NCBI RefSeq assembly: GCF_050920415.1
Contig: NZ_CP169309.1
Origin: Escherichia coli
GTDB lineage: Bacteria > Pseudomonadota > Gammaproteobacteria > Enterobacterales > Enterobacteriaceae
DNA: 64,000 nucleotides
Direction: 5' to 3' (one strand)
In this document: one piece after another, positions 1 through 64,000 of the stretch
How positions within the stretch are numbered: the stretch's first letter is position 1
Layout of the letters: each line of letters opens with the position of its first letter
Translations under genes and position numbers: made by a program
The notes under the pieces: model-generated
Seen by the model: the letters and a program-made list of their open reading frames with translations, nothing else
What the model was told of the DNA's origin: nothing
Databases searched by the model: none

Positions 1-195
1 CAGGCTGCCGTTGTGCTGTAACGCCAGCGCGTCACTATTACGTAAGCCGTCCGGGGTCTTTTCGCTGCCAGAGGCGACCGGTTTATAACCTGCCGTCCGA
101 TAACCTGCTGCCTTCGCGGCTTGTAAAAGTGCACAACTGGCGACAGTTTTCCCCACTTCGGTATCCGTTCCGGTGACAAAATAACGTTTACTCAC
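1..195 (-). CDS. bioD: dethiobiotin synthetase BioD, N-terminal part only (gene runs off the window start)
   Basis: Minus-strand translation from GTG at 193-195 reads [42 protein letters not shown]; overlaps bioC stop as expected for bioBFCD operon. Confidence 0.85.
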
Positions 196-943
196 GAGCA
201 ATCACTCCCAAAAAAAGATGATACGTCAGAGGATATCGCCCCTGTTGTTGCGGCCAGGCCAGTTGCAATCGCTGCAACTGCGAACGCGTTAATATTCGTG
301 GGTAGCGCCCTTCATGAAGATGCGTGGCACCGATGCCTTTCAGCGAACGCATGGCACTGAGCGCATCAGCAAACCACAGCGTGATGGGCTGAATATGATG
401 TTGATAATGCACGCTGTTCAGCGACTGTTCGATTTCATCTGGCGGTAAAAAGCGATTAGCATGCGGGCGCTCGTCCACCGCCTGCCACGCCTGATGCAAT
501 TCAGGGAGCGATCCCTGCACCAGCGTGGTAAACGCGACCACGCCTCCGGGGCGCACCACGCGATACAGCTCGCGAAGTGCCGTGGATAAATTACCGCACC
601 ACTGCACCGCGAGATTGCTCCATGCAAGATCGAAGGTTGCAGTCGCTAACGGCAGGGATTCGATATCTCCCGCCAGATAATGGTCTGCGGCATCCTTCTG
701 GCGTGCCTGAACAAGCATTGGCGGCGAGAGATCTAACGCTGTCACCTGCGCGTGACGTTCCCGCCAGTGGCGACTCATCCAGCCAGGTCCACAACCCGCA
801 TCCAGTACGTGGGTGTATTTACGCTGTGGGAGCATTGCCAGTAAGACGTCAGCACTCTGGCGCTGTAGATCCGCATGTTGCTCATAATGTGCGGCTGCCC
901 GACCAAATGCCGCAGCAATGGCTTGTTTATTAACCGTTGCCAT
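188..943 (-). CDS. bioC: malonyl-ACP O-methyltransferase BioC
   Basis: ORF 188..982; product [29 protein letters not shown]... matches BioC; start placed at internal Met (MATVNK). Confidence 0.9.
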
Positions 944-2084
944 GCAGCACCTCCAGCAGACGGTCGATATCCTGCATTTCATGCGCGGCGGTTAGCGTTA
1001 AGCGCAGTCGCGCAGTACCAGCGGGTACGGTTGGCGGGCGAATCGCCGTGACCCAGCAGCCTTGCTGGCGCAGTTTTTCTGCCAGTTGTAACGCACGGCT
1101 GTTATCACCGACAATCAATGGCTGGATGGCGCTGTATGAATCAGCAAGCGTAAACGGCAAATCCTGTACTCCGGCACGAAAACGCGTGATGAGTGCCGCC
1201 AGTTTTTCGCGCCGTGCATCACCCTCATCACGGCGAATGACCGCCAGCGACGCACGTAATGCCTGCGCCTGAGCGGGCGGCATACTGGTGCTGTAAATAA
1301 GATGGCGGGCAAATTGCAGTAGATAATCCGCCACCGTATCGGAGCAAAGCACCGCTGCCCCGCTGACGCCAAATCCTTTGCCAAAAGTCACCACCAGCAA
1401 TTCTGGTTTTACCTTTTGCAGCCAGCAGTTGCCGCGCCCCTGTTCACCGATAACACCCGTGCCGTGGGCATCATCGACCATCAACCAGCCATTGTGCTGT
1501 TGCGTTACCTGCTGGATTTCCGCCAGTGGCGCACTATCGCCGTCCATGCTGAACACGCCTTCTGTCACCACCAGTTGCTGCCCCGGACAGGGGGAAGCAA
1601 GCAGTCGCGCCAGATGAGCGACATCGTTATGGGTAAAACGGCGAAGCTGCGACGGGCTTAAACTGGCAGCTTCAAGCAATGAGGCGTGACTCAGCCGATC
1701 GGCAACAATACGGTCCTCTTTCGCCGTCATCGCGGTAATGACTGCCTGGTTAGCGGCAAAACCAGAGATAAACAGCAGTGCCCGCGAATAGCCCAGCCAC
1801 TCGGCCAGTTCTTCTTCCAGCGCCTGATGCGCCATGCTATAACCGCTGACGTGACCGGAACCGCCACTACCGACGCCAAATTGTTCCGCACCCTGCTTCC
1901 ATGCACGAATGATGTCCGGATGATGGCTTAAGCCGAGGTAATCATTGCTGGAAAAGTTCAGATACTGGCGATCATCCACCACCAGCCAGCGTCCGGCCCC
2001 TTGCGCCACCGGATAACGGCGACGCAGGGCATCGGCAGTACGCCGCGCATCGAGCGCCGCGTTGATTTTCTCCTGCCAGCTCAT
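930..2084 (-). CDS. bioF: 8-amino-7-oxononanoate synthase BioF
   Basis: 384-aa [18 protein letters not shown]...; PLP aminotransferase class II; operon position. Confidence 0.93.
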
Positions 2085-3121
2085 AGTGCTGCCGCGTTGT
2101 AATATTCGTCAGTGTCCGGGGTCATCAGCGCCTGTTCAAGACGTTGCTGTTGTTCGTTATCGCCCGCCAGCACGGCGGTTTGCTGCGGATTTAACCCCAG
2201 TTTGCGGAACAGTTGCAGGTCTTTATCTTCTTCCGGATTCGGTGTGGTCAGCAATTTGCAACCGTAGAAAATCGAGTTTGCGCCAGCCATAAAGCACATC
2301 GCCTGAGTCTGTTCGTTCATCTGCTCGCGTCCGGCAGAAAGGCGCACGTATGAGGTCGGCATCATGATCCGCGCTACGGCAATGGTGCGAATAAAATCAA
2401 AGGCATCGACATCATCGTTATCCGCCAGCGGCGTGCCTTTCACCTTCACCAGCATGTTGATTGGTACGCTTTCCGGCGGCGTCGGCAGGTTTGCCAGTTG
2501 CAGCAATAATCCGGCGCGATCTTTTACCGTTTCGCCTAAGCCAACAATGCCACCTGAGCAGACTTTGATCCCGGCATCGCGCACTTTTTCCAGCGTGTCG
2601 AGACGTTCCTGATAAGTGCGTGTGGTGATGATATTGCCGTAAAACTCCGGCGAGGTGTCGAGGTTGTGGTTGTAGTAATCCAGGCCGGCGTTCGCGAGGC
2701 GCTGCGCCTGAGATTCACTCAACGTGCCCAGCGTCATACACGCCTCCAGGCCCATCGCTTTTACCCCCTGCACCATCTGTTCCAGGTACGGCATATCGCG
2801 TTCGTGGGGGTTCTTCCACGCCGCGCCCATGCAAAAACGCGTCGATCCCGCCGCTTTCGCTTTACGCGCCGACTCCAGCACCTGTTCAACTTCCATCAAC
2901 CGCTCAGCTTCCAGTCCGGTTTTATAACGCGAGCTTTGCGGGCAGTATTTGCAATCTTCCGGACAAGCTCCGGTTTTAATTGACAGCAAAGTACTGACCT
3001 GCACCTGACGAGGATCGAAATGCTGACGATGCACCTGCTGCGCTTCAAACAGCAGATCCAGCAACGGTTTTTCAAATAATTCTGTGACTTGCGACAATGT
3101 CCAGCGTGGGTGGTGAGCCAT
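2081..3121 (-). CDS. bioB: biotin synthase BioB (radical SAM)
   Basis: 346-aa [44 protein letters not shown]... with CPEDCKYC cluster motif. Confidence 0.95.
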
Positions 3122-3166
3122 GGGGCTTCTCCAAAACGTGTTTTTTGTTGTTAATTCGGTGTAGAC

Positions 3167-3200
3167 TTGTAAACCTAAATCTTTTCAATTTGGTTTACAA
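3167..3200. promoter_or_regulatory. bio operator (BirA binding palindrome) in divergent bioA/bioBFCD control region
   Basis: Inverted repeat TTGTAAACC-N16-GGTTTACAA between bioB and bioA starts. Confidence 0.7.
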
Positions 3201-3207
3201 GTCGATT

Positions 3208-4497
3208 ATGACAACGGACGATCTTGCCTTTGACCAACGCCATATCTGGCACCCATACACATCCATGACCTCCCCGCTACCGGTTTATCCGGTGGCGAGC
3301 GCCGAAGGTTGCGAGCTAATTTTGTCTGACGGCAGACGCCTGGTTGACGGTATGTCGTCCTGGTGGGCGGCGATCCACGGCTACAATCACCCGCAGCTCA
3401 ATGCGGCAATGAAGTCGCAAATTGATGCCATGTCGCATGTGATGTTTGGCGGTATCACCCATGCGCCCGCTGTCGAGCTGTGCCGCAAACTGGTGGCAAT
3501 GACGCCGCAACCGCTGGAATGCGTTTTTCTCGCGGACTCCGGCTCCGTAGCGGTGGAAGTGGCGATGAAAATGGCGTTGCAGTACTGGCAAGCCAAAGGC
3601 GAAGCGCGCCAGCGTTTTCTGACCTTCCGCAATGGTTATCATGGCGATACCTTTGGCGCGATGTCGGTGTGCGATCCAGACAACTCAATGCACAGCCTGT
3701 GGAAAGGCTATCTGCCAGAAAACCTGTTTGCTCCCGCGCCGCAAAGCCGCATGGATGGCGAATGGGATGAACGCGATATGGTGGGCTTCGCACGTCTGAT
3801 GGCGGCGCATCGTCATGAAATCGCGGCGGTGATCATTGAACCGATTGTTCAGGGCGCTGGCGGAATGCGCATGTACCATCCGGAATGGTTAAAACGAATC
3901 CGCAAAATGTGCGATCGTGAAGGTATCTTGCTGATTGCTGACGAGATAGCCACCGGTTTTGGTCGTACCGGCAAACTGTTTGCCTGCGAACATGCGGGGA
4001 TCGCGCCGGACATTTTGTGCCTCGGTAAAGCCTTAACCGGCGGTACGATGACCCTTTCCGCCACGCTCACTACACGCGAGGTTGCGGAAACCATCAGTAA
4101 CGGTGAAGCTGGCTGCTTTATGCATGGGCCTACTTTTATGGGCAATCCACTGGCCTGCGCGGCAGCAAACGCCAGCCTGGCCATTATCGAATCTGGCGAC
4201 TGGCAGCAGCAGGTAGCGACTATTGAAGTACAGCTGCGCGAGCAACTCACACCCGCACGTGACGCCGAAATGGTTGCCGATGTGCGCGTACTGGGGGCAA
4301 TCGGCGTGGTCGAAACCACTCATCCGGTGAATATGGCGGCGCTGCAAAAATTCTTTGTCGAACAGGGTGTCTGGATCCGGCCTTTTGGCAAACTGATTTA
4401 CCTGATGCCGCCCTATATTATTCTCCCGCAACAGTTGCAACGTCTGACCGCAGCGGTTAACCGCGCGGTACAGGATGAAACATTTTTTTGCCAATAA
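3208..4497 (+). CDS. bioA: adenosylmethionine-8-amino-7-oxononanoate aminotransferase BioA
   Basis: ORF 3097..4497; true start at ATG 3208 ([20 protein letters not shown]...), 429 aa. Confidence 0.95.
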
Positions 4498-4555
4498 CGG
4501 GAAGTCAACGTGAGGGTTTCTGGCTACACTTTCTGCAAAAAAGAAAGGAGGTTTC

Positions 4556-5032
4556 ATGAAACTCATCAGTAATGATCTGCGCGATGGCGATAAATTGCCG
4601 CATCGTCATGTCTTTAACGGCATGGGTTACGATGGCGATAATATTTCGCCGCATCTGGCATGGGATGATGTTCCTGCGGGAACGAAAAGTTTTGTCGTCA
4701 CCTGCTACGACCCGGATGCGCCAACCGGCTCCGGCTGGTGGCACTGGGTAGTTGTTAACTTACCCGCTGATACCCGCGTATTGCCGCAGGGGTTTGGCTC
4801 TGGTCTGGTGGCAATCCCTGATGGCGTGCTCCAGACACGTACCGATTTTGGTAAAGCCGGATACGGTGGCGCAGCGCCGCCGAAAGGCGAAACCCATCGC
4901 TACATCTTTACCGTTCACGCGCTGGATGTAGAACGTATTGATGTCGATGAAGGAGCCAGCGGCGCGATGGTCGGGTTTAACGTTCATTTCCACTCTCTGG
5001 CAAGCGCCTCGATTACTGCGATGTTTAGTTAA
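4556..5032 (+). CDS. ybhB: PEBP-family kinase-inhibitor homolog YbhB
   Basis: 158-aa ORF MKLISNDLRDGDKLPHRHVFNGMGYDGDNISPHLAWDDVPAG...; lies on the bio side of attB(lambda). Confidence 0.9.
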   Translation: MKLISNDLRDGDKLPHRHVFNGMGYDGDNISPHLAWDDVPAGTKSFVVTCYDPDAPTGSGWWHWVVVNLPADTRVLPQGFGSGLVAIPDGVLQTRTDFGKAGYGGAAPPKGETHRYIFTVHALDVERIDVDEGASGAMVGFNVHFHSLASASITAMFS

Positions 5033-5122
5033 TCACTCTGCCAGATGGCGCTATGCCATCTGGTATCACTTAAAGGTATTAAAAACAACTTTTTGTCTTT
5101 TTACCTTCCCGTTTCGCTCAAG

Positions 5123-5137
5123 TTAGTATAAAAAAGC
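5123..5137. other. attR core (lambda att common core, prophage/ybhB junction)
   Basis: TTAGTATAAAAAAGC (reverse complement of GCTTTTTTATACTAA); flank reads as attB arm cttgagcgaaac on host side. Confidence 0.88.
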
Positions 5138-5282
5138 TGAACGCGAAACATTAAAAACCATTAATATCAATGCGTTACAATATCTTTAGTCTAAAAAATA
5201 GACTACATGATGCTACAAAACACAACATATCCAGTCACTATGAATCAACTACTTAGATAGTATTAGTGACCTGAGACAGAGC

Positions 5283-5322
5283 ATTAGCGCAAGGTGATTT
5301 TTGTCTTCTTGCGCTAATTTTT
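5283..5322 (+). terminator. rho-independent terminator-like hairpin just inside the prophage end
   Basis: 10-bp perfect stem ttagcgcaag/cttgcgctaa with 14-nt loop followed by T6. Confidence 0.45.
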
Positions 5323-5394
5323 TGTCAACGCACTGGGTTAGTTGAATTTACAACCATGCTCAGTTTGGTGATCTCTTTAGGTCGATTGTTATGG

Positions 5395-6435
5395 TTATGC
5401 TCTGCTTGATTCAGTGATTTTGGAATCCTGCATTTTAGTAATCATACCCATAATTTTATGCCTAAGCTTTTCCATTGGGTTTTCGATTAGATAAAAACTT
5501 ACCGCCCCAACTAAGATTGATGCTACCATCGTTGCTATATACATATAGAAACTGATTCCTACGTACCACACACCCATTGCTAGAATCAGGAAGTGCCATA
5601 GGTATATAGAGAAGCTCCATTTACCAATGTAAGACATTAACGGTGTTGACAGAGCCCAAGCAAATACACCTTCTCCATAGCTCATTAGCAGAACAATGAG
5701 TCCAAATATTGGCGCATAGAAAATAAATTTGTTGAGAACCCATCCATCAGTAAACCCACCAGTTAACTTCCACATAACTTTAGGCAGTGCAATAAGCATT
5801 GATACAATAAAGAACAGGAAGGCTATATCAGACAACTCTTGACCAATTTTAAGGAAATTATCGTGATAGAGAAATGCTGCAATCATTCCGCAAGCAAACA
5901 GTGGGAAATACCACATCACCATTCCGCCATACGCACTATCCATCGCAGGGTACAATCCCTGTAGCAATACAGCCAGTGCGAAAATAAGGAATGCCGCTGC
6001 TTTTCCATTGTACACTTTTTGAATTGCGACACCAGCATACGCAAAGAATGGAAGTATGAAGTAGAATTTATACTCAATTGGTATTGTCCAGAAATGAAGC
6101 ACGGCCTCTTTCATCGTTATGATTGAGATTGCCGTATTCAAATCAAAATACCCAAAATATGAATACACGAGAACAGCTATTGCGAACACCGGAAGGATTC
6201 TCATTGTTCTTCCAAGGAAATAACTTAAAAGAGACCGCCAGGAAAATCCGGTAGAAATAAATCTACTGGTTAGCAAAAATGCGCTGAGAACAAAGAATAT
6301 CCAAACACCAAACTGTGAACTTCCACCAAGCATAACCTCATACTCATGAAAATATATTCCTGTAGCGTGGGCTATTATTACAAGGAATACCGCTATTGCC
6401 CTTAGTCCATCAAGAGACTTGATTTTACCTTTCAT
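5395..6435 (-). CDS. acyltransferase-3 family integral membrane protein, probable O-antigen acetyltransferase (lysogenic-conversion type)
   Basis: ORF 5395..6522; multi-TM product with LDGLRAIAVFLVIIAHA motif near N-terminus; AT-rich; last gene before att, as oac in Sf6. Confidence 0.7.
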   Translation of the reverse strand: MKGKIKSLDGLRAIAVFLVIIAHATGIYFHEYEVMLGGSSQFGVWIFFVLSAFLLTSRFISTGFSWRSLLSYFLGRTMRILPVFAIAVLVYSYFGYFDLNTAISIITMKEAVLHFWTIPIEYKFYFILPFFAYAGVAIQKVYNGKAAAFLIFALAVLLQGLYPAMDSAYGGMVMWYFPLFACGMIAAFLYHDNFLKIGQELSDIAFLFFIVSMLIALPKVMWKLTGGFTDGWVLNKFIFYAPIFGLIVLLMSYGEGVFAWALSTPLMSYIGKWSFSIYLWHFLILAMGVWYVGISFYMYIATMVASILVGAVSFYLIENPMEKLRHKIMGMITKMQDSKITESSRA

Positions 6436-6518
6436 TTCTTTCCCAGATATGGAGTGAACATCTGCGAAAATGTAGCACATTTCAAGGTAAACAAGAAGCG
6501 CATCCATGCGCATTTTCA

Positions 6519-8438
6519 TCACCCTGCCTTGGTGTATGTCCAGTTAAATGTTGTTGTTCCCTGGCTTGTGATGGTTACAATCCTTCCTGTCACTGTAAAT
6601 GATATCAACCCTCCTGACTTAAGCGGAGTTAAAGTAAGTGTTGTTCCGTCCCACATGGCAAGCTGAAGCGAAGAGAAATTTGTTCCACTGCTTTCTGCCC
6701 AAACGCTTATCAGGTACATCCCTTGGCTATTTGGCAGTTCAAACAACGTAGTTGCTACGTTAGCTGCAACAGCCTGAGTTCCTTTCGCTGTGTACACTGC
6801 TGGCAACTGATTACCTGCAGAGCTTCGTGATTCAACATATGAGCCTGAAGTTTGCGTCCCAGTTAATGAGCAGTCAGTAAATACTCCATTCCCTGTGCTG
6901 TAAGTTGATATTACAGGAGTCCCACCAGTCGGAGCCTTAAACCGGCATCCCTCAGCAATTATTTTTGCTGTTGAGTCTGTCAGCAATGTGTTTGGGTATC
7001 CAGAGCCAGTGTAGGTTATTGATTCGCTATCAAGGAAGCTATCGGTACTTGATTTTATGTTAACAATGCTTGTGCCTGTTGCAAAGATAAATGCTGCTGT
7101 CCCACTCCCCGTTGTTTGCATTGAGTTTCCATGCCCGGCCAATCCTGATATATGGGCAATAGTATCATTAAGTTTTATATACGACGCAGTAATTCCATTT
7201 GTATTTTTTATTATATTAGACTCACCATCATACCCTGTAATAGTAAGACACTTACATCCAGAAAAATATAACCCTGAGGAATCAAATGTATATTGCGACC
7301 CGTCAACTGTGATCTGGTCTCCTGCACAGTTTATTAGCTGAGGAGACAGGCAATTTACAACATACCATGCCTGTGCTGCATCCAGCACATAACATGTATC
7401 CCACTGTATTGTCGTTCCGTTCGCCTTATAGAAACCATGTGCAACTCTCCTCGCCCATACCTGGGTATACTTTGTTAGGTAATTTCCAGAGTCATCATAT
7501 ATGGCCCACCATGCACCATCAACCTCAACATTTTTAATGTGCATAACGCCTGGTGAAGTAGTTCCTCCATCAATTAGAATGCCAATTTTACCATCATTGC
7601 CAGTAGGTGATGTAGGGCGTCCTCCATCGTAAAAAATATAGACATTTTCAATATTTATTGTATTAAACGCTGCGTGGTAATGGAAACAAGCTATATTTCC
7701 TATTACTGCTATGAAAGTTTCCGGCCTATTTATGTTGCTGTTTGTTTCGCCATTTATTGTGCAGTTTGAATTCATCTCTATCGTTGCATTTACGAAGTAA
7801 GTTCCAGATGTCAATAATACATTCCGCCCTGTATTAATTGCGGCCTGTATGCCTGCATAGTCAAGAGACTGAGTTAGTGATGTTACGAATGGATAAACAG
7901 CCTGCGCCGCTGATAGTGTGGAGAATTTCTCGCTGAGTGGATGCAGAGTTCCGTCAGCTGTTGCACCGAAATCCTTGGCTGAAATGAAGTTGGTATTTTT
8001 ATCATGTTGAGTTAAAGCTATTGAGCCGATATATGGCTGCTTAACTGCAACTAGTGCATCTCCCATTCCATCAGCATCGCTTTCTAACTGCTGCTTAAAC
8101 TGATCAGGGTCATACTTCAGCACATTAGGAAAATAGAACTGCCGTGCACCATACGCATTATATACAGCCATAGAATGGCCTTGCACAGTTACGAACTTGG
8201 CAATCTGTCCGTTATATACAGGGTAACCAGCGGCGTTAATGATGATTGGTTGCGAAACAGGAACGTGAGAGCCGTCTTCGTTCTCTACATAAACCTGAAT
8301 CTGGTTTTCTGGATTTACTGGGTACGTGTCAATTTTACCGATATAAATTTTGCCATTGGCAACCGCTTTAAAAGAACGCGCCATAGTGAAGAGTTGCGAA
8401 GGCATGCTTACCACAACATTTGCGGTGATATCTGACAT
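6519..8438 (-). CDS. tailspike protein with P22-like N-terminal head-binding domain and divergent C-terminal receptor-binding domain
   Basis: ORF 6519..8486; from ATG 8438 reads [61 protein letters not shown]..., matching the P22 gp9 N-terminus; SD GGAG upstream. Confidence 0.85.
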
Positions 8439-8559
8439 TTCATTGCTCCAGACGAATGATATGATGCAACCATGATGTGATTGCATACCGAAATGGTACT
8501 ATTGAGTATTTATCCAGTAGGTTACGATGCCATTCCACCCAACTGGTGAGGCATCAAGG

Positions 8560-8820
8560 ATGTACAGCAAATACGACGAGGCGCAGTTTCACTTGAGACT
8601 TCCGCATGAACTCCACGCGAAAATTAAGCAGCGTGCGAAGATGAATAACAGGTCGCTGAACTCAGAGATAATTGCAGCGATTGAAGAATCATTGGATAAA
8701 CAAAGCTCTGCATCAGTTTACATTGACGATGCAGAGCGTATGGCAGAACAACAATCTGATATGGTTAAGAAAATGGTTTTTGAGACGCTCAAAGAGCTAT
8801 ATAAAAAAGACAGCAGCTAA
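8560..8820 (+). CDS. mnt: Mnt-like ribbon-helix-helix repressor
   Basis: ORF 8527..8820; MYSKYDEAQFHLRLPHELHAKIKQRAKMNNRSLNSEIIAAIEESL...DAERMAEQQSDMVKKMVFETLKELYKK resembles P22 Mnt; divergent from late genes. Confidence 0.7.
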   Translation: MYSKYDEAQFHLRLPHELHAKIKQRAKMNNRSLNSEIIAAIEESLDKQSSASVYIDDAERMAEQQSDMVKKMVFETLKELYKKDSS

Positions 8821-8840
8821 CTATCAGTTACGGAGGATTT

Positions 8841-8918
8841 ATGCAAAGAGATATGCTGAATATTGCGTTCTACATATTTGGTTTTTGCACGTTCCTGGTG
8901 TTTGCGAAGCTATTCTGA
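8841..8918 (+). CDS. 25-aa hydrophobic peptide (MQRDMLNIAFYIFGFCTFLVFAKLF), hypothetical
   Basis: ATG preceded by strong SD GGAGGA at 8832-8837; single predicted TM helix; below the ORF-track size cutoff. Confidence 0.35.
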   Translation: MQRDMLNIAFYIFGFCTFLVFAKLF

Positions 8919-10907
8919 CAACGCATCAGACTTGGCACCTTGAGTCAGGGCGTTAATGGCCTTTTGCGCCTGCTGCATGGCTTTCTCAAACGCTGTTGAT
9001 CCGCGTGGGGTGTTTGCCATTCGGAGCATTGCATTTCTGAATGGCTCGCTCTCATAGGCGCGAGTAAGAAGTCCGTAGCTTACCGCTGCGCCAGTTGTCG
9101 CCGGGTTCATTGCCGTCCCATATCCGATAATGAACGGGATGGTTTGCTGCCCTGTTGGTGTTGTTACTGCTGCTTTTGCAGCCTGCTGCGTGGATTGCAG
9201 GTAGTTTTTTAATCCTTTCAGATAAGCAGCGTCCTGCCCCTTAAATGTGATGCCAGTCTGGTTTTGCAGGATATTAAGCTGCCGAAGGAACTGGTCAGGG
9301 GATCCACCTGATTTCTCCATCGCCTTTCCAATGATGCCATTGCGCATTTGCGCCCTGCCAACACGACCAACTGAGTTATACAGCGTCTTAATTTCCGATT
9401 TGTTCTTGCTGAATAGCATGTTGTTGACAACTTCCGGCGTCAGGTCGCCTTTCATGAGAACATTCTTCAGCCTGGTATTCTTTAGTTTCGCCGCTTCGTC
9501 AGCGTAGACGGCATTGGCCTGCTGATATTTACGGAGAGTATCGTTGCCAAGATTCTGACCAATGGCACCATTGATATCGTCTGTCATTGCCTTGTAAACG
9601 CGCTGAATGGCAGCATCGGAACGGTTTGGTAACACTGATCGTTCCCCCTTCACGTCAATTCTGAACTGGCTGCGCAGATCGCTTAATTGCTTCAAATCCA
9701 GATTTACCGGACCATCAGGACCAGCATTGCGAACAAGCTCATCACGATAGGACTGAAGTTTTGAAATAGTCTCGTTATCGGCGACCTTACCAAGCTTCTG
9801 CAGGTTAGATATTTCTGTATCAATCTGCTGAATTGCTCGAGCAGGCTGGATATTGACTCCCGCCATTGCATTCTGAACCTGCTCAAGACGGTTCCCTGCA
9901 GCACGACGAATTCCTGATGTTTTCGCTTTAAGGCTGTCAATAACAACAGCTGGATCATACTCACCGAATTTATCAGCAAATCTCTGCACCAACTGGCTTC
10001 TCGCTTCCTGTTGCGTTGCTCTCATTCCGCTTGTGCCAGCCAGGGGGATATTTTCCGCTGTCGTCTGCGCCATTTTCCCGACGCGGGAAGTAGGCTGTAA
10101 CAGGTCTGTGGTGTGCAGAGGAACTCCTTCACGCTCTGCAAATCTGATAGCCTGCTGCGCTTCTGGCGCAATAGCACCACGAACGCCACGATAAGCAGCA
10201 CCTAATCCACGTCCGGCAGCGTTAATAGCACCGCCAGCCAGCACACCAACGCCTAAATCGGTGGCGAGTGCTTCCGCATCATCTTTCGCACTATTTGCAG
10301 CAAGTGATCCAACTGCGTTTTCTGCTAGAAGGCGAGTTGCTCCCTGAGCAATTCGACCTGCAAGTGTTGGTGCCTGTACCGCCGCTCTCTCAACGCCAGC
10401 AGGAGTGAGGTAAGGCAATGCTTCAGCAAATACCCTTCCCTCTGTCGTTTGTGGAGTCAGCGCACCTTGCTGAAGGCCAAAGTCCTGCTCTAATCCCTGC
10501 GTTGTTACTCGTGGCGCTGGTTGATATGTACCATAGCCAATACCGAGTTTACCGCCAGCCCAAGCCGCAGCGCTTGTTACAGCATCGGCAACTGATGCAG
10601 GTATGTTTGCCACGTTCACGCCAGCCTGCACCAGTCCGCGACCAGTTTCTTTCACGGCTTCACCAAGATCAGACATAAATCCAGTTTGCTGTGGTTGTTG
10701 CTGTGCTTCTGGTTGTTGTGTCTCCACTGGCTGCACAGATGGCAATGGATAGGCAGCATAGAAAGCTTGCTTAGCCTGCTCTGCATTTTCTCCGGCTTGC
10801 GGGGCCACGACTTCATTGAAGTATTGCTCCTGAGCCTGCGATTTTTGTTCTGGTGCTAACGCCTGATACTGTGGAGAGGCGATAACATCTTTCCATGCTT
10901 TAGCCAT
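8910..10907 (-). CDS. ejection (injection) protein, P22 gp16-like
   Basis: 665-aa ORF; position after gp20-like gene; Ala/Gly/Gln-rich composition typical of P22-like ejection proteins. Confidence 0.7.
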   Translation of the reverse strand: MAKAWKDVIASPQYQALAPEQKSQAQEQYFNEVVAPQAGENAEQAKQAFYAAYPLPSVQPVETQQPEAQQQPQQTGFMSDLGEAVKETGRGLVQAGVNVANIPASVADAVTSAAAWAGGKLGIGYGTYQPAPRVTTQGLEQDFGLQQGALTPQTTEGRVFAEALPYLTPAGVERAAVQAPTLAGRIAQGATRLLAENAVGSLAANSAKDDAEALATDLGVGVLAGGAINAAGRGLGAAYRGVRGAIAPEAQQAIRFAEREGVPLHTTDLLQPTSRVGKMAQTTAENIPLAGTSGMRATQQEARSQLVQRFADKFGEYDPAVVIDSLKAKTSGIRRAAGNRLEQVQNAMAGVNIQPARAIQQIDTEISNLQKLGKVADNETISKLQSYRDELVRNAGPDGPVNLDLKQLSDLRSQFRIDVKGERSVLPNRSDAAIQRVYKAMTDDINGAIGQNLGNDTLRKYQQANAVYADEAAKLKNTRLKNVLMKGDLTPEVVNNMLFSKNKSEIKTLYNSVGRVGRAQMRNGIIGKAMEKSGGSPDQFLRQLNILQNQTGITFKGQDAAYLKGLKNYLQSTQQAAKAAVTTPTGQQTIPFIIGYGTAMNPATTGAAVSYGLLTRAYESEPFRNAMLRMANTPRGSTAFEKAMQQAQKAINALTQGAKSDALSE

Positions 10908-12295
10908 TAATCACCCCATAGTGAAGAAAAGTTACTGCTGGCTGCTGGCTGTGATACCTGTGCAGGTTGAGATTGCTGCCGCTGAGATTTACCAACATTA
11001 ACGTTATATTGTTGGTTGTAATTGTTGGTGTATTCCTGAATCTCACGAATCGACTGCTGCATAGCCTCCGGGCTTGAATAGTCAACCTGCGGCATCCCCT
11101 GAAAATACATCTTCGCTTCTGCAACGGTGTTAATACCACTGGCACCCATGTCCCTTGCTGCCGCCACACCCTGATTCTGCATTCTGCCCTGAATCCGTTG
11201 TGCTGAGTTATATAACTGGCGCTGCTCTTTTCCTGTTAATCTGCTGCGAACATCAGCACCAATTGCTGGATTACCTGCACCGCCTGTCATTCCTGTCATG
11301 AAATCGAGAGCAGAAGCGTCTGCATTTGCGATCGCGTCGATATCCTTCTTCATGGCATAGTTTTGTGCTGATGCAGACGATGTTGCAGGCGCAGCGATTG
11401 AACTGGCAGGGACACGAACCATATTCCCCTCGTTGTCGATGCCTTCGTAGAACGCATTAGCCCCAGCGCCATGAAGCTTCCCGCCTACCGTTACAGTTCT
11501 GCCATCTGATAACTGAACTGTACGCTCATCATTCCCAGCGATTCCTCTTGTTGACGCTCGCTGCATTGCCAAATCCTGACCTCGTCGCGCAGTAGAAGAA
11601 GATAAGTCCTGACCGCGCATCGTGATGTTCTGGCCTCGTGCTGTTAGCGCCTCGCCAGCCTGATTGCTGCGGATTGTCTCTGCAAGTTTTCCGCGATCAA
11701 TCTCACGACCAGCCATCTTGTCCTGAACATTGAAGTAATCAATTGGACCAAGAGCAGCCATCCCAAGGTGATCAACAAACTCACCAAATCCTGAAGGATT
11801 CTGCTGATACATCTGAGCAACGTTGTTAGGGTCAACACCTACGCGAGTCAGTTCCTTGGCGTTGTTTTGCAGCCATGATTGCATCGCTTCTGGAGACGAT
11901 GCCGCAAGGCGAGCGCCAGCCGCTAAGGTGCCGATAGAATTACGCTGGTCTTCATCAATGAATCCCATGCCTTTACGAACGGATTCAATCTGGTCTGGAT
12001 ATTGAGTAGCCAACTGACGCAAAGCACCGCGATCACCAGACGCATAAGCATTAGCGTATGCCTGCTGAAATTCTTTCTGCCGCTGAGCCTGCTTTTCCTG
12101 CTGAAACACCCCCGCAATACCTGAAAGGCCTTGCAAAGCAGTCAGCCCAACATTGTTAGCGCCTGAACGCTCAATATCATTGTTCTGCCTGATAAGCTGA
12201 AGCGTATTGCCGATGTCATTTACGCTCGGAGCGTTTGAGTTGACGCCGCCGATACCAGCCAACAATCCGCCGTTTGTTCCTTGCCAAGTAGCCAT
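10907..12295 (-). CDS. ejection (injection) protein, P22 gp20-like
   Basis: 462-aa [20 protein letters not shown]...; synteny 14-7-20-16. Confidence 0.7.
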
Positions 12296-12304
12296 GATTA
12301 CCCC

Positions 12305-12838
12305 TTAAAACAACGAGCCAAGCAATCCGATACCAGCACCAATGCCAGCGCCCCAAGGCGTTGATGTTCCCAAAAGGCTGGCAAGACCTGCACCGGCAAT
12401 CGCACCAGACGTGCCACCGCTAATTGCAGTCTGAAGACTTGATGGTTTATTGGCATTAGCAGCGGCAAGTGCTGCGCTTTGCTGTGCAATGCTGCTCATG
12501 TTGTTGGCGTACGTCTGCCCGGCGTTTGCCTGACCTTGCAGCGCACCAAGCCCAACGTTTGCCAGATTGTTGTAATTGCTCATCTGGTTTGATAACCAAG
12601 ACTGACCGAGTGTAGGCGCGATTGTAGCCAGTTGATTGCTTGTGGCTGTCGAACCAAGTCCTCCCGTAGCCTCCGCAGCAGCAAGACTCTGGTAACGAGC
12701 CTGACCTGCAAGGTCTTTATACTGCTGAGAGTTGTAATACTGATTAAGTGCCTGCCCCTGACCTTCTAAACTGGAAAGGTTCTGAAGCTGGTTAACATAC
12801 TGCTCCGCAAGAGGCGTGAACGGAGCAAGGTTTTTCAT
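12305..12838 (-). CDS. ejection protein, P22 gp7-like (C-terminal 177 aa; see finding on split gene)
   Basis: ORF 12305..12865; ATG at 12836-12838 overlaps stop of upstream 53-aa ORF in ATGA arrangement. Confidence 0.55.
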   Translation of the reverse strand: MKNLAPFTPLAEQYVNQLQNLSSLEGQGQALNQYYNSQQYKDLAGQARYQSLAAAEATGGLGSTATSNQLATIAPTLGQSWLSNQMSNYNNLANVGLGALQGQANAGQTYANNMSSIAQQSAALAAANANKPSSLQTAISGGTSGAIAGAGLASLLGTSTPWGAGIGAGIGLLGSLF

Positions 12839-12996
12839 GATCGTCTGCCACTGCTGATTTTGCAATCTGCAGCATACTTCTGAGCTTCTGCTGCATACTT
12901 TGCGCTTTTATCAGAGCTGCCACCTTTCCCGCCTTTTTCAGGGCAATAAGGTTCCTCGCCGCGCAGTTTTCTGCCCAGCTTAAATGCATATAACAT
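12835..12996 (-). CDS. 53-aa ORF (MLYAFKLGRKLRGEEPYCPEKGGKGGSSDKSAKYAAEAQKYAAD...), possibly the N-terminal part of the gp7 homolog
   Basis: ATG at 12994-12996 with SD GGGAGA; not in ORF track (under 60 aa). Confidence 0.4.
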   Translation of the reverse strand: MLYAFKLGRKLRGEEPYCPEKGGKGGSSDKSAKYAAEAQKYAADCKISSGRRS

Positions 12997-12998
12997 GG

Positions 12999-13457
12999 CT
13001 ATCTCCCGTGATTCAGGAAGTCGATTAGTTCTTCGCGTGTGGCGCTGTAAAAAGTCACGTCATCCACGCCTTTGAAGTATTTCTTGATGGTTCCTACACG
13101 CTTAAGGCCAATCATTGCGCAGTACATCTGACCGTGGCGGAATTTGCGTGCGGCGAACGATGTGACACACTGGACGGTGGTGTTAGTCAGAATGTATCGC
13201 CAGAACGCCAGCCCAATTTCCTTGCTGAAGCCGCGAATCTCTGGCAGGTACATGGCGTGGCAATCGAATGTCAGCGGCTGAATCTCCTGATAGTAAACAA
13301 TGCCGCCGAACTGCCCGTGCACGTTCACCTCAAAGTAACGGCAATCAGGTTTGTAGTCGTATCCATCACCGTTGTTGCTCCCGGCAATAATGTCAGGGTG
13401 ATTTCCGACTGCTTCGATCAAGTCGATGTTTCGCGTTGGTTTGAACTGAATCATCAC
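12999..13457 (-). CDS. head assembly protein, P22 gp14-like
   Basis: 152-aa ORF; synteny between tail needle and gp7. Confidence 0.6.
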
Positions 13458-14302
13458 TGCTCCGCAATGATTTTGATGGTTGTGGCAGTAAACGCCGCAC
13501 CATTTGACTGAATGGTTAACGTACTGCCATTTGTGGCAAGAAAGCCGTCTTTATCCACGCTGAAGAACGTAGCTAACAGGATGTTATCGGTTGTTGTCGC
13601 CGAGTTGCGACTGCTTACCAGTGTGTCAGGAACAGAGCCGGAAAAGCTTAGTTGCATTGACCTGTTGGCGGTTCCGCTGGGCCACGTCCCGACGATCGAC
13701 AGCTTGAAGAACAAGGTTTTGTTCTCGTTGAACACAACCATCTTGTTGTTAACGGTGTCGAAGAATGGTGTCAACGAGCCGGATGACGGCGTGAGCGTTT
13801 TCAGTAGGCTAACAAGGTTGGTCGGCGCTGTCGGAATGGTTACTGATACGCCAGAGTAAACAACCTCTGACTTCTTGCGCGTGGTTGCATAATCCAGAGC
13901 ATCAATGCGCGATTCATGATCTGAAACCTGCGATTCCAGCGACTGAACTCTGGTATCAAGCGACGCAATATCGCTTTCATTCTGAGCGATTCGCGTTTCA
14001 TGTTCCTGAAGAGTTGATTCTGCCTGGCTGATTCGCTCCTCATGATTAACAAGCGTTGCTTCCGCAGCAGAAATTCGCTGCTCATGGTCAGCGAGAATCA
14101 CATCCTGCTCATCGTTCCTGACCTGTGCATCATAAGCGCCCTGTCCGGCCTCGTTGGCCTTGTTAGCCACGTTACCAACATCAGTACCTTGCGCGATAAC
14201 GTACAGCAGATACGACTGCGAGAAGATATTGCGTGGAAGGACTGATGTATCGAGCCGCGTAGCCTGGATGATTACCGGCACATTGAGATTCGAATCCGCC
14301 AT
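13454..14302 (-). CDS. tail needle protein (P22 gp26-like N-terminus, extended C-terminal knob)
   Basis: [43 protein letters not shown]...[20 protein letters not shown] matches gp26 N-terminus; 282 aa vs 233 in P22. Confidence 0.8.
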
Positions 14303-15720
14303 TACTCAATCCTTATCTGAGCGCCAGACAGAGTTACAGGTGACTTCGTGATAACGCGCAATTTGAAGCCGACATTTTTCCTGATGCGCCCGACACGCTT
14401 CCACAAAACGCGTTTGTCGTAAACGAACGGTTCATTCTGCTCAATCATCTGCTCACGACCGTAATTTATGCCGTCAGTGGTTGCAGAGAGGAACAGGCGG
14501 TCGGCGTACTGCGCAACGCCAGTTGAAGATTCAACTTCAAGGTCGAAAACTCTGGCGTTATCTGCTTTGAACAAAGGAGTAAACAGCAGGTGTTCCTGTT
14601 GCTTGTCGTACTGACTGCTGATATCGAACTGCAATTTCCCGGTCACGGATTCCAGCTTATCGCCGCACGTTATCTGATTGCCTTCGTAAATGAAGTCGAT
14701 AGCGCGGTACACATCGTCATACAGGCCTGTTTTCAGCACACACCATTGCGGACCATTGGCGCTTGAAGATGCGTCGTACACCAGAACATGGCGCGGAAGA
14801 TGGATAATCAGCAGCTCATGCGCATCAAATCGCAGAGACTCCATCACACCATCAGCCAGTTCATCAGCAGTGTAGGAGCGGAGAATTTTCTCAATGCTCG
14901 CGCTGGCGATTGGTGACACCTGACCGGAGCCAATGATATACACAGACGGCGCACCTGTTGCCGGATTGCTGATAAACGCATAAGAATCAGCGAATGGCGT
15001 TTTGCAGTAAGTCCCGGCAATGCCTTTCTGCACCATCAGCGATGGCTGGGCGACATACAAAGCAGAACCAACGGTGGTTGCACCAGTCAGGGAAAAATAC
15101 TCAATCGTCGAAGAACCAAAGCAGACGATGAAGTCTCGCCATGTCCCGATACCGATGATGCCGTCCGGCTGCGATTCTGCGCGATATTGTGCACTGTATC
15201 GGTCAGGGTGCGATTCGTCTTCAGGGTCAGTGATAAACCATGAATCAGTTCCGTCTTTTGACCACGCATAACGCCCACGTAAGCGCGTAATGTCGCGAAC
15301 TGAACCTAACTCGTACTGTGTGAATCCGCTGTCTGTAGGCCAGTTTGAGACGGTTTTAACCGTGCCATCATAGCGATACTCGACCAGTTGACCATTAACG
15401 CCTATCGCCTGTGATGTCCGACCATGCGCCATTGATACACGACCACTTCCGTCAACGTCACCGACTTCACTTTCTCCTTTGTACAGCTTGCCACCGCAAA
15501 CGCGATAAACAGCATTCTGCGCCATGTTGTACTCGACACCGCGCGATACACCATTCACATCAGAGCGTTTGGCAATGCCCGGGAATGAGCGAAGATATCC
15601 GCTGCTGTTGAGGATTTCTTTGGGTGTAGCCAACATATTCACTGGCAGATAGTCGATATAGTCGGCGTTTCGGAAATCTTTGCCGACACCTTTCATGAGC
15701 GGAAGTTGCTGAATCGGCAT
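14302..15720 (-). CDS. head completion / DNA stabilization protein, P22 gp10-like
   Basis: 472-aa ORF; synteny after gp4. Confidence 0.75.
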
Positions 15721-16197
15721 TATTCGCTCCCGTTATCGCAAGGTTCCTTTCGGTGGAAGTAATTCCAACCGTTCCACTTCGCCAACTGGTTACCGCTACC
15801 AACAGGCATACGGTTTGGATAACCGGACTTACATTTAGCGGCTTTTGCTCTGTCCATTGCAGACAGTTTGACGAGTCGCTCTTTCCCGTATCTGGCAGTG
15901 GTTATAAGTTTTGCAGGCGCTTCCAGCGCATAATCCGGTGCAATGCGGCAGGCAAGGTTGAAAATGACAGCATTGATAGCGTTATTTGATAAACCGTGCT
16001 CATCGCCCGGATCTGGAGCGACATCTGCATCAGCGAAAATGTAGCCAACGTTGATACCAGGTGACACATCACCGCCAAGCCATTCAGCCATCATCATTTC
16101 AAGGTCGTTGACGCCGTCTTCCATAGACTGCGGTTCGACATCGGTTAACGTGGCATTTGATGCCACACCGAGCTTACGTAATGCCGCAAGAACTAAA

Positions 16198-16220
<23 letters not shown>
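15720..16220 (-). CDS. head completion protein, P22 gp4-like
   Basis: ORF 15720..16316; from ATG 16220 reads [47 protein letters not shown]... resembling gp4 (166 aa). Confidence 0.8.
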
Positions 16221-16458
<238 letters not shown>

Positions 16459-16502
16459 GCTTGTCTCCAGATAAAAAAGGGAGCCGAAGCTCCCTCTGGT
16501 TA

Positions 16503-17798
16503 TCACGCAGTCTGGTTAGGCAGACCAACACCAATTGCCTCTGGTCGTACAGCACATGCTGAATACCACACAGCAATACGGCACTTGCCAGACAGAGTGT
16601 TGATATCACCCTGCGTTGCGAAGATGCCGTTAACACCAATACCTGGAATGCTGAAGGAAGAAGTTTTCATGCCAGCAAACAGTTCATGGGTTACCGGAAT
16701 CGGCTGAGACAGCAGGCGGATTGAGTCATCAGCCCAGAACACGTTAGCGGTGGTTGTTGCCACGTTCAGAACGTTTACCGGAGTGGCATCAGCAAGAGAG
16801 GTGTTTACGTTAGCGTAAGCCTTCTCTTCTTTTGTCAGTGACGAGTCATCCAGCGCAATCGGCTTCGGCGTGATTTCGATGTGAGTACTATGAATCACTC
16901 GGGTGATTGAGAAAGTAGCATCATCAGTCAGCACGTTCTTCGCCATCTGAGATAGGAATTTCACACCAGTGAAGCTGATTTTGTCGCCGCGCTTAAATCC
17001 GGTGGTGGAGGATACGGTCACCGTTGCAACACGGTTGTCGACGTTCTCTTTGTTACCATCGGTATCAAGGGTGTATGCCTGCGGCTTAAACTTCTGCGCA
17101 CCAGAAACAGTTACACCAGTAGCGGTTGACTTGGTAACTGCCGGAAGTTTCGGTGAGCGAAGAATTTCATCAAAGCCAGCAATCTGACGCTGAATAGTAC
17201 CGTTACGATACGCTTCTTCAGGAACGCGCCCAAAGATGTCACCATCTACCAGGTTGCGGCCTGCTTTGCGGTAATCGTCAGGGTTCAGGAAGTAACTGAT
17301 GCCCATATCGCGGTTTAGCTCACGGGAGAACATCAGGCGCTCTGCATCAGACACAAAATCCCAGCCAGACAGGCCAGTAGATGGACCAATTGCGCGGGTA
17401 TCGTGAACAACAAGTGAGCCCATTTCGGTTGCCTGTTTGGCAATTGCTGACTCAATGTTATTCGCCAGTTTTTTGGCGGATGCCTGGATGCGGCGACGGT
17501 AAGAACGCTCATCACGCAGGTCATCTGCACGAAGCTCGAAGAAATCGTTATCCGGATTGCCCATGTTGCATTTCACGGAGAGTTCCAGAATCCCGGTTGC
17601 GTTGCCAGTTAAATCCCAGCCTGTCTGAGTTGGCGCTTCCTGCTCAACAGGCATCCACACGGTGTTGCTTGAACGTTGCATGGATTCTGCCGGAGGGGTG
17701 TATTTTGTCACTTTGGACGCCATTGGCGTCAGGTTCTGGACGGTTTCGATGATTTCATCCAGAGCATATGTGACCAGTTGACCTTCATTTAATGCCAT
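16503..17798 (-). CDS. major coat protein, P22 gp5-like
   Basis: 431-aa [32 protein letters not shown]...[10 protein letters not shown]...GVGLPNQTA closely resembling P22 coat. Confidence 0.9.
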
Positions 17799-18709
17799 TA
17801 TCGAATTCCTTTATTCAGTTGCGCCTTAAGCTTGCGGTACGTCTCTACATCACCTTTGTTTGCTGCCGCTTCCATCTGCTTTTCAATCGCAGAGATATTT
17901 GCAGCAACAGCGTGTCCCTGAATGGGTTCATCAGGTAACGGGGCTTCTGAAACAGACTTGGCTCGAGGCTTGAGAGTTAAACGTTCTGACAGTCGAGTGA
18001 GTTCAATCAGCGCGGATTGCCCGTCCATCGCCAGTAACTGGCGTGTTTTCTCAGGATTAGCACCAAGGTGATACATGAGAGCAGCGGATTTCTCCGGGAA
18101 GAGGCGCATGATGTCGGCACCGACTGCTGGCGGCACCAGTTGCATGAATGCATCCTCTTTCTCCTGATAGTCAGGGATATTGAGCTTTTCCGCTGCGTCG
18201 TAGTGCTTACGGGCTGCCTCGACGTATTGCGCTGATTGCTGGGTGAACTCCTGAGTTTTGCGACCCTGCTCGGCGACAGCCTGGCTTCGTGCGTCCATGG
18301 CCTTGATCTGCCATTCACTGTTTGCCTGCTGGAAGGCAGCCAGTGCGCGGCTCTGGTCATAGTCGTACTTAGCCAGTGCATCTTCGGAAAGATAATCGTT
18401 AGGGTCTGGTTGTTTTGGTAACTCAGGGTTCACCCGCAGGTGCTCCGGCAACTCTCCACGCTTAACCGCTTCCATCTGCTGCTCAAGCTCACGCTGGCGT
18501 TTGCGTTCGATGCGGCGACGGGCAAATTCAGCATTAGTTGCCGGGTCTTGTTTTGGTTTCTCATCGTCTTTCAGGACAATCTCAAAGCCTTCTTCCTGAC
18601 CTGCGCTGTCGTTGGCATTATCGACAACTAAGCCATCAGCAGATGCCGCTGCATGATTGCCGGGCAGGGTTAATTCTTCAGAAGCCTGAATGTCGGTGGT
18701 TTGGTCCAT
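17798..18709 (-). CDS. scaffolding protein, P22 gp8-like
   Basis: 303-aa acidic/helical ORF between portal and coat. Confidence 0.8.
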
Positions 18710-18722
18710 GGTTAACTCTCTC

Positions 18723-20889
18723 TTATTGAGGTGTCTCGGCTACTCCGCCGGAGGGGATTTGAACTTGACGCATAAGATTCGCGAAATCCATGCGTTGTGA
18801 ATGAGTCTGGTCTGCATCTTTAAGAAGCAGCTCAGCGTTAGCACGAGCATCTTTGCTGCGCTGTTGCTGGAATTGACCTACGAGCTTGAGGTACTCACGC
18901 AGTTCTGCCTGCTTGTCGAGGTCCATATTGTTGAAGATTTCTGCAATCTTCGCGGCGTTGAGTTGGTTTTGGGCTTCAACCTTGGCGGCTTCAACCTGAA
19001 TCTGCGCCTGTTGGTTCTCTGCCTTGATCAATTCAGCCTGACCTTGCAGAAGGATACCCTGCGCCTGAATTTGCTCTGCTGATGGCTGCTGCGGCTGCTG
19101 TTGCGCCTGTTGCACCATCTCCATCTCTTCAGGTGTTTCTGGTTTCTTCAGCCACATCATCACCAGTTGCTTGTTCGCGTACTCTCGCATCATCTCGAAC
19201 GCCTTTACCGTCAAGCAGCGTGAAGTATTGCAACATCAGCATCTGGAACTCTGGAGTACCTTGCGGAACCTTGGTGAGTAACTCCTGAATCTCTGCGCGG
19301 TTCTGTTCCTTCATACTCTGGAAGGATGGTCCAACGTCGGTATAGCACTCATAGCGACCGCGAATGTCGTTGAGTGTGACCACATTACCGGACTGGTAAT
19401 CTACAACTTGCGCGTAGAGTTGAACGTCTTTCTCGCTACCATCTTCAAGTGTCAGCGTTACATGACGAGGAACGTCATAAATATCATTGACCATTGAAGC
19501 ATAAATCTCGCCATCACGTCGCATTGCGGTAGCAAGGTTATCCTGAAACACGTATGTCTCAAGGTCTGCCCGCATGTTCAGTTGATTGACGGTATCGAAA
19601 GCGACCTGAGAGTTTGCTGCCTGCGCATCCACACCAAGACTAGCCACCTCTTTCACTGCGTTGGTGGCAGCCTCAAGCATGTAAGCGTTGGCTTGCGGCA
19701 CTTCAGGGTTTTCCATGTAGGAGATTGGACCAATCGGCAGGTCGTTGCCGTTTTCATCGGTCCTGTTCTGCAGATAGTACGGATAGTCATCATTTCCACC
19801 GTACATGTATTCGTAGCCTTCGATTTGCTCAGGGAAGAAGGTCGGTTTCTTCTTCGGTGAACGAGCAACAATATCGGCGTTGAATGACATGATCATGTTA
19901 CGAAGGCGTTGACCGTCTTTCGTCAGCCTTACCACTCCTTCGTAGCACTCCTTGTCACCAGCGAATGACCATTCGCCATATACTGGAACGATTGGAATAT
20001 GCTCTCCGGCTATCTTCTCGCGGTCTTTCAGTATCTGCGTGCAGGTGACGATCGACTTATACACACGCCGACGCTTCACCTTGCGCTCTGCTACCTTAAT
20101 GAATCCACGATTAGCCAGGTCGTCGATGACGTCTTTGATATCCTGCTGGTAATAGCTGACCGGCTCACCTGTCAGCGGGTCGCGGTAGATGAAGACTTTC
20201 TCTTTCTTCTCTTCGACCTCGTAATACTCAGCGACGTAGACGACATCATTCGATACCCACGGAAACAGCCATGTATCGTTTGGATTCTGGAAAGATGGCA
20301 GCGTGTCCGGATCAATACCGTAATCCTCTGCGAACTCTTTCCAGCCATTGCGCGACAAGGCGTTAATCACCGTGCAGTGCTTAGCGTCGCTCTTATCCAT
20401 CTGCTTGCTGTTGGCGTCCCATATGACGTGTGAGCAGGCTTCATGGATTGGCAGGCGTCGGATTACCTGATTGTTGCTTGTTGGATCGTTGTCTTCGTAC
20501 TGCGTGACCAGACGCCATGCACCAACGCCTGACTCTATCTGCTCACGAACGCCAACGTTAACGGCAATTTTTGCCGTATTATGGCGCATATCAGTACGAT
20601 ACATCCCCATCAGCACATCGGCAGCATCAGGATTAGCGCCGTCTTTTGGTCTGAAGAGAACATCGATAGGGTTCCGGCGCATCTCTGCGACCAGCTTCCT
20701 GACCACCGGGCGAACAACATCGAATTGTCCGCGATATTGCAGGGTGGTGTAGTTTGATAGCCAGTCATCCCATTGCGACACTCGGCTAAAATACAGGTCA
20801 TTTGTCGCCTCGGTTCTGGCTTCATCGCTCGCCATCCAGTCTGCGTCAAACTTACACAGAATGGAATTGAGTCTGTTTTCGTCGGCCAT
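18723..20889 (-). pseudogene. portal protein gene (P22 gp1-like) split by a +1 frameshift near 19197
   Basis: ORFs 19129..20889 (586 aa) and 18723..19214 (163 aa) overlap by 86 nt in different frames; junction GKGV|[10 protein letters not shown] is restored by removing one nt; span 2167 nt = 3n+1. Confidence 0.7.
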
Positions 20890-22387
20890 TTAAGTTCTCC
20901 GTGCGATGGGCCTGATTGGGGCTGGTATCTTTTTCTCTTTTGGCTTTTTGATGTCGCGCATCATTTTTGCGAAGCGGCGCATCATGTATGCATAGCGAAC
21001 GGCGGATAGCACGTCGTCGTTAAGCTTGACGATTTTCCCGTTTTCATCACGGTGATAGAGGCGGAACTCCTCAAAGAATGGCTCACAGGTGTTGAATACT
21101 TTGAAGCGACCGTCGAGCATCATGTCTCGCAATTCAGTGATGCCAGGCTCAACAGCGTTACCGCCATCAGGCCATGTCGCATGCTCCTGCAACATCATAA
21201 ATCCAGCGTCCGCATACTGCCCTTTGAGCTGCTCACCGCCGCCCTTCTCGTGCTGGTTTCCGTCATGAGGCCATGCGGTTGGCACTTTATGCGCCCATGG
21301 TTTAACAGCTCCCCACGCCTGAACGGCTGTCTTTTCTTTCGCCTTCCAAACGCGTGAAAGGTAGATTATGTCTGCGTCCTTATCCCACCAAAGCTGAACC
21401 TGCGCCTGCGGGTGATCCCATCCGAAATCCATACCGCCAATTACGTAGAAGTGATCAGGACACTCGAACGCTGACACTTAATCGTCTCTTCCGGTATCTG
21501 GAAGATTCGACCACTACCCATCGTAGGAATACCGCGAGCACGCGCCTCTCTCTCATGCTCAGGATAGGATGCGATGATTTGCTCTTTCTGCTCGTCGGTG
21601 TAGTGCTCAGCGTCATAGATGGTCATGTTGACCACTTTCTGAGACTTGCTGGGATTCTTCAGGAACTTGGTAACAACGTCAGACATCCCCATCAGCGGGG
21701 TAAACGTCAGAATTGAGAATTGCCCGTATTTGTTGGTACGGGTAAGACCTTCGCCATAAATGCTGTATGGTGGCTCTTCGTCAAACCACACGCCGTGGAT
21801 TGTGTCACCCTGCCAGCGAGCACGGCCTTGCGAGTATGGTTTGAAGTAGCAGATTGAAATGCCATCTTCAACGCCATCAGCCGTGTGATGCTTAACCAGA
21901 AGATGATCAACAAGGTTCGGAAAGAAAGGAGACTTCTTCCAGCTAATGATGTCTTCTTTCGGTATGGAACGTAGCCTGGCTCACCATTCTCTTCGATACG
22001 ACCGCACAGGATGCGTTGAGTCGTTTTGGTTACAGTCTCGTTTGTCTCTCCACCAATCCAGAAGACAACAGGCTCATAGAAACGCTTACCTTTCCACTCA
22101 CCGCCATATTTACCATCAGCAGGATAGCCTTTTGTGCCCGGATAACGACCGGTAAGGTGAAACGCGACTTCAGCAGCACCAGTAAATGACTTACCAAGCT
22201 GGTTACCAGCCATAAAACATCGCTCTGGATAGTCATGCCCGGCGTCGATGAACTCACGCTGCTTGCTGTATGGCGTAAATTCATATAGCAGGTGTGTGTT
22301 CCGGTAGTTCTCTTCTTCTTCGAGTAGCTCGAGCAACTCGATTTGCTCTTCGTCGCTCAGGTTATCAAGAATCGCGTCCAGTTCCAC
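20890..22387 (-). pseudogene. terminase large subunit gene (P22 gp2-like) split by two -1 frameshifts (near 21957 and 21478)
   Basis: Three consecutive ORF fragments (21707..22387, 21441..21791, 20890..21477) in three frames; span 1498 nt = 3n-2; WFDEEPP motif in middle fragment. Confidence 0.7.
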
Positions 22388-22853
22388 GGTTGAATAGCTC
22401 CTTGATACGAGAGCGCCGCTTATCGCGATCTCCCTTATCAGGTGTCACGTCTTCAACTTGCGACTGCTCTTTGAGGCCCAAATCACGGGCGATGATGTTA
22501 GCGTTGAGAAGGTCAGCGGCTGCGCCAGAGAATTTCTGGTCGTAGATGACCTGTTCTGCTCGCGTAACGACTTCAGATAAATCTTCTCGCAGGCGATATG
22601 TGCGCCATGTTTCAAGCGTCACATCAATGAACAGAGTGAGGCCGGTAATGGTCATCGCTCGCATCTTGGCGATAGGCTCTTGTATTACTTCACCCTGATA
22701 CGAGAACGCCTTCATCTCCCATAGCGGGTTAGCTTCCACCCACTCGAAGTATTCACAACAAGCAGCCCACAGCGCCTCAGGCGATTCGAATTTAGGATTT
22801 CGCCCATGACTACTGCGGGCCTCCCAAAATCGGTTGCCCTTTGGTGCTGCCAT
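22365..22853 (-). CDS. terminase small subunit, P22 gp3-like
   Basis: 162-aa [49 protein letters not shown]... Confidence 0.85.
22565..22586 (-). promoter_or_regulatory. pac site (headful packaging initiation) inside small terminase gene
   Basis: Minus strand reads GAAGATTTATCTGAAGTCGTTA, matching the P22 pac sequence as recalled. Confidence 0.55.
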
Positions 22854-22932
22854 ATTGATTATTTCCCTTCTGCTTGCTTATCCCATTCATCGCGGAATTT
22901 GGATGGGTTGTCGAAACCTTGAGTTGCCATGT

Positions 22933-23175
22933 TTATGCTCCGGTAGTGAACAGGTCTAACGCTTCCTTCGATTTACGCACCGCTTCGATAGTGCGAGATG
23001 TGAAGTCTGGATTTGCACCGCCATCGTTGTAGTGCAACTTGAACAATTCCAGTTTCAGTTGGTCAGCACCAATGAATGCAAAAGCTTCCTCTGCCGCTGA
23101 ATTGTTCTTAGATAGCAGTCGGTAAATTTCTAACTTGAACTTCTGTTCTTCAGTCATGGGAATAATCTCTGCCAT
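22933..23175 (-). CDS. hypothetical 80-aa protein upstream of terminase
   Basis: ORF-track entry; no recognisable motif. Confidence 0.4.
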   Translation of the reverse strand: MAEIIPMTEEQKFKLEIYRLLSKNNSAAEEAFAFIGADQLKLELFKLHYNDGGANPDFTSRTIEAVRKSKEALDLFTTGA

Positions 23176-23713
23176 TGTTGGCTCCGTTTATCCGTTAAAA
23201 GGGATATCAGTTAAGTTATCCCGTGTAGGGTATAAGCCATTATCAAAGCCACTATGTAGGGAATGGCTTTTGTGATGGCAATAAAAAAGGCCGCCTGAGC
23301 GACCTGTTAGTTGTTCACAACTTCCATTGAAGGTCCAGCATGTCGAAAAATGATCCGCATTTAGGGGGATTTTCCATTCTTGCCCTCTCTTCAGCAGCTT
23401 TGTAATAAGCCATTGGCCTTTTCACACCATCAGCACCAGTGATGTATTCAACGCCTTCCTTCGGATCTTGTTCACGGAAACCATCGCAACCTATTCCACT
23501 TGTTTATCATCGATTCAGTGGATGTCTTTCCATCAGTCCGCCACCACAAAGAATCTTTTTTGCCATAAGGCAGGAGGTTCATCTTTCAGTGGCTGCCAGT
23601 GTTATTTCCCCACTTACTGGCTTGGGTTGTTTCGCTGTACTGCCGTTAACTGGTGGCCCAGAATAAATTCCGGTTTCATTATCAAGCCCACCCATTGATG
23701 GGCTTTGTAATGA

Positions 23714-24016
23714 CTACAGTAACGAACTGCACAATGCGCCTGTATTTCGAGGATGACGCCCAAATACGTTAATCTTCTCGCGAACGCTCTCACTACACAT
23801 TCGCTCTACAATTCGCCAAACAGCCTTTTCAGGTAAAAATTTCGGCGCTAGTGCTGAAATAGCACGCCACATACCCCGACTAAGCGAGCATGCTGTGCTA
23901 CCGAAACTAAAGATGGCGAACGAAATAGACGTGATAAACGCCCAGCACCCAGAGAGAAAAGTTGAGATGCGGTGATAAAGCTTAGTCATGTATTGCTCCT
24001 GTTTTTTGGTTTTCAT
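23714..24016 (-). CDS. hypothetical protein downstream of spanin genes
   Basis: 100-aa ORF-track entry with hydrophobic N-terminal segment; start uncertain. Confidence 0.3.
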   Translation of the reverse strand: MKTKKQEQYMTKLYHRISTFLSGCWAFITSISFAIFSFGSTACSLSRGMWRAISALAPKFLPEKAVWRIVERMCSESVREKINVFGRHPRNTGALCSSLL

Positions 24017-24023
24017 CGCCCGA

Positions 24024-24461
24024 TCATTTCAGGCATTGCGTCCTGATGTATTCCTGCAGGTAGTTAACCTGCGCGGTTATCTTGTCGATTCCACTTCTGA
24101 GACGGTAATAATTGAGTTCAGCATCTGCTGTAAGTCTTGGGCTTTCTCCATCGCCCATGCTGTTGGCTCCGGTCGTTGACTTTGCACAGGTGGCGGCGAC
24201 TTGCAGGCGCTTACGACCAGCAGAAACATCAGCACGGAGACTTTCGATAGTCGCATTAGCATCAGCAAGCTCCTTTGTGTATCTGGCGTCAAGTTCTGCT
24301 ACATCACGTTGACGCTTCTGCATGTCAGCGATTGTGGATGCGGCCTTATCGCGCTGTTCTTTGTAGGCGATGGCGTTATCACGGTAATGATTGACCGCCC
24401 ATGACAGACAGACGACGATGCAGATAATCAGAGCGGAGATAATCGCGGTGACTCTGCTCAT
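24024..24461 (-). CDS. Rz: i-spanin Rz (inner-membrane spanin subunit)
   Basis: 145-aa [34 protein letters not shown]... matches lambda Rz N-terminus, then diverges. Confidence 0.85.
24077..24256 (-). CDS. Rz1: o-spanin Rz1 (outer-membrane lipoprotein) embedded in Rz in another frame
   Basis: ORF 24077..24292; [25 protein letters not shown]... lipobox LVVSAC and Pro-rich segment; start uncertain. Confidence 0.6.
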
Positions 24462-24933
24462 ACCTCAATCTCTCTAACCGTTCCGCCTGCTTCTTTGAAT
24501 TTTGCAATCAGGCTGTCAGCCTTATGCTCGAACTGGCCATAACCAGCGCCCGGCAGTGAAGCCCAGATATTGCTGCAACGGTCGATTGCCTGACGAATAT
24601 CACCGCGATCAATCATCGGCAAAGCGCCACGCTCCTTAATCTGCTGCAATGCCACAGCGTCCTGACTTTTCGGAGAGAAGTCTTTCAGGCCAAGCTGCTT
24701 GCGGTAGGCATCCCACCAACGGGAAAGAAGCTGGTAACGTCCGGCTGCTGTTGATTTGAGTTTGGGGTTTAGCGTGACAAGTTTGCGAGGGTGATGGAGT
24801 AATCAGTGAATAGCCCCCCGCCTACAATGACGTCATAACCATGATTTCTGGTTTTCTGACGTCCGTTATCAGTTCCCTCTGACCACGCCAGCATATCGAG
24901 GAACGCCTTACGTTGATTATTGATTTCCACCAT
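24458..24933 (-). pseudogene. R: endolysin R (lambda-type transglycosylase) with a 1-nt deletion frameshift near 24795
   Basis: From ATG 24933: [46 protein letters not shown] then out of frame to a stop; downstream frame (ORF 24458..24655) resumes HPRKLVTLNPKLKS...ALQQIKERGALPMIDRG...; span 476 nt. Confidence 0.7.
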
Positions 24934-25240
24934 CTTCTACTCCGGCTTTTTTAGCAGCGAAGCGTTTGATAAGCGAACCAATCGAGTCAGTACCGATGTA
25001 GCCGATGAACACGCTCGTTATATAAGCGAGATTGCTACTTAGTCCGGCGAAGTCGAGAAGGTCACGAATGAACCAGGCGATAATGGCGCACATCGTTGCG
25101 TCGATTACTGTTTTTGTAAACGCACCGCCATTATATCTGCCGCGAAGGTACGCCATTGCAAACGCAAGGATTGCCCCGATGCCTTGTTCCTTTGCCGCGA
25201 GAATGGCGGCTAACAGGTCATGTTTTTCTGGCATCTTCAT
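24917..25240 (-). CDS. S: holin/antiholin S (lambda S107/S105)
   Basis: 107-aa [70 protein letters not shown]... essentially lambda S. Confidence 0.93.
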
Positions 25241-25535
25241 GTCTTACCCCCAATAAGGGGATTTGCTCTATTTAATTAGGAATAAGGTCGATTACTGATA
25301 GAACAAATCCAGGCTACTGTGTTTAGTAATCAGATTTGTTCGTGACCGATATGCACGGGCAAAACGGCATGAGGTTGTTAGCGCAACCTCTTGCCACCCG
25401 CTTTCACGAAGCCAGCCATTGAGCTGGTTTTCTTTTATGCAAAGCACACCGCACCGTAGCCACAGCGGATAAGGTGATTATTTTGGTCTGTCTGGTATTT
25501 GGTTTGATGCGCTTTCAGAAAGGTCGTGCTTAAAA

Positions 25536-25568
25536 CGCAAAAAGCCCCGAGCTATTAACTCAGGGCTT
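25536..25568 (-). terminator. tR'-like rho-independent terminator downstream of pR'
   Basis: Minus strand: hairpin GCCCTGAG-loop-CTCGGGGC followed by TTTTTGCGTTTT. Confidence 0.6.
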
Positions 25569-25602
25569 TATTTAACGAGTGCATTTATCCATCGTTGAGT
25601 CA

Positions 25603-25631
25603 AATTTACCCAACTTTATTCAAAAAGTCAA
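25603..25631 (-). promoter_or_regulatory. late promoter pR' (-35 TTGACT, 17-bp spacer, -10 TAAATT) with overlapping qut region
   Basis: Minus strand TTGACTttttgaataaagttgggTAAATT immediately downstream of Q; matches lambda pR' closely as recalled. Confidence 0.7.
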
Positions 25632-25673
25632 TATCATGCCGTTAATATGTTGCCATCCGTGGCAATCATGCTG

Positions 25674-26297
25674 CTAACGTGTGACCGCATTCAAAATGTT
25701 GTCTGCGATTGACTCTTCTTTGTGGCATTGCACCACCAGAGCGTCATACAGCGGCTTAACAGTGCGTGACCAGGTGGGTTGGGTAAGGTTTGGGATTAGC
25801 ATCGTTACAGCGCGATATGCAGCGCTTGCTGGCATTCTTGAATAGCCGACACCTTTGCATCTTCCGCACTCTTTCTCAACAACTCTCCCCCACTGCTCTG
25901 TTTTGGCTATATCAACCGCACGGCCTGTACCGTGGCAATCTCTGCATCTTGCGCCCGGCGTCGCGGCACTACGGCAATAATCAGCATAAGCGAATGTTGC
26001 GAGCACTTGCAGTACCTTTGCCTTAGTATTTCCTTCGAGCTTTGCCACACCCCGGTATTTCCCCGATACCTTGTGTGCAAATTGCATCAGATAGTTGATA
26101 GCCTTTTGTTTGTCGTTCTGGCTGAGTTCGTGCTTACCACAGAATGCAGCCATTCCGAATCCGGCTTGTGATTGCGCCATCCCCATAGCAGCCATCACAT
26201 CAGTACCGGAAAGAGAGTCAGAAGCCGTGGCCCGTGGTGAGTCACTCATCATCGGGCTTTTTGGCGAATGAAATTTAGCTACGCTTTCTAGTCTCAT
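25674..26297 (-). CDS. Q: late antiterminator Q (lambda-type)
   Basis: 207-aa ORF MRLESVAKFHSPKSPMMSDSPRATASDSLSGTDVMAAMGMAQSQAGFGMAAFCGKHELSQNDKQKAINYLMQFAHK... matches lambda Q. Confidence 0.93.
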   Translation of the reverse strand: MRLESVAKFHSPKSPMMSDSPRATASDSLSGTDVMAAMGMAQSQAGFGMAAFCGKHELSQNDKQKAINYLMQFAHKVSGKYRGVAKLEGNTKAKVLQVLATFAYADYCRSAATPGARCRDCHGTGRAVDIAKTEQWGRVVEKECGRCKGVGYSRMPASAAYRAVTMLIPNLTQPTWSRTVKPLYDALVVQCHKEESIADNILNAVTR

Positions 26298-26482
26298 GGC
26301 CTTCCCCTTTTGCCCTGTTTGACCATCAGGACGCCGTTAACTATTACGTGACGCTCGCCTTTGCTGTCTCGGTTGTACTTGAGCACTGTTCCTCTTGCGC
26401 AGGAAAGCATCCTCGCCACTTCGGTCTGATTGCCTCGTGTCTGGATAAGAAGCTCTGGTATCGTTTGAATTGTGGCGTTCAT
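26294..26482 (-). CDS. ninH: NinH-like small DNA-binding protein
   Basis: 62-aa ORF MNATIQTIPELLIQTRGNQTEVARMLSCARGTVLKYNRD... resembles lambda NinH. Confidence 0.7.
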   Translation of the reverse strand: MNATIQTIPELLIQTRGNQTEVARMLSCARGTVLKYNRDSKGERHVIVNGVLMVKQGKRGRP

Positions 26483-26841
26483 ACGTTCTCCAGTTCGGTG
26501 ATTTTTATTCCAAGCCGTCCGCCTGGTACTTTCACACCACGAATTACGCGAATGTCATCGAATTGCTCGTCGTCTTCCGCAAATCCGGCGTGGATAAGGG
26601 AGTCGAGTAAACCCTTCAGGATGTTATCGAGGTCGCGGCGGCGGGAGTCTGGAACGTCTGCGATGACTTTGATGCGGAGTCGTGATTTGGTGAAAATGTC
26701 TAACTTAAGTTGGCGGATGATTTGCTGAACGTCTTTTCGGTATTTCTGGCCTTTATCGCTGATGTAGTATTGACTCCCCCGTCTTCGCCAGTAGGTGTTC
26801 AGCGACGGCGGGTATGGAAGCACAAACTGATATTCGTTCAT
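26479..26841 (-). CDS. rusA: Holliday junction resolvase RusA family
   Basis: 120-aa ORF with LPYPPSLNTYWRRRG...DVPDSRRRDLDNILKGLLDSL matching RusA motifs. Confidence 0.85.
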   Translation of the reverse strand: MNEYQFVLPYPPSLNTYWRRRGSQYYISDKGQKYRKDVQQIIRQLKLDIFTKSRLRIKVIADVPDSRRRDLDNILKGLLDSLIHAGFAEDDEQFDDIRVIRGVKVPGGRLGIKITELENV

Positions 26842-27128
26842 GGCTTAATCTTCCCCTCCTTCAGCAGTATCGCCTGCGTCCTTATCACGCCTTCGAGGTG
26901 GTAAAGTCTGGCGTCTTTGTTGTCGAGAATCCTTGTGCGTCGGTCGATCTCCGCGTGGCAGTCACTACAAGCCCATGCGCCGATCAGGTCGTCAGGTTTC
27001 ATTCCCGTTCCGCAAATTCCAGCCATCCGGTAATGTGCCAGAACTGTAGTTTCAGGATTGCCATTGCATACGCCGTAAATACGTACCTGGCATTCTCTGT
27101 TGCGCGCTTCTTTGCGTAGGTTAGCCAT
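26838..27128 (-). CDS. DUF1364 (YbcO-like) Cys-rich nin-region protein
   Basis: 96-aa ORF MANLRKEARNRECQVRIYGVCNGNPETTVLAHYRMAGICGTG...CSDCHAEIDRR resembling DLP12 YbcO. Confidence 0.7.
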   Translation of the reverse strand: MANLRKEARNRECQVRIYGVCNGNPETTVLAHYRMAGICGTGMKPDDLIGAWACSDCHAEIDRRTRILDNKDARLYHLEGVIRTQAILLKEGKIKP

Positions 27129-27850
27129 TAAGCAGCCTCCCCTGTTACTTTCAGCATTCCGTTATCGAGCAGCTTTCTGGTCAGCCACTGTTGACCACGC
27201 CCGGTGATTTTTGTGGTGAACGATATCTGTATTCCGTGATTTGTGTTGACCGCTGTTTCTTTCACTGTGAAATAGCCGCGATCCATATATTCCTGCATTG
27301 GCACATTGCGCCGGGAACCTGAAGCAATAAGGATTTTGTGATCACGCATCCACGCAAACAGTTTGTTTGGACCAATACCGACAACCTTTGCAAAGTTTCC
27401 AATCAAAATTCCGCTGGCCTCGCCAACGCGATCGGCAAACTCAACTTTAGGTGCGGCAATTGCGAGCTGGTTTTCCAGTTGCATTTTCTGCTCAGCAAGA
27501 TCAGCAGCAAGGCGCAACGCTTCTGGTAGCGTTTTGGGGATATTAACCGCAGTTTCCTCAAGCTCTCGCCAACGGTCAACAAGACGAGCGGTGAATTCCG
27601 GCGACAACTGGGCAACAACGACAATACTGTCTCGCTTACCTTGTTCGCCTTCGAAGACGTAATGCTCGTACTGAACATTGAACCCTAAGTTATTGATTCT
27701 TTCGGAAACCTCAATTTGAGGAAGCCGGATAACACCATTTTTAGCCAGCGTTTCGATGGTACGTTTCACATTGTCTTGACGCTTACCCACCAACTCAGCG
27801 ATTTCAATGCTTGTCATTTTGATAGCATTGCCATTTATTAACTCATTCAT
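27128..27850 (-). CDS. Roi/antirepressor-like DNA-binding protein (Rha-type N-terminus, KilAC-type C-terminus)
   Basis: 240-aa ORF in nin region; assignment by composition and position. Confidence 0.45.
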   Translation of the reverse strand: MNELINGNAIKMTSIEIAELVGKRQDNVKRTIETLAKNGVIRLPQIEVSERINNLGFNVQYEHYVFEGEQGKRDSIVVVAQLSPEFTARLVDRWRELEETAVNIPKTLPEALRLAADLAEQKMQLENQLAIAAPKVEFADRVGEASGILIGNFAKVVGIGPNKLFAWMRDHKILIASGSRRNVPMQEYMDRGYFTVKETAVNTNHGIQISFTTKITGRGQQWLTRKLLDNGMLKVTGEAA

Positions 27851-28019
27851 CGTCTTCTTCCTCGTACATTGAGCTATTCGGATCGCTCATCAGTTCTGCG
27901 CAGCAATCTGAGCACACGTGAACTTCCAGCACATGCAGCTTCTGACCGCAGTTAGCGCACGTTAAAGCTCGCTCGACGCTTTCTTTCTGGTATTGAAGGG
28001 ATTGGGATGGGCTAAGCAT
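27843..28019 (-). CDS. ninF: NinF
   Basis: Hand-translated 58-aa [61 protein letters not shown] matches lambda NinF; below ORF-track cutoff. Confidence 0.75.
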
Positions 28020-28359
28020 TATTGGCGTCCTGCATCATGAGAAAGACAATCATGGCGGCGCGGAGAGGTCTGGTATCAAATATTGGGCTTACGCCTTTTG
28101 CATCCACACACCATTCAGTTAACTGGTCTAAGATAGAAATCCTGTGTTTCTCAATAATCGGCCATGAGGCACTCGGATCATTGCAGTAGTCAGGTAAATG
28201 GTTTAATGGCTCAAAAGTTGTATCAGCGTTTCCGTAATACCATTTGTTGGTATTATTCCCTGACGTTTCCGGCTTACATGCCCAAAGGCCCTTAAAAATT
28301 ATGTCTCCTACCATTCTGTTAATTTCAAAATCACTTAACTGTGAATAATCCATTGTCAT
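28012..28359 (-). CDS. nin-region hypothetical protein (NinX-like position)
   Basis: ORF 28012..28395; start uncertain (internal Met MTMDYSQ...). Confidence 0.45.
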
Positions 28360-28532
28360 TTCCTCGCACGATGTCTTAGCCACCGGATATCCCACAGGTG
28401 AGCCGTGTAGTTGAAGGTTTTTACGTCAGATTCTTTTGGGATTGGCTTGCGTTTATTTCTGGAGCGTTTCGTTGGAAGGTATTTGCAGTTTTCGCAGATG
28501 ATGTCGGTGAAACTTCGTCGCTGTCGTCTCAT
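28356..28532 (-). CDS. ninD: NinD-like zinc-finger protein
   Basis: ORF 28356..28592; C-terminal [47 protein letters not shown]; start placed at Met overlapping ninB stop. Confidence 0.6.
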
Positions 28533-28969
28533 GCCGCCCTGTCTCCCCATCGCGCTTTCCATTCGAGAGCCAGTCGCGCTTCGTCTGACCACTTAACGCC
28601 ACGCTCTGTACCGAATGCCTGTATAAGCTCTAATAGCTCCGCAAATTCGCTTACACGCATCCTGCTGGTTGACTGGCCTATTACCACAAAGCCATTCCCG
28701 GCAAGGTTAGGAACAACGTCCTGCTGCTTTAATGCTGCGGTAAAAACGCACTTCCAGCTTTCTGCATCCAGCCAGCGACCATGCCATTCAACCTGACGAG
28801 AGACGTCACCTAAGCAGGCCCATAGCTTCCTGTTTTGGTCTAAGCTGCGGTTGCGTTCCTGAATGGTTACTACGATTGGTTTGGTTGGGTCTGGAAGGAT
28901 TTGCTGTACTGCGTGAATAGCGTTTTGCTGATGTGCCGGAGATCGAATTTCAAAGGTTAGTTTTTTCAT
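28529..28969 (-). CDS. ninB: NinB recombination protein
   Basis: ORF 28529..28987; from [66 protein letters not shown]... matches lambda NinB. Confidence 0.88.
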
Positions 28970-29042
28970 GACTTCCCTCTCCCCCAAATAAAAAGGCCTG
29001 CGATTACCAGCAGGCCTGTTACAAGCTCAGTGATGTAGATGG

Positions 29043-30419
29043 TCATACGTCAGCCCCTTGTGCATATCGTCTGCCACGCGCAGCAGGTGCATTTGATGCT
29101 GTGCAAATCTGTCTGGCTTCATCCTGGTCACATGCCACAAAGTGTCCGTTGCAGAACCGCTGGTAAACCGTACCAAGCGAGCCAAAACGGTTTTTCGTCA
29201 CGATGATTTCAGCAAATGGCGCGGCGCTACTGTTCTCGTCATATACCGCTTCCCGATAGAGCATGATGATTGAGTCTGCGTCCTGTTCAATGCTTCCTGA
29301 ATCACGCAAATCTGCGTTTGTCGGGCGTTTATTTGGTCGCTTCTCAACATCGCGCGAAAGCTGACTTAGGGAGATAACAGGCGTTTTCAGGTCTTTCGCC
29401 ATCGCCTTCAGGCTTCCGGAGATGTGAGCAATTGCGAGGTCGTTGCGATCTGCTTTCGGCTTCTCAATCAGGCCAAGATAATCCGCCATGATGAGTGACA
29501 GGTTTGGATTTTCCTGTTTGTGCCGTTCTGCGATTGAGCGTATTTCTTCGACCGATAACCGCGAGGCATCGACTACCCATACATCCAAATCTGCAAGCTG
29601 ACTCATGCCGTTAGCAACACGCGCCCAGCCTTCGTCATCCATCGATGCAGGATTTCGCAGCACGCTAACCGACATCCTCCCGGCGTTGGCGATGCTTCGC
29701 TCTGCAATCTGCAATGCGCTCATTTCCATCGAGAAAATCAATACTCCGCGCCGGACGTCATAACCAGGAATAACGCGGCTTGCAACGCCTTCGGCAATCT
29801 TCAGCGCCAGTTCGGTTTTCCCCATACCAGGACGAGCAGCGATTATCACCAGGTCTTCTGCGTTCATCCCTCCGGTGATGGCATCAAGTTCTTCGATTCC
29901 GGTCTTCAGGGTATCGGACTCTTCTCCGTTCCTCAGACGCCTGTCAAGCGTGTCAGTGTAGTCAGTAATGATTTCCCATAACCGTACAGGTTTTACCTCG
30001 TCACGGGGCTTTCTGATGGCTGAAAGACGCTTTACAAGTTCATCCATCGCCTGACTCGATGCGTCGATGGTTCCGCTCTGAATTGGTTCACGCATTTCAT
30101 CCATGATTTCCAGCACCAGACGGCGGTGAAAGTTATCCGCGACCATTCCGGCATATCCCTTCAGGTTTGCGGCACTCGGGCAGTTTTTGCTGGTCATCAG
30201 GATTGACGTGAAATGCTCCTCTCCGCACGCCTCGGCAACCATCAGCGCGTCGATTAGGTTTCTGTTTCTCGCCTGCTTGCGGATAACCTCGAAGGCTTTC
30301 CGGTAGAGCGGAATTGAAAACGCTTCCGGCTCCAGCGTTGCCAGAACGTCACTGGCAGTTGGTGTTAATCCACCAATCAGCAGGCCACCGATAACGCTCG
30401 CTTCGATATCCTGTTTCAT
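29043..30419 (-). CDS. replicative DNA helicase (DnaB family; P22 gene 12-like)
   Basis: 458-aa ORF with Walker [18 protein letters not shown] and DnaB C-terminal motifs. Confidence 0.85.
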
Positions 30420-31363
30420 GCAATCCCCCTGTCTGCAAACTTCCCTTCCCGTACTCCCGTTAACGAATCTTCCCTCAACAGGTAATCAAAATCAGCTGTC
30501 CAGCCCGTGTCGTTGTCTCCGAAGTAAAACGGCTTGGCCTGATGCACAAACGCCCTGACATACGCTCTGAAACCGTCCACGTTTGGCGTTTTCAGCTGCG
30601 GGATGATTTTCTTCAGGCGGCGTTTTCGTTTCTCGTTGACCGCAACAGCGTGTGGAAGTCTGTCACCGACTTCGGTGTTGTAGGCGTTCAGGAAGGATTC
30701 GTAGTCGATTCGTTCTGCCTTGCGACGTTCAGGTTTAACCTGCCCATCGCCTCCCCCATTGGGGGGTAGGGGGGTATTATTTATATTCTTGTTAATACCT
30801 TCTTGTTCATGATGTGCGGTTGTTTGTGCGGCTTCATGTGCGCTTTCATGTGCGGCATGTACGCTGAAAGCCGCACCATTACTGGCTTCATCATGTGCGG
30901 AATCATGTGCGGTTGTTTGTGCGGCTTCATGTGCGGGTGAATTGTCCATTTTTTGAGCGTATTCATGGTAATTTGTGATGGTGATCACACGACCTTTTTG
31001 CTTCTCTCCATCAATGGTGATCATCCCCTCTTTCACAAAAACCTGAAGCATCCGCTCAACCTGATCACGGCTTGCCGGCTTGCCATGCCTGTCGCATAAC
31101 TGAAGACCTAAATCAGCTGCTGTCACAACCAGTTGACCGGGTTGCAGATGCCATTCATGACCTTTGAAATTCGCTTTGTATGGCTTTCTGGCGGCATTCA
31201 GGAGAAGGTTTTCCCACAGGGTGCGAAGATAAACATCTTTCGCCCATGACTGTTTCAGAATGCTCCGGTACAACGGAATGTAACCAGTTTTCTGGTTCTC
31301 CATCCTGTTGCTCCTGCGCTCGTGTGCGGCGCTGAAATCGTAGATTTTTGCTGTATTGCTCAT
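30416..31363 (-). CDS. replication initiator (lambda O / P22 gene 18-like) with internal origin
   Basis: 315-aa ORF; central His/Ala-rich repeats encoded by iteron DNA; sits immediately upstream of helicase. Confidence 0.7.
30805..30940. repeat. origin-like iteron array (about 8 copies of a TGTGCGG-core ~12-bp unit; 31-bp direct repeat at 30811 and 30904) with adjacent AT-rich tract
   Basis: Repeated tcatgtgcgg / tgtttgtgcgg units inside the initiator gene; AT-rich segment 30770-30805. Confidence 0.65.
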
Positions 31364-31365
31364 AA

Positions 31366-31638
31366 CTACCTGCCTTGACGAAAGACCTTAAGAACATCGT
31401 TAAACTGACTTACGGATATGTCTTCTTTGAGAAGCTTTTCCAGAAATGCGTTTGGAATGAACGTATATCCCTCCTCTTTTGGTAGAGACGGGAGCAACGC
31501 CCTCGCCTCAGCCTTCAGAAGCTCAGTTCTGGCAACTTTCACAAAAGAGATTTGAGTTCTTTCATCAATGGAACGAAGGAAGCGCAAACGCTTAGCTTCT
31601 TTGTGTGTATCAGGTGGATTAAAGCCTTTGTTTCGCAT
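31366..31638 (-). CDS. hypothetical 90-aa protein between cII and the initiator gene
   Basis: ORF 31366..31911, start placed at internal Met MRNKGFNPPDTHKEAKRLRF... to avoid overlap with cII. Confidence 0.4.
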   Translation of the reverse strand: MRNKGFNPPDTHKEAKRLRFLRSIDERTQISFVKVARTELLKAEARALLPSLPKEEGYTFIPNAFLEKLLKEDISVSQFNDVLKVFRQGR

Positions 31639-31660
31639 ATAATTACCTCGTTGGATGTTG

Positions 31661-31954
31661 TTAAAATTCCATTTGTATTTGATCAGAACGCTCGGTTGCC
31701 GCCGGGCGTTTTTTATTGGTGAGAATCGAAGCAACTTGTCGTGCCAATCGAGCCATGTCGTCGTCAACGACGCCCCATTCAAGAACAGCAAGCAGCATTG
31801 AGAACTTTGGAATCCAATCCCTCTTCCACCTGCTGATCTGCGACTTATCAACTCCCACAGCTTCCGCTGTCTTCTCAGTTCCAAGCATTGCGATTTTGTT
31901 AAGCAACGCACTCTCGATTCTTAGAGCCTCGTTGCGTTTGTTTGCACGAACCAT
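31661..31954 (-). CDS. cII: transcriptional activator CII (lambda-type)
   Basis: ORF 31661..32041; from MVRANKRNEALRIESALLNKIAMLGTEKTAEAVGVDKSQISRWKRDWIPKFSMLLAVLEWGVVDDDMARLARQV... matches lambda CII. Confidence 0.9.
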   Translation of the reverse strand: MVRANKRNEALRIESALLNKIAMLGTEKTAEAVGVDKSQISRWKRDWIPKFSMLLAVLEWGVVDDDMARLARQVASILTNKKRPAATERSDQIQMEF

Positions 31955-32012
31955 ATGTAAGTATTTCCTTAACAAATAAGAAGTTATGCGCATCAACTTA
32001 TGCGCGTTGTAT

Positions 32013-32056
32013 TCCCGCATTTCGGCGGGAATGAGGACCATGACTGTTAAAGAGCG
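32013..32056 (-). promoter_or_regulatory. nutR (boxA CGCTCTTTAACA + boxB hairpin TCCCGCCGAAATGCGGGA)
   Basis: Read on minus strand just downstream of cro; boxB identical to the nutL copy. Confidence 0.7.
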
Positions 32057-32063
32057 GTGTTAC

Positions 32064-32288
32064 TTATGCTGCCTGATTCGGTTTTGGAAACAGGTGTGGC
32101 AAATCGGGGCGAATTTCGTAAGCCTTGATCTGCCCTCCAGTGGCGTTAACGATGGCGGTAACTTTCTCTGGAGAGACCAATCCGCCTTTCAGCCATTTGT
32201 GTACTGCTGGCTGCGTTACACCACACTTGTCGGCAAGGCGCTTTTGGCTACCGACAATTTTCAAGGCTCGTTGAATTACTAAATTCAT
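32064..32288 (-). CDS. Cro-like HTH repressor
   Basis: ORF 32064..32309; MNLVIQRALKIVGSQKRLADKCGVTQPAVHKWLKGG...; divergent from repressor gene; start chosen by SD spacing. Confidence 0.7.
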   Translation of the reverse strand: MNLVIQRALKIVGSQKRLADKCGVTQPAVHKWLKGGLVSPEKVTAIVNATGGQIKAYEIRPDLPHLFPKPNQAA

Positions 32289-32312
32289 GAGCATACCTCT
32301 TGTGGTCATTGA

Positions 32313-32390
32313 TTATAACCAAAGATAACTCAAGTTATAAAAAATAGCAATAACCTTTGTTATTTTACTTTGGATAACCGTAGTTATAGA
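32313..32390. promoter_or_regulatory. OR operator cluster with pR/pRM: three 14-bp palindromes ATAAC-N4-GTTAT
   Basis: ataactcaagttat (32325-32338), ataacctttgttat (32350-32363), ataaccgtagttat (32374-32387); putative pR -35 TTGCTA / -10 TATCTT on minus strand. Confidence 0.65.
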
Positions 32391-32399
32391 TTTGTGGGT

Positions 32400-33107
32400 A
32401 TGAAAACATTCGCAGAAAGACTAAATGCAGCCATGAGCTTAGCTGGGGTATCACAATCACAGCTTGCAGACATGGTTGGAATATCTCAGCCAGCCATACA
32501 GAAGATGTCGTCCGGTAAAACAAACGGATCTCGCAAGATGGTTGAATTAGCCAATGCTTTAAAAGTGCGCCCTGAATGGCTTAGTTCTGGTATTGGTGAA
32601 ATGAGGGATGGTGCACATGAAGAACCATCCAATGTCCGTGAGTCATCTTTAAAAGCTGTGGTATGGGAAGACATTAAAAGAAACGATGACGAGTTTGTTG
32701 CGTTGCCTCTTCTTAACGTTTCGCTTTCAGCTGGAAGCGGTAGCTGCGAGCTAGAGGAATCATCGGAGTTCTCTTTGGTTTTCAGAAAGCACTATCTGAA
32801 AAAGATGGGAGTATCTGAAAGATCAGCCAAGCTAGTTAGGGTTGTAGGGCAAAGCATGGAACCTACGCTTCACGATGGCGATGTTGTTGGTGTTAACACG
32901 CAAGATACCACAATCAGAGATGGTAAAACCTACGCTATTTGCCAGTCTGATTTGTTACGAGTAAAAACATTAATCGCCACCCCTACATCGGTGATAATCA
33001 GATCAATAAATCGCGAAGAGTACCCGGATGAAGTAATGGATAGAGATGAATTTCATGAAACCGTAAGGATTATTGGCAGAGTATTCTGGTCGTCTCATAG
33101 TTGGTAA
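32400..33107 (+). CDS. CI-type prophage repressor (N-terminal HTH, C-terminal LexA/S24 autocleavage domain)
   Basis: ORF 32370..33107; MKTFAERLNAAMSLAGVSQSQLADMVGISQPAIQKM... and C-terminal GQSMEPTLHDGDVVGV motif. Confidence 0.85.
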   Translation: MKTFAERLNAAMSLAGVSQSQLADMVGISQPAIQKMSSGKTNGSRKMVELANALKVRPEWLSSGIGEMRDGAHEEPSNVRESSLKAVVWEDIKRNDDEFVALPLLNVSLSAGSGSCELEESSEFSLVFRKHYLKKMGVSERSAKLVRVVGQSMEPTLHDGDVVGVNTQDTTIRDGKTYAICQSDLLRVKTLIATPTSVIIRSINREEYPDEVMDRDEFHETVRIIGRVFWSSHSW

Positions 33108-33147
33108 CCGATAATCAGAAGAAGACTTACGGAAGTGCGGAGGGATA

Positions 33148-33444
33148 ATGGAATTTCTGATAGTTTTTGTTGTTGTTTTGGTCATCATTCTTTTTGTTTT
33201 GCTAAGCATTAGCAAAAAGCTATCTCAAATGATTGAACATAGCTCTAATCGCGCAAAAGAAGAAGAGCATCTAATTGATATAAAAGAGATTCTCTCTGAT
33301 ATAAAAATCACATTAGATGAAATAAAATACACAACAGATCTAATTGAACAGTATAAAATACCAACCCCAAACGAGAGAAAATCAATAGATCAATATCGTA
33401 TTGACTTAGAAATCGACGAAATGCTAAGCAACAGAAAGGACTAA
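33148..33444 (+). CDS. 98-aa single-pass membrane protein co-transcribed with repressor (candidate superinfection-exclusion/abortive-infection moron)
   Basis: SD GGAGGG then ATG 33148, 40 nt after cI stop; MEFLIVFVVVLVIILFVLLSISKK... TM helix then charged helical tail; very AT-rich; terminator follows. Confidence 0.6.
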   Translation: MEFLIVFVVVLVIILFVLLSISKKLSQMIEHSSNRAKEEEHLIDIKEILSDIKITLDEIKYTTDLIEQYKIPTPNERKSIDQYRIDLEIDEMLSNRKD

Positions 33445-33447
33445 AAA

Positions 33448-33474
33448 CACCCGGCCTCAGCGCCGGGTTTTTCT
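33448..33474 (+). terminator. rho-independent terminator after the cI-linked moron
   Basis: Stem CCCGGC/GCCGGG with 5-nt loop followed by TTTTTCTTTC. Confidence 0.65.
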
Positions 33475-33597
33475 TTCCCTGCCGTTCACCATCCAATCAA
33501 CCATCCTCATCATAGACAAGCATCAAGCCAAAGGTAACACCTTCACCCAGCACGCAAGCCCTCAAACACCAATCAATCAGCAACATTTACAAAAATA

Positions 33598-33690
33598 AAA
33601 TACCTTTGTTATCCATCACTTATAACTTATTTACCACAAAATATAAATTAGGTTATTGACCACACCTATAACCTAAGTTATCTTTAAGCC
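33598..33690. promoter_or_regulatory. OL operators and pL promoter (-35 TTGACC 33656-33661, -10 TATCTT 33679-33684)
   Basis: Operator palindrome ataacctaagttat (33668-33681) overlapping spacer and -10; second half-matching site atacctttgttat near 33600. Confidence 0.6.
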
Positions 33691-33728
33691 ATCAGCAGGA
33701 AGCTGGTAGCCAAACGGAACAGATTGGC

Positions 33729-33769
33729 AGGCTCTTTAACATTGATGGGATTGTCCCGCCGAAATGCGG
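33729..33769 (+). promoter_or_regulatory. nutL (boxA GCTCTTTAACA + boxB hairpin TCCCGCCGAAATGCGGGA)
   Basis: Between pL and N start; same boxA/boxB as nutR. Confidence 0.7.
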
Positions 33770-33878
33770 GAACCAAAGAGTAGTTGGCTTTGGGGTGACG
33801 TGAAGTGCAGCTGCACGACGGCAACCGGAAGATAAGCACCCGGCGCGTCACCGCCAAAGTCAATCATCGGAGGTCAAC

Positions 33879-34184
33879 ATGGCAGTAGTCATTACATATC
33901 TGGCTGACGATAACGCCAGAAATCGCCGCAGAGCACGCAGGCAGGCTCAACGTGAACAGGCAATGCAAGAACAGCGACTGGCGCGAAAGATTGCGCTAAA
34001 GCTCTCTGGTTGCGTCAGAGCAGATAAAGCAGCATCACTCGGAAGCCTTCGCTGCAAGAAGGTAGAAGAAGTCGAGCGTAAACAGAACCGTATTTACTAC
34101 CGAAAGCCACGGAGTGAAATGGGTGTGACATGCTCAGGCCGCCAGAAGCAACGCGGAAAATCAATTCCAGCTTATTACGATTGA
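33879..34184 (+). CDS. N: antitermination protein N (arginine-rich motif; phage 21 N-like)
   Basis: 101-aa ORF; NARNRRRARRQAQREQ arginine-rich N-terminus; LARKIALKLSGCVRADKAASLGSLRCKK...EVERKQNRIYY resembles phage 21 N as recalled. Confidence 0.7.
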   Translation: MAVVITYLADDNARNRRRARRQAQREQAMQEQRLARKIALKLSGCVRADKAASLGSLRCKKVEEVERKQNRIYYRKPRSEMGVTCSGRQKQRGKSIPAYYD

Positions 34185-34192
34185 GGTGAGAT

Positions 34193-34663
34193 ATGACAAT
34201 ATCATGGAGCGTACCTTTTCCTGAATCAGAAACTGAACATGAGGGAATGCCTGTTTTCTGGAGATTCCAGGCGACAGTTGAAGAAGATGGAATCAAAATA
34301 TTAGCACTTCAATATATAGCTTTTCATCAGACAGAGCATTATGCATGGTTGGTTCCTGCGCATTGGATTGTTAATTTTAAACCAGCACCAAATCAGTGGT
34401 TACAGGAATGGAAACAAAGGAGAAATAGATATGCAATTAAGAAAGTAGCAAAAAATGCAGAAAGATCTTTTGCATTCCCAACGAAGAAACTTGCCATTGA
34501 GAGTTTATTGCGCCGGAAGAAATACCATTTAATGAGAATCAAACAAGATTTGGCTGTTGTATCAACTCTTGTTGATGGGATGAAGAATATTGATACATCA
34601 ACACCAGATATTGAATATAACTTTGGGCACAACCAAGAAACAGAAAATTGGGTATTTTATTAG
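34193..34663 (+). CDS. hypothetical 156-aa protein immediately downstream of N (AT-rich accessory gene)
   Basis: SD GGTGAG then ATG 34193; no recognisable motif. Confidence 0.5.
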   Translation: MTISWSVPFPESETEHEGMPVFWRFQATVEEDGIKILALQYIAFHQTEHYAWLVPAHWIVNFKPAPNQWLQEWKQRRNRYAIKKVAKNAERSFAFPTKKLAIESLLRRKKYHLMRIKQDLAVVSTLVDGMKNIDTSTPDIEYNFGHNQETENWVFY

Positions 34664-34765
34664 TACGAGTAAGCACTGTGTATTCATTCCAACGAGTGAA
34701 TACACGGAGCAATGTCGCTCGTAACTAAACAGGAGCCGACTTGTTCTGATTATTGGAAATCTTCT

Positions 34766-34794
34766 TTGCCCTCCAGTGTGAGGGCAATTTTTTT
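34766..34794 (+). terminator. rho-independent terminator inside pL operon (N-readthrough type)
   Basis: Stem TTGCCCT/AGGGCAA with 7-nt loop followed by T7, 12 nt upstream of next gene start. Confidence 0.6.
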
Positions 34795-34932
34795 GATGGA
34801 GGATATATGAGTGAAGTAACAGATTTAGTTGTTATTGAAAAAGCAAATGCAATGACTGTATTTCAGTCTGCCGACCAGATTGAAGAAATCTGAACCGCCC
34901 CGGGTTTCCTGGAGAGTGTTTTATCTGTGAAC

Positions 34933-35820
34933 TCAGGCTGCCAGATCATTGTTTCCGATGGAAGCATAATAAGCTTTTTCTGCTTCTGCCGGAGGAGTAT
35001 GGCCCAGCCTTCCCAGCAATCGTCGATTGTTATACCAGTCCACCCACGTGAGTGTGGCCAGTTCCACTTCTGCACGGTTTTTCCAGCTCTTACGGTGTAT
35101 TACCTCCGCTTTGTAAAGACCATTGATGCTCTCAGCCATCGCGTTGTCATACGAGTCGCCTGTACTCCCTGTTGATGCCAGCAGTTTTGCTTCTTTTAGT
35201 CGCTCCGTATAGGCCAGTGACACATACTGAGAGCCTTTATCGCTGTGATGGATGGTGCCAGACGGACGACGGGCCCACAACGCCTGCTCCAGCGCATCCA
35301 GCACGAATGTCGTTTCCATAGACGATGAGACCCGCCACCCCACGATGTATCCGGCAAACACATCAATGATGAACGCCACATAGACGAAGCCCTGCCATGT
35401 GCTGACGTAAGTAAAATCAGCCACCCACAGCTGGTCAGGACGTTCTGCCACGAACTGACGGTTTACGCGGTCACCTGTGGCAACGGTTTTCCGGCTGACG
35501 GTAGTGCGGACCTTTTTACCCCGGAGAACACCGGCAAGTCCCATAACCGCCATGAGGCGCGCCACTGTACATCTGGCCACCCTGATTCCTTCCCGTAACA
35601 ACTGACGCCAGACTTTACGCACACCGTACACCTGATGATTTTCATCGTATACGCGCTGTATCTCTCTCTTCAGCCAGTCATCGCGCTGCGCACGGGCACT
35701 GCGTTTATCAGGATGATGCCGCTGCTGCTGACAATGGTAATACGTTGACGGGGCGATATGCAGTTCACTGCATACCGGTCCGACCCCGTACTGCTCACGC
35801 AGCTTATCCAGCAGTGGCAT
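34933..35820 (-). CDS. IS3-family transposase OrfB (DDE integrase domain)
   Basis: 295-aa ORF with DDE-type catalytic region; overlaps orfA end as expected for programmed -1 frameshift fusion. Confidence 0.85.
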   Translation of the reverse strand: MPLLDKLREQYGVGPVCSELHIAPSTYYHCQQQRHHPDKRSARAQRDDWLKREIQRVYDENHQVYGVRKVWRQLLREGIRVARCTVARLMAVMGLAGVLRGKKVRTTVSRKTVATGDRVNRQFVAERPDQLWVADFTYVSTWQGFVYVAFIIDVFAGYIVGWRVSSSMETTFVLDALEQALWARRPSGTIHHSDKGSQYVSLAYTERLKEAKLLASTGSTGDSYDNAMAESINGLYKAEVIHRKSWKNRAEVELATLTWVDWYNNRRLLGRLGHTPPAEAEKAYYASIGNNDLAA

Positions 35821-36146
35821 TATTTTTTCCAGAGGCGGTCGAACTCCGCCTTCGCAAAATAAGCGGAAGCCTGGCGAAGGATATCGTTACTGCGGCGCAG
35901 TTCACGATTTTCACGTTCCAGCTCTTTCAGACGCTGACGTTCAGCGGTGGTGAGCCCACCATCACCGCTCCCGGTATCCCTCTCATGCTGGCGAACCCAG
36001 ACACGCAGAGTCTCTGGCGTACAGCCAATCTTTGGAGCAATGGAACAAATTGCCGCCCATTGTGAGTCATATTCGCCCTGACTTTCCAGAACCATACGAA
36101 CTGCGCGTTGACGGACTTCGGGGGAAAAACGAGTATTTTTAGTCAT
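35820..36146 (-). CDS. IS3-family transposase OrfA (HTH)
   Basis: 108-aa [60 protein letters not shown]... Confidence 0.85.
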
Positions 36147-37112
36147 CCTGTTTACCTCTTTCTCAGGAAGTTTAGTCTCCAGGATTTCCGGGGCGGTTCA
36201 ATCCTTCAAAAGGTTGAACGTGAAGTTATGTCCTTTGTGCCTGATATCACAACGGCAAAGGGCAGAAAGGAGATCGCTTCTCTGGCGTATAAAGTTGCGC
36301 AGACGAAAACATATCTCGATGGTCTTGGCAAAGACCTTGTTGCTGAACTGAAGGAAATTCCAAAGCTAATTGATGCCAACCGCAAGACAGTGCGCGATCG
36401 CCTTGATGAGCTGAAAGCCAAGGCACGCCAGCCTCTTACTGATTATGAGGAAGAACAGGCGCGGATTAAAGCCGAAGAAGAAGCTAAGGCAGCAGCTGAA
36501 GCTCTCGCAAAGCAAATTGAGTCTGACCATGAAATAGCGATTTTGATGGATCGCGAATTTGACCGCCAAAGAGAAGAGGCAAGACTCAAAGCTGAGCAGG
36601 AAAAGCGAGAGCATGAAGAACGCTTAAAAAGAGAAGCTGAAGAGAAAGCAAGAGCAGAAGCCGAAGCAAAGGCAAAAGCCGAAATTGAAGCAGCCGCAAG
36701 GCGAGAAGCAGAAGCTAAGGCCGCAGCGGAACGTGCAGAGCGTGAACGCATTGAGGCCGAGCAACGAGCACAGCGCGAAGCAAAAGAGGCAGCAGAACGA
36801 GCTGAAAGAGAAAAGCAGGCAGCAATTGAAGCAGAACGCAGAAAAGCACAGGAGGAGGCTGAACGAATCCGTCGCGAGGCTGAAGCAAAAGAGCAAGCCA
36901 GAATCGCAGAAGAAAAAAGAATCAAGGACGAAGAAGAGCACAGAGCAAAGGATAAAGCTCACCGGAAAGAAGTAAATAACAAAATACTTGCTGACCTTAT
37001 CAAGGTTGGCGCATCAGAAGATGTTGCTAAAAATATCATAACAGCCATCGTAAAAGGCGAAGTATTCGCAACAAAAATAACCTACTAATAAAACCAACAT
37101 AAGGAACCACCC

Positions 37113-37244
37113 ATGATTTACGCAATCGCGGGAGGCGCTCGCATGGGTGCCTTCCAACTAAATGAATCTTTACTTGAACGAATCACCCGTAAATTACGTG
37201 ACGGATGGAAAAGAGTTGAGGTCCTATTATGCGCAATGAAATAG
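37113..37244 (+). CDS. cIII: CIII-like protein (FtsH/HflB inhibitor)
   Basis: Hand-translated 43-aa ORF MIYAIAGGARMGAFQLNESLLERITRKLRDGWKR... matches lambda CIII core SLLERITRKLRDGWKR; below ORF-track cutoff. Confidence 0.7.
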   Translation: MIYAIAGGARMGAFQLNESLLERITRKLRDGWKRVEVLLCAMK

Positions 37245-37381
37245 CCATCAATCACCATATGCTTCGTGCTGCACAGAACAAAGCAGTAATAGCCAGATTT
37301 ATTGGTGATTCCAAAATGTGGCTTGAAGCAAATAAAGCGATGAAATCAGCTATCAACATTCCGTGGTATCGCAGGAAATGA
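37229..37381 (+). CDS. Kil-like host cell-division inhibitor
   Basis: Hand-translated 50-aa ORF MRNEIAINHHMLRAAQNKAVIARFIGDSKMWLEANKAMKSAINIPWYRRK; Kil-family FIGD motif; immediately after cIII-like gene. Confidence 0.5.
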   Translation: MRNEIAINHHMLRAAQNKAVIARFIGDSKMWLEANKAMKSAINIPWYRRK

Positions 37382-37536
37382 GTTTTACAGATAACTGGTC
37401 AGACGAAGAATTCATTCGTCAGATGAAAGAATTAATCGGTAACGAAGGAGATATTCATGTCACTTGCAACCACCGTGAAGGAGAGCAAGTTACAGAGACG
37501 CATGTACACGCAGAAAGCTCTCTGGTATCGCCATAA
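37378..37536 (+). CDS. hypothetical 52-aa protein
   Basis: ATG overlaps Kil-like stop (ATGA); MSFTDNWSDEEFIRQMKELIGNEGDIHVTCNHREGEQVTETHVHAESSLVSP. Confidence 0.35.
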   Translation: MSFTDNWSDEEFIRQMKELIGNEGDIHVTCNHREGEQVTETHVHAESSLVSP

Positions 37537-37635
37537 TGGCGACCGCGAAGGAATGCGGGTATGCCTTAATTTGTCTCGAGTCGAAGTATTAAATCAGCGT
37601 TATTTCCTTGGGCCGTGTCCATTCTGAGGTGAATT

Positions 37636-38343
37636 ATGGATTTGAATAAATTCGATGAGCCATTCAGCCCTGAAGATATCGAATGGCGAATACAGCAAAG
37701 CGGTAAAACACGCGATGGCAAAGTGTGGGCTATGGTGCTGGCTTATGTCACGAACCGGGCAATCATGAAACGCCTGGACGATGTTTGCGGCAAAGCAGGA
37801 TGGCGCAATGAATACCGCGATATTCCCAACAACGGCGGCGTTGAATGCGGCATATCAATAAAGATTGATTCCGAATGGGTAACCAAATGGGATGCTGCTG
37901 AAAACACGCAGGTAGAAGCCGTCAAAGGTGGTCGTTCCGGTGCAATGAAGCGCGCTGCCGTTCAGTGGGGAATCGGTCGGTATCTGTATAACCTTGAGGA
38001 AGGTTTCGCACAAACATCTCCCGATAAAAAGCAGGGGTGGCACAGGGCAAAACTGAAGGATGGAACAGGATTTTACTGGCTCCCTCCATCGCTGCCGGGA
38101 TGGGCAATCCCAGCATCAGATAACAAACCATCACCAGAAAATACCAACCAGAAATCTCCATCGGTTGACTGCGAACAAATCCTGAAAGACTTCAGCGATT
38201 ATGCATCAACAGAAACTGACAAGAAAAAACTCATCGAGCGTTATCAGCGTGACTGGCAATTAATGGCTGGCAACGAGGAGGCGCAGGCTAAATGCGTTCA
38301 GGTAATGAACATCAGAGTTAACGAACTAAAACAGGCGGCATAA
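37636..38343 (+). CDS. erf: Erf-like single-strand annealing recombinase
   Basis: 235-aa ORF; C-terminus ...ETDKKKLIERYQRDWQLMAGNEEAQAKCVQVMNIRVNELKQAA resembles P22 Erf C-terminus. Confidence 0.75.
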   Translation: MDLNKFDEPFSPEDIEWRIQQSGKTRDGKVWAMVLAYVTNRAIMKRLDDVCGKAGWRNEYRDIPNNGGVECGISIKIDSEWVTKWDAAENTQVEAVKGGRSGAMKRAAVQWGIGRYLYNLEEGFAQTSPDKKQGWHRAKLKDGTGFYWLPPSLPGWAIPASDNKPSPENTNQKSPSVDCEQILKDFSDYASTETDKKKLIERYQRDWQLMAGNEEAQAKCVQVMNIRVNELKQAA

Positions 38344-38817
38344 ATGGCAAGCAGAGGCGTAAATAAGGTGATCATTATTGGTCGCCTTGGGCATGATCCA
38401 GAAATCAGATATTCACCATCAGGAACGGCATTTGCAAACCTTACAGTTGCTACGTCAGAACAATGGCGTGATAAGCAAACTGGAGAGCAAAAGGAGCAGA
38501 CGGAGTGGCACCGTGTGGTAATGAGCGGGAAACTGGCAGAAATTGCCAGCGAATATCTGCGAAAAGGCTCTGAGGTTTATCTTGAAGGCAAATTGCGGAC
38601 AAGAAAATGGCAGGATCAAAGCGGACAGGATCGGTTCACTACCGAAGTTATCGTAGGCGTTGGTGGAACCATGCAAATGCTTGGTGGCAAGCAAGGAGGC
38701 AATGAACAGTCTTCACCTCAGCGAAATAACGGTCAGCAACAAAGACAGCAATCTCAGCAGCAAGGGAATCACAGCGAACCACCTATGAACTTCGACGATT
38801 CGGATATTCCGTTCTAG
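38344..38817 (+). CDS. ssb: single-stranded DNA-binding protein
   Basis: 157-aa ORF; OB-fold N-terminus, Gln/Gly-rich linker, acidic tail DDSDIPF. Confidence 0.9.
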
Positions 38818-38826
38818 GAGCTGAAT

Positions 38827-39306
38827 ATGAAAATCTGCTCAAGATGCCATCAACAGAAGGAAGAAAGGGACTTTCAAATCAGAAGAGCATCCAGAGATGG
38901 ATTAACTGCCGCTTGCCGGGCTTGCCTGGCTGAATATGACAAAGAGCGCGCGGGATTGCCACATCGAGTATCAGCAAGGAGAGAATATCAATCATCGGAA
39001 CGCGGCAGAGAACGGTGTAACGCAGCCAAAAAGCGGTTCATTCAGAGCAACCCATGGAAAAGAAAAGCCCACATCATCGTGGGTAATTTTTTGCGCGACG
39101 GTAAGCTAATCCGACCACCACAATGTGAGTGCTGCGGATCAGAATGTAAACCACAGGCGCACCACTGCGACTACAGCAAACCAACCGATGTGATGTGGCT
39201 CTGCAAGTCATGTCATGTCGAGTGGCACAAACATAACAAACCTATCTACCCAGACGAGGAGCCAGTAACTCTCCCCTTCCCTCGTCACGCTATTCACGCA
39301 ATTTAA
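38827..39306 (+). CDS. Cys-rich protein with C-terminal HNH endonuclease-like motif
   Basis: 159-aa ORF; CxxC pairs and HHCDYSKPTDVMWLCKSCHVEWH. Confidence 0.55.
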   Translation: MKICSRCHQQKEERDFQIRRASRDGLTAACRACLAEYDKERAGLPHRVSARREYQSSERGRERCNAAKKRFIQSNPWKRKAHIIVGNFLRDGKLIRPPQCECCGSECKPQAHHCDYSKPTDVMWLCKSCHVEWHKHNKPIYPDEEPVTLPFPRHAIHAI

Positions 39307-39319
39307 TCAGGAGAAAATC

Positions 39320-39613
39320 ATGCCAGCGCCTCAGTATGGTGCGGATGACCCGCGCCGCTGTTCCGGCAATTCCGTATCGGAGGTGCTGGATAAATTCAGG
39401 AAAAACTACGACCGGATAATGTCGCTACCGCAGGAAACGAAAGAGGAAAAGGAATTTCGTCACTGTATATGGCTTGCAGAGAAAGAAGAACGCGAGCGAA
39501 TTTACCAGACATCAATCCGACCATTCCGCAAAGCCACATATACCCACTTCCCTGAAATTGACCCGCGCCTGCGTAATTATCGATCACGCTATGGCGCTAT
39601 CAGTAATGACTGA
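39320..39613 (+). CDS. hypothetical 97-aa protein
   Basis: ORF-track entry in early-left operon. Confidence 0.4.
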
Positions 39614-39623
39614 GGAATTTACC

Positions 39624-39791
39624 ATGAGAGGACTTACATACAATCCCGGCATTCTTCCGGCAGAAATGATTATTCGCCAACGCGTAAAGCCAATGCCATC
39701 GAGAGAGGAATTGCTTAAAAGAAAGAGTTTCGGTTCTGTTAATGACAACAAATATCTGAATGCGATGTGGCGTAAAGGAGGCAAGCAGTGA
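39624..39791 (+). CDS. hypothetical 55-aa protein
   Basis: ATG 39624 with SD GAGGAA; C-terminal part of ORF 39474..39791. Confidence 0.3.
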
Positions 39792-40087
39792 GTGTATGTC
39801 TTATTGATAAACGTCGACGTGGGCAACAAATACCATCTGTTGAAATGCCGAATCACACATGGTTTTGCGTACTTGATATCGATGGTATGGATACGTTGGT
39901 TGACACTCGTCATTACTGCGATACCGCAACAGCTACTCCGGCGAAAGCAAAGAAAATGGCTGCTATGATAGAAAGCTGGACTCCACCTGATGGTTGGTGC
40001 AATGGGAATGATCGAGATTGGCACGAAAAAATGAAGGGCTATATCTGCGATTTTTTACGTAAATGCAACGGATTCAGGGTGATGTGA
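39788..40087 (+). CDS. hypothetical 99-aa protein
   Basis: ORF-track entry; ATGA-type coupling to neighbours. Confidence 0.4.
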
Positions 40088-40088
40088 C

Positions 40089-40982
40089 ATGAGCGAGATT
40101 AACCATCAGGCACTGCGTGAGGCGGCGGAAAATGCAACTAAGGGGAGCTACATCGTAGGGCATACATCGGTCAATCAGCACGGTAATTTAACAGGAGTTT
40201 TTGTTTGTCAAAAATGGAAAGGAGAACCCGGAGGCGTGATTGCAGAATGTCATGTTAACTGCCTGGTTGAAACAGATGTTCAGGCTTATGCAAACGCTGA
40301 ATTTATTGCTGCCTTTAATCCAAATGTTGCGCTGGCGCTACTGGATGAACGGGAAAGAAACCAGCAATACATCAAACGCCGCGACCAGGAGAACGAGGAA
40401 ATTGCGCTAACGGTAGGGAAGCTGCGTGTTGAGCTGGAAGGCAAAGACAAGCTGATTGCAGAGCTTAGAAAACAATGCGCTGAATGGGAGCGAAAAGCAT
40501 TAAGCAACTTTGAAGAGTGTGCTGCGATGGCTGAACGTATCGAAGAGTTGCAGACAAAATCTGCACCAGATTCGTTTGGCATCATCGGTGAAAATATTCG
40601 AACACAGGATAATCGAATAACGTCAGACCCTATGTTTTGTGTGTATCAAAAGCGCGAAATCGTTGTTGATGCTGATTATGACTATGACCGGATTGTCTGG
40701 GTTGATGAAGATGGCAATGAAGCCAATAAACGCCAAAGTCGTCGTCTCGAACTACTTCACGAAAACTTTCGAGAGCCACCAGAAAAATGGCGGCGCGTTG
40801 CTGTGAAAGATATTGATGAATTCGTTACCTGCTGTTTCACCGAACAGGGTTGTAAAGACTACCTGGCAGTCAATGGTCACAATCTTCGCTTGCCATTTAT
40901 ATATGTAAAAAGCGGTTTCAGGAACGCTGAATATATCGGCATAAGAAACTGGCTTGCTGGCATTCGCATCAAAGGAGAGTGA
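40089..40982 (+). CDS. Ead/Ea22-like early protein
   Basis: 297-aa ORF MSEINHQALREAAENA...ALALLDERERNQQYIKRRDQENEEIALTVGKLRVELE resembles lambda Ea22. Confidence 0.7.
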   Translation: MSEINHQALREAAENATKGSYIVGHTSVNQHGNLTGVFVCQKWKGEPGGVIAECHVNCLVETDVQAYANAEFIAAFNPNVALALLDERERNQQYIKRRDQENEEIALTVGKLRVELEGKDKLIAELRKQCAEWERKALSNFEECAAMAERIEELQTKSAPDSFGIIGENIRTQDNRITSDPMFCVYQKREIVVDADYDYDRIVWVDEDGNEANKRQSRRLELLHENFREPPEKWRRVAVKDIDEFVTCCFTEQGCKDYLAVNGHNLRLPFIYVKSGFRNAEYIGIRNWLAGIRIKGE

Positions 40983-40983
40983 G

Positions 40984-41175
40984 ATGAATGGACAAATATC
41001 AATTGTTCGACCAGGAGCATGTGACGATCGCGAAATACGAATGATTATTCGTCTGGCGATGGGGAAAACAATAACAGCTCTCATTACTCCAGAAAATCTC
41101 GCATTAGCTTTAACCGGAAAGTCAGACCTGCCAGTGGAGCTAAAGCTGCGAAATGTTGAGATTAAGGTGAAATAG
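40984..41175 (+). CDS. hypothetical 63-aa protein
   Basis: SD AGGAGA then ATG 40984; part of ORF 40954..41175. Confidence 0.35.
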   Translation: MNGQISIVRPGACDDREIRMIIRLAMGKTITALITPENLALALTGKSDLPVELKLRNVEIKVK

Positions 41176-41177
41176 CT

Positions 41178-42383
41178 ATGACCACTATTACCAAAGAACG
41201 TATCGAATTGTTCATTAAAAATCCGCTTGATAACGGACTTACTCGTGGCGAACAAATGGAACTGGCACGAATTGCACTGGCCTCGCTTGAGGCAGAGCCA
41301 GTTGGTGCATTCCACATTGCTGAACAGCAAGTTGACGGAACAAGTGACTATCTCAAGGATGGAGAATGGCCTATTGATAATGGGATTATTGAAGTCTACG
41401 CCGCTCCGCCAGTACCGGTAGTACCTGCTGCATTACCTGAGAACGACGATGAGGACGGGCATGACATTGATTATCTTGAGCCATCTGAAGTTTACGCGCT
41501 TGGGCGAACAGCTGGCTGGAACGCCTGCCGCGTCGCCATGCTTCAGTCCGGAAACTTTCTGGAAAACAAGAATTCGTCAACCAATAATTTTCGGGAAATC
41601 GCGGAAACGTCAACCAACTCTCCGGTAATTCCTGATGAGGTGTTGTCCGCAATCCGGGAGGTTGCCAGGATTCGCGCCGATTTCGATGATTTTGACGGTG
41701 ACAGGCGAGGTATCGGTGATTGTCTGGATGAGGCCGAGCAAGAGCTTATCGTTACCATTAACAAATATGCCAGTCAGTTGGCAGTAGAGCCGGTAGTGCC
41801 TGCTGTTCTGGAACGTTTGCGAACCATTGTAGCGGACCCACGCGCATTACCTCGCAGAAAAGAATGGGTTAGTGGGCAGCAGTACAGTTACGTACTTCTC
41901 GAAAACGTAGAAGCTATGGTTGATGAAGCCTGCCGTGCAGCCATGCTCTATGGTGCCGTACATGCAAGCCAGGCTTACAAGTTGCCACAAACGCAGTTTA
42001 AACAGGTTGCTGACCTCTACGAAATGCAATTTGATGACGGTCGCACTTGTACCTTTCACACTGATGCGCAAAAGGCTGTGCAATGGCTTCAGGCGTGCGA
42101 CGGAAACAGGGTTCAGGAATACGTTAAGCTGGAACGATTGCAGAACGCACTGTCTGGCAACTCTCCGGTAACTCCGGATGGTTGGATAAGCTGTAGTGAG
42201 CGAGTGCCAGAGGACGGTCAGCACGTAATTATTTTATGTGATGGCGCATTCGTTCTTTATGCGCAATATCGGGGCGGTGAGTTTTTTGATGTCGTCCGCA
42301 ATGGTGAGGAGTTCTTCGAAACGCAGAGCCGCAATGTAACCCACTGGATGCCGCTACCAGAACCGCCGCAGGAGGCGAAATGA
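41178..42383 (+). CDS. Ead/Ea22-family protein with DUF551-like C-terminal domain
   Basis: 401-aa ORF; C-terminal WISCSERVPEDGQHVIILCDG...HWMPLPEPP. Confidence 0.55.
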   Translation: MTTITKERIELFIKNPLDNGLTRGEQMELARIALASLEAEPVGAFHIAEQQVDGTSDYLKDGEWPIDNGIIEVYAAPPVPVVPAALPENDDEDGHDIDYLEPSEVYALGRTAGWNACRVAMLQSGNFLENKNSSTNNFREIAETSTNSPVIPDEVLSAIREVARIRADFDDFDGDRRGIGDCLDEAEQELIVTINKYASQLAVEPVVPAVLERLRTIVADPRALPRRKEWVSGQQYSYVLLENVEAMVDEACRAAMLYGAVHASQAYKLPQTQFKQVADLYEMQFDDGRTCTFHTDAQKAVQWLQACDGNRVQEYVKLERLQNALSGNSPVTPDGWISCSERVPEDGQHVIILCDGAFVLYAQYRGGEFFDVVRNGEEFFETQSRNVTHWMPLPEPPQEAK

Positions 42384-42640
42384 TGAATGTAAAAGAGAAG
42401 GTTTTTCAGGTGATGCGTTCCCGGGCTGCCCTGCAAGATAAAGCTCTCGGCGGGGAATATCCATTCAGGATGGCAACCTGGAATCTGCGGTTGGCAATGG
42501 AGAAGGAATTTCCTGATGAAGAATGGCGTTCGGCAGATTTGCGCAAAATTCTTATGGAGATGGCTAAAGACGGAACAGTATCCAAAGATACCCATGCCAG
42601 CCGGATTGGTCAGGCGGTATGGAGACTGGAGGTGAGGTAA
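42380..42640 (+). CDS. hypothetical 86-aa protein
   Basis: ORF-track entry. Confidence 0.4.
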   Translation: MMNVKEKVFQVMRSRAALQDKALGGEYPFRMATWNLRLAMEKEFPDEEWRSADLRKILMEMAKDGTVSKDTHASRIGQAVWRLEVR

Positions 42641-42924
42641 TGGCTAACCTGCAACTTGCCGTTAAATGTGAATACTTCGATGCCATGATTCGTGGAGAGA
42701 AAACGGAAGAGTATCGCTTGTGTAATGACTACTGGAATAAGCGAATTATGTTCCGCGAGTACGACCGCCTGATTATCACAAAGGGATATCCGAAGCGCGA
42801 CGACTCCAGTCGTAGAATTGACGTCCCGTATGACGGATATGAAATCAAGACAATCATACATCCACACTTCGGTGATAAACCGGTAAAGGTGTTCGCGATA
42901 AAGGTGAATATCGGCAATGAATAA
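42640..42924 (+). CDS. hypothetical 94-aa protein (possibly ASCH-like)
   Basis: ORF 42619..42924, start placed at MANLQLAVKCEYFDAMIRGEKTEEYR with SD GGAGGTGAGG. Confidence 0.4.
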   Translation: MANLQLAVKCEYFDAMIRGEKTEEYRLCNDYWNKRIMFREYDRLIITKGYPKRDDSSRRIDVPYDGYEIKTIIHPHFGDKPVKVFAIKVNIGNE

Positions 42925-42995
42925 CATCCTCGCACTCGCGGGGATTTCTTTTATCTGAACTCGCTACGGCGGGTTTTGTTTTATGGAGATGATAA

Positions 42996-43163
42996 ATGCA
43001 CTTCCGAGTCACAGGTGAATGGAATGGAGAGCCATTCAACAGAGTTATCGAAGCAGAGAACATCAACGACTGCTATGACCACTGGATGCTGTGGGCGCAG
43101 ATAGCACATGCAGACGTAACCAATATTCGAATTGAAGAACTGAAAGAACACCAAGCCGCCTGA
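42996..43163 (+). CDS. hypothetical 55-aa protein upstream of xis
   Basis: Hand-translated MHFRVTGEWNGEPFNRVIEAENINDCYDHWMLWAQIAHADVTNIRIEELKEHQAA. Confidence 0.4.
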   Translation: MHFRVTGEWNGEPFNRVIEAENINDCYDHWMLWAQIAHADVTNIRIEELKEHQAA

Positions 43164-43176
43164 TGGCGGTTTTTTC
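43155..43176 (+). terminator. rho-independent terminator-like hairpin upstream of xis
   Basis: GCCGCC-tgat-GGCGGT followed by TTTTTTC. Confidence 0.5.
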
Positions 43177-43202
43177 TTGCGTGTAATTGCGGAGACTTTG
43201 CG

Positions 43203-43421
43203 ATGTACTTGACACTTCAGGAGTGGAACGCTCGCCAGCGACGCCCAAGAAGCCTTGAAACAGTTCGTCGATGGGTGCGCGAATGCAGGATATTCCCTCC
43301 TCCGGTTAAGGATGGAAGAGAATATCTGTTCCACGAATCAGCGGTAAAGGTTGACTTAAATCGACCAGTAACAGGTAGCCTTTTGAAGAGGATCAGAAAT
43401 GGGAAGAAGGCGAAGTCATGA
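43203..43421 (+). CDS. xis: excisionase Xis (lambda-type)
   Basis: 72-aa ORF MYLTLQEWNARQRRPRSLETVRRWVRECRIFPPPVKDGREYLFHESAVKVDLNRPVTGSLLKRIRNGKKAKS matches lambda Xis. Confidence 0.95.
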   Translation: MYLTLQEWNARQRRPRSLETVRRWVRECRIFPPPVKDGREYLFHESAVKVDLNRPVTGSLLKRIRNGKKAKS

Positions 43422-44469
43422 GCGCCGGGATTTACCCCCTAACCTTTATATAAGAAACAATGGATATTACTGCTACAGGGACCCAAGGACGGGTAAAGAG
43501 TTTGGATTAGGCAGAGACAGGCGAATCGCAATCACTGAAGCCATACAGGCCAACATTGAGTTATTTTCAGGACACAAACACAAGCCTCTGACAGCGAGAA
43601 TCAACAGTGATAATTCCGTTACGTTACATTCATGGCTTGATCGCTACGAAAAAATCCTGGCCAGCAGAGGAATCAAGCAGAAGACACTCATAAATTACAT
43701 GAGCAAAATTAAAGCAATAAGGAGGGGGCTGCCTGATGCTCCACTTGAAGACATCACCACAAAAGAAATTGCGGCAATGCTCAATGGATACATAGACGAG
43801 GGCAAGGCGGCGTCAGCCAAGTTAATCAGATCAACACTGAGCGATGCATTCCGAGAGGCAATAGCTGAAGGCCATATAACAACAAACCCTGTCGCTGCCA
43901 CTCGCGCAGCAAAATCAGAGGTAAGGAGATCAAGACTTACGGCTGACGAATACCTGAAAATTTATCAAGCAGCAGAATCATCACCATGTTGGCTCAGACT
44001 TGCAATGGAACTGGCTGTTGTTACCGGGCAACGAGTTGGTGATTTATGCGAAATGAAGTGGTCTGATATCGTAGATGGATATCTTTATGTCGAGCAAAGC
44101 AAAACAGGCGTAAAAATTGCCATCCCAACAACATTGCATGTTGATGCTCTCGGGATATCAATGAAGGAAACACTTGATAAATGCAAAGAGATTCTTGGCG
44201 GAGAAACCATAATTGCATCTACTCGTCGTGAACCGCTTTCATCCGGCACAGTATCAAGGTATTTTATGCGCGCACGAAAAGCATCAGGTCTTTCCTTCGA
44301 AGGGGATCCGCCTACCTTTCACGAGTTGCGCAGTTTGTCTGCAAGACTCTATGAGAAGCAGATAAGCGATAAGTTTGCTCAACATCTTCTCGGGCATAAG
44401 TCGGACACCATGGCATCACAGTATCGTGATGACAGAGGCAGGGAGTGGGACAAAATTGAAATCAAATAA
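43399..44469 (+). CDS. int: integrase Int (lambda-type tyrosine recombinase)
   Basis: 356-aa ORF MGRRRSHERRDLPPNLYIRNNGYYCYRDPRTGKEFGLGRDRRIAITEAIQANIELFSG... matches lambda Int. Confidence 0.96.
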   Translation: MGRRRSHERRDLPPNLYIRNNGYYCYRDPRTGKEFGLGRDRRIAITEAIQANIELFSGHKHKPLTARINSDNSVTLHSWLDRYEKILASRGIKQKTLINYMSKIKAIRRGLPDAPLEDITTKEIAAMLNGYIDEGKAASAKLIRSTLSDAFREAIAEGHITTNPVAATRAAKSEVRRSRLTADEYLKIYQAAESSPCWLRLAMELAVVTGQRVGDLCEMKWSDIVDGYLYVEQSKTGVKIAIPTTLHVDALGISMKETLDKCKEILGGETIIASTRREPLSSGTVSRYFMRARKASGLSFEGDPPTFHELRSLSARLYEKQISDKFAQHLLGHKSDTMASQYRDDRGREWDKIEIK

Positions 44470-44542
44470 TGATTTTATTTTGACTGATAGTGACCTGTTC
44501 GTTGCAACAAATTGATAAGCAATGCTTTTTTATAATGCCAAC

Positions 44543-44557
44543 TTAGTATAAAAAAGC
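44543..44557. other. attL core (lambda att common core, int-proximal junction) with lambda P-prime arm at 44470-44542
   Basis: TTAGTATAAAAAAGC identical to the 5123-5137 copy; adjacent sequence reads as lambda attP P-prime arm. Confidence 0.88.
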
Positions 44558-44603
44558 AGGCTTCAACGGATTCATTTTTCTATTTCATAGCCCGGAGCAA
44601 CCT

Positions 44604-45887
44604 GTGAATACATTTTCAGTTTCCCGTCTGGCGCTGGCATTGGCTTTTGGCGTGACGCTGACCGCCTGTAGCTCAACACCACCCGATCAACGTCCTTCTG
44701 ATCAAACCGCGCCTGGTACCTCTTCTCGCCCGATTCTGTCGGCAAAAGAAGCGCAGAATTTCGATGCTCAACACTATTTTGCGTCCCTGACGCCGGGCGC
44801 AGCATCATGGAATCCATCACCGATTACTCTGCCTGCACAACCTGACTTTGTTGTCGGCCCGGCGGGTACTCCGGGTGTAACGCATACCACGATTCAGGCG
44901 GCGGTAGATGCGGCAATTATCAAGCGCACCAACAAGCGCCAGTATATTGCCGTGATGCCTGGTGAATATCAGGGAACGGTGTATGTCCCTGCCGCTCCGG
45001 GTGGAATTACTCTGTACGGTACAGGTGAAAAACCGATTGATGTGAAGATTGGGCTTTCCCTTGATGGGGGCATGAGCCCTGCCGACTGGCGTCACGACGT
45101 CAACCCGCGCGGCAAATATATGCCAGGTAAACCAGCGTGGTATATGTACGATAGCTGCCAGAGCAAACGCAGCGACAGTATCGGCGTTCTCTGCTCTGCG
45201 GTCTTCTGGTCACAAAACAATGGCCTGCAACTGCAAAACCTGACCATCGAAAACACGCTGGGTGATAGCGTAGATGCGGGTAACCATCCGGCGGTGGCAC
45301 TGCGTACTGATGGCGACAAAGTGCAGATCAATAACGTCAACATTCTCGGTCGTCAGAATACATTCTTTGTCACCAACAGTGGTGTGCAAAACCGTCTGGA
45401 AACCAACCGTCAGCCGCGTACTCTGGTGACCAACAGTTACATTGAAGGGGATGTGGATATCGTTTCTGGTCGCGGCGCAGTGGTGTTCGATAATACCGAA
45501 TTCCGCGTGGTGAACTCACGTACTCAGCAAGAAGCGTATGTGTTTGCACCGGCTACGCTGTCTAACATCTATTACGGTTTCCTCGCCGTAAACAGCCGTT
45601 TCAATGCTTCCGGTGATGGCGTGGCGCAACTGGGCCGCTCGCTGGATGTTGATGCCAATACCAACGGTCAGGTGGTGATCCGTGATAGCGCCATCAACGA
45701 AGGTTTTAACACGGCTAAACCGTGGGCCGATGCGGTGATTTCCAATCGTCCGTTTGCGGGTAATACTGGCAACGTTGATGATAACGACGAAGTACAGCGT
45801 AATCTGAATGACACTAACTACAACCGCATGTGGGAATACAATAACCGCGGCGTGGGTAGCAAAGTGGTTGCAGAGGCGAAGAAGTAA
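44604..45887 (+). CDS. ybhC: outer-membrane lipoprotein YbhC (pectinesterase-like)
   Basis: 427-aa ORF MNTFSVSRLALALAFGVTLTACSSTPPDQRPSDQTAPG... with lipobox LTAC. Confidence 0.93.
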   Translation: MNTFSVSRLALALAFGVTLTACSSTPPDQRPSDQTAPGTSSRPILSAKEAQNFDAQHYFASLTPGAASWNPSPITLPAQPDFVVGPAGTPGVTHTTIQAAVDAAIIKRTNKRQYIAVMPGEYQGTVYVPAAPGGITLYGTGEKPIDVKIGLSLDGGMSPADWRHDVNPRGKYMPGKPAWYMYDSCQSKRSDSIGVLCSAVFWSQNNGLQLQNLTIENTLGDSVDAGNHPAVALRTDGDKVQINNVNILGRQNTFFVTNSGVQNRLETNRQPRTLVTNSYIEGDVDIVSGRGAVVFDNTEFRVVNSRTQQEAYVFAPATLSNIYYGFLAVNSRFNASGDGVAQLGRSLDVDANTNGQVVIRDSAINEGFNTAKPWADAVISNRPFAGNTGNVDDNDEVQRNLNDTNYNRMWEYNNRGVGSKVVAEAKK

Positions 45888-45899
45888 AAGCGATTAACT

Positions 45900-46015
<116 letters not shown>

Positions 46016-46027
46016 ACATGGCGCTTT

Positions 46028-48289
46028 TTACATCTGACGGTTTTTATTGAAGTTAATCAAACTACCCGCCTTGATAATCTCGCGCTCTTCAGCAGTCAGA
46101 CTTTCCATATAGAGCGTAATCTCTGTTACCGGCGCATCTTCATGGATCACATAACCTTTAAACGTCGTCCCCGGATTATCCAGCGCCGCTTTAATGCCAA
46201 GGATGTAAATGTAATCCCCCACTTCAAACGTTGGTGCTTCCGCCATTTGCAGCGGTAACATCCCCCAGTTGATGACGTTAGAACGGTAGCGTTTAGTCGC
46301 GTATTCCTCGGCAATATTCGCCAGACCGCCAATCACACGCTGGCAGCTCGCCGCCTGCTCACGCGCAGACCCATCGCCTGGTTTCACCGCATAGACCATG
46401 CTGCCAATTTCAGTTTGCAGCGGATCAATATGCTCCTGACCAGCAATCTGCTTAATGCGCGCAAACACCTCTGTCAGCTCGCTGACATTGCCCGCCAGAC
46501 GCTGATTTTCCAGCTCGGCAGTCGCTTTACTTCTGCCAACATAACCTGGATCGCGGCGTGACAGGGTAAACTCCGCCAAACCAATCGGATTTGAACGATA
46601 AGAAGAGGTTTCACCGGAAGGAATCAATTCGTCGGTGGTGGTCACTTCGTCGAGGATCTTCGAGCACACTTTGAGGACGATATTGTCAGTCAGCGCCCCC
46701 AATTCCGGCCAGTCTTTGATGTTCGGTCCGTAGATCAGCGATTGCTGGGTCGCCCCTTTCACAAAGCCCTGATAGACGCGATTTTTATACAGCGTGACAT
46801 CGAAGGCATACTCCGGCACGATGTCCCAGCAGTCCAATTCACTTGCAGAGGTTAAATAACCACCGTTTGCGGCTGTTGCAGCGATAGAACGGGCATCCAT
46901 CAACGCCACCGCTGACATCTGACCGTTGGCTGGCTTAGAGCCTTCGCGGTTCGGGAAGTTACGCGTGGTGTGGCGAATACTCAAACCGTTGTTGATTGGC
47001 GTGTCGCCCGCGCCAAAGCATGGGCCGCAAAACGCAGTTCTGATGATTGCACCTGCGCCAATCAAATCTGCTACCACGCCTTTTTTGGCTAAATCCATAA
47101 ACACCGGCTGTGATGATGGATAAACCGCCAGCGAGAAGGTGTCATTGCCACAGGATTGACCGCGCAGCGCATTAGCTGCAGCGATAACGTTTTCATAGTT
47201 ACCGCCAGAACAGCCCGCGATAATCCCCTGCTGCACTTTCAGGCGACCATTTTCGACTTTATCCAGCAATGAGAGTTTGGCTTTCCCGTGCGCCACGCGC
47301 TCGGACTCAATTTCAATCTCACGCAGAATGTCAGTCAGGTTCTGGTTCAGCATGTCGATTTCATACACGTTGCTCGGGTGGAACGGCAGCGCAATCATTG
47401 GTTTGATGGCACTCAAATCAACGCTGATGCAGCCATCGTAGTACGCCATCGGTTGAGGGTTAAGCTGACAATAATCCTGGCCGCGACCGTGCAGCGCCAG
47501 CCAGTTATGGACTTCTTCATCAGTTTGCCAGACAGAACTTAAACAGGTAGTTTCAGTGGTCATCACGTCAACGCTGTTACGGAAATCGGTAGAGAGCGCT
47601 GCAACACCGGGCCCCACGAATTCCATCACTTTGTTTTTGACGTAGCCGTTTTTGAACACGGCACCAATGATAGCCAGCGCCACATCCTGCGGCCCCACAT
47701 ACGGCGCAGGTTTTCCGGTCAAATGCACCGCAACAACTCCCGGATAGTCGATATCCCAGGTGTCATTAAGCAGCTGTTTTACCAACTCACCGCCACCCTC
47801 ACCGACTGCCATTGTCCCTAATGCACCGTAACGGGTGTGGCTGTCTGACCCGAGGATCATTTTGCCGCCTCCTGCCATCATCTCACGCATATATTGATGG
47901 ATGACCGCAATATGCGGAGGCACAAAAATACCGCCATAACGCTGCGCTGCCGATAAACCAAAAACATGGTCATCACCGTTAATGGTGCCGCCGACGGCGC
48001 AGAGTGAGTTATGGCAGTTGGTCAGCACATACGGCAGCGGGAAACGTTCCATACCGGACGCTTTAGCGGTCTGTACAATACCAACAAAGGTAATATCGTG
48101 AGAGGCTAATGAATCAAACTTAATTTTAAGTTTATCCATATTTCCGGACGTATTATGAGAAGAGAGAATAGACCAGGCAATAGTGCCTTTTTTTGCTTCT
48201 TCTTTTTTAATTTCGCCTCTGAAATGTTCTTCGGCAATTATTTCGTTATTACTGGCGAGAAATACGCCTTTTTCAGATAACTTGATCAT
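46028..48289 (-). CDS. ybhJ: aconitase-family protein YbhJ
   Basis: ORF 46028..48313; product ~753 aa from [31 protein letters not shown]... Confidence 0.9.
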
Positions 48290-48471
48290 CAAATGCTCCA
48301 GATATCTGCGCACCGTTAAGTGCGCAGAAAGATAATAAATGGATATACTCTAAATAATTCGAGTTGCAGGAAGGCGGCAAGCGAGTGAATCCCCAGGAGC
48401 TTACATAAGTAAGTGACTGGGGTGAGCGAACGCAGACGCAGCACATGCAACTTGAAGTATGACGAGTATAT

Positions 48472-49905
48472 TTACAGCATGTTCCAGCCGATCAGCATAT
48501 TCCACCACCACACGCCGAGGGTGATATGTACCAGGAAGGTTAATATCGTCAGTACCGCACCGACCAACCACCAGGATTTAATATCGTTATAGCCTACGCC
48601 GAAGATGACCGGACCTGCCGCACCGCCATAGTGAGTAACCATGCCGCCATAGGAGTTGGAGAAAAGCAGCGCCAGCGCAGTTAACATTAACGGTGCGCCG
48701 GAGACGTTCGCCAGCATGGCAAATACCGGTAACATGGCAACGATATAGGCACTACCGGAAGCAAAGAAATAACGCACGATGATGCTAAGGAAAATAATAA
48801 CGAAGAAAGCTACGTTACCATGACCGTCAAATGCCAGGTTATTTTTAAAGACTTCAGCTAACCATTCGAAGAATTTAACTTTCGATAATAAGGAGCTTAA
48901 GCCGATAATACCGCCGTACCAGATTAAGGTATTCCAGCCGCCTTTATTTTTCACCACGTCTTCCCAGGTAACGATCCCCAGCAGCAGCATGGTCGCCATA
49001 ACAACGATTGCCACAGTGGATTCATCTACCCCGAGCGTTTTACTGAAAATCCAGCCCAGCAGCGCCAGCACGAAGACACCGAGCAGCATTTTTTCGCGGA
49101 TTTTCATCGGCCCCAGCTCAGCAAGGCCCGCTTTGGCGATGGTTTTGTTATCCACTTTCTTAATTTCTGGCGGATACATGGTGTAAATCACCAGCGGAGT
49201 GACCAGTAGCATAATGATGCCAGGCAATCCAGCAGCCAGCGCCCATCCACCCCAACTAATTTGTAGGTGCAGAATATCATTGATCATTTTCAGCGCCAGA
49301 ATGTTCCCCGCCATTGCGGTAAAGAACATATAGCTGGTGGTTTTAGTGACCATGTAAATGGACATCATCAGGTAATGTCCAACACGACGTGGGCTTTTTT
49401 CAGGTTCTGACCCCAAAGCCACCGCCACGCTGTTGATGATCGGTAACACAATGCCGCCCGCACGCGCGGTGTTAGACGGTGTTGCCGGAGCCAGTACCAG
49501 ATCGAGGAATACCGTAACGTAACCCAGCCCCAGGGTAGTGCTACCAATTTTGCCAATCAATAAATAGGCAATACGTTTACCTAACCCTGTGGTCACAAAT
49601 GCGGCACTTAAGGTAAACGCCGAGAATACCAGCCAGGTGGTACCTGAAGAGTAACCGCTTAATACGGCGGTAGTCTTAAATGCACCATCGGATAAATTAC
49701 CGACCACCACCATGGAGGCAGCAACGGCAATTAACAGTACGACAGGTTCCGGGAAAGGCTTGATAACCAGCCCCACAATGGCCGCCAGGTAAATACCAAA
49801 AAGCACCCACGCCAGTTCGCTTAATCCTGCCGGAGCTGGCATAAAGCCAATAATACATGGGATCGCTAATATCAGAATTAGCTTCCATAACGATTTCTTA
49901 TTCAT
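48472..49905 (-). CDS. ybhI: DASS-family anion:sodium symporter YbhI
   Basis: 477-aa multi-TM ORF MNKKSLWKLILILAIPCIIGFMPAPAG... Confidence 0.9.
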   Translation of the reverse strand: MNKKSLWKLILILAIPCIIGFMPAPAGLSELAWVLFGIYLAAIVGLVIKPFPEPVVLLIAVAASMVVVGNLSDGAFKTTAVLSGYSSGTTWLVFSAFTLSAAFVTTGLGKRIAYLLIGKIGSTTLGLGYVTVFLDLVLAPATPSNTARAGGIVLPIINSVAVALGSEPEKSPRRVGHYLMMSIYMVTKTTSYMFFTAMAGNILALKMINDILHLQISWGGWALAAGLPGIIMLLVTPLVIYTMYPPEIKKVDNKTIAKAGLAELGPMKIREKMLLGVFVLALLGWIFSKTLGVDESTVAIVVMATMLLLGIVTWEDVVKNKGGWNTLIWYGGIIGLSSLLSKVKFFEWLAEVFKNNLAFDGHGNVAFFVIIFLSIIVRYFFASGSAYIVAMLPVFAMLANVSGAPLMLTALALLFSNSYGGMVTHYGGAAGPVIFGVGYNDIKSWWLVGAVLTILTFLVHITLGVWWWNMLIGWNML

Positions 49906-49980
49906 TTAAAATCCTGTTCTTTCTGTATGACTCATACAGAAGTCCTTTATTGATTGTCCTTATCCTGACAACGAATATTT

Positions 49981-51033
49981 TCAGGGAAGATAAACTTCAC
50001 CGGAAAATATTTTTCTGGTTGTCCGAATAACAGATGCGCGTAACGTCGTGGCATCCTGACCTTCATTACTTAAATGAACGTCGAGTGCACCACTGGGGTG
50101 TTCAATATTGATATTGCCGTATCCTACAGAAGGGACGATTTGTCGGGTGACGGTGCCTTCCAATGCACAACTACTGGAAATAGCAATAGCACCGGTTATC
50201 GCCAGCGCGCGATGGCAAGAATGCGGCATAAAATAACGCACATTAATTGCCCCGCCTTTCTGCGCAGGAGAAATAAGCACAGGTTTAGGGATAACCATAT
50301 TACTGACATCGCCTAAGCCCATTGCTTTACCCGCTTGTAGGCGGATAGATTCAATGCGGGCTAATAATGTTTTGTCGGCATCCAGTTCCGCCGGTAATTC
50401 ATAGCCTGTTTTACCCAAATAATCAGCCGGAATAATGACGACTGGCATCGCCATATCGATACAAGTCACTGGAACATCGTCAAAATAATCAATCTGATTA
50501 TCAGTCGGGAAGACTTTTCCGGTTTTGGTTCCAGCGGCATTCAGGAAAGTGAGCGCAACCGGTGCGGCAGTACCCGGTACGCCGTCAATTCTGGCGCTAC
50601 CCTCGTACTCGACAACACCATTTGGCGTTTGCACATCAGCTTCGATGAACGTACCCGTATTGACGTTGCGGATACATACGCGGGTAACTGGCGAAGTCGC
50701 TGCAATCAAACCATTTTCAATGGCGAATGCCCCAACGCCAGACAGCATATTGCCGCAGTTAGGCGTGGTATCGACACGTTGCTCATGGACGATAACCTGA
50801 GCAAACAGATAATCGACGTCAGCACGCGGATCGCTGGAACGGCTAATTATGGCGACTTTACTGGTCAGTGGATTACCGCCGCCAATACCGTCAATTTCCA
50901 GATCGTTACCGGAACCCATAATTGCCATCAATATTTTATCGCGCTGCGTTTGATCTTCGGGTAGATGTTCCGCTAACAGGAACGCGCCCCTCGAGGTTCC
51001 ACCTCGCATCATCACGCAGGGTATTTTTTTCAT
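49981..51033 (-). CDS. ybhH: PrpF/AcnD-accessory-like isomerase YbhH
   Basis: 350-aa ORF MKKIPCVMMRGGTSRGAFLLAEHLPEDQTQRDKILMAIMGSGN... Confidence 0.9.
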   Translation of the reverse strand: MKKIPCVMMRGGTSRGAFLLAEHLPEDQTQRDKILMAIMGSGNDLEIDGIGGGNPLTSKVAIISRSSDPRADVDYLFAQVIVHEQRVDTTPNCGNMLSGVGAFAIENGLIAATSPVTRVCIRNVNTGTFIEADVQTPNGVVEYEGSARIDGVPGTAAPVALTFLNAAGTKTGKVFPTDNQIDYFDDVPVTCIDMAMPVVIIPADYLGKTGYELPAELDADKTLLARIESIRLQAGKAMGLGDVSNMVIPKPVLISPAQKGGAINVRYFMPHSCHRALAITGAIAISSSCALEGTVTRQIVPSVGYGNINIEHPSGALDVHLSNEGQDATTLRASVIRTTRKIFSGEVYLP

Positions 51034-51216
51034 AATAATGCCCTCAATTTAAAAACATAACTTATTGCGATATGGTTACATTAAGGGCAAAGCATCTCTA
51101 ATGACTTTAGCTCAACGATTAATAACATTTTTTCATTAATTTAAGTTGGCTAAATGCAGTTAAAATTTTTAACTGCCTGTCATCCAAAATCGTCGCATCC
51201 ATTTTTCGGAGTAATA

Positions 51217-52170
51217 ATGAAGCATGAATTATCAAGTATGAAGGCATTTGTCATACTGGCAGAGTCCAGTTCATTTAACAATGCTGCTAAATTACTCAAT
51301 ATTACGCAACCTGCATTAACGCGAAGAATAAAAAAGATGGAAGAGGATTTACATATTCAACTATTTGAGCGTACAACTCGCAAGGTTACGTTAACAAAAG
51401 CAGGAAAAAGGTTGCTCCCGGAGGCGCGGGAATTAATAAAGAAATTCGATGAAACGCTTTTTAATATTCGTGATATGAATGCTTATCATCGTGGTATGGT
51501 GACGTTAGCGTGTATTCCGACCGCAGTATTTTATTTTTTACCACTGGCAATCGGTAAATTTAATGAGCTGTATCCCAATATTAAAGTGCGGATTCTGGAA
51601 CAAGGCACGAATAATTGCATGGAATCGGTGCTGTGTAACGAATCAGACTTTGGCATAAACATGAACAACGTCACAAATTCATCCATTGATTTTACCCCAC
51701 TGGTCAACGAGCCGTTTGTGCTGGCCTGTCGGCGTGACCACCCATTAGCCAAAAAGCAGCTTGTAGAATGGCAGGAGTTAGTGGGTTACAAAATGATTGG
51801 CGTACGCTCCTCCAGCGGCAACCGACTTTTGATAGAACAACAGCTGGCCGACAAGCCCTGGAAGCTGGACTGGTTTTACGAAGTGCGTCATCTTTCGACG
51901 TCATTAGGACTGGTGGAGGCGGGACTGGGGATTTCGGCGCTTCCTGGTCTGGCAATGCCCCATGCACCCTATTCTTCGATTATTGGTATCCCGCTGGTGG
52001 AACCGGTTATACGTCGGACATTGGGGATTATTCGCCGCAAAGATGCCGTGCTTTCTCCGGCTGCAGAACGCTTTTTTGCCTTGCTGATTAATTTATGGAC
52101 CGACGATAAAGACAACTTGTGGACCAATATCGTCGAACGCCAGAGACATGCGTTACAGGAAATAGGTTAA
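51217..52170 (+). CDS. ybhD: LysR-family transcriptional regulator YbhD
   Basis: ORF 51154..52170; from MKHELSSMKAFVILAESSSFNNAAKLLNITQPALTRRIKKMEE (HTH), 317 aa. Confidence 0.9.
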   Translation: MKHELSSMKAFVILAESSSFNNAAKLLNITQPALTRRIKKMEEDLHIQLFERTTRKVTLTKAGKRLLPEARELIKKFDETLFNIRDMNAYHRGMVTLACIPTAVFYFLPLAIGKFNELYPNIKVRILEQGTNNCMESVLCNESDFGINMNNVTNSSIDFTPLVNEPFVLACRRDHPLAKKQLVEWQELVGYKMIGVRSSSGNRLLIEQQLADKPWKLDWFYEVRHLSTSLGLVEAGLGISALPGLAMPHAPYSSIIGIPLVEPVIRRTLGIIRRKDAVLSPAAERFFALLINLWTDDKDNLWTNIVERQRHALQEIG

Positions 52171-52210
52171 TACACCGGCGCAGGAGAGACTGCGCCGGGT
52201 GAATCAGCGG

Positions 52211-53242
<1,032 letters not shown>

Positions 53243-53360
53243 CTAAAATTAGTCGCTTTTGGCGGTGAATGCTGAATTAAAACGCAGAATTTTGTCCGAT
53301 AGTGGTATCGGTGTACCATTCGCGCAGACGAAAATTCTTAACCTTAATCTGGAATACGCC

Positions 53361-54179
53361 ATGACCACACGCGTGATTGCACTCGACTTAGACGGCACCT
53401 TATTGACCCCGAAAAAAACCTTGCTTCCTTCATCGATAGAAGCCCTGGCCCGCGCTCGCGAAGCAGGCTATCAATTAATCATCGTCACGGGCCGCCATCA
53501 TGTCGCTATTCATCCTTTTTATCAGGCGCTGGCGCTGGATACACCTGCTATTTGCTGTAATGGCACCTATTTGTATGATTATCATGCAAAAACAGTGCTT
53601 GAAGCCGATCCAATGCCCGTTAATAAAGCCCTGCAACTCATTGAGATGCTGAATGAACACCACATTCACGGTCTGATGTATGTGGATGATGCAATGGTCT
53701 ATGAGCACCCGACCGGGCATGTCATTCGCACGTCTAACTGGGCGCAAACCCTGCCGCCGGAACAGCGTCCGACCTTTACCCAGGTTGCTTCACTGGCCGA
53801 GACAGCGCAGGAAGTTAACGCAGTATGGAAGTTCGCCCTGACACACGATGACCTGCCGCAATTGCAGCATTTTGGTAAGCATGTTGAACATGAATTGGGA
53901 CTGGAGTGTGAATGGTCCTGGCACGATCAGGTTGATATTGCCCGCGGTGGTAACAGCAAAGGTAAACGCCTGACGAAATGGGTTGAGGCGCAAGGCTGGT
54001 CGATGGAAAACGTCGTCGCATTCGGCGATAATTTTAATGATATCAGTATGCTGGAAGCCGCTGGTACAGGCGTGGCGATGGGCAACGCTGATGACGCAGT
54101 AAAAGCGCGTGCCAACATTGTGATTGGTGATAACACCACCGACAGCATTGCCCGGTTCATTTATAACCACCTGATTTAA
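53361..54179 (+). CDS. ybhA: HAD-family pyridoxal phosphate phosphatase YbhA
   Basis: ORF 53259..54179; from MTTRVIALDLDGTLLTPKKTLLPSSIEALARAREAGYQLIIVTGRHH, 272 aa. Confidence 0.9.
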   Translation: MTTRVIALDLDGTLLTPKKTLLPSSIEALARAREAGYQLIIVTGRHHVAIHPFYQALALDTPAICCNGTYLYDYHAKTVLEADPMPVNKALQLIEMLNEHHIHGLMYVDDAMVYEHPTGHVIRTSNWAQTLPPEQRPTFTQVASLAETAQEVNAVWKFALTHDDLPQLQHFGKHVEHELGLECEWSWHDQVDIARGGNSKGKRLTKWVEAQGWSMENVVAFGDNFNDISMLEAAGTGVAMGNADDAVKARANIVIGDNTTDSIARFIYNHLI

Positions 54180-55238
54180 TCAGGCGGTTATCGAGACACT
54201 TTTAATTTGCGCGTATAGCCATAGGCCAGGTTTGATCGCCAGTTCATCCCTGGCCCACGGGCTTATTCGCGCCCACAGCGTTTTACCGCCGACTTCCAAT
54301 TCCACTTCCACCTGACCGTTGTCGTCATAGCTATTGACGACTTTGGCGCGCAATACGTTACGAATGCTGGTTTGTTGCGGCGGTTGTAAAACCAGAGAAA
54401 CATCGGAAGCCTGGATGCGGATGCGTAGCGCGGCTTGCAGCGGTTCATCCAGCTTATTAACCCACAAATGCTGATCGCCCAGCGCCAGCGCGGTCATCGC
54501 GTAACGCGGATGATGTTCCAGTACCGTTACTTTCAGAATGCTGCTTTGTTGCTCTTTCGGCAACCATGGATTCATTACGCTACTGCCCCAGACTTCTTCC
54601 AGCGCACCGAACGCTTTCACCTGGCCGTTTTCCAGTACCATCACTCGGTCTGCCAGATGGAGGATCTCATCCAGCGAATGGCTGACATAGAGCATCGGAA
54701 TGTTGATTTCCCGCGTCAACCGTTGCAGATAAGGCAATAGCTCGCGTTTTCGCGGAAGATCCAGCGAGGCCAGTGGTTCATCCAGCAATAATAATTCCGG
54801 TGCCGTCAGCAATGCCCGGCCAATTGCCACACGCTGTTTTTCGCCTCCGGACAGGCTGCCCGGTAAACGCTCAAGCAACGGATCAATGCCTAAAAGCGCC
54901 ACCAGCTTATCGAACTGATCGACCATGCTTTTCGCCATGCCGTAGCGCAGATTTCCACGTACTTTGTAATGCGGAAACAGCCGCGCATCCTGAAACACAT
55001 AACCAACGCGACGCTTTTCTGGCGAAAGGCAGATCCCTTTTTCGGCGTCATTTAGTACCCGACCATTGAGGACAATCCGCCCTTTTTGCGGACGTGTCAG
55101 CCCACTGATGGCATTAATCAGCGAGGTTTTTCCAGCTCCGGAGACACCAAAGATAGCGGTGATACCATTGGCGGGCAGCGTTTCATTAATGGCCAGGCAA
55201 TGATTGCCCAACGTCTGGGAAAAATTCAGTTCCAGCAT
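54180..55238 (-). CDS. modC: molybdate ABC transporter ATPase ModC
   Basis: 352-aa ORF; Walker [10 protein letters not shown], signature [15 protein letters not shown]. Confidence 0.95.
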
Positions 55239-55240
55239 GA

Positions 55241-55930
55241 TTAGCGCCCCGCCCGTTCACGGCTGATTCTGGCCAGCCATTCAGAAATCAACAGGGAGAT
55301 CATCGCCAGCGCAATAGAGATAATGCACAGTCTCGCCGCACCACTTTCCCCGCCGGGGGTCTGGATCAGGGTATACATGGCTGAAGGAATGGTTCGCGTT
55401 TCGCCAGGAATGTTAGAAACAAAGGTGATCGTTGCCCCAAACTCACCAAGCGAACGAGCGAATGCCAGTACCGTACCGACGATAATTCCCGGTAAGGTCA
55501 GCGGTAACGTGATAGTAAAGAACACGCGCCAGCGCCCTGCCCCCAATGTTCTTGCGGCCTGTTCCAGTTTGACATCAACCCCTTCCAGCGCCAGACGAAT
55601 TGCCCGCACCATCAACGGAAACGACATCACGGCGGCAGCGAGAACCGCGCCACGCCAGCTAAAGGCGAAGGTAATGCCAAACCAGTCATACAGACGTTCA
55701 CCGATAAATCCGCGCCGTCCCATCGAAACTAATAACAAGTAACCGACGACCACGGGCGGTAACACCAGCGGTAGATGCAGTACGCTGTCGAGCAGAGCTT
55801 TGCCCGGAAATGTGCAACGCACCAGTAACCAGGCAAAAAAGATCCCAAACGGCAGGCTAAACAGCACAGCCAGGGAAGAAACTTTCAGGCTTAATAAAAC
55901 CGCCTGCCATTCTGGATCGGTCAGTATCAT
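55241..55930 (-). CDS. modB: molybdate ABC transporter permease ModB
   Basis: 229-aa multi-[41 protein letters not shown]... Confidence 0.95.
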
Positions 55931-56703
55931 TACTTGGTTGTAAATCCGTAGCGTTTAAAAATTTCCGCAGCCTGCGGTCCCTTCAGATAATCATAAAATG
56001 CTTTTACTGTCGCATTGTTATGTCCTTCCACAACAGCAACCGGATATTCCACTTTTTTATGTGAATCTTCCGGGAAGGTGGCAACCACTTTTACCCCTTT
56101 GCTGGCAACTGCGTCAGAACCGTAAACAATACCCAGCGGCGCTTCATTGCGTTCGACCAACGCCAGCGCGCCACGAACATCTTCCGCCGGAGCCAGTTTC
56201 GGGGAGAGCGTATCCCATGCGCCCAGTTTTTGCAGTGCTTCTTTTGCATAAATGCCAGCGGGAACATGTTCCGGATCACCAACCGCCAGGCGACCGCCAT
56301 TCAGCAGCGAAGTCCAGTTGGTTTTGCTGTCAATGGAGAAATCTTTCTGCTCGCTGGCTTTCGGTGCTACAACAACCAGGCTATTACCGAGTAGAGTCTG
56401 ACGCGAGGCCGTATCGATCGCTTTTTTATCAACCGCATAATCCATCCATTTCTGATCGGCAGAAATAAACAGATCCGCAGGCGCACCCGCTTCAATCTGA
56501 CGGGCCAGGGTAGAAGACGAGGCGAAAGAAGAGACGACATCTACGCCTTTCTCTTTTTTATACTGCGTAGCGATGTCCTGCATTGCGTTAGTCAGTGATG
56601 CGGCGGCGAATACCGTGATTTTCCCTTCATCTGCCAGTACATTGCCAGCAGCAGCGAAAGAGAGTGCCGCCCCGGCAAACAAGTTCAACCATTTACGAGC
56701 CAT
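55930..56703 (-). CDS. modA: molybdate-binding periplasmic protein ModA
   Basis: 257-aa ORF MARKWLNLFAGAALSFAAAGNVLADEGKITVFAAASLTNAMQDIATQYKKEKG... Confidence 0.95.
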   Translation of the reverse strand: MARKWLNLFAGAALSFAAAGNVLADEGKITVFAAASLTNAMQDIATQYKKEKGVDVVSSFASSSTLARQIEAGAPADLFISADQKWMDYAVDKKAIDTASRQTLLGNSLVVVAPKASEQKDFSIDSKTNWTSLLNGGRLAVGDPEHVPAGIYAKEALQKLGAWDTLSPKLAPAEDVRGALALVERNEAPLGIVYGSDAVASKGVKVVATFPEDSHKKVEYPVAVVEGHNNATVKAFYDYLKGPQAAEIFKRYGFTTK

Positions 56704-56720
56704 TGGTAACCCCTTAATGC

Positions 56721-56747
56721 AACGTTATGTAGGCGATAATATAACGG
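56721..56747. promoter_or_regulatory. ModE operator in modA promoter region
   Basis: Minus strand reads CCGTTATATTATCGCCTACATAACGTT, resembling the ModE site CGTTATATT...TACATAACG. Confidence 0.5.
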
Positions 56748-56868
56748 CTAGCTCAGAATTTTCCCAGCAGTTATTGCTAACCTTTGTGAGGTAGATGAGA
56801 AAAATATCGGCAGGAAAAGCAGGAAGTTGAGAACAAGAAAATGCCCGACTAAGCGGGCATTCAGGGAA

Positions 56869-57036
<168 letters not shown>

Positions 57037-57146
57037 TCATGAGACTATTCTAACCGCTAAGCACAGAAAAGCACTCCCCTTTTGTGCGGTCAGCTTTGCG
57101 TGGCGTTCGTTTTCCGTCACAATAAGACTTTTGCCAGGACATTGTT

Positions 57147-57935
57147 ATGCAGGCCGAAATCCTTCTCACCCTTAAGCTCCAACAAAAATTATTCGCCGAC
57201 CCGCGCCGCATTTCGTTACTAAAACACATTGCGCTTTCCGGTTCCATTAGCCAGGGAGCGAAAGATGCCGGTATCAGCTATAAAAGCGCCTGGGATGCCA
57301 TTAACGAGATGAATCAGTTAAGTGAGCATATTCTGGTTGAGCGCGCAACAGGCGGTAAAGGTGGCGGCGGCGCAGTACTGACCCGCTATGGTCAGCGACT
57401 GATTCAGCTCTATGATTTACTGGCGCAAATCCAGCAAAAAGCCTTTGATGTGTTAAGTGACGATGACGCCTTGCCGCTGAACAGCCTGCTGGCCGCGATC
57501 TCACGTTTTTCACTGCAGACCAGTGCCCGTAACCAGTGGTTTGGCACCATCACCGCCCGCGATCATGATGACATTCAACAACATGTTGATGTCTTACTGG
57601 CCGATGGCAAAACACGCCTTAAAGTCGCGATTACCGCACAAAGTGGCGCACGTCTGGGACTGGATGAAGGCAAAGAAGTGTTGATTCTGCTGAAAGCGCC
57701 GTGGGTGAACATTACTCAGGATGACACTGTCGCCCAGGGTGCCGACAACCAATTGCCGGGCATTATTCGTCATATAGAGCGCGGTGCAGAACAGTGCGAA
57801 GTATTAATGGCGTTACCTGACGGGCAAACTCTGTGCGCCACGGTGCCGATAAATGAAGCAGCTTCTCTTGAACAAGGGCAGAATGCCACGGCTTACTTTA
57901 ACGCCGACAGCGTGATTATCGCTACGCTTTGCTAA
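57147..57935 (+). CDS. modE: molybdate-responsive transcriptional regulator ModE
   Basis: 262-aa ORF MQAEILLTLKLQQKLFADPRRISLLKHIALSGSISQGAKDAGISYKSAWDAINEMNQL... Confidence 0.95.
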   Translation: MQAEILLTLKLQQKLFADPRRISLLKHIALSGSISQGAKDAGISYKSAWDAINEMNQLSEHILVERATGGKGGGGAVLTRYGQRLIQLYDLLAQIQQKAFDVLSDDDALPLNSLLAAISRFSLQTSARNQWFGTITARDHDDIQQHVDVLLADGKTRLKVAITAQSGARLGLDEGKEVLILLKAPWVNITQDDTVAQGADNQLPGIIRHIERGAEQCEVLMALPDGQTLCATVPINEAASLEQGQNATAYFNADSVIIATLC

Positions 57936-58002
57936 GCGTGTTGACAATTTGTTATGAAACACGTATCCCTGTCAGTAATCGCTGCAAAAAATGGGATATA
58001 AA

Positions 58003-59475
58003 ATGTCATCGTTGCAAATTTTGCAAGGCACGTTTCGTCTTAGCGACACAAAAACGCTGCAATTGTCTCAGCTAACGTTAAACGCGGGTGATAGTTGGGC
58101 GTTTGTCGGTTCGAATGGAAGCGGGAAGTCGGCGCTGGCCCGCGCGCTGGCGGGGGAACTTCCGTTTTTGAAAGGTGAACGACAAAGTCAGTTTTCCCAC
58201 ATCACTCGTCTCTCCTTCGAGCAATTGCAAAAGCTCGTCAGCGACGAATGGCAACGGAATAACACCGATATGCTCGGCCCTGGCGAAGATGACACCGGAC
58301 GCACTACGGCTGAAATCATTCAGGATGAAATTAAGGATGCACAGCGTTGTGCGCAGTTGGCGCAGCAGTTCGGCATTACCGCCCTTCTCGACCGACGCTT
58401 TAAATACCTTTCCACTGGCGAGACGCGAAAAACCCTGCTGTGTCAGGCGCTGATGTCGGAGCCAGACTTGTTGATTCTTGATGAGCCGTTCGATGGCCTG
58501 GATGTTGCCTCACGTCAGCAGCTGGCTGAGCTGCTCGCCTCGTTACATCAGTCCGGTATTACCCTGGTACTGGTGCTCAATCGCTTCGATGAGATCCCGG
58601 AATTTGTCCAGTTTGCTGGCGTGCTGGCGGATTGCACGTTAGCGGAAACTGGCGCTAAAGAGGAACTGCTCCAACAAGCACTCGTCGCGCAACTGGCGCA
58701 TAGCGAACAGCTTGAAGGTGTGCAACTGCCGGAGCCAGATGAACCTTCAGCACGTCACGCCTTACCCGCCAACGAACCGCGCATTGTGCTGAAAAATGGC
58801 GTGGTTTCTTATAACGATCGCCCCATTCTTAATAACCTTAGCTGGCAGGTGAATCCAGGCGAGCACTGGCAAATTGTCGGGCCAAATGGCGCGGGAAAAT
58901 CGACGCTATTAAGCCTGATTACAGGCGATCATCCGCAAGGTTACAGCAACGATTTGACGCTTTTTGGACGACGTCGCGGCAGCGGCGAAACCATCTGGGA
59001 CATCAAAAAGCATATCGGTTACGTCAGCAGTAGTTTGCATCTGGATTACCGGGTCAGCACTACCGTGCGTAATGTGATCCTTTCTGGCTATTTTGATTCG
59101 ATTGGCATTTATCAGGCCGTTTCAGATCGCCAGCAAAAACTGGTGCAGCAGTGGCTGGATATTCTCGGCATTGATAAACGCACGGCTGACGCTCCTTTCC
59201 ATAGTCTTTCCTGGGGACAGCAGCGTCTGGCGCTGATCGTTCGCGCACTGGTGAAGCATCCGACTTTGCTTATTCTTGATGAACCTTTACAGGGCCTTGA
59301 TCCACTCAATCGCCAGCTTATCCGCCGTTTTGTTGATGTGCTGATTAGCGAAGGTGAAACGCAATTATTGTTTGTTTCACACCACGCCGAAGATGCGCCC
59401 GCCTGTATTTCCCATCGTCTTGAGTTCGTGCCGGACGGTGACCTCTATCGTTATGCGCTGACAAAAATAAACTGA
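58003..59475 (+). CDS. modF: ABC-family ATPase ModF (two ATP-binding cassettes)
   Basis: ORF 57991..59475; from MSSLQILQGTFRLSDTKTLQL...; two Walker A motifs GSNGSGKS and GPNGAGKS. Confidence 0.93.
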   Translation: MSSLQILQGTFRLSDTKTLQLSQLTLNAGDSWAFVGSNGSGKSALARALAGELPFLKGERQSQFSHITRLSFEQLQKLVSDEWQRNNTDMLGPGEDDTGRTTAEIIQDEIKDAQRCAQLAQQFGITALLDRRFKYLSTGETRKTLLCQALMSEPDLLILDEPFDGLDVASRQQLAELLASLHQSGITLVLVLNRFDEIPEFVQFAGVLADCTLAETGAKEELLQQALVAQLAHSEQLEGVQLPEPDEPSARHALPANEPRIVLKNGVVSYNDRPILNNLSWQVNPGEHWQIVGPNGAGKSTLLSLITGDHPQGYSNDLTLFGRRRGSGETIWDIKKHIGYVSSSLHLDYRVSTTVRNVILSGYFDSIGIYQAVSDRQQKLVQQWLDILGIDKRTADAPFHSLSWGQQRLALIVRALVKHPTLLILDEPLQGLDPLNRQLIRRFVDVLISEGETQLLFVSHHAEDAPACISHRLEFVPDGDLYRYALTKIN

Positions 59476-59642
59476 GTCGGTAATGCTGACTGTACCGGAG
59501 GCGGCCTTAGCGCCCTCTCCGGCCTAAAGTTCGACGCATCCAGGCATGAAACCGCGACTTTTTTCAGATAAAAAGCGCAATCATTCATAAACCCTCTGTT
59601 TTATAATCACTTAATCGTGCATAAAGAACGGCTAAATTCTTG

Positions 59643-59658
59643 TGTAAACGATTCCACT
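59643..59658. promoter_or_regulatory. gal operator OE (GalR/GalS site) upstream of galE
   Basis: GTGTAAACGATTCCAC about 80 bp upstream of galE ATG. Confidence 0.75.
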
Positions 59659-59735
59659 AATTTATTCCATGTCACACTTTTCGCATCTTTGTTATGCTAT
59701 GGTTATTTCATACCATAAGCCTAATGGAGCGAATT

Positions 59736-60752
59736 ATGAGAGTTCTGGTTACCGGTGGTAGCGGTTACATTGGAAGTCATACCTGTGTGCAATTACTGCA
59801 AAACGGTCATGATGTCATCATTCTTGATAACCTCTGTAACAGTAAGCGCAGCGTACTGCCTGTTATCGAGCGTTTAGGCGGCAAACATCCAACGTTTGTT
59901 GAAGGTGATATCCGTAACGAAGCGTTGATGACCGAGATCCTGCACGATCACGCTATCGACACCGTGATCCACTTCGCCGGGCTGAAAGCCGTTGGCGAAT
60001 CGGTACAAAAACCGCTGGAATATTACGACAACAATGTCAACGGCACCCTGCGCCTGATTAGCGCCATGCGCGCCGCTAACGTCAAAAACTTTATCTTCAG
60101 CTCCTCCGCCACCGTTTATGGCGATCAGCCCAAAATTCCATACGTTGAAAGCTTCCCGACCGGCACGCCACAAAGTCCTTACGGCAAAAGCAAGCTGATG
60201 GTGGAACAGATCCTCACCGATCTGCAAAAAGCCCAGCCGGACTGGAGCATTGCCCTGCTGCGCTACTTCAACCCAGTTGGCGCGCATCCGTCGGGCGATA
60301 TGGGCGAAGATCCGCAAGGTATTCCGAATAACCTGATGCCATACATCGCCCAGGTTGCCGTAGGCCGTCGCGACTCGCTGGCTATTTTTGGTAACGATTA
60401 TCCGACCGAAGACGGTACTGGCGTACGCGATTACATCCACGTAATGGACCTGGCAGACGGCCACGTCGTGGCAATGGAAAAACTGGCGAACAAGCCAGGC
60501 GTACACATCTACAACCTCGGCGCAGGCGTAGGCAGCAGCGTGCTGGATGTGGTTAATGCCTTCAGTAAAGCTTGCGGCAAACCGGTTAATTATCATTTTG
60601 CACCGCGTCGCGAGGGCGACCTTCCGGCCTACTGGGCTGACGCCAGCAAAGCCGACCGTGAACTGAACTGGCGCGTAACGCGCACACTCGATGAAATGGC
60701 ACAGGACACCTGGCACTGGCAGTCACGCCATCCACAGGGATATCCCGATTAA
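59736..60752 (+). CDS. galE: UDP-glucose 4-epimerase GalE
   Basis: ORF 59694..60752; from MRVLVTGGSGYIGSHTCVQLLQNGHDVIILDNLCNSKRSVLPVIERLGGKHPTFVEGDIRNEALMTEIL..., 338 aa. Confidence 0.96.
   Translation: MRVLVTGGSGYIGSHTCVQLLQNGHDVIILDNLCNSKRSVLPVIERLGGKHPTFVEGDIRNEALMTEILHDHAIDTVIHFAGLKAVGESVQKPLEYYDNNVNGTLRLISAMRAANVKNFIFSSSATVYGDQPKIPYVESFPTGTPQSPYGKSKLMVEQILTDLQKAQPDWSIALLRYFNPVGAHPSGDMGEDPQGIPNNLMPYIAQVAVGRRDSLAIFGNDYPTEDGTGVRDYIHVMDLADGHVVAMEKLANKPGVHIYNLGAGVGSSVLDVVNAFSKACGKPVNYHFAPRREGDLPAYWADASKADRELNWRVTRTLDEMAQDTWHWQSRHPQGYPD
59755..59770. promoter_or_regulatory. gal operator OI (internal GalR site within galE 5-prime end)
   Basis: GTGGTAGCGGTTACAT inside first codons of galE. 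Confidence 0.75.
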
Positions 60753-60761
60753 GGAACGACC

Positions 60762-61808
60762 ATGACGCAATTTAATCCCGTTGATCATCCACATCGCCGC
60801 TACAACCCGCTCACCGGGCAATGGATTCTGGTTTCACCGCACCGCGCCAAGCGCCCCTGGCAGGGGGCGCAGGAAACGCCAGCCAAACAGGTGTTACCTG
60901 CGCACGATCCAGATTGCTTCCTCTGCGCAGGTAATGTGCGGGTGACAGGCGATAAAAACCCCGATTACACCGGGACTTACGTTTTCACTAATGACTTTGC
61001 GGCCTTGATGTCTGACACGCCAGATGCGCCAGAAAGCAACGATCCTTTGATGCGTTGTCAGAGCGCGCGCGGTACCAGCCGGGTGATCTGCTTTTCACCG
61101 GATCACAGTAAAACGCTGCCAGAACTGGGCGTTGCGGCATTGACGGAAATCGTCAAAACCTGGCAGGAGCAAACCGCAGAACTGGGGAAAACATACCCGT
61201 GGGTGCAGGTCTTTGAAAACAAAGGCGCGGCGATGGGCTGCTCTAACCCGCATCCGCACGGACAGATTTGGGCAAATAGCTTCCTGCCTAACGAAGCTGA
61301 GCGCGAAGACCGCCTGCAAAAAGAATATTTCGCCGGGCAGAAATCACCAATGCTGGTGGATTATGTTCAGCGCGAGCTGGCAGACGGTAGCCGTACCGTT
61401 GTCGAAACCGAACACTGGTTAGCCGTTGTGCCTTACTGGGCTGCCTGGCCGTTCGAAACGCTACTGCTGCCCAAAGCCCACGTTTTGCGAATCACCGATT
61501 TGACCGACGCCCAACGCAGCGATTTGGCGCTGGCGTTGAAAAAGCTGACCAGTCGTTATGACAACCTCTTCCAGTGCTCCTTCCCCTACTCTATGGGCTG
61601 GCACGGCGCACCGTTTAATGGCGAAGAGAATAAACACTGGCAGCTGCACGCGCACTTTTATCCGCCTCTGCTGCGCTCCGCCACCGTACGTAAATTTATG
61701 GTTGGTTATGAAATGCTGGCAGAGACCCAGCGAGACCTGACCGCAGAACAGGCAGCAGAGCGTTTACGCGCAGTCAGCGATATCCATTTTCGCGAATCCG
61801 GAGTGTAA
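60762..61808 (+). CDS. galT: galactose-1-phosphate uridylyltransferase GalT
   Basis: 348-aa [38 protein letters not shown]... with HPHGQ active-site motif. Confidence 0.96.
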
Positions 61809-61811
61809 GTA

Positions 61812-62960
61812 ATGAGTCTGAAAGAAAAAACACAATCTCTGTTTGCCAATGCATTTGGCTACCCTGCCACTCATACCATTCAGGCGCCTGGCCGCGTGAA
61901 TCTTATTGGCGAACACACCGACTACAACGACGGTTTCGTTCTGCCCTGCGCAATTGATTATCAAACCGTCATTAGTTGTGCGCCACGTGATGACCGTAAC
62001 GTTCGCGTGATGGCAGCCGATTATGAAAATCAGCTCGACGAGTTTTCCCTCGATGCGCCCATTGTCGCGCATGAAAACTATCAATGGGCTAACTACGTTC
62101 GTGGCGTGGTGAAACATCTGCAACTGCGTAACAACAGCTTCGGCGGCGTGGACATGGTGATCAGCGGCAATGTGCCGCAGGGGGCCGGGTTAAGTTCTTC
62201 CGCTTCACTGGAAGTCGCGGTCGGAACCGTATTGCAGCAGCTTTATCATCTGCCGCTGGACGGCGCACAAATCGCACTTAACGGCCAGGAAGCAGAAAAC
62301 CAGTTTGTTGGCTGTAACTGTGGGATCATGGATCAGCTGATTTCCGCGCTCGGCAAAAAAGATCATGCCTTGCTGATCGATTGCCGCTCACTGGGCACCA
62401 AAGCGGTTTCCATGCCGAAAGGTGTGGCTGTCGTCATCATCAACAGTAACTTCAAACGTACCCTGGTTGGCAGCGAATACAACACCCGTCGTGAACAGTG
62501 CGAAACCGGTGCGCGTTTCTTCCAGCAGCCAGCCCTGCGCGATGTCACCATTGAAGAGTTCAACGCTGTTGCGCATGAACTGGACCCGATCGTGGCGAAA
62601 CGCGTGCGTCATATCCTGACTGAAAACGCCCGTACCGTTGAAGCAGCCAGCGCACTGGAGCAAGGCGACCTGAAACGTATGGGCGAGTTGATGGCGGAGT
62701 CTCATGCTTCTATGCGAGATGATTTCGAAATCACCGTGCCGCAAATTGACACTCTGGTAGAAATCGTCAAAGCTGTGATTGGCGACAAAGGTGGCGTACG
62801 CATGACCGGCGGCGGATTTGGCGGCTGTATCGTCGCACTGATCCCGGAAGAGCTGGTGCCTGCCGTACAGCAAGCTGTCGCTGAACAATATGAAGCAAAA
62901 ACAGGTATTAAAGAGACTTTTTACGTTTGTAAACCATCACAAGGAGCAGGACAGTGCTGA
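61812..62960 (+). CDS. galK: galactokinase GalK
   Basis: 382-aa [56 protein letters not shown]... Confidence 0.96.
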
Positions 62961-63994
62961 ACGAAACTCCCGCACTGGCACCCGATGGTCAGCCGTACCG
63001 ACTGTTAACTTTGCGTAACAACGCAGGGATGGTAGTCACGCTGATGGACTGGGGTGCGACTTTACTTTCCGCCCGTATTCCGCTTTCCGATGGCAGCGTC
63101 CGCGAGGCGCTGCTTGGCTGCGCCAGCCCGGAATGCTATCAGGATCAGGCCGCATTTCTTGGGGCCTCTATTGGTCGTTATGCAAACCGTATCGCCAATA
63201 GTCGTTATACCTTTGACGATGAAACCGTAACGCTTTCGCCAAGTCAGGGCGTCAACCAGCTGCACGGCGGCCCGGAAGGGTTCGACAAACATCGCTGGCA
63301 GATTGTGAACCAGAACGATCGTCAGGTGCTGTTTGCCTTGAGTTCAGATGATGGCGATCAGGGCTTTCCGGGGAATCTCGGCGCGACAGTGCAGTATCGT
63401 CTGACCGACGATAACCGTATCTCTATTACTTATCGCGCCACGGTTGATAAACCTTGCCCGGTGAATATGACTAACCACGTCTATTTCAACCTCGACGGCG
63501 AGCAGTCTGACGTACGCAATCACAAGCTGCAGATTCTGGCAGACGAATATCTGCCGGTTGATGAAGGCGGCATTCCGCACGACGGCCTGAAATCTGTCGC
63601 CGGAACGTCTTTTGATTTCCGCAGCGCCAAAATCATCGCCAGTGAATTTCTTGCCGACGATGATCAGCGCAAAGTGAAAGGTTACGATCATGCGTTCTTG
63701 TTACAGGCTAAAGGTGATGGCAAGAAAGTGGCGGCGCATGTCTGGTCAGCAGATGAAAAATTGCAACTGAAGGTCTACACCACCGCTCCGGCTCTGCAAT
63801 TTTACTCCGGCAACTTCCTTGGTGGCACGCCGTCACGGGGAACTGAACCTTACGCTGACTGGCAGGGACTGGCTCTGGAAAGCGAGTTTCTGCCGGACAG
63901 CCCAAACCACCCTGAATGGCCGCAACCGGACTGCTTCCTGCGTCCTGGCGAAGAGTATTCCAGCCTGACTGAATATCAGTTTATTGCTGAATAA
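62954..63994 (+). CDS. galM: aldose 1-epimerase (galactose mutarotase) GalM
   Basis: 346-aa [50 protein letters not shown]... Confidence 0.95.
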
Positions 63995-64000
63995 CTTTAA

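Follow-up and report, generated by a model that had tools for sequence, protein, structure and literature searches.

The segment studied here (positions 23176-23713; 538 nt) lies in the late operon of a P22-like prophage, on the minus strand of the window, i.e., the whole 64,000-nt stretch of Escherichia coli DNA that was analysed. Its borders are exact, as the stop codon of a 100-aa ORF lies at 23714 and the ATG of a DUF2560 gene at 23175. Upstream of it, all on the minus strand, are the late gene Q (25674-26297), the holin gene (24917-25240), a split gene for a lambda-R-type lysozyme between holin and Rz, Rz itself (24024-24461) and the 100-aa cargo ORF (23714..24016), which matches phrog_34701 (E = 3e-55), shows no match in Pfam, NCBIfam or PADLOC, and ends directly before the first of two hairpins in the segment (H1). 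Downstream, on the same strand, are the DUF2560 gene (22933..23175; PF10834, E = 6e-37), a homologue of P22 ORF80, the small terminase gene gp3 (22365-22853; PF16677) and a large terminase gene in three pieces. The initial annotation had placed the segment between a lysis cassette and packaging genes, and this setting is borne out; the gene order from lysis to packaging is the same in P22, BTP1 and HK620.

Read 5′ to 3′ on the late-mRNA strand, the segment is composed of H1, a spacer, a conserved non-coding core, a cassette with a phrog_5425 gene and its terminator, a second hairpin (H2), and the leader of the DUF2560 gene. These parts were resolved in alignments that set the segment against E. 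coli AF10, phage Gally, and HK97, plus 120 IMG/VR loci; the alignment to P22-like phages that had been proposed as a check found the same locus in P22, BTP1, and HK620 and resolved its mosaic parts. A 701-nt region around the segment has partial matches in 203 phage records and in 2552 of 5426 complete E. coli genomes; because only nine genomes cover at least 80% of it, the region is best described as a mosaic.

No minus-strand ORF of 60 aa or more is present within the segment, as had been noted at the outset, and the longest complete ORF has 38 aa. However, 79% of mononucleotide shuffles of the 538 nt likewise lack an ORF of at least 60 aa; the shortage of ORFs is therefore the ordinary look of non-coding DNA, notable only through its context, a tightly packed late operon. 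The two peptides quoted in the initial annotation are both present; MKPEFILGHQLTAVQRNNPSQ is the tail of a 59-aa ORF with a GTG start (23614-23793), which crosses the upstream border of the segment, while ...VEYITGADGVKRPMAYYKAAEERARMENPPK continues into a 36-aa ORF (23315-23425). Two plus-strand ORFs of 75 aa (23439-23666) and 76 aa (23468-23698) were rejected as genes because they match no family and are disrupted in relatives, by an insertion of 2 nt in P22 and by 1-nt indels in others.

A frameshifted phrog_5425 gene in a known accessory-gene slot

The minus-strand stretch 23315..23484 was identified as a pseudogene of a phage protein of about 56 aa, phrog_5425, by alignment to AF10 and Gally and by a profile match. 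Its reading frame starts with an ATG at 23484-23482, and the original frame ends with a TGA at 23317-23315; at about 23468-23469, AAA is reduced to AA, and this 1-bp deletion puts the sequence out of frame past codon 6, so that ORFs of 20 aa and 36 aa are left, and the original frame resumes downstream of the deletion as ...VEYITGADGVKRPMAYYKAAEERARMENPPKCGSFFDMLDLQWKL. The AAA is kept in all four other loci with this gene and the deletion occurs only in the window, where the cassette measures 237 nt versus 238 nt in the four intact copies. The intact protein (AF10, Gally, and two further loci) has 56-61 aa (MVSVNKDPKEGVEYITGADGVKRPMAYYKAAEERARMENPPKCGSFFDMLDLQWKL), and an intact relative matches the phrog_5425 profile over profile positions 1-54 (E = 1e-40); when the window is translated across the deletion, scattered substitutions are its sole differences from the intact copies. 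Homologues with identities down to 61% are found in Yersinia and share the invariant motif EGVEYI.G.DGVKRPM.YYKA, and close copies differ mainly by synonymous changes; this family match, the Yersinia homologues with their invariant motif, and the mostly synonymous differences together identify it as a real gene. The protein has no match in Pfam, NCBIfam, or PADLOC, and its AlphaFold2 model is of low confidence (pLDDT 65.8).

The cassette ends in a predicted terminator (23279..23305, minus strand), found by a terminator scan and reading AGGUCGC UCAG GCGGCCU followed by UUUUUUAU. Its 7-bp stem (23305-23288), with five G-C pairs, is followed by the U tract TTTTTTAT, and the predicted folding energy is -11.6 kcal/mol (z = -2.9); the stretch fits the G+C-rich stem-loop plus U tract of an intrinsic (Rho-independent) terminator.

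The deletion in the phrog_5425 gene is one of several lesions in this prophage. Compared with the closest relative, 1-bp indels break the genes for the lysozyme (at about 24795), the large terminase (at about 21970 and 21470), and the portal protein (at about 19199). Sequencing error or assembly noise was rejected as the cause, as a 21-kb chromosomal flank contains no uncompensated 1-bp indel at a similar divergence from its best match; for the same reason, the frameshifts are regarded as genuine decay, and, judged from these four lesions, the prophage is generally decaying. As the late operon is dead in the window, the elements of the segment described below (hairpins and core included) probably no longer serve a function in this prophage and persist there as relics.

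By position and sequence, the segment corresponds to an accessory-gene (moron) landing zone, the P22 rha-orf25-pid-orf80 region, which is found in the late operon of P22-like and of several HK97/HK022-like lambdoid phages. Core and H2 also occur in P22, BTP1, and HK620, flanked by rha or kilA-hkbL on one side and by ORF80/DUF2560 on the other; the core of P22 comes after the stop codon of rha, and the doubtful "ORF25" of this phage overlaps with its H2. In P22 and BTP1 the gene pid is located just after H2, in P22 in opposite orientation and ahead of ORF80. Cenens 2013 (PMC3573128) describes a genuine moron locus, at which related phages have no insert or other inserts, and Wolput et al. 2022 (PMC8835761) mapped the weak promoter and the terminator that belong to pid itself. 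The window slot lacks pid, and phrog_5425 is located upstream of H2 there instead.

Counted over 134 occurrences, the slot between core and H2 was empty in 85 and held phrog_5425 in five, Phage_gp49_66 (the Sf6 gene 66 family) in about 15, DUF551 in five, an 89-aa ORF matching no known family in one, and a 100-nt insert with no convincing ORF in 14; a separate slot just downstream of H2 held pid in four loci. The filled alleles (40) include at least five types of cargo, compared to 85 empty alleles. Breakpoints of the mosaic coincide with the borders of the core and of the hairpins. One phage record annotates an anti-CRISPR gene in the region.

Paralogous hairpins, conserved core and leader

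H1 (23672..23721) and H2 (23233..23286), both on the minus strand, were recognised as inverted repeats I2 and I1, respectively, and as the two copies of direct repeat D1, and match model R1 with 63.8 bits (E = 2e-12) and 53.1 bits. In their shared architecture, a lower stem of 7 bp is separated by a 2×2 internal loop (CA/GA) from an upper stem of 9 bp, which is capped by a loop of 4-8 nt. H1 consists of the lower stem UCAUUA/UAAUGA, the CA/GA loop, the 9-bp upper stem AAGCCCAUC/GGUGGGCUU, and a tetraloop that is AAUG in the window and UACG in most relatives, with a predicted folding energy of -20.4 kcal/mol (z = -4.2); H2, here in its variant H2b, has the lower stem GCCAU/AUGGC, internal loops, the 9-bp upper stem AAAGCCAUU/AGUGGCUUU, and an 8-nt loop. 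A covariance model built from H1 and H2 sequences found exactly two sites in the 64-kb window and 171 sites over 100 related loci, with at most two per locus.

The pattern of substitutions identifies H1 and H2 as paralogous hairpins whose structure is conserved in the sense RNA. In an alignment of 32 H1 and H2 sequences, 95.3% of cells are paired and seven of 16 pairs have changed on both sides, with a covariation score of 0.414, as compared to 0.236 in shuffles (reached by 0 of 500) and at most 0.163 with slid partners, although these compensatory changes separate three lineages (H1, H2a, and H2b) and hence represent few independent events. H2 alone (29 distinct sequences) presents 97% paired cells, four pairs changed on both sides, and a score of 0.305, versus 0.203 in shuffles (again reached by 0 of 500), while the changes seen in H1 by itself are mainly C-to-U on one side of a pair; G-C, G·U, and A-U can all be found at one pair within a single hairpin lineage. 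G·U cells (75) far outnumber A·C cells (11), which points to an RNA on the late-mRNA strand, where pairing reaches 95%, as compared to 83% on the antisense strand. The lower stem has been rebuilt from differing 5′ sequences against a constant 3′ sequence, GAUAAUGGC. H2a is present in all 85 empty-slot alleles, and H2b in all 40 filled alleles.

H1 comes directly after a stop codon in the window, HK620, and phage 2851, and the upstream genes that end there are unrelated. The Stx phage 2851 carries a single hybrid hairpin, in which the H1 body is joined to the 3′ flank of H2 and the leader comes next, and has no core; this phage either lost the core when the two hairpins recombined or retains an ancestral state with a single hairpin. 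P22 has neither H1 nor the leader hairpin but does have H2 (R1 70.2 bits; 1637-1687 of the P22 locus, L004). P22 remains viable with a CamR cassette in orf25, which overlaps H2, and also when orf25-orf80 is deleted (PMC10883804, PMC11016777); together with the natural absence of H1 and the leader hairpin from P22, this indicates that these elements are dispensable in the laboratory. An ORF starting from the AUG in the 3′ arm of H1 (MKPEFILGHQ...) ranges from 3 to 30 codons in relatives and was rejected as unconserved.

The conserved non-coding core (23521..23646, minus strand; 126 nt, ACGGCAG...GGAAAGACAUC), delimited by alignment, is separated from H1 by a variable spacer (23647..23671, minus strand), in which relatives carry indels and a 58-nt insertion; column diversity is 0.1-0.18 in the spacer versus about 0.02 in the core. 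The core occurs in phages of the P22-like, HK97-like, and HK022-like groups, and 185 phage records match it at 89-100% identity, among them P22 (94%), BTP1, HK620, HK97, and HK022; most phage records annotate no CDS over the core and hairpin sequence. No reading frame survives in the core on either strand among the 105 distinct variants collected for structure and frame analysis, as these contain A6-to-A7 changes and indels of 1-2 nt (in P22, a 2-nt insertion). A core micro-ORF, MNLLPYGKKDSLWWRTDGKTS..., was accordingly rejected as a gene, with ATA for ATG, A7 for A6, and one 2-nt deletion among the variants, and with a C-terminus that differs with every downstream junction. RNAalifold found no compensatory pair in the 105 variants on either strand; the predicted folding of H1 plus core has a z of about -2.5.

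The DUF2560 leader (23176..23232, minus strand), delineated by sequence and folding, contains a weak terminator-like hairpin, GGGAUA...UAUCCC (23201-23222; -8.3 kcal/mol, z = -3.3), followed by UUUU (23197-23200), and the Shine-Dalgarno sequence GGAG (23182-23185) 6 nt ahead of the ATG. It is nearly invariant in 34 distinct empty-slot loci, and in these loci diversity is about 0-0.05 from H1 through the first ~45 nt of DUF2560, as compared to 0.15-0.26 in the remaining gene; the first 45-75 nt of the DUF2560 gene fall within the highly conserved block. HK97 retains exactly this block, including the 5′ stub of DUF2560, upstream of an HNH gene. The loci were gathered with exact or near-exact sequence patterns, which inflates their apparent conservation. 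Diversity is also low in the hairpin loops, in spacers, and at synonymous sites where DUF2560 begins, and recent recombinational spread explains this uniformity at least as well as selection does.

Rfam searches over the whole 64-kb window yielded a single match, ALIL (35749-35865), and the proposed covariance-model scan for RNA structure thus returned nothing relevant to the segment, at gathering or at relaxed thresholds. With relaxed thresholds, the top score between 22900 and 24050 was 20.5 bits, versus a gathering score of 50; a weak match to Atu_C8 was merely the cassette terminator, and a match to Proteo-phage-1 (16.8 bits) was attributed to chance. Neither H1, H2, nor the core matches an Rfam family. 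A scan for σ70-like promoters from 22800 to 24200 found zero sites on both strands. None of the nine ncRNA candidates of BTP1 (STnc6000-6070) in the expression table of D23580 lysogens (PMC7067206, Table S5) is located at the core homologue, and neither a phage sRNA review nor the epsilon34 genome paper mentions the hairpins or the core.

Interpretation and likeness to known systems

The segment is probably a moron landing zone that holds a broken phrog_5425 cassette among a conserved core and hairpins, with the hairpins acting as 3′-end signals and as homology for swapping cargo. By analogy with the late operons of lambdoid phages, the Q-modified late transcript would read through the internal terminator of the cassette. 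The hairpins would mark the 3′ ends of cassettes and may act as stabilisers of mRNA 3′ ends or as processing sites. Hairpins and core would also supply shared homology through which cassettes could be swapped, stacked, or deleted by homologous recombination, and the H1/H2 hybrid hairpin of phage 2851 may represent one such product. Each of the three possibilities raised initially holds for part of the segment. The decayed gene is found in about 170 nt (23315-23484), as the phrog_5425 pseudogene with its 1-bp deletion, and not in the remainder. No Rfam family matches, but the two paralogous hairpins with their compensatory substitutions and G·U bias show that structured RNA elements are present, although these are probably not a free-standing regulatory RNA. 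Spacer describes the remaining ~65%, which is non-coding in intact, viable phages such as HK97, HK022, HK620, and P22; the combination of no protein match and non-coding relatives, named initially as refuting and bearing here on the decayed-gene option, was found across most of the segment and not in the phrog_5425 part.

A broader reading, which we consider possible though rather doubtful, is that the ~400 nt from H1 through core, H2, and leader to the start of DUF2560 constitute a so far undescribed structured RNA module of the late transcript, i.e., a landing pad for expressing and exchanging accessory genes. Here, the hairpins would define cassette 3′ ends (through processing, stabilisation, or protein binding at the CA/GA loop) and the 126-nt core would act separately at the RNA level; the block is partly matched in about half of the complete E. 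coli genomes.

It is unlikely that selection maintains the core, by itself or together with hairpins and leader, as a functional non-coding RNA, either an sRNA made from the late transcript or a cis-regulatory leader serving the cargo and packaging genes. Such an RNA would be consistent with a core diversity (0.05) that is the same as at second codon positions of DUF2560 and roughly one third of the value at third positions, with the far greater uniformity of the block from H1 to the DUF2560 start than of the remaining gene, with the persistence of the block in phages whose packaging modules are unrelated (as in HK97, with its HNH gene and cos site), and with the folding of H1 plus core, and the weak terminator-like hairpin of the leader could supply its 3′ end. 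However, the core shows no covariation on either strand, no σ70-like promoter, and no Rfam match, and its BTP1 homologue corresponds to none of the ncRNAs in the D23580 table; in addition, the host range is narrow, with little depth of divergence, and the collection method skews the conservation estimates.

Quite improbable, in our view, is that everything outside the broken gene and its terminator is functionless spacer, with core and hairpins as relics of old genes or 3′ UTRs, which would look conserved only through a recent spread of the block by recombination among enterobacterial lambdoid phages. The uniformly low diversity, which includes loops, spacers, and synonymous sites, would fit this, as would the restriction of the element to enterobacterial phages (nine loci among 100,044 species-representative genomes), the dispensability of H2, pid, and orf80 in P22, and the absence of H1 from P22 and of the core from phage 2851. 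However, H1, H2a, and H2b have diverged at seven of 16 pairs and yet remain 95% paired, with a strand-specific wobble bias, a state that neutral relics would not keep up, and the lower stem has been rebuilt from different 5′ sequences against the constant 3′ sequence; moreover, the spacer between H1 and core varies freely, so that the block is not uniformly young. That the entire 540 bp are the wreck of one or more protein-coding genes is hardly credible: the frameshifted phrog_5425 gene, at least four other frameshifts in the prophage, and short ORF fragments in several frames are what such a wreck would leave, but outside 23315-23484 the same sequence is non-coding in the intact phages HK97, HK022, HK620, P22, and Gally, variants lose the sole start codon and carry 1-2 nt indels, and the 36-aa micro-ORF and the 76-aa antisense ORF have no counterpart among Pfam or PHROG families.

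The locus is thus of an ordinary, already described kind with one small pseudogene, and its novelty is modest: the conserved hairpin pair and the core are uncatalogued RNA/DNA elements, absent from Rfam, usually without an annotated feature, and not described as elements in the available text of PMC3573128 and PMC8835761. For annotation, this settles that the gap between lysis and packaging genes is a known accessory slot with a small pseudogene and no missed gene. If the hairpins turn out to be signals for processing or stabilisation, or anchors for recombination, this would help to explain how cargo is gained, expressed, and swapped without disturbing late-operon expression; the cargo concerned would include pid, Sf6 gene 66, and the gene annotated as anti-CRISPR in one record, and the hairpins would then also provide a simple sequence marker for finding such cargo.

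Several known systems resemble parts of this arrangement. Integron cassettes also consist of promoterless cargo followed by an imperfect-palindrome hairpin (attC) and are stacked in series; unlike attC sites, however, the hairpins here have the ends CATTAC ... GATAATG rather than RYYYAAC ... GTTRRRY, have no linked IntI, and occupy a single fixed locus, and on inspection of their ends and fixed location both attC sites and IS200/IS605-type ends were rejected. The modular theory of lambdoid phages attributed to Botstein reportedly proposed conserved "linker" sequences, as a hypothesis with no defined family. The short conserved non-coding block between modules, with breakpoints at its edges and the hybrid hairpin of phage 2851, is similar to such linkers, although recombination within the block and selection on it are indistinguishable with the present data.

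Intercistronic stem-loops are known from the RNase III sites of T7 early and late mRNA, from lambda sib, and from REP-type 3′ stabilisers. H1 and H2 are likewise two-tier stems with an internal loop, located after stop codons, and a double-stranded stem between cistrons on the mRNA strand was found here (95.3% paired cells, seven compensatory pairs, and a wobble bias). In contrast to those stem-loops, each of their helices has 16 bp with a small 2×2 loop, which is shorter than the classical two-turn RNase III substrate (~20 bp), and is unrelated in sequence, so that the likeness is one of analogy.

The cassettes of Sf6 gene 66 (Phage_gp49_66, PF13876) and DUF551 occupy the same slot between core and H2b, although their proteins are unrelated to phrog_5425 and their frames are intact. 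Compared with the pid moron locus of P22, the cargo in the window differs in being a frameshifted phrog_5425 gene, in late-operon orientation and upstream of H2, whereas the two loci agree in position, in their flanks (core, H2, and the start of DUF2560/ORF80), and in carrying cargo with its own Rho-independent terminator, predicted from sequence in the window.

Prophage decay and host lineage

The P22-like prophage is genuinely decaying. Compared with its closest relative, E. coli ISHS7, single-base indels break the lysozyme gene (~24795), the large terminase gene, which is interrupted twice (~21970 and ~21470), and the portal gene (~19199); the case for genuine decay is made because no uncompensated 1-bp indels were found in the chromosomal flank (window 43000–64000). 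A GCCAGA-type hexanucleotide repeat just downstream of the capsid gene (~16313) is also 18 bp longer in the window than in ISHS7. The chromosomal flank shows only 96–98% identity to complete E. coli genomes, which places the host in a divergent Escherichia lineage.

Integration site and early region

Two integrase-sized ORFs (41178–42383 and 43399–44469) adjoin ybhC, where lambda has its attB on the gal side; their position suggests tandem or remnant prophages. The prophage early region holds an insertion sequence, as indicated by a full-length minus-strand match (122 bits) to the ALIL pseudoknot (RF01497; 35749–35865), the frameshift signal of IS3-family transposases. The insertion sequence has a 295-aa ORF (34933–35820) beside it.

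Variant arrangements in related phages

Stx phage 2851 (FM180578.1) carries, at 2497–2590 of its collected locus (L138), a single hairpin whose body is that of H1 and whose 3′ flank is that of H2, with the leader after it, H1 and H2 being the paralogous hairpins at 23672–23721 and 23233–23286 and the leader being 23176–23232. This hairpin directly follows a kilA-hkbL-like gene pair, and the core, the 126-nt conserved non-coding block (23521–23646), is absent; the hairpin represents either a product of recombination between H1 and H2 or the ancestral arrangement. HK97 (NC_002167.1; ~2287–2400 of its collected locus, L003) keeps ~75 nt from the 5′ end of a DUF2560 gene, joined to unrelated sequence just upstream of its HNH endonuclease gene; in this phage, whose packaging module differs, the stub is what remains of the conserved block that runs from H1 into the start of DUF2560.

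Short ORFs flanking the block

A putative 100-aa ORF (phrog_34701; 23714–24016, minus strand) with a hydrophobic N-terminal half lies between Rz and H1; PGAP annotation of this ORF was absent in the relatives examined, and close to the start of the ORF (~24007) a stretch of A residues differs in length by 2 bp. On the same strand, a 23-aa ORF (22859–22930) is located between the DUF2560 gene and gp3, the small terminase gene, at the position where ORF59C is annotated in P22. In 14 other loci, whose cargo slot (the accessory-gene site between the core and H2) is occupied by a 100-nt insert, that insert contains a similar N-terminal fragment, MSAEGFNNPSKFRDEWD....

Follow-up and report, generated by a model that had tools for sequence, protein, structure and literature searches.

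A probable short-layout Q-pR'-tR' late switch of the P22/HK022/HK97 type in a P22-like Escherichia coli prophage

INTRODUCTION

Lambda Q and the gene 23 protein (gp23) of phage P22 are reported to be very similar and mutually substitutable (PMC8022706), and short Q-regulated late RNAs have been reported in P22, 21, 82 and phi80, as in lambda (PMC7547250). For P22, record BK000583 annotates a promoter ('P late or P R''), a qut site, the RNA 5' nucleotide at 37887 and a terminator (37917-37945, equivalent to +31..+59) with the label 't late or t R'; antiterminated by gene 23 protein action to allow full late transcription'; this annotation is itself inferential, the entry being a TPA_inf record. 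The records of HK544, HK022 and HK97 annotate the promoter and the qut site at most and leave the terminator unannotated, with the HK544 record listing a 'lambda PR' with 2bp mismatch' and a 'Qut site with 2bp mismatch'. In phage Emek, the same hairpin as the one described below is annotated as a rho-independent terminator.

Here we analyzed a 64,000-nucleotide stretch of Escherichia coli DNA (RefSeq assembly GCF_050920415.1, contig NZ_CP169309.1), referred to as the window, and focused on positions 25241-25673, which are exactly the 433 bp of the minus strand that separate the stop codon of Q from the start codon of S. The presence of a short-terminator late control region in this interval was confirmed, and the locus is very probably the late switch of a P22-like prophage with a lambda-family Q, arranged in the short layout that P22, HK022, HK97 and many further lambdoid phages have.

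RESULTS

Elements of the late control region

The elements of the region are all read from the minus strand (Table 1). The sole amino acid change between the Q of the window and lambda Q is L135Q. A promoter scan of 24000-27000 found pR' (25603..25631) as the only minus-strand promoter-like site. Alignment with lambda revealed two substitutions in the pR' spacer, A to T at -28 and A to G at -18; both recur in HK544 (the 'lambda PR'/Qut with 2bp mismatch' of its record), and the P22 spacer is identical. The transcript start was set at seven bases past the -10 hexamer, which agrees with the RNA 5' nucleotide annotated in P22. The same rule places lambda +1 at 44587 and the end of the lambda tR' U-run at +193, consistent with the length of about 190 nt of lambda 6S RNA.

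Past the -10 hexamer, the minus strand reads TGACTC, AACGATGG and then AAAGCCCTGAGTTAATAGCTCGGGGCTTTTT at 25569-25539. The mismatches to lambda within +1..+23 are confined to +9, +11, +15 and +17, leaving AACGAT intact. A scan of IMG/VR for the pR' sequence gave at least 120 loci, and among those listed the AACGAT element deviates by point changes in only 3, with nine more reading AAGAAT. The distal leader (25241-25411) holds a long hairpin at 25395-25366 and an S-proximal hairpin just before the S start, and over the 41 aligned bases at the start of S, a single position departs from lambda S. The features of a Q-lambda-type late cassette, namely the Q gene, pR' with its predicted Q-binding element, the candidate pause element and a predicted intrinsic terminator, are all present.

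Table 1. Positions of the predicted late-switch elements and flanking genes in the window
Feature	Position	Strand	Basis or remark
Q late-gene antiterminator	25674..26297	-	207-aa ORF; 206/207 aa identical to lambda Q
pR' -35 hexamer TTGACT	25631-25626	-	promoter scan
pR' spacer, 17 bp, with predicted Q-binding element	25625-25609	-	lambda homology
pR' -10 hexamer TAAATT	25608-25603	-	promoter scan
Predicted late transcript start (+1)	25596	-	homology
Lambda-homologous +1..+23	25574..25596	-	homology
Putative sigma-dependent pause element AACGAT, -10-like	25596-25591	-	identical to lambda
Expected pause, +16/+17	25581/25580	-	established lambda pR' behavior; PMC9388147
Block without lambda homology, 162 bp, holding the terminator	25412..25573	-	7-base-word BLAST, alignment
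Predicted intrinsic terminator tR' (P22/HK022 type)	25539..25569	-	hairpin scan and folding
Lambda-homologous distal leader	25241..25411	-	98.2% identical to lambda 45015-45185
S holin/antiholin, 107 aa, lambda-type, first late-operon gene	24917..25240	-	ORF

A predicted hairpin terminator close to pR'

The hairpin scan identified a stem of 13 pairs, 6 of them G-C, at 25569-25541, followed by a T-run that extends to 25539. Its G-C core stem (GCCCUGAG/CUCGGGGC) lies at 25566-25544 (+31..+53), with three further A-U pairs possible, while the U-run at 25543-25539 (+54..+58) consists of five U and is followed by GCG. The locus thereby shows the complete signature of the short tR' of the P22/HK022 type: GCCCUGAG-loop-CUCGGGGC, a U-run, GCG and a start at about +31. 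The hairpin energy is -15.2 kcal/mol for the core and -19.1 kcal/mol with the A-U extension, compared with -26.3 kcal/mol for the lambda tR' hairpin. Given the five-U run before GCG and a hairpin weaker than lambda tR', termination could be less efficient here. The RNA from +1 to +62 has a folding energy of -23.3 kcal/mol (z = -4.5), a stability reached by none of the 200 shuffles (0/200); the hairpin observation is well beyond chance.

These results bear out the sequence-only reading, which had placed a terminator about 55 nt past the pR' start and expected a '6S-type' transcript far shorter than that of lambda. With +1 at 25596, the hairpin spans +28..+56 and the U-run ends at +58, so that the distance of about 55 nt was correct, and the predicted Q-independent RNA would be about 58 nt long against about 193 nt in lambda. 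The comparison thus supports a Q-pR'-tR' arrangement with a very promoter-proximal predicted terminator and a much shorter transcript.

Conservation of the short leader among phages

Sequence comparison revealed that the whole 433-bp interval is 99.1% identical in HK544 and 96.8-97.7% identical in HK140, ECP1, Gally, HK106, HK542, mEp234, mEpX1, HK022 and Sf101. The central 164-bp block is 93.9% identical in HK97 and about 77% identical in P22 and many P22-like Salmonella phages. A multiple alignment ranging from the window to P22 shows essentially no variation between pR' and about +75, the loop excepted. The core stem of tR' is unchanged across the 18 distinct variants aligned, P22 included, and zero pairs of the terminator or of the small 5' hairpin of the leader RNA changed on both sides over these variants. 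Because the terminator stem is invariant, covariation neither supports nor tests its structure; the small 5' hairpin shows uncompensated changes among the variants.

The same conservation bears on an additional role for the RNA, one compatible with the late switch. The RNA of about 58 nt might also be a trans-acting sRNA, constitutive in lysogens and StxS-like, which we consider unlikely; it is equally doubtful that such an sRNA would be common to both the P22-like and the HK022/HK97-like prophages found in E. coli, Shigella and Salmonella, with transcripts of the host or of competing phages as its targets. Such a role would fit the expected constitutive activity of pR', the precedent of StxS for pR'-tR' RNAs acting via Hfq (PMC7547250), and the A/U-rich linker with a terminator hairpin and U-tail, as in Hfq-class sRNAs. 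It would fit as well the near invariance of +1..+58 from E. coli phages to P22, the next 120 nt being much less conserved, but this conservation is inseparable from that of the Q/pR'/pause/terminator module, and the changes in the 5' hairpin are uncompensated. The RNA also matches no Rfam family: a permissive search of 24800-26400 against Rfam 15 returned a noise-level snoU85 hit only (15 bits, where the gathering score is 41), located on the opposite strand, and a literature search for a function of the short pR'-tR' RNA of the P22/HK022 type yielded the StxS precedent only. Moreover, the free exchange of the sequence in lambda, ES18 and the locus L128 speaks for a requirement for terminator function alone.

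Comparison with lambda

Comparison of the window with lambda revealed two conserved flanks around a replaced center. The segment from the end of Q through +23 (25673-25574) is 94% identical to lambda 44510-44609, and the segment 25411-25241 is 98.2% identical to lambda 45015-45185. Between them, lambda 44610-45014 (405 bp, comprising the 6S body, tR' and downstream sequence) is replaced by 162 bp (25573-25412). A BLAST search with 7-base words found no significant similarity of this block to the lambda 405 bp (+24..+428), the best chance match being 29 bp at 79%. The distance from the Q stop to the S start is 433 bp in the window vs 676 bp in lambda, and +1 lies 356 nt from the S ATG, vs 599 nt in lambda. 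Lambda may have further terminators between tR' and S, which play no part in the present argument.

As the sequence-only reading had noted, pR' (TTGACT/TAAATT) and the sequence behind it are lambda-like: the -35, the -10 and the pause element are identical, and TGACTCAACGATGG matches lambda exactly. On alignment the two regions proved neither colinear nor of equal length, so that the outcome it had named as refuting did not arise. Two of its boundaries had to be moved. It had placed the divergence from lambda after the hairpin, while the alignment sets its onset at +24, before the hairpin, and the hairpin is therefore part of the non-lambda block; it had lambda homology rejoining about 130 bp before S, and the homology in fact resumes 171 bp before S (25411), position 130 upstream of S being the first mismatch inside a 98%-identical block and nothing more. 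Its description of the region as 'compacted' suggests a shortening of the lambda arrangement, but the alignment points to replacement by a non-homologous block, and it is the short form that is widespread. The difference from lambda is, on this alignment, a module swap from +24, in which the 162-bp block opens with its own predicted terminator. Homology to the 6S body and the tR' hairpin was not found, since homology ends at +23, and the short RNA would be analogous to lambda 6S RNA in function, not homologous to it.

The shorter distance, with a region 243 bp shorter than in lambda between flanks of 94-98% identity, could suggest that the leader arose from a lambda-like one by an internal deletion, which brought a terminator near pR'. 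We regard this origin as highly improbable. Even with 7-base words, no homology is detectable between the 162-bp block and the 405 bp that it replaces, and the hairpin sequence is unlike that of lambda tR'. The short block is, in addition, an old and widespread allele of E. coli, Shigella, Salmonella and Klebsiella phages, and the lambda block is itself mosaic, with sub-blocks found separately in other phages. The absence of residual homology in the 7-base-word BLAST leads us to reject the deletion origin.

Frequency of the short and lambda forms

The short block was found in 99 phage records, near full length in 89, and spans phages of E. coli, Shigella, Salmonella and Klebsiella; the lambda block is near full length in 21 phage records, mostly lambda and its derivatives. 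Among 5,426 complete E. coli genomes, 260 carry the short block and 217 the lambda block, counted at a coverage of at least 80% of the query. The ten best E. coli genome matches to the lambda block are all 100% identical to lambda and are mostly laboratory strains (J53, K-12 derivatives, C41(DE3) and C43(DE3)). The IMG/VR loci listed (at least 120) comprise 67 of the short type, 43 of the lambda type, 9 with an inserted gene and 1 with another hairpin (L128). The short form is at least as frequent as the lambda long form, and the genome, phage and IMG/VR counts together indicate that lambda is therefore not the typical form. The textbook case is atypical, with a 193-nt 6S RNA within a 405-bp mosaic block, while in most natural relatives with the same Q the RNA would end at about +58.

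The lambda long block (L001 44614-44999) has a composite make-up of its own. Its query sub-blocks 1-168, 174-255, 245-317 and 323-386 occur separately, and were seen apart in HK446/mEp506, Klebsiella phages, P7/D6 and HK75.

In nine lambda-type loci (L054, L037, L061, L084, L093, L099, L108, L121 and L125), the pR' leader is interrupted at +3 by an inserted ORF of about 690 bp that encodes an HNH/AP2-type endonuclease. Through the insertion the pause element is re-created with the sequence AAGAAT, and lambda 6S continues past the insert with +4..+195, which puts the endonuclease gene between the Q-loading site and tR'.

The terminator as a module boundary

Two hybrid loci (L022 and L085) carry the short terminator followed at +64 by lambda post-tR' sequence (lambda +199 onward), so that the short hairpin fills exactly the slot of lambda tR'. 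Among the 18 aligned distinct variants, at least 5 unrelated downstream continuations start directly past the U-run, and the terminator is therefore the end of the Q-pR' module. In HK633, about 880 bp separate the terminator from the holin gene, and in Hafnia phage Meifeng the same hairpin lies between a 208-aa ORF and two tRNA genes preceding the holin gene. In ES18, whose Q is of another type, a different strong hairpin is joined within the stem to P22 downstream sequence, and L128 has yet another strong hairpin at +27..+55, both in the same slot. From these alignments, the short terminator emerges as a recurrent mosaic junction. The sharp boundary at the terminator, to which tRNA genes, other leaders or lambda post-tR' sequence are joined, is an aid to prophage annotation.

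It is highly improbable that the hairpin mainly serves the opposite strand, as a bidirectional terminator against plus-strand transcription into Q, or has its main role in RNA stability or processing: the stem is preceded by an A-run, giving GCCCCGAG...CTCAGGGCTTTATTT on the plus strand, and a second plus-strand terminator-type hairpin lies at 25408-25431, but the plus-strand T-run is interrupted (TTTATTT), the scan called no plus-strand terminator there, no plus-strand promoter or gene feeding the hairpin was found, and both the fixed distance from pR' +1 and the exchange with other terminators in the slot fit a role on the late strand.

The same hairpin, AAGCCCTGAGTTAATAGCTCGGGGCTTTTT, was observed as an identical sequence of 30-36 nt with unrelated flanks at three places: far downstream in a lambda-type leader (L055, +276..+306), before the tRNA genes of Meifeng (L008, 1201-1236) and after the endolysin gene of the Guernseyvirinae phage AH01 of Pantoea (L009, 1201-1230). 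Its distribution suggests that it behaves like a portable terminator cassette.

Neighboring features

Downstream of tR', the long hairpin GGCAAGAGGTTG-CGCTAA-CAACCTCATGCC, followed by GTTTTG (25360-25395, minus strand), is common to the window and lambda. P22 keeps its stem, with one T-A to C-G exchange and without the U-run, and in locus L089 the loop is inverted. A weak second terminator is one possible role for this hairpin, and an RNA processing or structural element is another.

Read on the plus strand, antisense to the late RNA, the window also contains the hairpin GCCAGC-CATTGA-GCTGGT followed by TTTTCTTTT (25408-25439), which is not in lambda. Compensatory changes preserve its stem (25408-25431) in P22, ES18 and L084 (CCAGC/GCTGG, CCCGC/GCGGG and CCCAG/CTGGG), and its A/T-run is invariant in the six phages aligned. 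No promoter or gene that this hairpin would terminate was found.

A 51-aa ORF at 25292-25447 (minus strand), listed as 'hypothetical protein' in HK140, ECP1, Sf101 and mEp234, overlaps the conserved RNA hairpins. This ORF is unlikely to be a gene, because it has a GTG start and indels disrupt the frame in HK97 and P22.

In the endolysin gene R (24458-24933, minus strand), a one-base deletion relative to lambda R was observed at 24795-24796 (TACTCC-ATCACC), which splits the gene into ORFs 24769-24933 and 24458-24655. It reflects either a pseudogene, and with it a lysis-defective prophage, or a sequencing error.

The prophage, examined at 5000-29000 and 41178-64000, is P22-like, with virion genes closest to those of the E. 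coli podoviruses IME10, HZ41 and APC_JM3.2. Upstream of Q lies a mosaic nin region with a NinH-like ORF and a RusA-family ORF (so annotated in matching genomes), and ORF 27128-27850 appears antirepressor-like from its sequence alone. Among the complete E. coli genomes compared, none matches this region exactly, with a best value of 97.4% over 3.2 kb.

DISCUSSION

Proposed operation of the switch

In the late-switch reading, pR' would fire constitutively, and RNA polymerase still bearing sigma-70 would pause at about +16/+17 as sigma re-binds the -10-like AACGAT at +1..+6. Without Q, the polymerase would resume and terminate at +28..+58, giving an RNA of about 58 nt and leaving the lysis and virion genes silent. 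Once Q has accumulated from the early-right operon, it would bind the element between -35 and -10 and join the paused complex; the substitutions at -28 and -18 in this spacer count against taking such binding for granted. Q and NusA would then form a nozzle on the RNA-exit channel, with the RNA 5' end threaded through by about +16. The RNA 5' end is expected to pass into, through and beyond the Q nozzle as the RNA grows from 12 to 15-16 nt (PMC9388147). Threading would precede synthesis of the 5' arm of the terminator (+28), so that no hairpin would form and the polymerase would read through into S, R, Rz and the structural genes. With threading complete about 12 nt before the 5' arm of the terminator, the short distance between promoter and terminator is in full agreement with Q action.

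Termination and Q-dependent read-through at 25241-25673 are best taken as predictions from sequence and annotation. The promoter scan found no further minus-strand promoter between tR' and S, and S, R, Rz and the P22-like virion genes would depend on read-through. The frameshift in R counts against an intact switch, since this could be a defective prophage, and selection on its switch may have ceased.

Comparison with described systems

The predicted RNA resembles StxS of Shiga-toxin phages in being a short constitutive RNA from an antiterminated late promoter, ended at tR' in lysogeny (PMC7547250). StxS differs in belonging to another Q type, in its sequence and in its length of 74 nt, and it is RNase E-processed from a longer precursor. 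An Hfq-dependent function has been demonstrated for StxS (PMC7547250), whereas the RNA described here is predicted from sequence.

With lambda, the locus shares Q (206/207), the -35, the -10, the pause element, the segment +1..+23, the 171 bp that precede S, and S, and the regulatory logic would be the same. Lambda differs in its terminated RNA of about 193 nt and its larger hairpin (-26.3 kcal/mol), and the window in the two substitutions of the Q-binding spacer.

In P22 (gene 23 - Plate/PR' - t late/tR' - gene 13), the same Q-family protein, pR' hexamers, spacer and initial transcribed sequence are found. The stem of the P22 terminator is identical and lies at the same offset, being annotated at +31..+59 where the core here is +31..+53 and the U-run reaches +58; its loop is one nucleotide longer (TTTAACCG vs TTAATAG in the window). 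From about +75 to the holin gene, the P22 leader is much less similar (77% over the 164-bp block) and leads to gene 13 instead of a lambda-type S.

In HK544, HK140, HK022, mEp234 and Sf101, the Q-S intergenic region is colinear with that of the window and leads to a lambda-type S holin, which HK97 also has. These six phages differ by point changes only, one of which turns a U-G wobble of the stem into a U-U mismatch in HK022. The short layout was already annotated in P22 and sequenced in HK022 and HK97, and the finding is therefore real but ordinary: this form of the late switch is an already known and widespread arrangement, not a new one.

Follow-up and report, generated by a model that had tools for sequence, protein, structure and literature searches.

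The open reading frame at 27128-27850 on the minus strand of the window (the whole 64,000-nucleotide stretch of Escherichia coli DNA analyzed here) is identified by its sequence as the roi gene of a P22/HK620-like lambdoid prophage, an ordinary gene that is already known and annotated. The evidence as a whole is very probably best explained by a roi gene of such a prophage that is expressed as a delayed-early gene, encodes a two-domain protein, and functions as does its counterpart in phage HK022. The 240-aa product is 99.2% identical to the HK620 protein annotated "roi: DNA-binding protein Roi," 99.6% identical to the copy in an Stx1a phage, and 88% identical to HK022 Roi over 241 aa (E = 2e-157). 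A search of a phage collection returned 1622 records, the best of which were 98-99.6% identical over all 240 residues; these best matches included HK620, HK633, N7, Kapi1, and many Stx1 and Stx2 phages. A protein search retrieved 7348 homologues at E <= 1e-5. Given this number of homologues and the full-length matches in many phage records, the open reading frame stands far above chance. Of 5426 complete E. coli genomes, 2390 contain a match to the local nin segment, and RefSeq labels the gene there "phage antirepressor KilAC domain-containing protein." An identical 240-aa protein is present in NCBI on 25 contigs (e.g., EGE66106.1), and its 90% cluster has 2355 members. Thousands of prophages in E. 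coli and Salmonella carry this accessory gene, which has little significance as found.

Gene order agrees with this identification. The order in the window, NinB-NinE-NinX-NinF-Roi-YbcO-RusA-NinH-Q, is also the order in HK620, HK022, and HK629, and the HK620 annotation reads ninB-ninE-ninF-roi-HkbD-rus-ninH-Q. The HK022 RefSeq record is sparsely annotated; its open reading frame list gives a 241-aa Roi at L002:6656-7381, in the equivalent slot. The features of the region in the window are as follows.

28994-29017, minus strand: tR2-like intrinsic terminator ahead of ninB (from a terminator scan; 8-bp stem, 6 of its pairs GC, and a T-run)
28529-28987: NinB (Pfam)
28356-28592: NinE (Pfam, 144.3 bits)
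28012-28395: NinX (Pfam)
27843-28019, minus strand: NinF, directly upstream of roi and overlapping its start (Pfam, 51.6 bits)
27859-27863, minus strand: Shine-Dalgarno sequence GAGGA, 8 nt 5' of the roi ATG and within the end of ninF (read from the sequence)
27128-27850, minus strand: roi coding sequence, 240 aa, intact from ATG to stop (open reading frame list)
26838-27128, minus strand: YbcO (ybcO-like gene), directly downstream of roi, its start overlapping the roi stop (Pfam, 143.3 bits)
26479-26841: RusA (Pfam)
26294-26482: NinH (Pfam)
25674-26297: Q antiterminator (Pfam)

The preliminary description of this DNA had placed a 240-aa, roi-like protein at 27128-27850 on a lambda-like nin backbone. 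The frame lies exactly there, on the minus strand (the description gave no strand), and both the identities to HK620 and HK022 Roi and the matching gene order bear out the comparison with Roi. Among the backbone genes that it listed, ninB, ninX, ninF, the YbcO-like gene, rusA, and ninH were all recovered by Pfam, while the gene it had called ninD proved to be NinE. As in HK022, HK620, and the Stx phages, roi sits in the nin operon between replication gene P and Q, flanked by ninF on its upstream side and by the ybcO-like/ninG gene on the other.

The end of ninF and the start of roi share 8 nt, and the TAA stop of roi overlaps the ATG start of the ybcO-like gene (TAATG). From these overlaps, roi is predicted to be translationally coupled to both neighbors within the nin operon. 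No promoter-like site was found between the tR2-like terminator and Q, and the HK620 annotation places tR2 at the position equivalent to that terminator; downstream of Q, pR'-like and tR'-like signals are present. With no promoter-like site from the tR2-like terminator to Q, and with overlapping start and stop codons, roi most plausibly belongs to the antitermination-dependent, delayed-early rightward transcript. With no consensus promoter of its own, roi would be expressed when antitermination takes RNA polymerase beyond the tR2-like terminator, and Roi would then be made as a delayed-early protein. Separately, a weak terminator-like hairpin with a 7-bp stem and a poor T-run (27412-27428, minus strand) occurs in the sense strand of roi, in the portion that encodes KilAC. 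Terminator-like sites numbered 16 in the scanned region against 9.4 expected, and this hairpin probably arose by chance.

Within the gene, the following features were located.

27776-27778, minus strand: codon 25, carrying H25Q at the start of the predicted recognition helix
27554-27817, minus strand: N-terminal Rha-type winged helix-turn-helix domain, aa 12-99 (Pfam PF09669, Phage_pRha)
27656-27787, minus strand: hypervariable cassette, aa 22-65, comprising the predicted recognition helix and beta-hairpin wing (nucleotide and protein comparison, AlphaFold2 model)
27686-27698, minus strand: IHF-consensus match AATCAATAACTTA (WATCAANNNNTTR), roi nt 153-165 (consensus scan)
27419-27529, minus strand: long central helix joining both domains, aa 108-144 (secondary structure of the AlphaFold2 model)
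27167-27475, minus strand: C-terminal ANT/KilAC domain, aa 126-228 (Pfam PF03374)

Membership in Pfam families was judged by the curated gathering thresholds (29.9 bits for Phage_pRha and 25.3 bits for ANT). The Phage_pRha profile aligned to aa 12-99 with 31.4 bits, covering profile positions 1-91 of 91, while the ANT/KilAC profile aligned to aa 126-228 with 113.6 bits, covering positions 1-106 of 108. The match to Phage_pRha is marginal and depends on the allele, as both the HK022 allele, at 25.2 bits, and the 933W-type allele, at 28.8 bits, fall short of the threshold. The preliminary description had assigned the protein a Rha-type N terminus and a KilAC-type C terminus and had proposed a domain search as the check, with the lack of any Rha-, KilA-, or Ant-type domain counting against it. 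That search returned both Phage_pRha and ANT, so the assignment stands, strongly for KilAC and marginally for Rha. PHROG 63 ("anti-repressor Ant") matched across the entire protein (1e-97), and a search of a viral structure library retrieved proteins annotated as KilAC, Rha, or antirepressor, 29 of them at E <= 1e-3. Searches with Roi matched no NCBIfam model and no PDB entry by sequence, even at E <= 1, and Foldseek with the Roi model matched no PDB chain. A weak match to Csa3 in the PADLOC defense library (E = 0.006, 14.6 bits) was dismissed as generic winged-helix likeness.

An AlphaFold2 model of Roi was built from a 71-sequence alignment of diverse full-length relatives. Its mean pLDDT of 90.8 and pTM of 0.56 are consistent with two well-defined domains whose mutual orientation is uncertain. 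At the N terminus, a strand (residues 11-13), two helices (14-21 and 25-37), and a hairpin (45-52/58-67) form a predicted winged helix-turn-helix, which is the fold of Phage_pRha. The middle of the model consists of helices 68-82 and 84-101, followed by a 37-residue helix (108-144), which could possibly serve as a dimerization element. Helices 150-157 and 161-170, a hairpin (194-215), and a final helix (217-229) make up the C terminus.

Roi has been described as a DNA-binding protein that blocks lytic growth of HK022 in hosts lacking IHF (Clerget and Boccard 1996, J Bacteriol 178:4077, as cited in PMC3430580 and PMC4587872), and the title of that paper names the inhibition of lytic growth by Roi in IHF mutants. 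The Rha family, named for rha of phi80 and orf201 of P22, likewise blocks phage growth in IHF-defective hosts (PMC4936722). Because Roi and Rha share this IHF-dependent phenotype, the weak Rha match is biologically coherent. The N-terminal domain of Roi also matches the full Rha profile. In contrast to Roi, which is encoded in the early nin operon, Rha of phi80 and Orf201 (Rha) of P22 are encoded by late-operon genes, and Roi differs further in its additional KilAC domain and in its marginal match to Rha (31.4 versus 29.9 bits). No rha gene of the P22 kind was found in the late region of this prophage. By analogy with the HK022 prototype, the protein in the window would bind DNA and restrain lytic development; in a host without IHF, this effect would be lethal to the phage, as is the case for Rha of phi80 and P22. 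We know of almost no functional work on Roi since 1996.

The window protein and HK022 Roi are nearly equal in length (240 and 241 aa) and share the same domain pair, as do the HK620 and Stx-phage proteins. Residues 1-21 are identical to those of HK022 Roi and residues 66-240 almost identical, whereas at residues 22-65 the two proteins look unrelated; there, the window protein carries the cassette of the HK620/Stx-phage type. In the DNA, the 97-100% identity to HK022 and HK629 drops abruptly to 47-70% at roi nt ~62 and recovers just as abruptly at nt ~192. In a set of 114 close homologues, identity to the query is only 50-63% across residues 21-60 but 97-100% across residues 141-240, and the ANT/KilAC domain is 98-100% conserved. 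The cassette occurs in 27 distinct variants, of at least six types, among these 114 proteins, which are otherwise 98-99% identical. Mapped onto the model, it coincides exactly with the predicted recognition helix and the whole wing. We infer from sequence and model that the cassette sets the DNA specificity of Roi and is swapped by recombination; recombinational exchange of modules is usual for lambdoid mosaics. The variable N-terminal domain would thus direct each phage's Roi to phage-specific DNA targets, and the conserved KilAC domain would contact a conserved partner. A second mosaic module with two alleles (roi nt ~282-400) covers the linker and overlaps the central helix. In the Stx1a phage Stx1_120412, an in-frame TAA lies within the cassette at roi codon ~45 (CAT CCT TAA ATT GAG; L005, locus nt ~1630), and this copy appears to be a pseudogene. 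The literature describes roi as dispensable and as disrupted by IS629 in some Stx phages (O157 Stx2a phages). Taken together, the in-frame stop and the IS629 insertions suggest that roi is often lost.

Roi reportedly binds a site within its own gene that adjoins an IHF site. The window contains five matches to the IHF consensus against 3.3 expected and is not enriched. One match falls within the cassette of roi (27686-27698) and is kept in position in four of five divergent alleles (cassette types), where it codes for the conserved wing-tip peptide IN-x-LG. This match cannot be called a site, because the window is not enriched and the protein constraint on IN-x-LG explains its retention equally well. 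The sole inverted repeat in roi (13-nt arms, 77% complementary, 27578-27590 and 27633-27645) does not exceed the shuffled expectation (5 versus 8.0 +/- 4.7), and a comparison of the cassette DNA of six roi copies representing five cassette types puts the short exact repeats of the window allele, inverted as well as direct, at chance level. Neither within roi nor close to it did the searches reveal an operator-like repeat or palindrome that exceeded chance. The roi allele of a 933W-type Stx phage (L004) carries an 8-bp perfect inverted repeat, TTCAACTT-N13-AAGTTGAA, at nt 122-150; this repeat is not present in the other alleles, and the same cassette has no IHF-consensus match.

The prophage that carries roi is P22/HK620-like, with a P22-type portal, a tailspike with a head-binding domain, a Rad52-type recombinase, and an SSB. 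Features outside the nin region are listed below.

43399-44469: lambda-type integrase
34933-35820, minus strand: IS3-family transposase (rve, HTH_21) in the early-left region, between the immunity region and the recombination genes
32370-33107: S24-peptidase repressor
24458-24933, minus strand: endolysin (R) gene, split into open reading frames of 54 aa and 65 aa, with the lesion near 24795-24796
20890-22387, minus strand: large terminase, broken, with the N-terminal domain at 21707-22387 and the C-terminal nuclease domain at 20890-21477
6519-8486, minus strand: tailspike
5395-6522, minus strand: Acyl_transf_3 family gene, directly downstream of the tailspike gene

The lesion in the endolysin gene is a 1-bp deletion relative to R of HK022 (CTCC-ATCACC versus CTCCGATCACC), to which the gene is otherwise 98% identical, and reading through the large terminase requires two frame changes, at ~21970 and ~21490. 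These lesions indicate either a decaying (defective) prophage or indel errors in the assembly. The Acyl_transf_3 gene is likely an O-antigen acetyltransferase gene (a serotype-conversion moron). Unlike the HK022, HK620, and Stx-phage proteins, the window protein bears one unusual substitution, H25Q, which is its only difference from the common allele. Among 268 homologues, residue 25 is histidine in 213, proline in 32, and glutamine in none. From its place in the model, H25Q could alter binding. We considered whether it is a private lesion of this prophage and rejected this, as the exact Q25 protein occurs on 25 public contigs.

These observations bear on a reading in which roi is a passenger, intact by chance in a dying prophage, with its DNA binding disabled by H25Q. 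With the endolysin and terminase frameshifted, roi may no longer be under selection here, and the IS3-family transposase, the absence of glutamine at residue 25 in the homologues, the dispensability of roi and its IS629 disruption in some Stx phages, and the apparent in-frame stop in one Stx1 copy all point in the same direction. However, the full 240-aa frame is intact and a single change away from the common allele, the same Q25 protein evidently circulates (25 contigs), proline is accepted at residue 25 in a whole allele class, and the frameshifts could be assembly errors, so we regard decay of this kind as very unlikely. A true antirepressor, which would inactivate the CI-type repressor of its own or a co-resident prophage and so promote lytic growth as P1 Ant1 and P22 Ant do, is an unlikely account as well. 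It is what the database names suggest (the PHROG 63 description and the RefSeq relabeling), and the C-terminal half of Roi, with the KilAC domain common to P1 Ant1 and KilA, is 57.6% identical to a P1-type Ant1 (aa 73-234). Nevertheless, the phenotype reported for Roi is inhibition of lytic growth rather than its promotion, and neither PMC3430580 nor PMC4587872 reports that Roi inactivates a repressor or takes part in the lysis/lysogeny decision. Moreover, roi is located downstream of the immunity region and belongs to an operon that is expressed only once repression has been lifted, so that a role in triggering induction would be illogical for its own phage. Classical ant genes (P22 immI and P1 immI) are controlled by a dedicated repression module, and in P1 the target of Ant1, within immI, is the C1 repressor; roi has no such module. 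Typically, though not by strict definition, a classical ant gene resides in an immunity module that has its own promoter and negative control, whereas roi overlaps ninF and ybcO and no promoter-like site was found for it. The N-terminal domain of Roi is a predicted DNA-binding fold and differs from that of P1 Ant1/KilA. The C-terminal half of Roi is said to resemble P1 Ant1 and KilA, and the label "antirepressor" was passed to Roi on account of its KilAC domain rather than from any experiment on the protein.

A further reading extends the HK022-type explanation rather than excluding it. In Listeria, overexpression of the KilAC domain of AriS, A118 Gp42, or Lin2418 blocked mitomycin-induced lysis and SOS transcription (Azulay et al. 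2022, PMC9043618). The target of such proteins is probably RecA, as inferred rather than demonstrated in that study, and their N-terminal domain is interchangeable (AntA/B, Bro-N, or pRha) and regulates the phage's own genes; pRha plus KilAC is among the natural AriS-like architectures described there (PMC9043618). Roi has this architecture according to Pfam, and its KilAC domain and the one in Gp42 of Listeria phage A118 are homologous, sharing 32% identity across 117 aa (E = 1e-16). It is therefore possible, if tentative, that Roi is a dual regulator whose Rha domain controls phage genes and whose KilAC domain damps the host SOS response, probably via RecA, and that it would thereby tune the induction of its own and co-resident prophages. 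The conservation pattern fits, with a phage-specific N terminus and an invariant C terminus, and the prophage repressor is an S24-peptidase, the RecA-cleavable type. AriS (of phi10403S) and Gp42 (of A118) are, like Roi, two-domain proteins with a homologous C-terminal KilAC domain, but they have an AntA/AntB N terminus, and the identity of Roi to the tested proteins is only 32%, with hosts in different phyla (theirs being Gram positive). The SOS effect was seen only on overexpression with the target inferred, and no SOS effect has been reported for Roi. The KilA-C domain of S. aureus phage Phi11 Gp07, a Bro-N plus KilA-C protein that shares its C terminus but not its N terminus with Roi, caused growth inhibition and filamentation when overexpressed in E. 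coli (PMC5944126), the opposite of what damping of SOS would predict. More specifically, and more doubtfully, Roi might be the enterobacterial counterpart of AriS, with a cassette that would supply every lambdoid or Stx phage with a DNA target specific to it and a KilAC domain that would damp SOS after induction by acting on some conserved host factor, for example RecA. If this were so, Roi would coordinate or interfere with co-resident prophages, including Shiga toxin phages. Most Stx phages carry roi, and these hypotheses bear on the induction of Shiga toxin phages; they rest on the confinement of variability to the predicted DNA-reading surface and on the homology of the invariant half to the SOS-damping domain of Listeria.

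Finally, some database entries for Roi are longer than the window protein. Two entries of 304 aa (P0001 and P0002) have a 64-residue N-terminal extension, and two of 294 aa (P0006 and P0007) pair a NinB domain with KilAC. Such longer entries may reflect genuine deletions or fusions within the nin region, or else artifacts of gene calling.

Follow-up and report, generated by a model that had tools for sequence, protein, structure and literature searches.

What does a tight cluster of short repeats do in the middle of a phage replication gene? In the window analysed here, a 64-kb stretch of Escherichia coli DNA (contig NZ_CP169309.1), such a cluster lies within the O-like initiator gene of a lambdoid prophage. 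That an origin can lie inside the initiator gene is a textbook fact for lambda, and our finding leaves that general picture unchanged. We conclude that the cluster and its immediate surroundings very probably form the vegetative replication origin of a P22/CUS-3-like lambdoid prophage, placed in the linker-coding middle of its O-like initiator gene. This reading, drawn from sequence comparison, is supported by the lambdoid cro-cII-O-helicase context, constraint on the repeat cores at the DNA level, a layout kept across the family, linkage of the core to the N-terminal domain of the initiator, homology to the P22 origin, placement in the linker, the literature on phage L and the uniqueness of the array in the window.

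The locus at ∼30.8 kb is the early-right operon of the prophage and runs on the minus strand. A cro-like gene (32064–32309) comes first, followed by cII (31661–32041), a small ORF and the Phage_rep_O initiator gene (30416–31363; 948 nt, 315 aa) that contains the putative origin. The S24 repressor gene (32370–33107) is divergent from the operon, and an IS3-family transposase gene (34933–35820) lies ∼1.8 kb past it. Pfam assigns the initiator to PF04492, Phage_rep_O (aa 20–132, E = 3.6e–15, above the curated cutoff), its sole family match there, while an NCBIfam search with the protein gave no match. The initiator stop overlaps the start of the next minus-strand gene (ATGA at 30416–30419), which encodes a phage DnaB-type replicative helicase (29043–30419; Pfam DnaB_C, E = 1.2e–77, and DnaB N-terminal domain, E = 4e–13). 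An O-like initiator, a gp18-like C-terminal domain and a phage DnaB-type helicase together make up a module of the P22 gene 18/gene 12 kind. The initiator gene is 98% identical to genes annotated as O or replication protein in CUS-3, JEP4, Gally, HF4s and Stx2a phages, and 48 records of Stx2a-converting phages carry a near-identical initiator gene and origin type.

The preliminary description of this DNA had noted about eight copies of a ∼12-bp unit with core TGTGCGG, and this count holds: the gene contains eight 12-bp units, seven with the exact core (CCGCACA on the gene strand) and one with GCGCACA. On the plus strand the exact cores start at 30813, 30825, 30849, 30894, 30906, 30918 and 30930, and the variant TGTGCGC at 30837. 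Thirteen exact copies of TGTGCGG exist in the whole 64 kb on both strands, and seven of them are packed into these 124 bp (Poisson estimate ∼6e–12). The only other 7-mer cluster of equal size in the window is a plain hexanucleotide tandem at 16.27 kb, and no other such repeat array is found there. Tandem Repeats Finder reports period 12 in both halves of the array, and self-identity peaks at lags 12 (0.53), 24 (0.47) and 36 (0.40) against ∼0.25 at other lags. The units form two blocks on the minus strand. Block 1 (30889–30936) consists of CCGCACATGAAG, CCGCACAAACAA, CCGCACATGATT and CCGCACATGATG, and block 2 (30808–30855) of CCGCACATGAAA, GCGCACATGAAG, CCGCACAAACAA and CCGCACATCATG. Units 6–8 with their flanks are a copy of units 1–3, giving an exact 31-bp direct repeat; it had been reported already, with both coordinates one base off (30811 and 30904), and runs at 30812–30842 and 30905–30935. 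Read in the direction of the gene, the order is block 1, a 33-bp centre, block 2, an AT-rich tract and a palindrome. Another core copy lies apart from the array, near the 5′ end of the initiator gene (31323–31329).

The units have no internal dyad. A search for inverted repeats with arms of at least 5 bp and a spacer of up to 9 nt finds none in the arrays of the window, KpST16, L008 and BHUENT3, and 6–8 in each of the arrays of lambda, P22 and HK97. The 12-bp units look like single half-sites set head to tail every 12 bp, and in this they are nearer in principle to the direct repeats of plasmid iterons (PMC5043065). Since they are 12-bp head-to-tail units without a dyad, one copy of the initiator probably sits on each unit, rather than lambda-style dimers on palindromic 19-mers, and the lambda model of O-dimer binding is therefore not directly transferable.

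The position of the array within the protein is informative as well. AlphaFold2, given an alignment of 24 sequences, models two domains with confidence. The N-terminal one, presumed to bind the iterons, corresponds to the Pfam match and covers ∼aa 20–137 (coding region 30953–31306, minus strand), with pLDDT 75–93 over aa 30–137 in a helix/strand pattern. The C-terminal one, of the P22 gp18/HK97 gp54 type and presumed to recruit the helicase, covers ∼aa 216–311 (30431–30718, minus strand; pLDDT 87–94). Between them, aa 138–215 are the sole internal segment of low confidence (pLDDT 27–39), and the origin encodes aa 143–204, wholly inside it. The segment encoded by the origin is thus predicted by the model to be a disordered linker, so that the origin falls between the N- and C-terminal domains of a Phage_rep_O-family gene, as in ori-lambda. 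A Foldseek search of the PDB with the N-terminal domain returned weak matches, mostly winged-helix DNA binders, the best of them not significant (E = 0.05), and a sequence search of PDB chains with the initiator found no match at E up to 1.

Predicted disorder of this segment is also what one would expect if the repeats were merely a low-complexity linker, driven by slippage, under selection at the protein level or under none, and without a role as DNA. The repeats are indeed translated as an Ala/His-rich segment, as first described; no other part of the gene is as polymorphic, 28% of the sites in this region being variable among 48 distinct alleles from viral contigs, and the region lengthens or shortens in steps of 4 and 31 codons. 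Codon choice tells otherwise, since it keeps the nucleotide core while amino acids change. The cores of block 1 all read NCC-GCA-CA(T/A), and the form common to every unit is NnC-GCA-CA(T/A). The core alanine is encoded by GCA in 21 of the 22 units of the window, Klebsiella phage ST16-OXA48phi5.2 and Yersinia phage vB_YenM_29.18, against 13 of 71 alanine codons elsewhere in the same genes (Fisher exact test, P-value = 5e–11). The residue before this alanine varies (P, A, T, S, C, G) and its codon always ends in C. Among the 48 alleles, variable sites are fewer in the cores (6 of 49) than outside them (32 of 86, P-value = 0.0025), and the AT tract with the palindrome has a single variable site in 56. 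In some relatives the units, TTGTCCAACGG, are 11 bp long, so that successive copies fall in different reading frames and encode non-repetitive peptides; these are therefore not peptide repeats. Moreover, the two blocks are alike within a genome and wholly different between lineages, and a tract of extreme composition always follows them. Codon choice shows that selection acts on the DNA of the cores rather than on the peptide, and we regard a linker without a DNA role as extremely improbable.

An origin should also have a place to open. Immediately after unit 8 there is a 33-bp tract with 18% GC (30775–30807, minus strand), the presumed DNA-unwinding element; only 0.14% of the 33-nt windows of the 64 kb are equally AT-rich. 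An AT-rich segment had been noticed here before, and it is better placed at these coordinates than at 30770–30805. The tract is purine-rich on the coding strand and contains AACAAGAA twice, 14 bp apart (30800–30807 and 30786–30793), a pair that recurs 14–15 bp apart in most relatives irrespective of iteron type. In ori-lambda-type origins a tract of ∼40 bp likewise follows the iterons directly in the direction of transcription. The tract was also thought to be flanked by G runs. Such runs exist (30761–30766 and 30769–30774) but on one side only, where with CCCCC at 30753–30757 they belong to a C/G-run palindrome that travels with the C-terminal module (30753–30774, minus strand, CCCCCCTACCCCCCAATGGGGG on the gene strand; arms 30753–30757 and 30761–30765).

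This palindrome links the locus to a known origin. The P22 record BK000583 annotates a rep_origin at 32840–32984 in gene 18, by similarity to phage lambda, and the palindrome is homologous to CCCCCTTACCCCCTAAAGGGGG, which straddles the right end of that feature. The alignment to the P22 origin that had been proposed as a check thus succeeds for its right half, in which the right end of the feature, AAATACAAATACCCCCTTACCCCCTAAAGGGGG, aligns with AAATAATACCCCCCTACCCCCCAATGGGGG of the window, that is, with the right end of the AT tract and the palindrome. In 30 of 38 lineages the AT tract is followed by an inverted repeat whose stem is at least 5 bp long, compared with 22% of control windows, and 17 different arm sequences occur among these repeats. 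As a hairpin the palindrome of the window is energetically unexceptional (–9.7 kcal/mol, z = –1.5); what supports it is that it recurs with differing arms, not its hairpin energy. DnaA boxes with up to one mismatch are absent from the origin, the nearest lies inside the helicase gene and their total in the window is not above chance. An Rfam scan of 28000–34000 gave nothing at E up to 0.1.

Comparison with relatives reveals how the parts of the gene move. In tblastn searches, P22 and HK97 match the initiator over aa 190–315 only. This part is 97.6% identical to the C-terminus of HK97 gp54, and likewise to many P22-like and Stx phages, and 60.5% identical to P22 gp18 (residues 190–312), and all these relatives have different N-termini. 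Conversely, aa 3–163 are 71–80% identical to O proteins of Klebsiella and Yersinia phages that have a lambda-type C-terminus and a P gene. The two breaks in homology lie at ∼30774–30781, where similarity to Klebsiella phage ST16-OXA48phi5.2, which has the same N-terminus, ends and similarity to HK97, which has the same C-terminus, begins. The N-terminal domain therefore moves together with the iterons and the larger part of the AT tract, and the C-terminal domain and the helicase together with the palindrome. The preliminary description had made its reading depend on conservation of the repeats as DNA in homologous initiator genes, and they are so conserved: the Klebsiella and Yersinia O genes, with an N-terminal domain only 74–80% identical, still have the CCGCACA cores although the residues encoded between them differ, and in more distant relatives the layout persists with other cores.

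Two scans of viral contigs gathered relatives down to 26% identity. In nearly all of them an N-terminal domain ending in ITNYxEYQ is followed by 2–6 units of 12 bp, the 33-bp centre, another block of like units and an AT tract. The units differ by lineage (CCGCACA, CCGTCGAA, CCGATGA, GGTAACA, GGTACAC, TGTCCAA), and in each genome both blocks are alike. Similarity of the cores tracks identity of the N-terminal domains (Mantel r = 0.48, reached by none of 5000 permutations); a core is usually common to pairs with more than 70% N-terminal identity and almost never to pairs below 60%. This co-variation is weaker evidence than it appears, as physical linkage alone is expected to give some such signal. 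The core is independent of the type of C-terminal domain (P22/HK97-type, lambda-type with P, and at least one more), and in ori-lambda-type origins, too, the iteron goes with the N-terminal domain and not with the C-terminal domain or the helicase system.

The centre between the two blocks (30856–30888, minus strand, AAGCCAGTAATGGTGCGGCTTTCAGCGTACATG) is conserved in both length and sequence. Its length is constant across the family, and the two blocks are accordingly offset by 69+12n bp (66 bp where the units have 11 bp). Lineages with unrelated iterons and an N-terminal identity of only 45–65% retain the consensus AAA-CCC-AGT-nnT-GGC-GCG-GCT-TTG-AAG, synonymous sites included. Across relatives GGC is used in 20 of 21 cases, GCG in 19 of 22 and AAA in 18 of 19, and the CC ahead of AGT is constant while the residue varies (P, A, S, L, T). 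For contrast, where Gly, Ala, Val or Thr is conserved in the N-terminal domain, third-position entropy is mostly 1.3–2.0 bits. A rank test on four-fold sites, to which the centre contributes only two columns, yields a P-value of 0.016. We found no DnaA box in the centre and, comparing by eye, no recognisable IHF site. The centre could have been an inverted iteron, since its GGTGCGG resembles the reverse complement of the core; we discarded this idea, as lineages with the iterons CCGATGA, GTCGAA, GGTAACA and GGTACAC have the same centre. Nor is the motif specific to such origins: in viral contigs CCAGYNNTGGCGCGGYTT occurs in 110 distinct contexts, of which only 24–27 are O-like origins, and the remaining ones are unrelated, as chance predicts for a pattern of ∼30 bits in that collection.

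These features may tentatively be taken to define an architectural class of their own among O-type origins, widespread among lambdoid phages of enterobacteria, with two head-to-tail arrays of non-palindromic 11–12-bp units, one protein per unit, and a fixed 33-bp centre, AAACCCAGTnnTGGCGCGGCTTTGAAG, held at the DNA level; we think this generalisation possible but doubtful. If it were true, the centre would be a second, lineage-independent recognition element that organises the two arrays, either a site for a host factor or one for a conserved surface of the initiator. Of all the features described, only the centre and the non-palindromic 12-bp phasing might be worth following up at the bench.

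How would such an origin work? In lambda, O dimers bind inverted-repeat iterons, an adjacent AT-rich region of 40 bp opens, and a flexible linker joins the DNA-binding and P-binding domains of O (PMC5043065, PMC6022878, PMC7466680). In vitro, the two iterons nearest the AT tract suffice (PMC7466680). By analogy with ori-lambda, the N-terminal domain of our initiator would bind the eight CCGCACA units as two arrays of four, the resulting nucleoprotein complex may strain and open the adjacent 33-bp AT-rich tract, and the C-terminal domain, of P22 gp18/HK97 gp54 type, would recruit the phage's own DnaB-type helicase encoded immediately downstream.

The analogy has a firm basis in layout and clear limits in the units. 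As in ori-lambda, the origin lies mid-initiator gene and encodes an inter-domain linker; initiator-specific repeats are followed, in the direction of transcription, by a tract of ∼35–40 bp that is AT-rich and, on the coding strand, purine-rich; and the specificity for the repeats resides in the N-terminal domain and the connection to the helicase in the C-terminal one (PMC7466680, PMC6022878, PMC5043065). The predicted linker placement agrees with the flexible linker of lambda O (PMC6022878). The lambda record itself annotates four iterons at 39034–39118 inside O, and then comes the AT tract. An origin of this type has at least four iterons, and as sequence repeats the eight units exceed that number. 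However, lambda iterons are four, of 18–19 bp, each an inverted repeat TCCCTC-N5-GAGGGA bound by an O dimer, whereas the window has eight 12-bp head-to-tail units without dyad, in two blocks split by a conserved 33-bp centre; iterons of ∼19 bp with an internal dyad are not found here. Lambda O acts via P and host DnaB, while the initiator of the window is paired with a phage-encoded DnaB-type helicase. Thus the likeness to ori-lambda suggested at the outset is right about the order, repeats and then an AT tract mid-initiator gene, but does not extend to the units themselves.

With the P22 and HK97 gp54 origins the window shares the family of the C-terminal domain (60% identity to P22, 98% to HK97), the DnaB-type helicase downstream and a homologous right end, AAATA-CCCCC(C)T(T)ACCCCC(C)-N3-4-GGGGG. 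It differs from them in the N-terminal sequence, unrelated over most of its length, in their iterons, which are dyad-symmetric (TTTACC-N5-GGTAAA in P22 and ATTAGCT-N5-AGCTAAT in HK97), and in the motif found twice in the AT tract, ACAAAAGACAAT there and AACAAGAA here. The P22-type N-terminal domain with its TTTACC-N5-GGTAAA iterons is accordingly not what the window carries.

The nearest precedent is phage L. The repeats found midway through the initiator gene differ between lambda, P22 and phage L, and for phage L those in gene 18, six imprecise repeats of 11 bp (TGTCCAACGGA), were proposed as the likely origin (PMC8022706). By its published description, phage L has, like the window, short non-palindromic direct repeats in an O-like gene paired with a DnaB-type helicase, and with eight 12-bp units the window fits a pattern of at least six imprecise direct repeats of 11–12 bp mid-initiator gene. 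Relatives with TTGTCCAACGG units (L146, mEpX2/HK106 type) fit the phage L description, having two blocks of three, the centre and the AT tract. This type differs from ours in period (11 versus 12 bp), in the core and in the N-terminal domain. N-terminal domains of the window and of TGTCCAACGG-type initiators align over their whole length and share invariant positions, but are only ∼25% identical. We class the locus as a probable lambdoid in-gene origin with short direct repeats, a sort that has been mentioned briefly for phage L. Our literature search found no description of a CCGCACA-type origin, and no experiment locating the origin of this phage or of any phage with this type of initiator.

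Two other groups of replicons invite comparison. The six-iteron origins of the Stx phages 933W and P27 also lie inside the O gene of Shiga-toxin phages, and their extra repeats lengthen the protein (PMC7466680); they differ in having true lambda-type iterons with O and P, while the window type has another N-terminal domain, other units and a DnaB-type helicase. Iteron plasmids of the RK2, P1, R6K and pSC101 type share direct non-palindromic repeats, a replicon-specific initiator and an adjoining AT-rich tract (PMC5043065). Their iterons, however, are ∼17–22 bp long and lie outside the rep gene, and their Rep proteins (Rep_3/RepA-type) belong to another family, whereas the units here are of 12 bp and within the gene.

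The units might bind the initiator mainly for control, that is, for autoregulation, titration, incompatibility or exclusion of related phages, with replication starting elsewhere in the prophage. Secondary roles of this sort are known for plasmid and lambda iterons, and lambda iterons with oop, when carried on a plasmid, inhibit phages of the lambda replication type (PMC3349717); the extra core copy near the 5′ end of the gene would also suit this explanation. Yet the array and the most AT-rich tract in the replication module are direct neighbours, ordered as in lambda, the right half is homologous to the annotated origin of P22, and the window contains no second repeat array. A purely regulatory role appears very unlikely to us, and replication from the array itself is the reading we retain.

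A further question is whether this copy still functions. In bacterial genomes, protein clusters correspond to one block (284/264 aa), two blocks (315/295 aa, by far the commonest), three (346/326 aa) and four (357 aa from an internal start), and gains and losses of single 4-codon units are also seen; since alleles with one, three and four blocks exist, the array is recombinationally unstable. Such variation in block number, together with the IS3-family transposase gene beyond the repressor, could indicate an origin by descent whose present copy has been inactivated by prophage decay. But the initiator and helicase genes are intact, the two-block form is that of all 61 deposited phage records with the CCGCACA repeat type (in none of which we found a single-block junction in one piece), and deposited phage genomes, among them CUS-3, JEP4, Gally and Kapi1, match the sequence at 98–99% identity. 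Decay is in our opinion unlikely, if less so than either of the two alternatives above.

Because the cores are held by codon choice, synonymous recoding should separate origin from protein: synonymous change of the eight core alanine codons should destroy the origin and leave the initiator protein unchanged. The layout, with direct 12-bp units, a conserved centre, the paired AACAAGAA and a variable palindrome, offers a natural series for studying DNA opening without dyad-symmetric sites. No origin is annotated at this site in the records that we inspected (for example CUS-3). The replication module is present in 280 of 5426 complete E. coli genomes (∼5%), and the present assignment places its likely origin in these genomes and in the 48 records of Stx2a-converting phages.

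The short inverted repeat that adjoins the end of the AT tract (window 30753-30774; equivalent position in loci L092-L150, taken from viral contigs) is present in 30 of 38 lineages. Its arms come in 17 different sequences, among them CCCCC/GGGGG, CCCAC/GTGGG and CTTATTACC/GGTAATAAG. The sequence changes and the symmetry is retained. Within the AT tract itself AACAAGAA occurs twice, at 30786-30793 and 30800-30807, 14 bp apart, and the pair is found again in most relatives; P22 and HK97 carry two copies of ACAAAAGACAAT at the same spacing.

The 33-bp centre between the iteron blocks (30856-30888) is conserved as DNA, even at synonymous sites, among lineages whose iterons are unrelated and whose C-terminal domains differ. 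Its pattern, CCAGYNNTGGCGCGGYTT, also matches two recurrent contexts in viral contigs that bear no relation to O genes (loci L168, L173, L174 and L212, and loci L156, L183 and L206). Both are apparently non-coding; ARAGORN detected neither tRNA nor tmRNA there, and no Rfam match was obtained for the three loci checked (L173, L212 and L156).

Origin length (window 30808-30936) varies among bacterial genomes, with alleles of one, two, three or four blocks (proteins P0001, P0007, P0038, P0046 and P0061). The step size is 31 codons per block plus centre, and single 12-bp units are gained and lost as well. All 61 deposited phage records with the CCGCACA repeat type have two blocks. One record among the relatives, labelled 'Staphylococcus phage SA 1298 Kay' (2.7 kb, UNVERIFIED_ORG; the loci concerned are L008, OR850084.1, and L009, OR850760.1), encodes the same O-like initiator that Salmonella phage S.Inf 5-2 has, together with a DnaB-type helicase. 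The record represents an enterobacterial lambdoid fragment, and its label is probably wrong.

One extra exact TGTGCGG (gene strand, CCGCACA) lies at 31323-31329, 34 nt into the initiator gene, and is oriented like the cores of the iterons; it may be due to chance. At 30544-30561, 18 nt of the C-terminal coding region are 78% complementary to two iteron units, a likeness that is probably fortuitous, since this coding part is shared with HK97, whose iterons differ.

At the other end of the gene, the first residues of the initiator (31334-31363) are close to MTNTAKILNF of lambda O, while the remaining N-terminal domain diverges. In many database entries Met21 is annotated as the start (295 aa), which leaves out this peptide. 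Between cII and the initiator gene there is a 90-aa ORF (MRNKGFNPPDTHKEAKRL..., 31366-31638, minus strand) in the place taken by orf48 in P22 and by gp53 in HK97. Pfam gave no match for it, and this interval is left unannotated in the CUS-3 record.

Elsewhere in the window, an IS3-family transposase gene with rve and HTH_21 domains (34933-35820, minus strand) is inserted in the early-left region of the prophage, beyond the N-like gene. A perfect hexanucleotide tandem, (CTGGCT)7, lies at 16269-16312 (plus strand). A 102-aa ORF ends with it, translated as (EP)n, and it is also read as (QS)n upstream of a homologue of the P22 tail accessory factor gp4 (Pfam P22_Tail-4, E = 9e-58).

Follow-up and report, generated by a model that had tools for sequence, protein, structure and literature searches.

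Gene Content of the Region

The window, that is, the whole 64-kb stretch of Escherichia coli DNA that was analysed, contains a set of phage genes whose order, read from open reading frames and family matches, is cII, nutR and cro on the minus strand, then PR, OR and PRM, and then cI, orf98, OL/PL, nutL and N on the plus strand. The gene for the cI repressor (32400–33107, plus strand; 235 aa) belongs to PHROG 4 and matches the Pfam families HTH_3 (E = 1.8e-6) and Peptidase_S24 (E = 2e-17), while its N-terminal domain matches structures of the 434 repressor (E = 1e-7). In an alignment of five homologues, Ala111-Gly112, Ser152 and Lys189 are invariant, and the protein consists of a 434-like helix-turn-helix joined to an S24 self-cleaving domain, with the Ala-Gly cleavage site and the Ser/Lys dyad that characterize a CI repressor. 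Divergent from it, cro (32064–32288, minus strand; 74 aa) falls in PHROG 35 (E = 9e-27); the solved structures closest to its product are the Cro proteins 3bd1, 5w8y and 2a63. Cro is identical in the phages Stx1a_10051 and SH2026Stx1 and is 84% identical to that of HK639.

Between cI and OL, orf98 (33148–33444, plus strand) encodes a small membrane-type protein of PHROG 18389 (E = 1e-61), a family of unknown function, and occupies the position that is held by rex in lambda and by hkaS in HK620. The cI-orf98 transcript would be closed by a tIMM-like intrinsic terminator (33449–33468, plus strand), in which a stem of seven pairs is followed by TTTTCTTT; HK620 has its tIMM at the equivalent place. 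On the other side of the region, cII (31661–31954, minus strand) has 98% identity with lambda CII, and sequence comparison locates with it a putative CII-binding site of PRE, TTGCGTTTGTTTGC, at 31932–31945. The antiterminator gene N (33879–34184, plus strand; 101 aa) belongs to PHROG 271, 'anti-termination protein N-like' (E = 3e-36). Among the NCBIfam models none was found for N or cII, and cI and Cro gave only matches below threshold.

Operators and Promoters

The palindrome ATAACNNNNGTTAT (ATAAC-N4-GTTAT) has four exact matches in the window, starting at 32325, 32350 and 32374 between cro and cI and at 33668 at PL, against 0.07 expected, and none of 100 shuffled sequences reached four. The initial annotation had taken these palindromes as the operators of a non-lambda cI/cro immunity region, and both the enrichment beyond chance and the layout, with three operators in OR and two to three in OL, bear this out. 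The operators, to which no strand is assigned, have a regular relation to the promoters. In OR, OR1 (ATAACTCAAGTTAT, 32325–32338) overlaps the spacer and the −10 element of PR, at a position that is kept in PA28, SH2026Stx1 and HK639; OR2 (ATAACCTTTGTTAT, 32350–32363), 25 bp from OR1, adjoins the −35 elements of both PR and PRM; and OR3 (ATAACCGTAGTTAT, 32374–32387), 24 bp from OR2, overlaps the −10 element of PRM. In OL, OL1 (ATAACCTAAGTTAT, 33668–33681) overlaps the spacer and the −10 element of PL, and OL2 (ATAAATTAGGTTAT, 33643–33656), which has one mismatch and lies 25 bp from OL1, adjoins the −35 element of PL. A third OL region (33599–33635) is degenerate and consists of a site with two mismatches (33599–33612) and a half-site ATAAC (33622–33626). 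HK639 and PA28 have a better third OL site, 20–21 bp from OL2, of which the window keeps only the left half; since OL3 is decayed, octamer looping between OL and OR in the manner of lambda may not apply here.

The promoter PL (33656–33684, plus strand), found by promoter scan, reads TTGACC, a 17-nt spacer and TATCTT; it is conserved in PA28, SH2026Stx1 and HK639, and a putative pL is annotated at the equivalent place in HK639. In the case of PR (32322–32350, minus strand), the scan gave its best score to TTTATA-18-TATAAT, a candidate that was dropped as it is conserved neither in PA28 nor in HK639. Cross-phage alignment points instead to TTGCTA (32350–32345), a 17-nt spacer and TATCTT (32327–32322), to which TTGCTC-17-TATTTT in PA28 and TGGACA-17-TATCTT in HK639 correspond, in a layout that mirrors PL; we infer PR, therefore, from conservation and not from the best consensus score. 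PRM (32364–32392, plus strand) is assigned to TTTACT, a 17-nt spacer and TAGATT, and the conservation of TTTACT and of the −10 element in PA28 and HK639 argues for this placement. Its predicted start coincides with or adjoins the cI ATG (32400), so that the mRNA would probably be leaderless, as in lambda. Altogether, the region has the layout of a lambdoid switch: divergent cI and cro, a tripartite operator over PR and PRM, and a second set of operators at PL.

The nut Sites

The 64 kb contain two matches, and no more, to the boxB sequence TCCCGCCGAAATGCGGGA, even when two mismatches are allowed, where shuffled sequences lead one to expect 0.03. The nutL copy, a hairpin reading TCCCGC-CGAAAT-GCGGGA, was identified by sequence search, folding and comparison with HK620; the initial annotation had placed it at 33752–33769, 2 nt away from its correct position, 33754–33771 (plus strand). 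The other half of that description holds, and the nutR copy, supported by sequence search and folding, is present as an exact reverse complement at 32013–32030 (minus strand). Both are preceded by a boxA, as had been proposed together with its P22-type character. The boxA of nutL (GGCTCTTTAACA, 33730–33741, plus strand) contains an exact CTCTTTAACA at 33732–33741, and that of nutR (CGCTCTTTAACA, 32045–32056, minus strand) has it at 32045–32054. The boxA lies upstream of the hairpin in both cases, and the spacers measure 12 nt in nutL and 14 nt in nutR. When one mismatch is allowed, the 10-mer alone occurs seven times in the window against 3.1 expected, which is no enrichment; the boxA 10-mer carries meaning only through its pairing with boxB.

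The boxB folds into a 6-bp stem and a 6-nt loop (−9.7 kcal/mol, z = −2.9), and the folding check that had been suggested for it thus gave the anticipated hairpin. Inside the loop is a canonical GAAA tetraloop with a C/U mismatch at its flanks, and in the nutR context the predicted stem reaches 8 bp. The same boxB is found unchanged in HK620, mEpX2 and the prophage of strain H19; as all the copies are identical, base-pair covariation does not back the hairpin itself. A scan of the whole window with Rfam returned no RNA family at the nut sites. The only Rfam match in the window was an IS3-type ALIL pseudoknot.

As regards location, nutR follows PR and cro, nutL follows PL, and both lie in the sense strand of the early transcripts. 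Moreover, the two sites, boxA, spacer and boxB included, are base for base those of HK620 (AF335538), where they are annotated as putative nutL and nutR; the boxA of nutL and its upstream context, which fall within the annotated nutL stretch of HK620, are also the same in phi21. Position and identity to HK620 both agree with the initial reading of the elements as a matched pair, and the comparisons support the view that the two hairpins are a nutL/nutR pair whose consensus boxA is of the P22/phi21/rrn type, unlike the lambda type. Just 3′ of nutR, the fold prediction shows a further hairpin, GCGCAUAAGUUGAUGCGC (31988–32005, minus strand), which is a candidate tR1, given that the tR1 of HK620 directly follows nutR; a role as terminator may be proposed for it.

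The N Protein and Its Pairing With boxB

N carries an arginine-rich motif, NARNRRRARRQAQREQ, at residues 12–27, and is 97% identical to the N protein of phage HF4s. Along its length it is a mosaic. Residues 1–64, which include an arginine-rich motif identical to that of HK620, are about 95% identical to HK620 N and of that type; residues 37–97 are 87% identical to N of lambda imm21 (phi21); and residues 61–98 align with residues 73–109 of lambda N in the complex 6gov (E = 2e-6), so that the lambda-N-like C-terminus is homologous to the end by which lambda N binds RNA polymerase.

The type of arginine-rich motif and the type of boxB co-vary perfectly across ten phages and four motif/boxB types. 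In particular, the HK620-type motif goes together with the boxB of the window in the window itself, HK620, mEpX2, the strain H19 prophage and Stx1a_10051. In lambda imm21 and PA28 it is the phi21 motif and the phi21 boxB that go together; P22 and SH2026Stx1 have the P22 motif with the P22 boxB, and lambda has a pair of its own. An arginine-rich N with a lambda-N-like C-terminus, two nut sites and this co-variation are what is expected of an N/nut system of the lambda type.

The co-variation also bears on a different reading of the two 18-nt hairpins, according to which they would act as DNA, in the form of an inverted repeat through which the immunity cassette could be exchanged or inverted, or as terminators, rather than as N-binding RNA. 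The copies are in fact inverted, lie 1.7 kb apart and are near mosaic junctions, and the DNA of PA28 and SH2026Stx1 becomes homologous to the window at about the nutR boxA (query positions 146–149). However, the type of hairpin follows the arginine-rich motif of N from phage to phage and not the immunity module, and each copy, in the sense strand of an early transcript, closely follows a boxA at a fixed spacing. Neither hairpin is a terminator, since a U-tract is absent 3′ of both. A recombination junction in the conserved boxA and leader, on the other hand, could exist alongside nut function and is no rival to it. We consider it very improbable, then, that the hairpins work as DNA or as terminators, and retain their interpretation as nut sites.

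Relationship to Known Phages and Immunity Types

The closest relatives of the region are Stx1a_10051 (LC744178) and the P22-like prophage of strain H19, with which it shares 98.7% DNA identity from nutR through cro, OR, cI, orf98, OL and nutL into N, with identical operators. The homology ends at about position 31952 of the window, and the cII genes differ, that of the window being lambda-type; the C-terminus of N differs as well. The Stx1a_10051 record has no feature annotation in this region. Among 5426 complete E. coli genomes, about 100 carry the cI-cro-operator module. SH2026Stx1 is more distant (94% DNA identity), as is PA28 (85% amino-acid identity in cI), and in these two phages and in HK639 diverged repressors are served by the same motif at an unchanged 25/24-bp spacing; the number of operators, their spacing and their position relative to the −35 and −10 elements are kept in all three. 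HK639 (NC_016158), in particular, has three ATAAC-N4-GTTAT operators at OR and three at OL, similar layouts of PL and PR, and nearly identical cI residues 1–69. It differs in the C-terminal domain of cI, unrelated in sequence (45% identity overall), and in having put-like antiterminator RNAs instead of an N/nut system.

HK620 shares with the window the nut sites, N residues 1–64 and the gene order, with tIMM and a small gene likewise lying between cI and OL, but its cI, cro and operators are others, and the immunity module gives no DNA match. The HK620 cII belongs with P22 c1, unlike the lambda-type cII of the window, and the C-terminus of its N is P22/H-19B-like where that of the window is phi21/lambda-like. 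With phi21, besides N residues 37–97, the window has in common an almost unchanged PL leader and boxA ahead of boxB, whereas the arginine-rich motif and boxB (TCTCAACCTAACCGTTGAGA and CACCTCTAACCGGGTG in phi21) are wholly unlike.

The resemblance to 434 is limited to the repressor fold and the form of the operator. The DNA-binding domains share homology (E about 1e-7 against 1per, 2r63 and 1r69), and the 434 operator is also a 14-bp palindrome with A in first position and AA at positions 3–4, but its half-site is ACAA(G/T) where that of the window is ATAAC. None of the sites of the window matches the 434 operator ACAA-N6-TTGT, all six reading ATAA(C/A), so that a specificity different from that of 434 is indicated. 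Among Gln28, Gln29 and Gln33 of 434, the residues that contact the operator, the first has Gln as its counterpart in the cI of the window, while the other two are replaced by Pro and Lys. The 434 immunity type was rejected on these grounds, that is, other operators and two of three contact residues replaced in spite of the homologous domain. The lambda type, with its 17-bp operators (TATCACCGCCAGTGGTA), was also rejected, as the operators here have 14 bp and what structure search returns is not the lambda repressor but the repressor and Cro of 434.

A further candidate, suggested by the match to strain H19, was the experimentally well-studied N/nut and immunity type of the Stx1 phage H-19B, whose N/nutR system serves in biochemical work. 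Strain H19 is indeed among the best complete-genome matches, and the HK620 record describes its own N as 'similar to H19B and 21 N'. Direct comparison with H-19B (AF034975) ruled this out. Its N, cI and cro are unrelated, it has neither the boxB of the window nor ATAAC-N4-GTTAT, and it shares with the window only a downstream segment of 630 bp; in addition, the match in strain H19 is to the P22-like prophage, with no stx annotated between the antiterminator gene and the lysis genes. There is practically no chance that the region is of H-19B type, and it is not of lambda, 434, P22 or phi21 type either.

This last fact might suggest an immunity specificity that is truly new and uncatalogued, as the initial annotation had supposed for the operators, and it could be added that no paper on the operator was found and that public records give only generic protein names. 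At the level of sequence, nevertheless, novelty is contradicted, on the very condition that the initial annotation had set for its rejection. The repressor, Cro and the operators match named, sequenced phages: a search for the operator motif finds the same sites in Stx1a_10051, SH2026Stx1, PA28 and HK639, and the repressor has its counterparts in the first three and, for the DNA-binding domain, in the published phage HK639. The window would accordingly join these four phages in one operator-specificity group, as judged from the cI DNA-binding domain, Cro and the operators. The module is 94–99% identical to those of sequenced phages and of about 100 complete E. coli genomes. In IMG/VR, 120 contigs were returned for a tandem operator pair, and at least 93 of them encode the cI DNA-binding domain (60% identity or higher), to which no fewer than three kinds of C-terminal domain are attached. 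A new type is thus highly unlikely, and the idea would survive, weakly, only in the sense of 'not yet characterised biochemically'. The region is real but ordinary, every part of it being found nearly unchanged in sequenced phages.

Proposed Working of the Region

Taken as a whole, the region is very probably the part of a P22-like lambdoid prophage that governs immunity and early control, reversed with respect to the lambda map. In what follows, sequences, positions, enrichment, homologies and cross-phage conservation are computed, and for binding, activation, cleavage and antitermination the lambda, 434 and P22 systems serve as models. CI, through its 434-like helix-turn-helix and with its LexA/S24 domain, and Cro would bind the ATAAC-N4-GTTAT palindromes, of which OR1–3 would overlap the divergent PR and PRM, and the two good OL sites and the decayed one would overlap PL. 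With CI on OR1/OR2 and OL1/OL2, PR and PL would be shut off; as OR2 adjoins the weak −35 element of PRM, CI on that site probably stimulates transcription of its own gene, with an mRNA that is probably leaderless. RecA-stimulated cleavage of CI at Ala111-Gly112 would lead to prophage induction, upon which PL and PR would fire and each transcript would bear boxA, a spacer of 12–14 nt and the boxB UCCCGC-CGAAAU-GCGGGA. By analogy, the arginine-rich N-terminus of N (DDNARNRRRARRQAQREQ) would bind boxB, NusB/NusE would bind boxA, and the lambda/phi21-like C-terminal part of N would keep RNA polymerase resistant to termination. Transcription could then run through tR1 to cII and the replication genes and, leftward, to the recombination genes.

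Implications for Lambdoid Phages

The finding has little weight as a discovery, the region being a standard lambdoid control module with all its parts in public phage records. In the literature collection that was searched, no experimental study of the repressor, operators, N protein or boxB specificity of the window was found; searches on the operator motif, HK639, the HK620 nut sites and H-19B immunity gave none describing the ATAAC-N4-GTTAT operator or the boxB, and the operator is annotated in none of the phage records examined. There is an even chance that both specificities, the HK620-type N motif with its boxB and the 434-like domain acting on ATAAC-N4-GTTAT, are experimentally unstudied classes. 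If so, HK620-type N/boxB would be a further mode of RNA-peptide recognition beside those of lambda, P22, phi21 and H-19B. The sole residual interest is this gap in experimental work on operator and boxB specificity. The operator specificity governs how some Shiga-toxin phages are induced and yet seems not to have been mapped by footprinting. The repressor domain for ATAAC-N4-GTTAT is widespread, also controls several phages that convert to Stx production, and is found with at least three C-terminal domains that are unrelated to one another. Should both classes be truly uncharacterised, they would offer ready-made orthogonal parts and a natural experiment, in which one DNA-binding domain is combined with different oligomerisation and cleavage domains.

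Three N/boxB types accompany the same immunity module, depending on the phage, and this association of one module with a varying N/boxB is textbook lambdoid mosaicism. The value of the region is therefore modest, as a clean case of modular exchange in which one cassette goes with three N/boxB systems and one DNA-binding domain with several C-terminal domains.

Organization of the Immunity Region

The control region lies in a prophage with P22-like virion genes (roughly 5-42 kb of the window), and its order is cro, nutR and cII leftward from PR/OR/PRM and, rightward, cI, orf98, tIMM, OL/PL, nutL and N. The leftward arm contains cII (31661-31954, minus strand; product 98% identical to lambda CII), with the CII-binding site of PRE as in lambda (TTGCGTTTGTTTGC, 31932-31945), and cro (32064-32288, minus strand), which matches PHROG 35 and whose nearest solved structures are Cro proteins. 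On the plus strand, cI (32400-33107) encodes Pfam HTH_3 and Peptidase_S24 domains, the N-terminal domain resembling 434 repressor structures (E about 1e-7), and N (33879-34184) matches PHROG 271, its residues 61-98 aligning with that end of lambda N which binds RNA polymerase (PDB 6gov). This set of genes, therefore, reproduces the map of the lambda early region in reversed orientation. An oop-like terminator (GCCGCCGGGCGTTTTTTATT) is found at 31685-31712, on the strand opposite cII.

Between cI and OL, orf98 (33148-33444, plus strand) encodes a membrane-type protein of 98 aa with an N-terminal hydrophobic helix, belonging to PHROG 18389, of unknown function. It is likely to be an accessory or exclusion gene expressed in the lysogen, since it occupies the slot of rexAB in lambda and of hkaS in HK620. 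Directly after orf98 there is an intrinsic terminator, tIMM (33449-33468). The 130 nt that follow it (33469-33598) have, on the cI-sense strand, a strong excess of C and few G (35% C and 8% G, where the regional values are 21% and 22%); this rut-like stretch could be a Rho-dependent backstop that stops PRM transcripts before PL, nutL and N.

Operators and the CI/Cro Switch

The palindrome ATAACNNNNGTTAT (ATAAC-N4-GTTAT) occurs in four exact copies against 0.07 expected, a number reached in none of 100 shuffles. Three of them are located between cro and cI (32325, 32350 and 32374) and one at 33668, accompanied by imperfect sites at 33643 (one mismatch) and 33599 (two mismatches). The decisive result on operator specificity is the recurrence of this motif in other phages: PA28, SH2026Stx1 and HK639 each have ATAAC-N4-GTTAT in triplicate at OR, with intervals of 25 and 24 bp, and either two or three copies at OL, with intervals of 25 bp and then 20-21 bp. 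OL3 has decayed in the window, where only a half-site at 33622 and the two-mismatch site at 33599 are left.

The cI proteins of these phages have diverged and the operators are unchanged. In fact, PA28 cI is 85% identical to that of the window, and HK639 cI only 45% overall, with residues 1-69 nearly identical and an unrelated C-terminal domain; HK639 Cro is 84% identical. The 434 operator is likewise of 14 bp, and in an alignment with the 434 repressor the window cI retains Gln28 and has Pro and Lys in place of Gln29 and Gln33, respectively. Reasoning from the known 434 structures, the conserved Gln28 and the Pro and Lys changes would fit a half-site in which A1, A3 and A4 are kept, position 2 is different and C5 is added.

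Promoters were assigned from two operator-region alignments (A4 and A5) and a consensus scan. The putative PL (TTGACC-17-TATCTT, 33656-33684) has OL1 over its spacer and –10 element and OL2 abutting the –35, and stands at the place equivalent to the putative pL annotated in HK639. The proposed PR (TTGCTA-17-TATCTT, 32350-32322, minus strand) shows the same layout, and its elements are kept as TTGCTC-17-TATTTT in PA28 and TGGACA-17-TATCTT in HK639; a better-scoring PR candidate in the consensus scan, TTTATA-18-TATAAT, was set aside because it is not conserved. The best placement of PRM (TTTACT-17-TAGATT, 32364-32392, plus strand) is one base past OR2, with the –10 overlapping OR3, and it predicts a start at or adjoining the cI ATG and hence a leaderless cI message, as in lambda and P22. 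With a geometry of operators and promoters that parallels lambda, sites 1 and 2 of OR and OL would serve the repression of PR and PL, OR2 probably the activation of PRM, and OR3 would mediate autorepression.

The nut Sites and the N Protein

Searched with up to two mismatches, the 18-nt boxB TCCCGCCGAAATGCGGGA is found at exactly two places in the 64-kb window (0.03 expected), 32013-32030 (minus strand) and 33754-33771 (plus strand). Window motif searches and RNA folding bear out the initial annotation, which had described the paired hairpins, boxA and the operator motifs; its position for the minus-strand boxB was exact and that for the plus-strand copy (33752-33769) was 2 nt off. The boxA CTCTTTAACA is found at 32045-32054, 14 nt upstream of the minus-strand boxB, and at 33732-33741, 12 nt upstream of the plus-strand one. 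The frequency of this 10-mer is statistically unremarkable on its own, and what is remarkable is its pairing with the boxB hairpin. In the RNA fold of the latter, a stem of 6 bp closes a 6-nt loop (–9.7 kcal/mol), and in the nutR context this stem reaches 8 bp.

For comparison, nut sites were also extracted from lambda, P22, phi21, PA28 and SH2026Stx1. The window boxA (C/GGCTCTTTAACA) is of the consensus type common to P22, phi21 and rrn, unlike the shorter boxA of lambda (CGCTCTTA), and phi21 has a PL leader and boxA nearly identical to those of the window. Across ten phages and four types, boxB tracks the arginine-rich motif of N perfectly. All boxB copies are identical, so that base-pair covariation is not available, and neither the nutL nor the nutR hairpin is followed by a U-tract. 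The best reading of these hairpins is as candidate N-binding RNAs, because boxB and motif vary together, both early transcripts carry the hairpin and the U-tract is absent.

The N leader also contains a long hairpin (about 33784-33866) that separates nutL from the ribosome-binding site of N. This hairpin is kept in phi21, PA28, SH2026Stx1 and mEpX2, where 7 of the 26 predicted pairs stay paired despite changes on both sides, and it recalls the hairpin at which RNase III processes the leader of lambda N.

The comparisons point to coliphage HK620 as the true match of the nut/N system. The putative nutL and nutR of its GenBank annotation are identical, base for base, to the boxA, spacer and boxB of the window, and the two N proteins have residues 1-64 in common, arginine-rich motif included. 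The window N is a mosaic, with 87% identity to phi21 N over residues 37-97 and 97% to HF4s N over the full length, and its N/boxB group includes HK620, mEpX2, HF4s and others.

The H-19B type had been suspected at first, strain H19, from which phage H-19B classically derives, being among the best genome matches and H-19B N/nutR being much used biochemically. It was rejected: in the H-19B record (AF034975) N, cI and cro are unrelated, and neither the boxB hairpin nor the operator motif is present. The strain H19 match is a separate P22-like prophage (loci L003 and L004; NZ_AP027165.1, 3.16-3.19 Mb), with the same immunity region and nut sites, an IS600 inserted in the nin region and no stx genes annotated, which is easily confused with H-19B.

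Distribution and Mosaicism of the Immunity Module

From nutR to N, DNA identity is 98.7% with the Stx1a-converting phage Stx1a_10051 and up to 99.4% with the best complete E. coli genome matches; in the cro-cI part, it is 94% with SH2026Stx1 and 79% with PA28 and a set of Stx1a phages. About 100 of 5426 complete E. coli genomes contain 80% or more of this 2-kb region. In a large protein collection, the exact cI protein is found on 67 contigs and its 90%-identity cluster on more than 1000, the members being named only “XRE family/helix-turn-helix regulator.” The tandem operator pair occurs in at least 120 IMG/VR contigs; of the 120 listed, 93 carry this DNA-binding domain (60% identity or more), in combination with three or more kinds of C-terminal domain. 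Roughly one in four of the listed contigs (IMG/VR loci L013-L132) match the domain weakly (30-50% identity) or not at all, and represent either other helix-turn-helix families reading a similar site or chance matches.

The immunity cassette is combined with HK620-type boxB/N in this window and Stx1a_10051, with the phi21 type in PA28 and with the P22 type in SH2026Stx1, and in HK639 put RNAs take the place of N. The homology of PA28 and SH2026Stx1 starts at the nutR boxA and stops at the cI stop codon; this is the classical lambdoid pattern, in which modules meet at conserved linkers. A further mosaic junction, just left of nutR/tR1, is marked by the cII start, exactly where homology to the window ends in the strain H19 prophage and Stx1a_10051, the nearest relatives of the immunity module; HK620 has a cII of the P22-c1 type, in contrast with the lambda-like cII found here.

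Other Features of the Prophage

An IS3-family insertion sequence of 1310 bp occupies 34891-36200, has terminal inverted repeats of 25 nt (TGAACCGCCCCGGG...) and resembles IS629. Its orfA (35820-36146) and orfB (34933-35820) are both on the minus strand, and it contains an ALIL frameshift pseudoknot (Rfam RF01497, 122 bits). A coiled-coil/TolA-like early-left gene appears to be interrupted by it, the N-terminal piece lying near 34807-34893 and the C-terminal piece ending at 37088. Direct repeats of about 12 nt (CATGTGCGG...) cluster at 30806-30948 within the O-like replication gene; they are probably origin iterons, and encode His/Ala/Gln-rich repeats in the O-like protein.

Conclusion

The region passed all sequence-level tests that define a lambda-type N/nut system or a CI/Cro switch, and failed those of lambda, 434 and H-19B specificity. 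The features of the region had been read correctly in the initial annotation, and the region itself is ordinary and already sequenced. The novel immunity type suggested there is refuted, since repressor and operators match catalogued phages: the region falls in the operator-specificity group of HK639, PA28, SH2026Stx1 and Stx1a_10051. Operator recurrence, cI and Cro comparisons and IMG/VR domain matches show that this specificity is real, conserved and common and, at the level of sequence, not new. A biochemical description of the operator or boxB was absent from the literature searched, which, being mostly without subscription journals, is weak evidence. The remaining value of the region lies in two specificities, both widespread and seemingly uncharacterised, one of which controls Stx-converting phages.
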